Source of the DNA: a cyanobacterium endosymbiont of Epithemia turgida isolate EtSB Lake Yunoko
GTDB lineage: Bacteria; Cyanobacteriota; Cyanobacteriia; Cyanobacteriales; Microcystaceae
Direction: 5' to 3'
DNA: 32,000 bases
Assembly: GCF_000829235.1 (NCBI RefSeq)
Contig: NZ_AP012549.1
Coordinates: forward strand, 900,001 to 932,000
Positions 1 through 32,000 of the stretch are shown piece by piece. How positions within the stretch are numbered: position 1 is the stretch's first letter; each line of letters begins with the position of its first letter. The notes under the pieces were generated by a model. The model searched no databases. It was not told where the DNA came from and was given only the letters and a program-made list of their open reading frames with translations. Both the position numbers and the translations under genes were made by a program.

Positions 1-1092
1 TAGCATCTTATTTACCAGGATAGTCTTATATTTTATATTACTTTAGTATATTTAACTCTTAAATAAAATCTATAAAGGTTAGTTATGAATGGAGTTGATC
101 TCGTCAAATATAGAGGTGTTGATAACACTATTGAGATGTTTGCCAAAGAAGATTTATGGAAAAAATTAGTCTATAGTTATAAGATTATTGTTTGTGATTT
201 TTCCTAATTAAAGAACGCAATTATAAACTATTATTTATATAATTTTAAATTTGCTGTATATCAATAATTATTCTAAATTTATCTAGAGTATTTTAAAACA
301 AATCTATCAAGTTAATCAAGAATTTTATTGATTCATGCCAGTTAAGTAATTAATGAAAAATTACTGTCGAGTAGTTAAATTTTTTGAGGATAAATTTTTA
401 AGTAAAAGACTAGTAAATTAGCAACCCGGCTGAGAAAAAACTGCTGATAAGTTTTATTGTATCGATTCTGAATAAGCCTACATTAAACATGGTTATTTTT
501 TATCTCACTGATACATTTATATTGTTGAATATTTTGATAATTTCCGCAGGAGACTAGCCTTTAATGTTAATAAAAAATAAATGTTACCCACGAGATAATT
601 TAATTAATTTAGCTGACTATATTGAACAAAAAATCGAAATATAACATTTGATGAACAATCATTTTGTTTAATAACTAATTTGTCTTTTGTGTTTCAACTA
701 AATTAGTTTAAGCCTTATAAACTCGATTTAGCTCAGTTAATGCTTGACACATCTTAATATAGCTACATTAGCCTTGGAGTGGAGTTTAATAAAGTGGTCT
801 TGATCTTCAAGATTAGATTTGACTAATTCTTTAGGATTTTAACTAATTACCATTGTAGCCATTTAAATTACTTTAATTGGCTACAATGGAGACTATCAGT
901 TCCTTCAACATAATTTCTCCCTCAATAGAGCACACTTTAGTTTTGTTGTTTTTTTGAAAGCATTGGGCGAATGTTAATTTAAATACTGTCAAATTGTATT
1001 GTGCCAAGGATTACATTCAGTCCAGTCAAAAATCGATCAATGGGGGATAAAAATTAGAAACTGAGGAGAATCAAGGTACTGTAAAAGAGAAT
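1..1092. other. ORF-free AT-rich tract (probable eroded DNA)
   Basis: No ORF of 60 aa or more in any frame in the supplied track. Visibly AT-rich with frequent stops. Lies downstream of the minus-strand ADH-like gene. Confidence 0.5.
850..889. repeat. 12-bp perfect inverted repeat (hairpin, 16-nt loop)
   Basis: CCATTGTAGCCA (850-861) pairs perfectly with TGGCTACAATGG (878-889). Lies about 200 nt downstream of the stop of the 1093-2247 gene. Confidence 0.6.
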
Positions 1093-2247
1093 CTAGACAT
1101 TTAAGGAAACTCTGTTAGAAACAAAATCATTAGTAGTAGATACCATTGCTGCTAATAATTGTTCAGATGAAACAACAAAAGGAAGGCGGTGAATATCTGA
1201 TTCAGGACGACAAGTAACCTCTGCTGCTCGGCGCAATTCACCCAATGTAACCCTAGACAACCCTAACTCTTCTAAGGTTTTCGGTAAACCAATTTCTTCA
1301 TAAAATTTTAGTAATTGCTGTCTAGAGGAAACCGCCAATTGATTGTTCTGAATCATCTCCTCTAGGCGCAGTTGAACTAGAATACCGTAAGCAACTTTCT
1401 CCCCATGTAAAATCCTGTGGGCCGCCCCAATATAGGTTAAGCCATTGTGTACTGCATGAGCAGCTACGGTACGGCAATTAGCTCCACCTAACCCTCCAAT
1501 AACTCCAGCTAATAACACACAAGCATCAACCACTTCTCGCCATGCCTCACCTCCAGGAGTATTCAGCGCAGCTACTGACTCCTGGAATAATAAATCTCGT
1601 AATACTCGTGCTTGTTGAACAGCAGCAATGGTAAGGGTAGTAGTGGAATTACCACTACTGACAGAAGCTTCATACCATTTAGCGATCGCATCGCCTATCC
1701 CTGCCACTAAAGTCCGTTCTGAGGCCGTTTTAATAATGGCGTAGTCTAAAATCAGTAAATCGGGGCATCTTGATAAAGAAACGTCGTATTGAAACGCCCC
1801 TTCATTGGAATAGATATTTGACAAAGCTGTCCAGGCTGCACAGGTAGCAGCTGAAGTTGGGACAGTGATAATAGGCAATTGATATTGATGGGCGAGTAAC
1901 TTAGCGGTATCGAGGGCTTTACCTCCCCCCACTCCAATAATAACGTCCCCTTGATGCTCCTTAAGTGTTGTTTTAAGAGCTTCTAAAGAGCTTTCTGAAC
2001 AGTCCGGTGTATAGACAGCATAGCTTGACTCTAGCCTACATTTACTAATGATAGGATCAAAGTGAGGGTAAATCACCTTAAGAGTTTGCTGTCCTCCCAC
2101 TACTAAAGGGCGTTGTCCAAAACCAGCGATCACGTTTCGAGCTTTATACAAGACCCCCTCTCCCTTTATCACTTGACTAGGGGAGACTAACAAAGGGGTT
2201 AAGCTTGCAGACAGACAAGAAGGGACAGGAGAAGTTTTTGAGGGCAT
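1093..2247 (-). CDS. Iron-containing alcohol dehydrogenase family protein (glycerol dehydrogenase-like)
   Basis: 384-aa ORF with an ATG start. Carries the family glycine-rich nucleotide motif GVGGGKALDTAKLLA and downstream His-rich metal-site region (AAHAVHNG, HGEKVAYG). Contains a perfect HIP1 GCGATCGC at 1682-1689. Confidence 0.8.
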   Translation of the reverse strand: MPSKTSPVPSCLSASLTPLLVSPSQVIKGEGVLYKARNVIAGFGQRPLVVGGQQTLKVIYPHFDPIISKCRLESSYAVYTPDCSESSLEALKTTLKEHQGDVIIGVGGGKALDTAKLLAHQYQLPIITVPTSAATCAAWTALSNIYSNEGAFQYDVSLSRCPDLLILDYAIIKTASERTLVAGIGDAIAKWYEASVSSGNSTTTLTIAAVQQARVLRDLLFQESVAALNTPGGEAWREVVDACVLLAGVIGGLGGANCRTVAAHAVHNGLTYIGAAHRILHGEKVAYGILVQLRLEEMIQNNQLAVSSRQQLLKFYEEIGLPKTLEELGLSRVTLGELRRAAEVTCRPESDIHRLPFVVSSEQLLAAMVSTTNDFVSNRVSLNV

Positions 2248-2358
2248 TGCTACGGACTAATCTAGTCTTGTTAAATTGAATACACTTAAATAATTCAGCT
2301 TGGCAAATCTATTAAGTTAATCACACTTTACCTTAAAAAACATATCTCTCCCAAATTT

Positions 2359-2401
2359 GAAAAAAAGTGAAAGAGGAAGAGAAAGAGAAACGAGAGAAAA
2401 A
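2359..2401. repeat. 43-nt polypurine/polypyrimidine tract
   Basis: GAAAAAAAGTGAAAGAGGAAGAGAAAGAGAAACGAGAGAAAAA has only two pyrimidines on the plus strand (T2368, C2391). It sits between the usp stop and the ADH-like start, so it is pyrimidine-rich in the minus-strand 5' leader. Confidence 0.7.
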
Positions 2402-2432
2402 CTTTAACTTTTAACTTTTCCCTTAACGAAGG

Positions 2433-2846
2433 TTAGGGAATAATTAACACGGGACAAGGAGATAGGTTAATCACACGGTTGGTAACGCTCTCGGATGCAC
2501 CTTCCATCGTTAATCCGAGTCCTCGACACCCCATAATAATTAAATCCGCATTAACTTCATCAGCCACATCGCAGATAGCAAATGATGGCATTCCCTCCCG
2601 TTCAATAAGATCTGCCTCTATGCCTTTGTTAGCAAAAAGTGCCTGAGCCGCTTGCAGCAATTTTGCTACCACATCAGCAGACCCCATAATACTCTCTTGC
2701 CCAATTTTTTGTTCTTCTGACGGGTTTTCTATGACCGATAGTAATATAAGATGACTATTATAGGTTTTAACGATATTAGCTACGATTTCCGCAGCTTCGC
2801 GTGTTTCCCGACTTTTATCCATAGGGAATAAAACGGTAGTAAACAT
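2433..2846 (-). CDS. Universal stress protein (UspA family)
   Basis: 137-aa ORF. The N-terminal strand TVLFPMD and the C-terminal block IIMGCRGLGL...SVTNRVINLSPCPVLII are typical of the Usp alpha/beta fold. Confidence 0.8.
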   Translation of the reverse strand: MFTTVLFPMDKSRETREAAEIVANIVKTYNSHLILLSVIENPSEEQKIGQESIMGSADVVAKLLQAAQALFANKGIEADLIEREGMPSFAICDVADEVNADLIIMGCRGLGLTMEGASESVTNRVINLSPCPVLIIP

Positions 2847-3049
2847 GACTCATCCATCTCCTGATACATATCATTCCAAGATAATCAGTAACATCAAATA
2901 CCGCCTGATTTCTTGTTTGTATTCCTATTATCTCAGGAATTATTCGATATCAATCTTAAGAAGGAAATAATATTGAGTCATTTTTAAAGCAATATCGATG
3001 TTAGTCTTTTTTTGTAATGACTAAACAATGATTTTAGAATAAATTGAAA

Positions 3050-4252
3050 ATGAACAAAAAGACTATTTTAAACTTATCGGCAGCCGAATTAGCTGGAAAG
3101 AGGGTTTTAGTTCGCGTTGACTTTAATGTTCCCCTCGATGGAAAAACTATTGTCGATGACACTCGAATTCGGAGAGCCTTACCAACTATCAAAGATTTAA
3201 TGGAAAAAGGGGCTAAGGTAATTCTCTGTAGTCACATGGGTCGTCCCAAGGGCAAAGTGGTAGATAGTATGCGCCTTACCCCTGTCGCTGCACGCTTGTC
3301 TGAATTATTAAAACAAGAGGTGGTAGTATGTCCTGATTGTGTAGGAGACTCTGTAAGTGCAAAGCTTAGTAAGCTTGAAAGCGGTCAAGTGGCTTTACTC
3401 GAAAACCTCCGTTTTCATGCAGAGGAAGAAAAAAATGATCCCGAATTTGCCAAGCAATTAGCTTCTAATGCAGATTTATATGTTAATGATGCTTTTGGAA
3501 CTGCTCACCGCGCCCATGCTTCGACGGAGGGAGTTACTCACTATCTTAGCCCTAGTGTTGCGGGCTATTTAATTGAGAAGGAACTCAATTATCTTAAAGC
3601 AACGCTCACAAACCCCCAACGTCCCTTAGCAGCAATTATTGGTGGTTCTAAAGTTTCTGACAAAATTGGAGTAATTGAAACCCTACTAGAGAAATGTGAC
3701 AAGCTAATCATTGGTGGAGGAATGATTTTTACCTTCTATAAAGCTCGTGGTTTAAGTGTTGGCAAGTCTTTAGTTGAAAATGATAAACTAGAATCGGCTA
3801 AGTATCTCGAAGCTAAAGCTAAAGAAAAAGGTGTAGATTTTTTATTACCTTCTGATGTGATTTTAGCCGACAATTTTGCGGCAAATGCTAATAATAAAAC
3901 TGTTAACGTTGATAGTATTGAAGACGGCTGGATGGGGTTAGACATCGGACCTAATTCCATTAAATTATTCCAAGAGGCTTTAGCTGATTGTAAAGTAGTG
4001 ATTTGGAATGGACCTATGGGGGTCTTTGAATTCGATAAATTCTCCTTTGGAACGGAAGCGATAGCTCGGACTTTAGCGGATTTAACCGAAACTGGAACCA
4101 TTACTATCATTGGGGGCGGCGACTCTGTTGCTGCGGTAGAAAAACTTGGGGTTGCTCAGAGAATGAGTCACATTTCCACTGGCGGTGGTGCAAGTCTAGA
4201 GTTTTTAGAAGGTAAAACTTTACCCGGTATCACTGCTTTAGATGAAGCTTAA
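3050..4252 (+). CDS. pgk: Phosphoglycerate kinase
   Basis: Motifs [30 protein letters not shown] and [15 protein letters not shown]. The ORF track opens at TTG 3044, but ATG 3050 gives the canonical MNKKT.. N-terminus. Confidence 0.95.
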
Positions 4253-4382
4253 TTTTTAGCCTAGTCGATTTTTTAAATGAGCAAAGTTGAGTTATTAGCG
4301 ATAATAATGAATTTTGTTTCTTTTCTAAATTCTTAGTGTATGGAAAACTCTCTTGTTCAAAACAACTTTAGACTAAAATAAT

Positions 4383-4409
4383 ATCCACGAATGAATGCTA
4401 TCCGTGGAT
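4383..4409. terminator. Candidate bidirectional hairpin between convergent pgk and petE
   Basis: 7-bp stem ATCCACG/CGTGGAT with a 13-nt loop. T-rich on the plus strand after the stem (TTTAAGTT) and on the minus strand after the stem (ATTATTTTA). The stem is weak. Confidence 0.3.
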
Positions 4410-4453
4410 TTAAGTTGCCTATATAATTAATTTTCAATTAATTATATTAGAAA

Positions 4454-4813
4454 CTACTCGACAATTATTTTACCCACCATACCAGCACCACGATGGGGTT
4501 CACACCAGTAGGTGTATTCTCCAGGTTCGTTAAAGGTAGCATCAAAAGACTCTCCAGGGGAAAAGACAAGACCTTCATGGTTGTACTCACTCGCCTTATC
4601 AAAAACAACGTTGTGGGGAGGTAATTTATTGTTCACCCACTTAACGGTGTCCCCAGCACTGATCTTAACTTGCTTAGGTTGAAACGCAAGCATTCCGTTA
4701 TCTGCACCCATTTTCACCGTAACAGTTTCAGCAGCAACAGGGCTAACAGCTACAAAAAAGCTAGAAAAGACTAGCACAACAGTAGCAAAAAATAAGCCTA
4801 ATTTGTTTGACAT
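4454..4813 (-). CDS. petE: Plastocyanin precursor
   Basis: 119 aa. Hydrophobic signal peptide ending [14 protein letters not shown]. Type-1 copper site with PPHNVVF and [18 protein letters not shown]. Confidence 0.95.
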
Positions 4814-4899
4814 TCAGTTAATCCTGTAAATAGTTTAATGACCTTAGCGGTTTAGCTTCTTACTCATTTTACTATGTTTATTCAAATATTACTACCAAC

Positions 4900-4923
4900 T
4901 TTGACAGTTTGTCTTTTGACAAA
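4900..4923. promoter_or_regulatory. Repeat cluster upstream of petE (candidate operator)
   Basis: TTTGACA occurs twice, at 4900-4906 and 4915-4921 (15-bp period). These overlap GAC-N5-GTC (4903-4913) and the inverted repeat TTTGTC-TTTT-GACAAA (4908-4923). The cluster lies 87-113 nt upstream of the petE ATG. Confidence 0.3.
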
Positions 4924-4951
4924 TACCTGAAACTTTGCTAAGGACTGCCTA

Positions 4952-6136
4952 TTACTGGTAACAAATCCCCGCTTGTTGAAGACGCAGTAGAGCTTCTTCT
5001 AGACGATCACAATCAGCGATTAAACTAATACGAACATATCCTTCACCCCCTTCCCCAAAAGCATTACCAGGAGTAAAGACAATCCCTGTTTTTTGTAACA
5101 CATCGAGAGCAAAATCCGTCGAATTTATTCCCAATGGACAGGGAACCCAAAGATACATAGTTGCTTTAGAAGGAGTCATTCCCCAGCCTAATTTTCTTAA
5201 GCCGTTAATCAAAAAGTCTCGCCGTTTTTGGTAGCGTTCTTGAACTTGTTTGATGTAGATGTCTGGCAATTGTAAAGCTGTTTGGGCTGCAGCTTGGATA
5301 GCAGAAAAGATACCATAATCTAAATTAGTTTTTAGGGTTCTTAGTCCCTTAATAATATCGGCATTGCCCACTACAAACCCCACACGCCATCCTGCCATAT
5401 TGTAAGTTTTTGAGAGAGTATGAAACTCCACCCCAATTTTTTTAGCCTCTGGAATCTCTAATAAACTAGTGGGTTGATAACCATCAAAAGCCAGTTCCGC
5501 GTAACATAAATCGTGGACTAAAATAACTTCGTAGTGATTAGCCCAGCTGACAATTTCCTCAAAGAATTCTCTTGGAGCAGTTGCTGTTGTTGGATTATTA
5601 GGATAATTGAAATAAATTAATTTAGCTCGTTGAGCAATGGTTTCAGAGATCTTAGTCAAATCAATCAACCAGTCTTGTTCAACTGATAAAATGAGTGGAT
5701 ATAACTCTCCTCCAGCAATTAAAGGACCACGAAAATGGGCGGGGTATGCAGGACTAGGAACTAATACCACATCCCCAGGATTCACATAAGCTAAAGCTAA
5801 ATGAACTAAACCTTCTTTAGAGCCGATTAAGGGCAATACTTCACAACTGGGATCGAGATCGACGCTGTAACACTTTTGGTACCAAGCTGTAATGGATTGG
5901 CGAAAACTAGCAGTTCCTTCGAAAGGAGGATAGCCGTGAGTTTGGGGTTTAGCTAAAGAGGTAATTGCTGCATTAATGACAGGTTGAGGCGCACAACCGT
6001 CAGGATTGCCCATTCCTAAGTCAATTAAATCTAATCCTTCTTCGGTTGCCCGTGTTTTAAGTTCATCTAAACGGGCAAAAACATAGGGAGGTAAAGCCTT
6101 TAAGCGATCAGAACGGCGAATCCAGTTGACACTCAT
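4952..6136 (-). CDS. PLP-dependent class I/II aminotransferase (AspC-type; often auto-annotated as aspartate or LL-diaminopimelate aminotransferase)
   Basis: 394 aa. N-terminal LPPYVFARLDELK, GMGNPDG, and the PLP-lysine motif SKTYNMAGWRVGF. Confidence 0.85.
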   Translation of the reverse strand: MSVNWIRRSDRLKALPPYVFARLDELKTRATEEGLDLIDLGMGNPDGCAPQPVINAAITSLAKPQTHGYPPFEGTASFRQSITAWYQKCYSVDLDPSCEVLPLIGSKEGLVHLALAYVNPGDVVLVPSPAYPAHFRGPLIAGGELYPLILSVEQDWLIDLTKISETIAQRAKLIYFNYPNNPTTATAPREFFEEIVSWANHYEVILVHDLCYAELAFDGYQPTSLLEIPEAKKIGVEFHTLSKTYNMAGWRVGFVVGNADIIKGLRTLKTNLDYGIFSAIQAAAQTALQLPDIYIKQVQERYQKRRDFLINGLRKLGWGMTPSKATMYLWVPCPLGINSTDFALDVLQKTGIVFTPGNAFGEGGEGYVRISLIADCDRLEEALLRLQQAGICYQ

Positions 6137-7408
6137 CGTTACGGAAGCTTAGCAAAATATACACAGGTTTTCATTCTCCCATTAATGAGGTCATTTTGAC
6201 TATTTATCCACTGACGATATCTTAACTTTTCTAGAATTCACAACAAATCGGTAAAAGTTTCTTATGAGTTTTTGATAGTGTGGAAAAAAAATTTTTTTGT
6301 TACGGTTTATTGTCAGACCAGGTCATTGTTAGACAGAAATCTTGAACAGAGGGAATCTATTTTAGGACAAGTAGTCTCAGTATTGAGCTTAAATCCAATC
6401 AAGAGAAATTAGAAGTCATGTTTTTTTCGAATTTAGCCTGACTCAATTCTACTTTTCATAAAGTTTAAAGCGTCAATGAGCCGCTTTGGGATCGATCATC
6501 AATTTTAGCCAAATATCTTAGAATTATATTTTTAAGGATTGATGGGAGATTCAATTGAGAATACATGGGTTTGAGTTTGTCATAGTAGTGGGCTTTATAT
6601 CAACCTTTAAAAGAAAAGTTTCCTGAGAAAAGGGGAATTCTCAGAATATAAAAAGAATCTAAAGTTTTCAATAATTCTCTTAAAGCCTCATCTTATGTAA
6701 TAAAAACATTACTAAGTTTAATATTCCGGGGATTCATAGAACACAACTCCTCTTAAAATAAAATACTTTTGACCAATACATTTGTTTTGTTAGCATTGAA
6801 AGATGATTAGGTAGCACACAGCAAAACTTTAATGATTTCGTTAAGAGGCTTCCCTTCAAAGTATTACATTCTTATAGAAGACAATTTCTTTTTAATCTAC
6901 ACCACAGTCTTCAATATATAGATAGACTCTTCCCCTAAGGGGGCATAAACCATTCACACATATTATCCCTATAGTAGGGGCTTGAATTCAGTGTGATAGT
7001 CATTGGGTACTTGTAATGATAGGTTCGAGTTGACTTTCTAAGGTCACTTCCATAGTATTAGACTTCTTAGATAGTAACCCTCTAAGATTTCACTTGACGA
7101 ATAATTAAGTACTATTGCCGAGGAGATAGAAAGTTTTAAGTTCGATACGCTGTTGTCGTTGTCGACAATCATCCAGGATATAATATCCTTAAATAATTAA
7201 ATCAGTGGTAATACAACCTGGTTTTCACTCTCTTTAATAAGCTGTACTCAAGTGTTTGGGCTTTATTAAGAATATGTAAGCCGGTCTATTACCGCTGATT
7301 CCCATTGACAATAGTTATCAGTGACTTTTAGTTTTAAGGTCAAATTCAAGATTTCTTTTCTATCTTTAAGTAATTATCTACGATAACAGCGATTTACACT
7401 GCAAACTT
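6137..7408. other. ORF-free tract (probable eroded DNA; may hold a thioredoxin-fold gene remnant, see findings)
   Basis: 1.27 kb with no ORF of 60 aa or more in the track. Patchy GC. Contains short palindromes and a 14-bp imperfect inverted repeat (7200-7213 with 7286-7299). Confidence 0.5.
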
Positions 7409-8602
7409 TTATCCCAAATATTTAGAACTAAGGCTATTTTTTTTCCAGTCAATGGGTAGATGAATGTCTCCTAATAGCATGGGCTGTTTTCCCCCAGTTA
7501 CTTGAGGTAAGTTACCCGATATACGATAAAAAAAACGCCAGTAAGCTAGGACACTAAAAGCAATAGATTCTTTGAAGTCTGTGCTAATTCCGAGATCATT
7601 GGTAGTCATAATTCGGGAATTAAGTAAGTGTTGTTGTAATCGTTTGGCCAAATATTGATTACGACTTCCTCCACCACATAGTAGAATCTCATCAATAGGT
7701 TTATTAATAAATTGGTGATAGCTATCGGCAATTGAGGCGGCTGTCAACTCTGTTATGGTGGCTAACCAATCTTCGTTTGTGAGATGACACGTTTGTGCGT
7801 CTTGCCAACATTGTTCTAGATAAACATAACCAAATAGTTCTCGTCCCGTTGATTTAGGTGGTGGTTGTTGAAAAAACTCTTGTTTTAGCCATTTTCGTAC
7901 TAATGGTTCACAGGGAGTCCCCTGAGAGGCCCATTCACCATTATTATCGTAGGTTTGTTGGCCATTGGTCAATTTTTGAACGGCTAAGTCAATTAAGATA
8001 TTTCCTGGACCTGTATCCCATCCACGAATTTTTTGTTCCCAGTGAGGTTGTTGATGAGGAGGGAGATAAGTCACATTTCCAATTCCCCCAATGTTTTGAA
8101 CACAGCGATGGCGGGTAGTATGGCCTAACAGGTATGCGTCAACCTTAGATACTAAGGGCGCACCTTGTCCTCCAACAGCGATATCAGCCGCCCGAAAGTT
8201 ACTGACAGTAGGAATCCCTGTTAAATTGGCAATAACTGATCCTCTCCCCAATTGTATGCTATATCCCAATTCAGTTTTTTTGTTACTTTCCTTAAGGGGT
8301 CGGTGAAAAACAGTTTGTCCATGAGATCCAATTAATTTCACTTGGGGATGGCTTTCTTGAATTATTTTGGCTGCTTGGGCAAAACAATAGGCGACAGAAT
8401 CATCTAATCGGGCAAATTCTTCAACAGAAATTGGTTTTCCTCCACAAACTTCTATTATTTGGGATCTGAGTTCTTTGGGATAGGAATAGATTTCTCCTGA
8501 CAGTAAATTAATTTTTAAGTCTAGTTCTGTTCCGGTAATTTCCACTAAAGCAGCATCAATTCCATCAACAGATGTGCCACTCATTAAACCAATGCAATGC
8601 AT
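7409..8602 (-). CDS. anmK: Anhydro-N-acetylmuramic acid kinase
   Basis: 397 aa. The N-terminal signature GLMSGTSVDGIDAALVEI and the later GGGSRN block are typical of AnmK. Confidence 0.9.
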   Translation of the reverse strand: MHCIGLMSGTSVDGIDAALVEITGTELDLKINLLSGEIYSYPKELRSQIIEVCGGKPISVEEFARLDDSVAYCFAQAAKIIQESHPQVKLIGSHGQTVFHRPLKESNKKTELGYSIQLGRGSVIANLTGIPTVSNFRAADIAVGGQGAPLVSKVDAYLLGHTTRHRCVQNIGGIGNVTYLPPHQQPHWEQKIRGWDTGPGNILIDLAVQKLTNGQQTYDNNGEWASQGTPCEPLVRKWLKQEFFQQPPPKSTGRELFGYVYLEQCWQDAQTCHLTNEDWLATITELTAASIADSYHQFINKPIDEILLCGGGSRNQYLAKRLQQHLLNSRIMTTNDLGISTDFKESIAFSVLAYWRFFYRISGNLPQVTGGKQPMLLGDIHLPIDWKKNSLSSKYLG

Positions 8603-10567
8603 AATTTTGCTCCTAATTACCCAAAAGTTGAGTAAATTATTTTTTTCTAGGGTTCTCTAATTGTGTTTGCCAAGGTTAAATTACCTTATTTATATAATTG
8701 GTGGTGACCATCTGCCGTCTTATCATAAAAATGATAAACAAGTTTATTTGTCATATATTAAGGATGACTTGCATAAGAAAATTTTTCAACATTTTATCGA
8801 TTTTATTAGGAAGATCAAAAAGAAATAATAAGAAAATTTATTTAGCTTATTTCATAATAATAGCTATTTTACATGAAATATCTATTTTTATTGTGGCTAA
8901 GATATTGATATTTTTTTATGTTAGATTTATAGAATGTATATTTTACTAGATTTAGTAAATTTAAGTAATACTAAACCTGTTGTACACAAAGGATCATATA
9001 AGCATAAGGTATGATTATTAATTAAAGGTTAAGTATAAATTATATATAGCATATAAATACTATTTTAGTATGTTTTATATTTAAGTTAAACTGTGTTAAA
9101 TTTAATATTTTAAATTAACTTATATTTCAAACAATAAATACCTAATTTAGTTAAATAAAATTATAAATCCATAAATATCTACTCTATTTAAACTTAATTC
9201 TTGAAAAACTAAAAGACTAAAAAAAATATATTTATAAAATAATTACGAGATATAAATTATAAAAAATGAGGCATAATTAATTACTATATAAGTTTATTTA
9301 AAAGTTAACTTATATTAAAAATAACCGTAAAATTCATAAAAAAATTAAGTCATAAAACAAGAAACATAAATAATGCTTAAAGATTTAATTTAGGATTAAT
9401 ATATGAAAAAAATATACATCCAAAGAGTTGATAATTAATGTAATTACTGTGATAAAAAAAATATTATGTATTATTAGTAAATACAAATCAAAAAGTAGTT
9501 AGAAACTCATATACAAATATTATCAATTAATGCCATAAATTTATGTATTAACATATATATTCTTTGTGAAGAAAATAAGTTATTGATTAAATAATTGGCA
9601 AAAATTATTAATATAAAAATTTAAAAACTTGAGGATACTAGTAAGAAACAAGAAGATTTTAAATTTAAAATCAAGGCTAATATATTTTTTATAAAAAAAA
9701 TTAAGCATGTTTATAAATAAAAAAATAAAAAGTCAAATCAAACCAGATATGTAAAAAATTAGTATTTTTTTCGACAATAACTTAATAATCAATAGAGATT
9801 TAAGATAATTTCTGATAATAACTTATACTAAGTATCAGAACTATCAAAATAGCTAATTAGCGTTAAAAAGCTGTAGTATTATTATGTGTTCTTATCTAAA
9901 AATTACTTATTCTATTTTTTTGCCAAGAAACAATTCAAGGACCAGTAGGAGGGATTTAAAATAAATCTAAGTTGATCAAAATAATAACTTATGGATTCAG
10001 AAATATAGTCAATTTTTAAGGGTTAAGTTTCTTTAATTGATATTTTTCTAGTTAATTTTATATTCTGAATTCAGAATATAAAATTTTTGCGACAGAAGAA
10101 TATCAGTTCAATAATTTAGCTATAATTTTGTTTGGAAAATTCAGTTAATATCTAAGTTAGATAGTGATCGAGTGAATATTATAACTTTTATTCAAAAAAT
10201 AAGAGAAAACGTGGTATTCTCTTCTAGTGATTTATTAAGGAATGAATTTCTGATTAAAACTCAACTGTACTTTTAATTATTTTTTAATATTTTTATAGAA
10301 AGATCATAAAACTTTTTATTTGTTTGACTATTTAGCAATTTAACTATATAAAAATTAGGTAGTTTGGGAAGACAGAGACAAACATACTAATTTAATTATT
10401 GAAAACAACTATTGAGTTAACAATTAAGACTGGATTTAAGTTATTGACAATAAGTAGCTACGGTTCTTTATTCCGAAAGAATAAAAATCAGGAATCAACT
10501 CTGACAATATCTAAAACAAGAAAATAAATTTATATTTAGGAATTACTATTTTTAATAGTACTTAATC
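8603..10567. other. Extremely AT-rich ORF-free tract (about 2 kb)
   Basis: The only ORF is an 83-aa Ile/Phe/Lys-rich artefact. Example count: 8 G/C in the 60 nt at 9181-9240. No GC islands. Contains a 32-bp perfect palindrome. Confidence 0.6.
10054..10085. repeat. 32-bp perfect palindrome
   Basis: AATTTTATATTCTGAATTCAGAATATAAAATT has 16-bp arms with no spacer and is centred on GAATTC. I verified it base by base. Confidence 0.9.
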
Positions 10568-11455
10568 TTAATCAAGCAAAGGCAACAATAAAGTTACAAA
10601 ATAATAGACTAAAGGAGCGGTAAAAACATAACTATCAGTGCGATCTAAAATCCCTCCGTGACCAGGAATTAATTGACCTGAATCTTTTACTCCTGCATCT
10701 CGTTTCATCATTGACTCAGTCAAGTCACCTAATAAGCTAACAATACCGATTAATATCCCTAGCAAAAGTCCAGTTAAATACCCATAGGGCCAAGTTAAAT
10801 ACCAAGCTCCTAATTCAGCAACAATAATACTCCCTAATAGGCCAAAAATTGCTCCTTCAACTGTTTTTTTAGGACTAATATCAGACAGGCGCGTTTTTCC
10901 TAACCATTTTCCCATAATATAAGCTCCAATATCTGCCGCCCAAATACAGCTAAAGGCAATAAAAGTCACCATCAACATAGGGGGAAATAAATTGGGTTCA
11001 GTCCATGATTTAGGCCAAAATCCCATCAATGAGAAATTATTACTAGTAATATTCACCGTGGGAACTGTATTGGCAAACCCGACCCGTAATCTTATCCAGT
11101 AACTAGGTAAATACCCCCCATAAAATAACCCTAAGATAGAGGTTGAAATATCAGCAATAGTGGCTAGTTTAGATTGGAATAATAAGTAAAAACAAATTAA
11201 AGCCCCTGTTAAAGGAAATAGGGCATCGGTGAGGGGAGGGGCTACAGCAGCAGTGATTAATAATACTTGAGACACTACTAAGGTGGTTTTAGCAGCAGGG
11301 ACAATACCTTTTGCCCGGACTAATTGAAAATATTCTAATTGTCCTAAGAAAACGATTAGACAAAGCCCTAGGGTGAAATACCACCCTCCAACGATGAGCA
11401 TAGTTAAGGCAAGGGTAATGGTAACAATAGTACTGATAATCCGAGTCCAAGGCAT
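10568..11455 (-). CDS. cdsA: Phosphatidate cytidylyltransferase (CDP-diglyceride synthase)
   Basis: 295 aa, multi-pass membrane protein. Signature SMMKRDAGVKDSGQLIPGHGGILDRTDS. Confidence 0.92.
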   Translation of the reverse strand: MPWTRIISTIVTITLALTMLIVGGWYFTLGLCLIVFLGQLEYFQLVRAKGIVPAAKTTLVVSQVLLITAAVAPPLTDALFPLTGALICFYLLFQSKLATIADISTSILGLFYGGYLPSYWIRLRVGFANTVPTVNITSNNFSLMGFWPKSWTEPNLFPPMLMVTFIAFSCIWAADIGAYIMGKWLGKTRLSDISPKKTVEGAIFGLLGSIIVAELGAWYLTWPYGYLTGLLLGILIGIVSLLGDLTESMMKRDAGVKDSGQLIPGHGGILDRTDSYVFTAPLVYYFVTLLLPLLD

Positions 11456-11631
11456 AAGTTAGAGTGACATTTAGGTGAAAAGATCAAGAAATTCTTATAA
11501 AGGAAAAACAAATGTCTATGAAAAATTAACGAGTTCTCTTATCTCTAATCGTATAAATCTTCTGAGGATGAAAGCAGCTTAACTTGAATTATAAAAAATG
11601 TTTTCACGTTACCAACTTCTTCACTTAGAGA

Positions 11632-12222
11632 TTAAAACTTTTCTCCACTCAGAATAAAACTAGGATCAACAGCAGCAAAAACCTGATGAAGTCCTCTAGT
11701 CTCTAGACGATTTACTCCTGATTGAACAACTTCTATGTTACGCGCTTGTAGTGAGGCTAACCCTTCGGCAATCAAATACAGGGTTTCTAGACTACTTGCG
11801 GTGGCTATTAACCTACCTTCAGGCTTTAAAAATTGCCAAGCTTCTGTCACGATATTTTTAATTGGCCGGCCCCCTTCGATACAAATGCGGTCAGGCAAGG
11901 GTTGCAATTGGTCGAAACATTCAGGTGCACTACTTTCAAAAATCGTGACATTTTTAACTCCAAAGCGATCACAATTATTGCGAATTAGTTTTACCACGTC
12001 TTCGTCTCGTTCGACAGCAATGATAGTACTTTCAGGGCATAGTAAACCAATTTCTACGGGAATCGTACCTGTTCCTGCACCTATGTCCCAAAGAATTGAG
12101 TTAGCATTAAATCGTAGAGCAGAAATTAACAATAGACGAACTTCTCGTTTACTTAGGGGAATTCCCGGAAAGCACTCGAAAAGATGATCCGGAATACCAG
12201 GAGTCTTGTGAGGCCAAAGCAT
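11632..12222 (-). CDS. cbiT: Precorrin-6Y C5,15-methyltransferase (decarboxylating), CbiT subunit
   Basis: GIPDHLF..PLSKREVR and the SAM motif ILWDIGAGTGTIPVEIG. The ORF is open to 12306, but the conserved sequence begins at Met 12220-12222 (MLWPHKTPGIPD). The upstream 28 codons look like a non-conserved extension. Confidence 0.8.
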   Translation of the reverse strand: MLWPHKTPGIPDHLFECFPGIPLSKREVRLLLISALRFNANSILWDIGAGTGTIPVEIGLLCPESTIIAVERDEDVVKLIRNNCDRFGVKNVTIFESSAPECFDQLQPLPDRICIEGGRPIKNIVTEAWQFLKPEGRLIATASSLETLYLIAEGLASLQARNIEVVQSGVNRLETRGLHQVFAAVDPSFILSGEKF

Positions 12223-12317
12223 AAGATAGCAATATAATTGGACAATGATAACTAGGTCTATTATCGGAGACAATGGGCAATTAGAAACACTAAAATAGTG
12301 TCTCATTTTTTAAGCTT

Positions 12318-13418
12318 TTAGTTTAACCAATGACCAAATTCTTCTATGAACCGATCGCCTAAAATAGCTTCTCGAATGCGTTGAGTAAATCTCACTAATT
12401 CCGTAATGTTGTGTAGGGATAGAAGGGTATATCCTAACATTTCCTGCGATCGCACTAAATGATTTAAATATGCCCGGCTAAAAGTCTGACAGGTATAACA
12501 AGGACAATCAGCATCAAGGGGACCAAAATCCTCGCGAAACTGGAAATTTTTTAGATTCCAACGTTCTCCTCTCACTAATGCAGTTCCGTGGCGGCCAAAA
12601 CGAGTAGGAATGACACAGTCAAATAAATCAATCCCGGACGCGATTGTTATAGCCATCTCCCGATAAGTCCCTACTCCCATTAGATAACGAGGTTTAGTTG
12701 CTGGAAGCAAGGGTGCGGTAATTTGCACAATTTCTCGAATTAAAGCTGGTTCTTCCCCTACACTAACTCCTCCAATAGCATATCCTGGTAAATCGAAGTC
12801 TATCAAAGACTTAGCTGCTGATATCCTTAATTCTGGATAAATTCCCCCTTGAACAATGCCAAACAAAGCTTGATCCTGGGGACGTTGGTGAGCATCAATA
12901 CACCGTTCTAACCAACGATAGGTACGTTCAGTGGCTGCTGCGACCGTTGAATAATCTGCTTTACCTGGAGGACATTCATCAAAAGCCATAATCACATCAG
13001 CTCCCAAAGTATTTTGAATATGTATTGAACGTTCGGGAGTTAATTCAATAATTTTTCCATCCCTAGGAGAACGGAAAGTTACGCCAATTTCTCGAATATG
13101 GCGTAACTCACTGAGACTAAACACTTGAAATCCACCAGAATCAGTTAGAATTGGACCTTTCCATCCCATAAACTGATGTATTCCCCCTGCTTTTTCGATC
13201 AGGGTTTCTCCGGGTTGCAAATGTAGATGATAAGTATTGGCTAAAACCATCTGTGCTCCCGTAGTTTGCAGTTGAGCGGGGGTTAGCCCTTTCACTGTTG
13301 CTAGGGTTCCCACAGGCATAAATCGAGGAGTTTCTACCGGTCCATGAGGGGTGTGCCAAACTCCGACTCTAGCGAGAGTTTGACAACATTTTTTTTGAGT
13401 TTGAAAAGAAAATCTCAA
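12318..13418 (-). CDS. tgt: Queuine tRNA-ribosyltransferase
   Basis: Motifs [34 protein letters not shown] and the zinc site CPCYTC...H. The ORF has no ATG upstream of the conserved region. The start is assigned to TTG 13416-13418 ([10 protein letters not shown]...). The track ORF runs to another TTG at 13556. Contains a perfect HIP1 at 12446-12453. Confidence 0.9.
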
Positions 13419-13581
13419 AGTTACTATAAAATATAAAGTTAACAGAATCACTCCATTGTAACTAAGTAGTTGACATTGATATAGAAATCCAAATAGTTTT
13501 CGAGCAAAAAGTTTAATCACGAGTTTCCTTATTAAACTTTTTAAGAACTCAATCAAAAAAAATTGTCCTCAAGCAAAAAGA

Positions 13582-15330
13582 GTAGAAAATAGATGTGGTA
13601 CGCAAAGTGCAAACCCAGATACTATTGTTGTCATTATTACCATCGAGAATTCCTTAAATTTTAGAGATAAGCTAGGATATTTTTGTCTAAGGGCGATATT
13701 GAGTTTCTACAATATATTAGAGTATCTTAATATTGATGCTACAACCATTCCCTAAGTTATCTAAACCCTATGCTTTAGCCAGGGCATAAGCTCCTTAAGA
13801 AAAGAAAATATCAATCTGTCAGTCTTCTGATAGTAGGCGAACCCAGGAAAAGAGCTCTGATGATTAGCTAAGATAAAAATAGGGATAAGCAAAAGTAAAA
13901 TAGAGAAAAGACTATGAGTTCGGTAAACTTTATTATTTTATTTCTTAAAATGAGCAATTTTTTTTGTATTTAAATGATAAAATTTCTGCTCCTATTTTCG
14001 TTTCTAAAAAAATTTTTAGGTCACGAGTCAATTTTTATGGTTCTTGCTCTTCTAATTGAGTTAGCTATTTTTTAAAGTAGGCTGATATCCAATTACTTAG
14101 ACATAAATAAACAGTACTGCGTTAATGTGTATTTTAGGATTAAAAGTGAGCATTATAAATAAATATAAAAATGAATATATTAACAGAGTGAGCTATAAGA
14201 ACTCGAACTAACTCATATCATCTTCTTCTCATTTAAGAGTTTTGCTAAGGTCCAAGTAAGAAAGGACTTTATTTGAGTCAAGTTAAGCTTAAAGAATTTT
14301 AAAAAAAATCAAAGATAGAGCTAGGACAATACAATTGCTAGCAATAAGTAGGAAGATGGAGAAAATATAATTTATTTAAAATGGACTTATTTGACAATTC
14401 GCACAACAATTTATTAATGGAATAAAAACAGTCCTACAGGAAGTACGAGATACTTCGTAAAATCGTAAAAAAATATGTTTAAAATATCTAGATTAATTAG
14501 ACTTTTGTCTGTAATAAACAGTCATTTTTTTAATTTAAAATAAAGGAATATAAAATAATTTAACAGACTTAGAAAAAATATGTAGCCTATATCAACTGAT
14601 ACAAGTATTCTACTTTAAATTAGTTTTAAAGAGTTTAACAAGTAAAATATTATAATGAGTTTTTTGAATTAAAAATAAATAGTAAATAATTAAAAATTAT
14701 ACTATTCCTTTCCTTACTTAGGATGCAAAAATAATAATTTCAAAAACACAATTTAATTTTTAATATACAAATTTTTAATAATCAAATTTTAATATATAGA
14801 TACCATTCATTATGGTAGATTATCTTTTATCAAAAAACTATGCTATATTCATTTAATTTTAACTTATTAGTTGAACGAACAAAATCTTATCTTAGACAAG
14901 AGTGAAGTGGTTTTCTTCATCTTTATTGAAGTTAAACTTTTTAAAAACTTCATCACAATAATAAATTAAATATTAGAGATATACTTATGGTATAGATCGT
15001 CGTCAAATGAGATATGATTAATTTGTTAAAAAATCCACATAAAAGAAAGCTAAACCTTTATCTAACTAAGTTAAAAATTAGTGTCGAATTTAGGCTAGCT
15101 GATGTATCTATCAGTTCCGAACTTTGTTTAAGCTTCTATAGTTTTGTTTGTTTATGTTCGACTACTTAGCGGTTGCTCTTTCTTTAATTATTTGTCTATT
15201 TTGGAACTCACTGATCTAGTAGTTTATTCCAATGTCCTAAGCCTAAAAAAAGATTTTTCTGAACAAACATTAGTCAGAAAAAACCCTTTCTTAATTCGTA
15301 GATAATAGTCACTAAACTAGGGAAATAGTT
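13582..15330 (-). pseudogene. Decayed tandem paralogue of the adjacent SLH/OprB porin
   Basis: The minus-strand translation of 13590-13700 reads VETQYRP*TKIS*LISKI*GILDGNNDNNSIWVCTLRTT. The intact porin C-terminus reads IEAQYQYPITKNILLTPGFYVVLQPEGNNDNNSIWVGALRTTFKF. Nucleotide similarity continues around 13780-13850 (intact about 15600-15670). It reappears at 15000-15135, colinear with the SLH-domain codons of the intact gene (16770-16880). There are many stops and indels. The upper boundary is approximate. Confidence 0.7.
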
Positions 15331-15374
15331 AAAATCTGAGATAAATTAGATTAACTAAATCGGATTAACTGAGT

Positions 15375-17123
15375 TTAGAATTTAAAGGTGGTTCGTAAAG
15401 CCCCAACCCAAATACTGTTATTGTCATTATTGCCCTCAGGTTGAAGAACAACATAAAAACCAGGAGTTAGCAAAATATTTTTGGTGATGGGGTATTGATA
15501 CTGAGCTTCAATGATGTAAGGAATATTCTGGTCAGGAACTTGCAAATCTCCAGTAATGGCATCAACCCGTTGGGTATGGGTAAGAGCACCGCCGGCAAGG
15601 GAAAGAATAGCTCCTTCCTTAAAGACGTCAACGACGTTAAGGGCTGCCATCCAGGACCACAAGTCAGCACCAAAACCGCGACGACTGTTTTCATCTTCGT
15701 CAACCCCTTGGGCACGCCCTAATCCATAGCCTACCCAACCGGTTAGGTTAAACATATGATTGATACGCCAGTTACCGTTAGCTCCGTAAGCATCAAGAAT
15801 CGTCGGGGTTTTTAAGAAAGGATCACTAGCTAGTCCGCTACCGGTGCTAGAAGTCAAGTTGACATGATCCTCTTTGTAGTAAGTGTGTAGGTAGTGAAAG
15901 TTCAAGGCAAGATTGTCAGTTGGATAAAATCCAAGTTGACCCCCTGCGCTGAAGTTACCATTAAATAAACCGCTTCCTAGTTCAGGATTAGCACCGTCAT
16001 TACTAGGGGTCAAATAAAGCCCACGAAGGGTGAACATATCATTTAATTCATAGGCAAAACCGGCACCAATACCTTCTTCACCCCGCATAGTTATAGGATC
16101 ACGACGGACAAATCTTGACAATGCCCCAGTTCCTGAACTTTTTAGGAATGGGTTTCCTTCATCAAAAATATCATCTATATCTAGAGAGTTACCTCCAACA
16201 TAACCAGTGAAGTTACCGATGGGAAAACGGTAGTACAAGTTTTCAATGTTAAGGTCAGCATCGCTGTTAACATCGTGTCCTAACCGTGCCATATTAGTCC
16301 CTGTGGCACGACTTAAGTTAAAGATAGTTCCTGCTTCAAGACGAGTAATTAGTCTATCCTTTCCGTTAAAACTAGCATCTAAGTTAAGACGAGTCCGATG
16401 ACCAAAGGTCACGTTATCGTCAATACGTCGCCGTGCGTCTGTAAATCTACCGTTTTGCAAGTCTTGGTTAAACTCGTCTCGCTCACGAGCGTCTAAAGCT
16501 CGTTCCCCTGATGCAGAGGAGATAGTAAACAGTACTTCCCCTTTTAACTTGGTGGTAGTGGAAAACTGATGATTTTCGAGGAACGCTATCCTATGTTCGA
16601 GGTTATAAACTCGTGCGCCTAAGGCGATTAATTCTTGTTCAAATTCTCGGGTTAATCGCTCTAGTTTTTCAATGTCTTCTCGTAAAACAGCAACGTTTTC
16701 TTGTAAGAGTCGTTCAATGGTATTCAAACAAGCATTTAAGCCAGCTGCAAATTCCCAACGACTGGCAGCCCGGTCGCCTCGGAAATTTCGATCAGGATAA
16801 CCGACAATACAACCATAGCGTTCAACTAAACTTGATAAAGCTTCATAAGTCCAGTCAGTAGGGGATATATCCCGTAATTCCGAAACGTTGGTGACTTGGA
16901 AAGTAGAAGTAACAGATTTACGCTTAAAAAGACTACGATTAACGTAATTTTCTAATTGGGGACGATTCCGTAGAATCTCTAAAGCTTCTGTCGAGTTTAT
17001 CATATTGGGGTTAGCTGTTTCTATCTCCGTTTCTGGAGATGCGACCACCCCTTGAGCAACTGAACATAGAATTCCCAAGACCCCTGGGGTTGCTTTGAGC
17101 ATTTGACTAAAGAATCGTGACAT
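15375..17123 (-). CDS. Outer-membrane porin with N-terminal SLH domain (OprB/carbohydrate-selective porin family)
   Basis: 582 aa. Signal peptide, SLH domain (SPTDWTYEALSSLVERYGCIVGYPDRNFRGDRAASRWEFAAGLNACL), a coiled-coil linker, and a Gly/aromatic-rich beta-barrel ending in the C-terminal Phe (LRTTFKF). Confidence 0.9.
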   Translation of the reverse strand: MSRFFSQMLKATPGVLGILCSVAQGVVASPETEIETANPNMINSTEALEILRNRPQLENYVNRSLFKRKSVTSTFQVTNVSELRDISPTDWTYEALSSLVERYGCIVGYPDRNFRGDRAASRWEFAAGLNACLNTIERLLQENVAVLREDIEKLERLTREFEQELIALGARVYNLEHRIAFLENHQFSTTTKLKGEVLFTISSASGERALDARERDEFNQDLQNGRFTDARRRIDDNVTFGHRTRLNLDASFNGKDRLITRLEAGTIFNLSRATGTNMARLGHDVNSDADLNIENLYYRFPIGNFTGYVGGNSLDIDDIFDEGNPFLKSSGTGALSRFVRRDPITMRGEEGIGAGFAYELNDMFTLRGLYLTPSNDGANPELGSGLFNGNFSAGGQLGFYPTDNLALNFHYLHTYYKEDHVNLTSSTGSGLASDPFLKTPTILDAYGANGNWRINHMFNLTGWVGYGLGRAQGVDEDENSRRGFGADLWSWMAALNVVDVFKEGAILSLAGGALTHTQRVDAITGDLQVPDQNIPYIIEAQYQYPITKNILLTPGFYVVLQPEGNNDNNSIWVGALRTTFKF

Positions 17124-17413
17124 TGGGAATAGTCCTCACACCTGAAATAATAAGTATCAAAACTACTGAGTTTATACAGTGTTCTTTGATACTCAGTTGA
17201 TTTTGTTGATCTTATTTTCAAATTCTAATCTAACAGACAAATTATACAAGATAGATCAAAGTCTGGACGAAAATAAGCTAAGGTTTCCTAAAAGTCTTGT
17301 AAAAGAACTGGACTAAAAGTTTGGGATATTTTTATATTTAAGAAAATGTCAAGGGGTTATAGCCAAAGATACACTTATTAACTTGATTATGAGAATACTT
17401 TAACAAATTCTGT

Positions 17414-18157
17414 TTAACCTCGATATCCAGTAACTATATAAGAAACTCGTTGAGCAATATTGGTAGAATGATCTGCCATTCTTTCTAGGTGACAAATGAC
17501 TAAAGCTAATAAAAGAAACGGTTCAATGACTCCCTGAATATCTCGTTGACAAGCTAAAGTTTGATAAAGTTTTTCATAGGTGTCATCTACCGTATCGTCA
17601 AGTCGTTTAACCTGTTTTCCGGCGTTGCCATCAAGTTCCACTAAAGCAACCAAACTTGTCCCTAGCATCATTTGGGCATGATAGGACATAGTGGCAGCTT
17701 CCTCCATAATAGGATGGGGGGGATAAGAAAGCAATTTTACGGCTATTTTTGCTAAATCTTTGGCATAATCCCCAATTCTTTCTAAATCTCTGACTAATTG
17801 CATGAAGGCGCTTACAAGACGTAAGTCTTGAGCCACAGGGGCTTGTAGTGTCATTAGGCTAGCGCAATCAAGTTCTATCTGTCGGTAGTAGCGATCAACT
17901 TGTCGATCAATTTTAATAATTTTGCCAACTGCGTCTAGATTCTGATTAAATAGGGCTTGATGACTAAGACGACAGGATTCTTCTACTAAAGTTCCCATTC
18001 GTAATATTTCTTGTTTTAGTCGTTTGAGACATCGTTCGAAGTGAGTACGTTTAGGGTGATTATTATAATACGATAGGTTCACAGGACTTCTTGCAGAAGA
18101 AAGACAAAAGGTATTTGAACAAAAGTTAAAAAGGAGATCTAACGACACCTTGCCCAT
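17414..18157 (-). CDS. phoU: Phosphate transport system regulator PhoU
   Basis: Two PhoU repeats with LVRDLERIGDYAKDLA and ICHLERMADHSTNIA. The N-terminus is about 25 aa longer than typical, so the true start is uncertain. Confidence 0.88.
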   Translation of the reverse strand: MGKVSLDLLFNFCSNTFCLSSARSPVNLSYYNNHPKRTHFERCLKRLKQEILRMGTLVEESCRLSHQALFNQNLDAVGKIIKIDRQVDRYYRQIELDCASLMTLQAPVAQDLRLVSAFMQLVRDLERIGDYAKDLAKIAVKLLSYPPHPIMEEAATMSYHAQMMLGTSLVALVELDGNAGKQVKRLDDTVDDTYEKLYQTLACQRDIQGVIEPFLLLALVICHLERMADHSTNIAQRVSYIVTGYRG

Positions 18158-18429
18158 GGTGCGTCATCCTTAGACTATACACCAACTTGTTATCTATCAA
18201 TAGTCATAACAAAAAAATCGATAATTTGGTATTAGTAGGTTTCGATGTTTATCCTAACTATATTTTTAGGAAAAATAATTAATTACTTCAATCTTATGAA
18301 TAATCGTACTTAATTTTGTAATCAAAAGTTGTTATGGATCTATATTTCAACTTAATCCGCCAACTTGGGTTAAACATGTAAATTCTATTGAAAAAACCTA
18401 AATTAGCCTCTAGGTTTCTGTAACGTTCC

Positions 18430-19310
18430 ATGAACATCTTGACTAATCTTTCCAAACTCCGAAACAATAACCAGAAGGAACTTCCCTCCTTGAAAATAAG
18501 CAATCAAAGAATAGAAACTAAATCTCTCCAAGAAATTGCTATTATGCGCAAATCATCTCAAATTGTAGCCACGGTCCTCAAAGAAATCGAGATGATTGTA
18601 GAACCAGCAATGACAACAGAGGACTTAGATAGATATGCTGAACGCAGAATTAGAGAAATGGGAGCAACCCCTAGTTTTAAAGGATATCATGGTTTTCCTG
18701 CTTCTATCTGTGCTTCCATTAACCAGGAAGTTGTTCATGGCATTCCTAGCCCTATAAACGGAAGGTTCGTGTTGGAGATGTACTTAAAGTAGATATAGGA
18801 GCCTATTTTCAAGGTTATCATGGGGATTCTTGTATCACTATTGCCGTAGGAAAAGTTTCGCCGACAACTTCCCTTCTAATTATTGGAGCCCAGGAAGCAT
18901 TGTATGCCGGAATTGAGTAGGTAAAAGCGGGAAATTATTTATTAGCTATTGCCGAAGCGATCGAAGATAAGGTCAAAGAGTATGGTTATAGCGTTGTAGA
19001 AGATTATACCGGTCATGGTATAGGGCGTAATCTCCATGAAGATCCCTATATTTTTCATTATCGCACTAAGGAGTTGCCCAACGTTAAATTACGGGCAGGA
19101 ATGACCTTAGCCATAGAACCGATTGTCAATAAAGGGTCAAAATATACGAGAAAACTTCGTGACCGCTGGACTGTGGTAAGAGTGGATAATTCTCTGTCTG
19201 CACAATTTGAACACACGGTATTAGTCACACAAACGGGATATAAAATTTTTACAGATCGTACTGCTCTGCTATTTAGCGTTCGGCATTCAGTAGGAATCAA
19301 CAACCGTTGA
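18430..19310 (+). pseudogene. map: Methionine aminopeptidase (type I), inactivated by a frameshift and a nonsense codon
   Basis: Frame 1 (18430-18765) encodes ...[34 protein letters not shown]. Homology then continues in the +1 frame from 18765 ([29 protein letters not shown]...). That frame is interrupted by an in-frame TAG at 18918-18920 ([11 protein letters not shown]). It then runs on to the stop at 19308-19310 ([26 protein letters not shown]). All metal-ligand motifs are still readable. Confidence 0.9.
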
Positions 19311-19313
19311 CCT

Positions 19314-20650
<1,337 letters not shown>

Positions 20651-20759
20651 CCTACGTTAGCAGACTTAGGGTACAGTGGTAAATCAGGTTAGAAAACCTA
20701 TAAACCAGACCAGGTCACAATTTAATTGTACCTTATTCTAATATTAAAACCTGTCAACC

Positions 20760-20806
20760 TTGCCTTAGTTTAAAGTTTTTTTAGGAAAAATTTTAAACTA
20801 AGGCAA
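20760..20806. repeat. Long hairpin (15 perfect bp, then a G.U pair, then 5 more bp)
   Basis: TTGCCTTAGTTTAAA (20760-20774) pairs with TTTAAACTAAGGCAA (20792-20806). Pairing continues inward through G20775.T20791 and T20776-T20780 with A20886... corrected: A20786-A20790. It lies about 110 nt upstream of the petH N-terminal remnant. Confidence 0.8.
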
Positions 20807-21343
20807 AAGGCAACAATAATTGATACTCAACGCTTGAAGTGTAGATTAAATTAGAATTTTCAGCTTGGAACTGATGAATATTTAGTATACTCGCTATACT
20901 TTAAGCCTCCGCAGCAGCTGAGATACAAATTGCTCTCACATTATTTATTAGTCATTCAACTTATTTTTATTTCATTAGTCAGTCGATTATTAGCAATTAC
21001 AGTGGTTGAGCTTGAGAAGTCGTGCATCAATTCTTTCCCATTATGATTCATTAGGATTAGTGGGAAGTTTGTTTGCTTTATCTATTAAAATTAGTTTGGT
21101 CCGAAGAGTTGTTCTGGTTACTAGAGCTTCCTTTTTGACTATTTTATCTCGAAGATGTTACATAGATAGCTATGGGTATTTTGCATTTAAAGCACCCCAA
21201 AAAAGCAGCTTAATTATTGAAATAATATTGTGCCTAGCCTTTTAAAGTTTCATGGCTTAGCCATGATAGCAGCCCAGAAGTCAGCATTTTAAAGTAAAAA
21301 TTATTACTAAAAAGTAAAGATAATTAATTTTATTAAAGTAGAG

Positions 21344-21380
21344 AAAAATATCTTGATTAAAATAAAAATATCTTGATTAA
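21344..21380. repeat. Tandem duplication, 20-bp period, two copies
   Basis: AAAAATATCTTGATTAA occurs at 21344-21360 and again at 21364-21380. Confidence 0.85.
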
Positions 21381-22199
21381 GAGAATAATATATTTTAACT
21401 ATAAACGATCAATCTTTTACTAGAAAATCATAAATTTAGTTGACTATCGTCGCATCAGGATGTCAGCAGCGTGTGTCTTAAAATTTACTAATCTTTATTT
21501 TTTAAAAAAAGAACTTTTTCTACGGGTTAGGGTAGTTATATTCTTGATATAAATTGCTACGTTTACCAAAACTGTAGATTTATATATAGCCATTAATGAG
21601 TTTTTATTAAGTTCAATAACATAAAATATTTACTATATAAGATAATAAAAAATTAATATCAATTTAGATTGATTAAAGTCAAGTAATATTTAGTAAATCA
21701 ATGATTTATTGTAAAAGTTTGAGATTTTAAAGTTGACTATTTTATTCATTTTTAGACTAGACAATGAAGTGTTAGGTATTAGTACATGTATTTTATTCAC
21801 TTTATGTCTACCGGAGATGCTGAACTATTGAACAATTGTATCTGAGCTCAATATAGAGATTTCAAACAATAATCTTGTTAAGAATAAAAACTAATTGAAC
21901 CAACTATGAAATATCATATTCCTGCAGGTATTTTTCATGGTTTTTAAAAAAATTAGGATTGACTAGTCAGATATATATTTATTTTATGATTACTGTAACT
22001 AAATACGTCTTGTTATCAACAGTTAATTACGACATTGTTTATTAAATAAAACGGTAGAGATTAATCTAAAAAATAATTACCATCAATAGCATAGTAAAGT
22101 ATCTTCCTGTATTATCTAAAATTAGACTAATTCTGTACTGGCAGTAAAATCATCGCAACTAAAGAGTATATAGCTCTCTTTTGTACTATTATTAGTATC

Positions 22200-22248
22200 A
22201 TTTCATTACCATTAGCATAAGTTATACTTATGCTAATGGTAATGAAAT
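22200..22248. repeat. 49-bp perfect inverted repeat (23-bp arms, 3-nt spacer)
   Basis: ATTTCATTACCATTAGCATAAGT-TAT-ACTTATGCTAATGGTAATGAAAT. All 23 pairs were checked individually. Confidence 0.9.
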
Positions 22249-22656
22249 AAAAGGGGTTGTTTCTATTGAGGTCTAAAAAATTGAAAGATTAAATTGTTAT
22301 TTGTCCTAAAAATTATAGATATTTTATTTTTTAATTTAGTATGAATATTTTTTTATTCAATTTATTTAAACACTAAATTTAGTTACTTAAAAAGTTAGTT
22401 AGGTAAATAGATAAAAATTTATTCACTATTTTTTATAGGACAATTTTTTTATTAAATTAAGGAAATTTTTATTCTCTATATTTAGAGAATAAGTGCCAAA
22501 TACATCAAGGCAATATGTTAAACATCTATACCTTTATTAATCTCCAAATATTAGTGAATTTCAGAATTACTGGATAAATATTCATTAATATGAAATTGTA
22601 TTTCAGGTACGGGATAAATTATTTATTGAAAATATAAGCTAGATTGTTTTTTCAAA

Positions 22657-22701
22657 AAATTTAAACATTCTTTGAGGTTATATCAAAGAATGTTTAAATT
22701 T
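22657..22701. repeat. 19-bp perfect inverted repeat with 7-nt loop
   Basis: AAATTTAAACATTCTTTGA (22657-22675), loop GGTTATA, then TCAAAGAATGTTTAAATTT (22683-22701). Confidence 0.9.
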
Positions 22702-23245
22702 ATCTAGTTTTACTCATAATCATACCCTAGGATAAATTACTATCTAAAAATAAATATTTTTCAATAGTTGTTTAAATATTATTTCCCTAGATATCACTTC
22801 CTTAGGAATGTTCAGTATATACCAGGAATAAACTTATGAAAAATTAGCTACTGGATTTTAAATTAAAATAGAACAAAATAAATATTAGAGTATTATTTTT
22901 TCTGTAGTAAAGATAACTGTTTTTACATAATTTTTTACCACAAATAATAGACTAAGACTACATTATATAAAAAACTAATTTTGCTGTCTATCTATATATT
23001 TGACAATCAAAATATCACGATCAACTCTTATATTTAATTTAAAATATTAGTTTTAGTTAAACTCTAATAGATATTTAATTTAACGCCAATATCATTAATA
23101 TTGTATTTTACATAGGTTTTTGCTCTATTTTAAAGTAAATTTTATTTATATAACTAAATAATAGATTAAACTAACTTACTATATTGCTCAACAGGTTTTT
23201 ATGATAATTGATTATAACTTTTTTTTAAAAAAGGTCTATTATAAG

Positions 23246-24040
23246 TCACTTTTTTCCCAGAAAAATATTTATATGATCTCCCCAATTAACTTGTAATTTC
23301 TGTTGAGCACTACCGCCATTGACTGCAATTTCTACCCAGCCATGACTACCGATAAAACTGACTAATTCTTCTCGAGTCACTTCACTATAAGTCAATGCAG
23401 TCTTAATCTGTTGTTTCGCTATTTCAACTGACCAATTATGATCCCTAACTAACTTTCCTGAAATATTAGTAATAAGGTTACCAAAACGGTCAATGTATTG
23501 AATGCAACCATGAACATGGTTAGCGGTTATTATTACTTCCTTAAGGGGCAATTTAATTAAACTATCAGGACTAATACAATTTCCTAAAACGTTGAGAGAA
23601 ATCCCACTGGCTAAATGTGCCCCTACGGGAGCGAAAATATCCCTTCCATGAAAAGTCAAACTGGGATGTCTAACTCTCCAATAATTAGGGTTTGTCAACT
23701 CCACCGCGACGATTGCCTCAGATAAACTCAGAACACCGCCAAATAAGCCGTTGTCAGGTCCTACCAAATACCCTTGAGAAAATTGAATCGCAACCCCTCT
23801 TCGTCGACTTCCTACTCCTGGATCGATAACCGCAACATATACCGTTCCATTCGGGAGGAAAGAATAAGCATTCATCAAACAAAACCGTCCGGCGGCAATA
23901 TTCTGGGGGGGGATTTCATGGGCAATATCGATAACAGTCAAGTAGGGGTTGATACAGGCGATCGCTCCTTTGATGATTCCTACATAACCATCTTGTAAGC
24001 CAAAGTCAGTTAATAGGGCGATCACAGTCGTATAAGTCAT
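23246..24040 (-). CDS. SAM hydroxide adenosyltransferase family protein (DUF62; fluorinase/chlorinase-like fold)
   Basis: 264 aa. N-terminal LLTDFGLQDGYVGIIKG, VIDPGVGSRRRG and GPDNGL are typical of this family. Contains a perfect HIP1 at 23958-23965. Confidence 0.85.
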   Translation of the reverse strand: MTYTTVIALLTDFGLQDGYVGIIKGAIACINPYLTVIDIAHEIPPQNIAAGRFCLMNAYSFLPNGTVYVAVIDPGVGSRRRGVAIQFSQGYLVGPDNGLFGGVLSLSEAIVAVELTNPNYWRVRHPSLTFHGRDIFAPVGAHLASGISLNVLGNCISPDSLIKLPLKEVIITANHVHGCIQYIDRFGNLITNISGKLVRDHNWSVEIAKQQIKTALTYSEVTREELVSFIGSHGWVEIAVNGGSAQQKLQVNWGDHINIFLGKK

Positions 24041-24374
24041 GAGTTATAGCAAGGAATAAAGTTAAATCTGTGTTAAGTGTTGGGAACAAGGACTACAAAG
24101 TAGTCTACTTATTATCTTTAATAAACCATTATTACTTAACACTAAAATACTTTTTCTGTTGTTCAGTATTATCAGTATTAAGAGACTGTTTATCAAGCTG
24201 TCTTATTGGTGCGTTAACGCAGAGAAATAAAAGTAGTTTGCCTAGCAAACTATAAACTTAATGTTTTGTTTGAAAATAGTCTTTAAGGATTTTTGTATTT
24301 ACAGAAGGGTACAATCAGGTTAACAATAGATAAGAGGTTATTTATCACCGTCATTTATGTCTGATCCCTAGAAA

Positions 24375-25064
24375 ATGCCTAGTCAGGCTTATGATATGAT
24401 TTGAGATGCGTTAAATCGCTTAATCAAGATAGTGGCTAAACTGCGATCACCTGATGATGGATGTCCCTGGGATCTTGCCCAAACTCCCCAAACTCTCATT
24501 CCTTACGTCATTGAAGAAGCTCATGAATTGGTTTACGCTATCAAAAACAAAGATCATCAAGCTATTGTCGAGGAATTAGGAGATTTATTATTACAGGTAA
24601 TACTGTAAGCGCAAATTACTAGTGATAAGGGACATTTCAGTTTAAAAGAAGCTGATCAAGGAATTACTAACAAACTAATCTGTCGTCATCCTCATGTTTT
24701 TGGAGATATAGAGGTCAAAAATCAAAAAGAAGTCCGTCAAAATCGGGAAAAAATCAAAGCCCAAGAGGAGAGAGAAACTTCAGAAATGGCTCAACTATTA
24801 AGTCGAAAACTCAGTCGCTATAATCCAACTTTACCCCCTTCAATGGCTAGTAATAAAATTTTAGTTAAAGCTGTATCTTCCGGTATTGTATGGTTTAAGT
24901 TCCTCAGAGGTTTTGTCAGGAAGCAATGAGAGGTTTACTCAACAGTTATCAATAATTGAGACTTTTGCTGAGCGTTACTCAACAGATTACACTTGAAACG
25001 AGTTAGAAATCTTGTAGCAAAAAGCGAAAGAATACTTAAACTAATAGTAAACTACTCTTTATAA
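24375..25064 (+). pseudogene. mazG: Nucleoside triphosphate pyrophosphohydrolase MazG, decayed
   Basis: A single frame reads MPSQAYDMI*DALNRLIKIVAKLRSPDDGCPWDLAQTPQTLIPYVIEEAHELVYAI...EELGDLLLQVIL*AQITSDKGHFSL...RHPHVFGD. In-frame stops are at 24402-24404, 24606-24608, 24927-24929, 24957-24959 and 24969-24971. The second MazG domain is reduced to fragments (IVWFKF.., NRLHLKRVRNLVA). Confidence 0.85.
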
Positions 25065-25081
25065 AAACTATTGAGATTTTT

Positions 25082-25672
25082 ATGAGTTTAGATCAAGAGA
25101 AAGCAAATAGTTCCACTGATTGTGATTTAAAAAGGGAGAAGAATCAAGTTTGGAGAGTACTCTTGGAAAACATGCAAATTATCGTTGTTGCTTTAATTTT
25201 ATCACTCATCATTCGTACTTTTATTGCTGAACCACGTTATATTCCGTCTGAGTCTATGTTGCCGACTTTAGAAGAAGGTGATCGCTTGATAGTGGAAAAA
25301 ATTTCTTATTATTTTCATCCTCCCAAAAGAGGTGATGTTGTTGTATTTGAACCTCCTATACAATTGAGATTACAGGGATATAAAAAAGAACAAGCCTTTA
25401 TAAAAAGAGTTGTTGGCGTTGGAGGAGAAACCGTCGCAGTTATCGATGGAAAAGTATACATTGACAACCAATTAATCCCGGAAGATTATATTTTAGAATC
25501 TCCTCGTTATAACTTAAAACCTATTACTATTCCCGATAGCAAATTATTTGTTATGGGAGATAATCGAAATAACAGTAACGATTCTCATATCTGGGGTTTT
25601 TTGCCTCAAAAAAATATAATTGGCCATGCAGTTTTTAGATTCTTCCCTTTTCAGCGAATTGGTAATGTTTAA
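25082..25672 (+). CDS. lepB: Signal peptidase I
   Basis: 196 aa. One TM segment, catalytic Ser box SESMLPTL, Lys box FIKRVVGVGGE, and GDNRNNSNDSHIWGFLP. Confidence 0.92.
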   Translation: MSLDQEKANSSTDCDLKREKNQVWRVLLENMQIIVVALILSLIIRTFIAEPRYIPSESMLPTLEEGDRLIVEKISYYFHPPKRGDVVVFEPPIQLRLQGYKKEQAFIKRVVGVGGETVAVIDGKVYIDNQLIPEDYILESPRYNLKPITIPDSKLFVMGDNRNNSNDSHIWGFLPQKNIIGHAVFRFFPFQRIGNV

Positions 25673-25800
25673 AGAGTTAATCCTTAAAAGTTTGCTCAGC
25701 AATGACTTTCAGGAAACTTCACTGGTTGTTTCATGTATTCCGAGCCAATTTTAGTATATTTTGCTGTATAAGCTATTAGTATCCTAAGTTTAATATGCTT

Positions 25801-26625
25801 CTAAGCCTGTTTTAGAGTATTTTCTAACCAATCATACCAAATCGATAATCCTTCTCCTGTAATTGAAGAAACCTGAAAAATGCAAATATTAGGATTAACT
25901 TGTTTGGCATAATCTAAACAGCGGTTTAGATTAAACTGGAGATAGGGAAGTAGATCAATTTTGTTTAAAATCATTACATTACTTTTTTGAAACATATGGG
26001 GGTATTTTATTGGTTTATCTTCTCCTTCTGTTACAGAAAGAATAGCCACTTTAGCATATTCACCCAAATCAAATAATGCTGGACAGACTAAATTTCCTAC
26101 GTTTTCGATCATTAAAATAGAATTAGTAGAAGGATTTAATTCTGTGCAACCTTTTTCTACCATTGCTGCTTCTAGATGACATCCCATCCCTGTATTAATT
26201 TGAATGACTTTACATCCTGTTTTTTTTATTTTACGAGCATCATTTGCCGTTTCTTGATCTCCTTCAATTACACTAATCTTTATCCTATCTTTTAAATCTT
26301 CAATCGTTCGAGTTAATAGAGTTGTTTTTCCTGAACCTGGAGAACTTACTAAATTTAACGCCAGAATATTATTACTTTTGAACCAAACTCGATTTTTTGC
26401 TGCAATCAAGTCATTTTTTGTTAGAATATTTTTCTCTAAGCTGATGGTTGTGCCGTGTATTTGAGAATGAGTTTGGAATGGTTTAGTTGTGGAATGAGAA
26501 TGAGTAACCACTGTCCCATCATCTAGAATATGGGTGTGGTGGTGTTCATTCACTGTTGTAACCTCTGTTTCAAGATTAGTGAACCGTACTTGACTATCAC
26601 CTAAACAACCGCAAGTTACACACAT
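25801..26625 (-). CDS. hypB: Hydrogenase nickel-incorporation GTPase HypB
   Basis: N-terminal CxxCGC (MCVTCGC), a His-rich stretch, the P-loop SSPGSGKTTLL, and ENVGNLVCP. Confidence 0.93.
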   Translation of the reverse strand: MCVTCGCLGDSQVRFTNLETEVTTVNEHHHTHILDDGTVVTHSHSTTKPFQTHSQIHGTTISLEKNILTKNDLIAAKNRVWFKSNNILALNLVSSPGSGKTTLLTRTIEDLKDRIKISVIEGDQETANDARKIKKTGCKVIQINTGMGCHLEAAMVEKGCTELNPSTNSILMIENVGNLVCPALFDLGEYAKVAILSVTEGEDKPIKYPHMFQKSNVMILNKIDLLPYLQFNLNRCLDYAKQVNPNICIFQVSSITGEGLSIWYDWLENTLKQA

Positions 26626-26628
26626 GTT

Positions 26629-26961
26629 TTATTGTACCTCCATTTCTTTAATTTTTAACTCTTGTCCCTGAATAATATCCAACTTAGCACTGTGACAGCA
26701 ATCACAACTACCAAAGGGTTGAGAAAGGTTCATTTCGGACCCACAGTCCTGACATTTTCCTCTCCCTGGAACTTCGATGATTTCTAAAGTTGCGCCTTCT
26801 AAAACTGTCCCTTGACAACAAATCTCAAAACAAAAATGAATTGCATCAGCCATAATTGTTGAAAGTTGTCCTATCTCTAGAGTAACACGCCTAACTGATA
26901 ATCCTTTAGCGTGTTCAGCTACAATAGCTACAATATTCTGAGTTATTCCTAATTCATGCAT
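26629..26961 (-). CDS. hypA: Hydrogenase maturation nickel metallochaperone HypA
   Basis: Canonical MHELGI N-terminus at ATG 26959-26961; an upstream ATG at 26970 would add 3 aa. Zinc site CQDC...CDCC. The stop lies 3 nt upstream of the hypB start. Confidence 0.9.
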   Translation of the reverse strand: MHELGITQNIVAIVAEHAKGLSVRRVTLEIGQLSTIMADAIHFCFEICCQGTVLEGATLEIIEVPGRGKCQDCGSEMNLSQPFGSCDCCHSAKLDIIQGQELKIKEMEVQ

Positions 26962-27319
26962 AAACTCCATAAAATTTATTACAATCCTACAATAGGACGT
27001 TTGACTTTACACTGTCAAGACTATATTTAACTGAATATTTTCTATTTTCTTTTTTAGAAGATTTTAAGTAATTTGGTTACAATCAATGTTTTATCCTTAA
27101 TAGCTATTTGAATCTAACCATTTAATAAAAACCAATCTAAAACTAGATTACATGTCCACCAAATATCGGAATTAATCGAAGGTTATATCAGCAAATACTA
27201 ACAATTTTAGACTCTCTTTCATCATAATCATGCTTATAATCGGGACAGGATTCTTCATTTTATGATCGTATTTCTTAGTTAGCCTTTACAATACACGATA
27301 GTAATTACTATTTTATGTT

Positions 27320-28069
27320 ATGCCTCGAATACTAGTAATAGACGATGATGCTGCAATTGCTGAATTAGTCTCCATTAATCTGGAGATGGCCGGTTATGAT
27401 GTCAATCAAGCAGAAGACGGCATTAAAGGACAAGCTTTAGCCGTCCAATTACAGCCAGACCTAATTATGCTTGATCTGATGTTGCCTAAGGTCGATGGTT
27501 TCACTGTCTGTCAGCGACTGCGCCGAGATGATCGCACAGCCGATATTCCGGTATTGATGTTAAGTGCTTTAGGACAAACTCAAGATAAAGTAGAAGGATT
27601 TAATGCAGGGGCTGATGACTATCTCACCAAACCCTTTGAGGTAGAAGAAATGTTAGCCAGGGTACGGGCGTTGTTACGACGAACTGATCGAATTCCTCAA
27701 GCAGCTAAACATTCAGAAATCCTTAACTATGGTCCATTAACCTTGATTCCAGAGCGATTTGAAGCCATTTGGTTTGAAAAAACTGTCAAGTTGACTCATC
27801 TAGAATTTGAATTACTTCACTGTCTCTTGCAACGTCACGGACAAACTGTCTCTCCGAGTGAAATTCTTAAAGAAGTTTGGGGATATGATCCCGATGACGA
27901 CATTGAAACCATTCGGGTTCATATCCGCCACTTAAGGACTAAATTAGAACCCGATCCTAGACATCCTTGCTATATAAAAACTGTGTATGGTGCAGGTTAT
28001 TGTCTAGAGTTGCCCAGTGCTGAACAACAACTTATTGAACAACCTGAACCTAATGCAGCCAGTGTTTAA
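27320..28069 (+). CDS. rpaA: OmpR-family response regulator, RpaA type (circadian/redox output regulator)
   Basis: 249 aa. Receiver domain with the phospho-acceptor context [13 protein letters not shown]. The long blocks [50 protein letters not shown] and [56 protein letters not shown] match RpaA as I recall it. Confidence 0.88.
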
Positions 28070-28309
28070 GTGACCTAATGATCAGGGACAGATATTTCGG
28101 TTGTGAAGCCTTTAGCAACGATTAAAATGGGGGGTTGATAGCGATAAAATGTCCTAACGTTTATTTGTGAGGGAATCAATTTTTATCGTGAGATGATTAG
28201 GAAGTCATCAACTTCCCTTCCATAGTATGGGAAACTTAAGATACAATGAATCTTTGGTTTTGAAACCTACGTTAATAGGAAGTCTAATTTCCGGCTTGAC
28301 GATTTTTTT

Positions 28310-30025
28310 ATGTCCCCCCCCATTCAACCCTTACCTTCAGATGTTGTTAGCCTCATTGCTGCTGGAGAAGTAATTGACTCTCTAGCTGCGGTGGTGCGAG
28401 AGTTGTCCGAAAATGCTCTTGATGCTCAAGCAACTCGCCTAGTTATTTCCCTTTTACCAGAGGCCTGGCGTGTTAAGGTAGCAGATAATGGTGAAGGAAT
28501 GTCTCTTGATGACTTACGCAACTGTGCTAAACCTCACAGTACAAGTAAAATTACTCACTTCAATGATTTAGCTAAGATTACTAGTCTAGGATTTCGGGGA
28601 GAGGCATTACATAGTTTAGCCCAAGTCTGTGAGTTAGAAATTTCTAGTCGTTATTCTATAGACCCCCAAGGGATAGGATGGCATTTACATTACAATAAAC
28701 CAGGAGAACCTATAACAGAAAAACCAACGGCAATCGCCCCAGGAACAATAGTGACTGGATCAAATCTGTTTGTAAATATGCCAGTCCGTCGTCAAGGCTT
28801 ACCTTCCCTCTCGCAACAACTCAAAGAAGTACAAGCAATTGTTGAAAACCTCGCTTTATGTCATCCTCAGGTAAATTGGCAGGTCTGGCACAATGAGCGA
28901 TTGTGGCTTAACATTAGTCCAGGGAAAACAGCTCAGGATATTTTACCTCAACTCCTTAAACAGGTTCATCACCATGATTTACAATTCGTTTCACAACAGG
29001 TGAAAATTTTCGATAATTTTGGTTTGCAATCCTTGGAAAAGGCGCAATCAATGGGTTTCCCCTTACCTCCATTAGAAAAAAACGGATTAGTCGAAGTTAC
29101 TTTAGGATTGCCTGATCGCTGTCATCGCCGACGACCTGATTGGGTCAAGGTAGGAATTAATGGGCGCGTTGTTAGATTACCTCAATTAGAACAGACAATT
29201 TTAATGACTTTTAGTCGAACCTTACCTAAAGATCGTTTTCCTATTTGTTTTCTCAACTTGACTATTTCCCCTAATCACATTGATTGGAATCGCCACCCTA
29301 CTAAGGCTAAAATTTATCTTTATTCCCTTAATTTTTGGAAAAAAAAAATTTCTGAAATAATTGAACAAGGATTACGATTATTTCCTCAAACCCTGTCGAT
29401 AGCGGCTCAAAATCAACGAGTTGAAAAATTACTTAAGAATAAAAATTATAACATTATACCTAACACTTCTAATGAAATTAGATTAATGCCTTTGAAGGCG
29501 GTGGCACAGGTACGCAATACTTATATTGTGGCAGAACATTCAAGTGGATTATGGTTAATTGAACAACATATTGCTCAAGAACGAGTGTTGTACGAAAAGT
29601 TACAGAGAGACTGGGAATTTATAGGTTTAGATACCCCTATAATTTTAACAAAAATATTAAATTACCAAGTTGAACAATTACAAAGAATTGGGTTAGAAGT
29701 TGAAGAATTTGGTAGGGAAATGTGGGCAGTTCGTACGATTCCTAAAATATTAAGTCGACGCGACGATCTCCAAGATGCTTTAACAGAGTTAAGTTTGGGA
29801 GGTGATTTAGAAACGGCGCAAGTAGCTATTGCTTGTCGTAGTGCAATTCGCAATGGAACTCCGATGAATTTATTCCAGATGCAAGACCTTTTAGATAGTT
29901 GGAGAATAACTAAAAACCCCCGGACTTGTCCTCACGGTAGACCAATTTATTTATCCTTAGAAGATTCTTTTTTATCTCGGTTTTTTCTCCGTCATTGGGT
30001 AATCGGAAAAAGTCATGGAATTTAA
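28310..30025 (+). CDS. mutL: DNA mismatch repair protein MutL
   Basis: 571 aa. GHKL ATPase motifs ELSENALDA, DNGEGM and GFRGEAL. C-terminal endonuclease-type block EQHIAQERVLYE and CPHGRP. Contains a C8 run (28314-28321) and an A10 run (29339-29348). Confidence 0.93.
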   Translation: MSPPIQPLPSDVVSLIAAGEVIDSLAAVVRELSENALDAQATRLVISLLPEAWRVKVADNGEGMSLDDLRNCAKPHSTSKITHFNDLAKITSLGFRGEALHSLAQVCELEISSRYSIDPQGIGWHLHYNKPGEPITEKPTAIAPGTIVTGSNLFVNMPVRRQGLPSLSQQLKEVQAIVENLALCHPQVNWQVWHNERLWLNISPGKTAQDILPQLLKQVHHHDLQFVSQQVKIFDNFGLQSLEKAQSMGFPLPPLEKNGLVEVTLGLPDRCHRRRPDWVKVGINGRVVRLPQLEQTILMTFSRTLPKDRFPICFLNLTISPNHIDWNRHPTKAKIYLYSLNFWKKKISEIIEQGLRLFPQTLSIAAQNQRVEKLLKNKNYNIIPNTSNEIRLMPLKAVAQVRNTYIVAEHSSGLWLIEQHIAQERVLYEKLQRDWEFIGLDTPIILTKILNYQVEQLQRIGLEVEEFGREMWAVRTIPKILSRRDDLQDALTELSLGGDLETAQVAIACRSAIRNGTPMNLFQMQDLLDSWRITKNPRTCPHGRPIYLSLEDSFLSRFFLRHWVIGKSHGI

Positions 30026-30907
30026 TAAAGATAGAAGTCAACTCACTTTTCCATAAAGGGAAATGATAAATCATAAGTTAGATTTATAGTTAGTTCTTCT
30101 CATTACTAAATTAAATCTAATTGAGATAACATTTACTTTTTCTAGGGTTTTCTTACAATACTTTTATGTTATTCTATCTCAAATTTAGTTGTAGGGTTTC
30201 CGTGTTTGAGCAAATATTTATGATATTGACCCTTTGCTTTTATTCAAACATGACAAAATCTTTTCTGTGTTAACTAGTATTTGAAGCCATTTCACTTCTG
30301 GTTTAAGAAGTTTTCTTTTACTATCTATTTGAGTGTTAACTTGTTTAAGCAGGTTAAATATATCTGTTATTACTTCAGCTTATAGCATTAATTTGTTTGC
30401 CGCAACATTACTAGAAGATTTATAAAGACTTAGCCAAACTTCTTAAATCTTGGTTAAAACTTTTTTCTTGCATACTTATAGCTATTTTACTATTTGTTTA
30501 TATATTCTTTTTTCTCTAATTCTATGCTCACTTCTTCATTCTCTAATTACAACAATTTCATCTTCAATGGCTGAAATTTTTCACCTGCAATTTTTTACGT
30601 ATATCATTGAGTGTTCTTTTGGTCTATTGTCTATCTACTTTATTTCTTTTGTCCACATTTTTAATATCATTATTTAAGAGATATTTAATCGCTTTTATCT
30701 TATAACTTTCACCTCTTGAAAAATTAGCTCAACTCTTCTACAACAGAATTAACTCTCAATTATTAAACTTTACCAGAAGATCACAACATCTACTGCTCGA
30801 TTTTTATTGAACAAACTTTTGTTCTGTCTTACGCGACCTAATCGAGGCATTCATAAGATTCTATTTTTATTACCTACTTCAATAAAGAAGCTAATCTTTT
30901 TATGACT
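30026..30907. other. ORF-free AT-rich tract with a possible unidentified gene remnant
   Basis: The only ORF is a 75-aa hydrophobic TTG-start ORF of junk composition. The minus frame 30185-30442 is unusually open (see findings). Confidence 0.45.
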
Positions 30908-31336
30908 TTAACCTTTCTGTTTATGATGACAAACTTGAATAACAGTATGAACATTTCCCCTAGGATTAAAGTCTCCTTTTAATACTATTTCTAGTGGATC
31001 GCAAGCTACCACAAAATCGTCTAGGATTTGGTTGATTGATTCTTCATGAGAAATATAGAGATCACGGTAGCCATTAATATACAATTTTAATGCTTTTAAT
31101 TCAACCACTTTTTCATCGGGAATATAGGTTAAATAAAGGTTAGCAAAATCGGGATAACCAGAGAAGGGACACTTACAAGTAAACTCAGGTAAAGTAATAT
31201 TGATGTCATACCGTCGACCTGTACGAGGATTAGGAAAAGTGATTAATTTCCCTTCTTCAATAAACTGTTCCCCATATCTAATCGCCGAAGAATCAAACTT
31301 AAAATTAGAAGCTTGAGAATTAGTAACTTGATTCAT
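30908..31336 (-). CDS. queF: NADPH-dependent 7-cyano-7-deazaguanine (preQ0) reductase, type I
   Basis: 142 aa. Catalytic-Cys context [16 protein letters not shown] and the QueF motif region [14 protein letters not shown]. Confidence 0.9.
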
Positions 31337-31383
31337 TATGCAAATACTCTTTTGAACTTACCTAATTTTCTTATTGTACACTA

Positions 31384-32000
31384 TCAACTATTAACTAGAG
31401 GTAACCAAACTATGAATTTAGTCCCCCTATTGTGTGTTTTATCAATAGGGGGACTAACAAGTTCAATCAATCCTTGCATCTGAGTAACTAAATCTTTAGC
31501 AATCGCCAAACCTAATCCACTTCCTGCAATCTCTCCTTTATCTTGAACCCCTCGATAATGACGCTCAAAAATATGTTCTTGATCTTCAACAGGAATACCG
31601 CACCCTGTATCTTGAATTACAACACCTTGATAACTTTTTCCATTAGTTATCGAGAGTAAACCAACTTGTAAAAATACTTGACCTCCCGATGGTGTATATT
31701 TAAGAGCGTTGTTAATAATATTACTAAAGATCTCTCTGAGTGCTTGAGGATCACCCCATATACAGGGTAAGTTCTCAAAGATATCGATTCTTAACTCAAT
31801 TGATCTTTCTTCGGCAATCGATTTAGCAGAAGTCAGCAATGGTTCTAATATTTCTGTAACCTGGATAGCTGATAAAAATGGAGATTGTTCTGAGCGCAAA
31901 GAACGAGTTGATTGAGTATCAAGAGTAACCACATCGTCTTTGAGAGAGTGCTTATCAACTTCAAATTTTTGGAGTAACTCTTGAAGGTGATTACTTTCTC
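31384..32000 (-). CDS. Sensor histidine kinase, C-terminal part (continues beyond window edge)
   Basis: HATPase_c boxes NIINNALKYT (N), QDTGCGIP (G1) and GSGLGLAIAKDL (G2). The reading frame stays open upstream of the GTG listed in the track, through position 32000. Confidence 0.85.
   Translation of the reverse strand, partial: ESNHLQELLQKFEVDKHSLKDDVVTLDTQSTRSLRSEQSPFLSAIQVTEILEPLLTSAKSIAEERSIELRIDIFENLPCIWGDPQALREIFSNIINNALKYTPSGGQVFLQVGLLSITNGKSYQGVVIQDTGCGIPVEDQEHIFERHYRGVQDKGEIAGSGLGLAIAKDLVTQMQGLIELVSPPIDKTHNRGTKFIVWLPLVNS

Follow-up and report, generated by a model that had tools for sequence, protein, structure and literature searches.

What remains in the AT-rich DNA between tgt and an intact SLH/OprB porin gene in the cyanobacterial endosymbiont of the diatom Epithemia turgida, and how much of it was once a gene? 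The endosymbiont is the "spheroid body" (SB) of a rhopalodiacean diatom, also termed a diazoplast, and the window analyzed here is a stretch of 32,000 nucleotides of its genome (contig NZ_AP012549.1, positions 900,001 to 932,000). An initial annotation, made from the window alone, had read the tract as the full-length remains of a second porin gene. Our analysis indicates instead that the tract is very probably nonfunctional, neutral DNA in which only positions 13585-13864 are a gene remnant, left by a tgt-linked porin of the P0025 type that died before the sampled SB lineages diverged and was then eroded by AT-biased substitution and deletions.

Organization of the locus

On the minus strand, the gene order is phoU (17414-18157), the intact porin gene (15375-17123), the AT-rich tract, and tgt (12318-13419), which encodes queuine tRNA-ribosyltransferase and is the conserved neighbor downstream of the dead porin. 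The start codon of tgt was identified as the TTG at 13417-13419, the same as in the Rhopalodia gibberula endosymbiont (RgSB), and an in-frame extension of tgt up to 13556 showed no conservation. Because tgt starts at this TTG, the true AT-rich tract spans 13420-15374, or 1955 bp. The tgt protein of the window is 93% identical to that of RgSB and approximately 83-84% identical to Crocosphaera tgt.

The intact porin ORF encodes 582 aa and represents a "B-type" paralogue whose homologues carry the Pfam domains PF00395 and PF04966; SLH/OprB porins with these 2 domains are called "iron uptake porin" in NCBI naming. This porin is conserved in 6 SB genomes, with 83-93% amino acid identity, and its nucleotide identity to the RgSB copy is 93% overall and 84% at 4-fold degenerate sites. 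Tandem porins in free-living relatives, which the initial annotation had anticipated, were identified as phoU-porin-porin arrays in Cyanothece sp. UBA12306 and Crocosphaera sp. UHCC 0190. Of the 2 porins in the Cyanothece array, the second is 77% identical to the intact porin of the window and the first 65% identical. The second Cyanothece porin is separated from tgt by a DUF29 gene and not by a third porin.

A porin relic upstream of tgt

A tblastn search of the tract with the intact porin returned a single significant match, in which residues 486-582 of the porin aligned at 35% identity (E 1.9e-8) with 13585-13860, read in a minus frame that is interrupted by stops. The peptide reads VETQYRP*TKIS*LISKI*GILDGNNDNNSIWVCTLRTT, exactly as quoted earlier, and the readable porin C-terminus reported from this frame was thereby reproduced. 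At the nucleotide level, the relic was 65% identical to the neighboring gene over 144 nt (blastn), and alignment of 13585-13860 with the 3' end of the intact gene scored z = 8.6-16.5 above 300 block shuffles. The nucleotide similarity noted earlier around 13780-13850 was also recovered and lies inside the relic. When the tract was searched for repeats within the window, the match between the relic and the 3' end of the neighboring gene was the only one found. A profile HMM built from 121 porins and searched in all 6 frames matched the window only with its positions 504-579 (E 2e-6), and the general Pfam OprB model gave no match at E <= 1 on the six-frame translation.

The relic (13585-13864, minus strand) corresponds to codons ~430-586 and aligns to the C-terminal beta-barrel strands of cyanobacterial SLH/OprB porins, including the terminal ...NNSIWVG.LRTTF.F motif. 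It is interrupted by in-frame stops and frameshifts, and its longest ORF is 43 aa, compared with the ~580 codons of a functional porin. Approximately 92 codons of the stretch ~430-586 are kept, whereas ~67 of ~159 have been deleted, through at least 3 internal deletions of ~111, ~28, and ~16-20 bp. Neither the window nor any of the 4 sister tracts described below matched HMM positions 1-227, the region of the signal peptide, SLH domain, and coiled-coil linker, and Pfam gave no SLH match. Although its homology to the OprB beta-barrel is evident, the relic is not a functional SLH/OprB porin, as it lacks an uninterrupted reading frame of ~580 codons, the SLH domain, and, in the window, the N-terminal 430 codons. 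Only ~280 of the 1955 bp of the tract in the window are porin derived.

Identity of the lost gene

Every relic piece from every SB genome scored best against a third porin group (P0025, P0022, P0029, and P0035-37), with example scores of 103 bits against the P0025 group and 71-80 bits against neighbor-type porins. The relic of the window is 74% identical in nucleotides to the P0025 gene, compared with 65% to its own neighbor. The blastn matches to the P0025 gene reached 73.7% over 156 nt and 70% over 67 nt, and the tblastn match to the P0025 protein (E 6e-7) covered residues 540-586 at 53% identity, with a weak additional match at residues 435-447 (E 0.95).

The intact P0025 porin ("porin C") is encoded in GCA_002110465.1 (L090), where it is followed by 873 bp and then by tgt on the same strand, L090 being the only free-living genome with this linkage among those compared. 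The relic lies on the same strand and in the same position relative to tgt. The spacer between the former stop codon of the relic and the tgt start (13420-13584, minus strand) measures 165 bp in the window versus 873 bp in L090, and a 42-nt piece of the L090 spacer (11914-11956) can be aligned with window positions 13540-13581 at 83.7% identity (blastn). The tgt protein of L090 is 90.7% identical to that of the window, the closest among the free-living genomes compared.

Paralogue scores, nucleotide identity, and tgt synteny together mark the relic as orthologous to an old porin paralogue of the P0025 type that is linked to tgt. The relic lies in tandem with the intact porin without being a recent copy of it. 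The fragments behind the paralogue assignment are short and decayed, though 5 independent pieces agree on it. The initial annotation had called the dead gene a tandem porin paralogue, which holds in that a dead paralogue lies on the same strand between the porin and tgt, but the gene is not a copy of its neighbor. A recent tandem duplication of the neighboring porin was considered and rejected, the adjacent gene not being the closest relative of the relic by either nucleotide identity or bit score. With an intact syntenic orthologue in a relative (L090), disabling lesions, and approximately neutral evolution under the mutational bias of the genome, the relic has the attributes of a unitary pseudogene.

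Three porin paralogue types can be separated in this group, 2 linked to phoU and 1 to tgt, and the endosymbionts compared keep only 1 of the 3 at this locus.

Timing and mode of decay

We aligned the relics of the 5 SB genomes with 2 intact orthologues (L090 and L091). In the window, a premature TAA stop (13727-13729, minus strand) occupies the site of a CAA codon (Gln, ~codon 537) in the intact orthologues, and the same site reads TAA or TGA in all 5 SB genomes. A -2 frameshift, a +1 frameshift, and a GG-to-AA change are likewise common to all 5 relics, and a 6-bp deletion is common to 4 of them. The ~111-bp and 16-20-bp deletions are common to the window and RgSB, and the 28-bp deletion is the window's own. 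The stop and frameshifts found in all 5 relics argue that the gene was dead in their common ancestor, before the sampled SB lineages diverged. With these lesions common to all 5 lineages, the earlier suggestion that this loss was more recent than that of other tracts found no support.

Substitutions were counted at sites with the same base in both intact orthologues, which stood in for the ancestral sequence. Of the GC sites, 0.34-0.37 had changed to AT (0.62 in Cyanobacterium sp. uoEpiScrs1), and of the AT sites, 0.12-0.17 had changed to GC; for the relic, the values were 0.37 and 0.12 per site, respectively. The bias toward AT is approximately 2.7-fold per site, in line with the GC-to-AT excess expected of the relic at the outset. 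The GC content of the relic is 0.35, compared with 0.44 in the orthologues, and the substitution rates predict an equilibrium GC content of ~0.26, within the range of 0.15-0.34 observed in the rest of the tract. Where well aligned, the tract was 0.69-0.90 identical between the window and RgSB, and the relic itself 0.76-0.83, compared with 0.83 at the pooled 4-fold sites of the flanking genes. Since identity to RgSB is approximately at the level of 4-fold sites, the tract, relic included, evolves approximately neutrally. The sister genomes show that most of the pseudogene was lost through deletions, which differ by lineage and range in size from 16 bp to ~1 kb.

These patterns indicate that the orthologue of the P0025-type SLH/OprB paralogue, which L090 keeps immediately upstream of tgt on the same strand, was inactivated before the SB divergence, the CAA-to-TAA/TGA stop and the -2 and +1 frameshifts being common to all sampled lineages. 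Substitution with GC-to-AT changes ~2.7 times as frequent per site as AT-to-GC changes followed, and lineage-specific deletions took away most of the gene. Deletions extending into the tgt promoter would be deleterious, which may be why the 3' end has been kept.

Porin pieces in sister genomes

Equivalent spacers in 4 other SB genomes proved homologous to the tract and, block by block, colinear with it. They are those of RgSB (2323 bp), Cyanobacterium sp. uoEpiScrs1 (~1734 bp), an ENA assembly (L088; 1223 bp), and the SB of E. clementina (EcSB; 1155 bp). A partly masked copy is also present in the R. inflata SB, where the locus consists mostly of masked Ns and was of marginal use only. No intact gene was identified in the homologous tracts of the SB genomes compared.

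Some of these tracts hold porin pieces that extend beyond the relic of the window. In EcSB, a mid-gene piece matching HMM positions 228-264 (RRFADDNSILGYQLHYILNTSFTGDDLLDTRIKSGTS, E 7e-7) directly abuts a piece matching positions 511-579, with ~250 codons lost between them, and the mid-gene piece is 74% identical in amino acids to residues 221-259 of P0025. The RgSB tract contains pieces matching HMM positions 427-477 and 513-579, plus a 50-nt stretch that is homologous to the start of the EcSB mid-gene piece and has been deleted in the window; ~190 codons have been lost between the 2 RgSB pieces. The ENA assembly retains HMM positions 467-578 at 62 bits and, in a frameshift-tolerant profile chain, an extra piece at ~384-409 with a score reached by 0 of 100 shuffles. 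These mid-gene pieces indicate that the ancestral pseudogene spanned at least codons 221-586, more than a 3' duplication would comprise.

Codons 1-220 left no trace in the 5 genomes when probed with the general profile, a paralogue-specific profile, and the closest intact orthologue. The surviving parts are 68-72% identical in nucleotides to an intact orthologue in 4 of the 5 genomes and 56% identical in uoEpiScrs1. With that much identity left, any N-terminal stretch of equal age that had escaped deletion should be easy to recognize, so the N-terminal 220 codons were probably deleted and not merely changed beyond recognition. N-terminal segments of 10-15 bits returned by the chain dynamic program were discarded as noise, as they fell at nonhomologous positions across genomes and were matched by shuffles.

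The remaining 1.5 kb

The non-relic part of the tract (13865-15374, GC 0.15-0.34) contains no detectable coding remnant and can be divided into 2 blocks. Block I (14655-15374) mostly aligns in EcSB and only in parts in the ENA assembly and uoEpiScrs1. Block II (~13933-14654) has been deleted in EcSB but occurs in the window, RgSB, uoEpiScrs1, and the R. inflata SB. Given this distribution across SB genomes, which includes the outlying uoEpiScrs1, both blocks are ancestral. No repeat signal was detected in either block within the window. We identified no similarity of 13865-15374 to the 121-porin profile or to the closest intact orthologue, frameshift-tolerant searches included, and the frameshift-tolerant profile chain on the non-relic tract did not rise above shuffles. 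A search for other dead genes in this 1.5 kb gave no Pfam match in 6 frames. In tblastx comparisons of the tract with more than 80 tgt- or porin-anchored loci of free-living cyanobacteria, including DUF29, GAF-kinase, glyQ, and GH38 neighbors, only porin matches were obtained, all of them inside the relic. The 1.5 kb would be older decayed sequence (e.g., other lost genes) or ancestral spacer at AT equilibrium. A part of it could be porin derived if that part decayed much earlier or evolved faster than the relic.

Block I and the last ~200 bp of the relic have been kept in all 5 genomes, with other parts variably deleted, a pattern that might instead reflect a present function of the 1.5 kb or the relic, as a conserved noncoding RNA or as a promoter or other control region of tgt or the porin. 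A stretch at 14332-14497 that is 82-84% identical among 3 genomes could be taken the same way. However, identity in the tract is never meaningfully above the neutral 4-fold-site value of 0.83, and 14332-14497 was rejected as a functional element for this reason. Searches of Rfam at the gathering threshold and at E <= 1 identified no family in the tract, a snoU30 match (E 0.74) being spurious; no tRNA or terminator-like sites were found in it, promoter-like sites were fewer than in shuffles, and block II has been wholly deleted in both EcSB and the ENA assembly. A present function is accordingly unlikely. Exaptation of the pseudogene DNA is also improbable, and to the same degree, whether the relic or the ~165 bp after it now carried the promoter or 5' region of tgt or the 1.5 kb hid a conserved element.

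Length and colinearity of the dead gene

The initial annotation held that the whole 1.8-kb tract is the body of a tandem copy of the neighboring porin, preserved at full length and colinear with it, that decayed fairly recently under AT bias with little deletion. The terminal relic is real, the distance from its stop to the stop of the neighbor is 1790 bp, near one gene length, and both tandem porins in free-living relatives and AT-biased decay are borne out by our data. However, when positions 13861-15374 were aligned with codons 1-485 of the intact porin, the scores stayed at chance level, with global z-scores of -0.30 and +0.09, a local z-score of approximately -0.7, and 145-268 of 300 shuffles reaching the observed score. 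Nor did the non-relic 1.5 kb outscore shuffles when compared with the porin profile or the closest orthologue, even though the surviving part is still ~71% identical to the orthologue in nucleotides and an undeleted part of the same age would be easily detected. The 4 short strings cited as similarity at 15000-15135 to the SLH codons do exist (14995/16772 and 15111/16874), but the region as a whole is at chance level.

The agreement between the length of the tract and that of the intact gene (1749 bp), on which the same proposal had drawn, is a coincidence, since the tract is 1955 bp long and the sister tracts range in length between 1.16 and 2.32 kb. Measured from the neighbor's stop, the codon-221 piece of RgSB is 1.75 kb downstream, ~0.8 kb beyond what colinearity with a single gene would permit. 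Little deletion is contradicted by the losses within the relic and in the sister genomes, and descent from the neighbor by the closer similarity of the relic to P0025; the lesions common to all lineages give no support to a recent death. A full-length, colinear remnant is therefore very unlikely.

A short duplicated 3' end of the neighboring porin that was never a whole gene would fit the confinement of similarity to the terminal ~280 bp, the result that had been named beforehand as speaking against a full-length remnant and that does hold within the window alone, but this origin is still less probable, to the point of being negligible, given the mid-gene pieces at the same locus in EcSB (codons 221-259), RgSB (427-477), and the ENA assembly (~384-409 and 467-578), the greater likeness of the relic to the P0025-type porin than to the neighbor, and the intact P0025-type porin at the same position upstream of tgt in L090.

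Comparison with known genome decay

The remnant of the tgt-linked porin and the DNA around it belong to a known phenomenon. Spheroid-body genomes carry 225-286 pseudogenes per genome (Nakayama and Inagaki 2017, PMC5638926), and their low coding density has been attributed to remnants of degraded genes in intergenic regions (Abresch et al. 2026, bioRxiv 10.64898/2026.03.19.712447). The published genomes show high synteny and no active mobile elements. Like the published pseudogene spacers of the same group, the tract is AT rich and gene poor and holds degraded fragments lacking an ORF, and it does not differ from them in kind. The locus is one more instance of ordinary genome decay and has little importance beyond bookkeeping.

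What it adds is detail at the level of a single locus, including which paralogue died, its death before the divergence, and the removal of most of the gene by deletion, not substitution. It can serve as a worked example of how an SB spacer may form, from early gene death through AT drift toward a GC content of ~0.26 and lineage-specific deletions to a fragment that outlasts the radiation. It also carries a caution, in that a match in length to a neighboring gene and a readable relic at the end of an AT-rich tract do not amount to evidence for a full-length dead gene; sister genomes and the true orthologue have to be compared before such a call is made.

Bacterial pseudogenes are reportedly subject to a deletional bias as they decay (Mira, Ochman, and Moran 2001, as cited by Abresch et al. 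2026). Here, too, lineage-specific deletions (16 bp to ~1 kb) account for most of the erosion, and sister genomes differ in how much they have kept. A difference is that removal has been slow at this locus, where fragments have persisted across the endosymbiont radiation, which fits the unusually low coding density of these genomes.

AT-rich tracts and the start of tgt

Outside the dead porin, an SLH/OprB relic at 13585-13864 (minus strand), the best-conserved stretch of the tract between the intact porin and tgt was identified at 14332-14497 (minus strand), with 82-84% identity among 3 spheroid body (SB) genomes and approximately 64% against the further SB genome uoEpiScrs1. This stretch is probably evolving neutrally, as its identity shows no excess over the level at 4-fold sites of the flanking genes (0.83 between the window and the SB of Rhopalodia gibberula). 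Further long intergenic AT-rich tracts, with a GC content of 0.15-0.29, were found at 1-1000, 8500-10500, 21000-23500, and 30000-31000, and these 4 tracts are probably additional decayed-gene spacers of the same kind as the porin-tgt tract.

The tgt ORF, as called mechanically, runs 46 codons upstream (13420-13556, minus strand) past the conserved TTG start at 13419. Because the R. gibberula SB carries a stop inside the matching region, this extension is probably untranslated.

Neighboring genes in SB and free-living genomes

The phoU gene is intact in the window and in the SB of Epithemia clementina. In the ENA SB genome (locus L088, 4953-5681), the phoU gene that precedes the intact porin is broken into 2 ORFs of 131 and 97 aa, and the phoU call in the R. 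inflata SB (locus L086, 5577-5685) has only 35 aa. At the latter locus, tgt was not found within 3.4 kb downstream, a stretch consisting largely of masked Ns.

Among free-living cyanobacteria, tgt of GCA_002110465.1 (NEED01000069.1, 12635-13783) has 90.7% amino acid identity to that of the window, compared with 83-84% for Crocosphaera. In the MAG of Cyanothece sp. UBA12306 (locus L081), tgt was called as 2 ORFs of 183 and 187 aa, approximately 185 bp apart (10674-11972), and a DUF29 gene lies between the second porin and tgt, the place held by the dead porin in spheroid bodies.

Further, a frameshift near 18753-18756 splits the methionine aminopeptidase (Peptidase_M24) gene of the window (18430-19310, plus strand), with residues 1-108 and 109-279 of the E. 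clementina SB orthologue matched in 2 separate frames at 89-92% identity. Either the gene became a pseudogene very recently or the assembly is wrong at this point.
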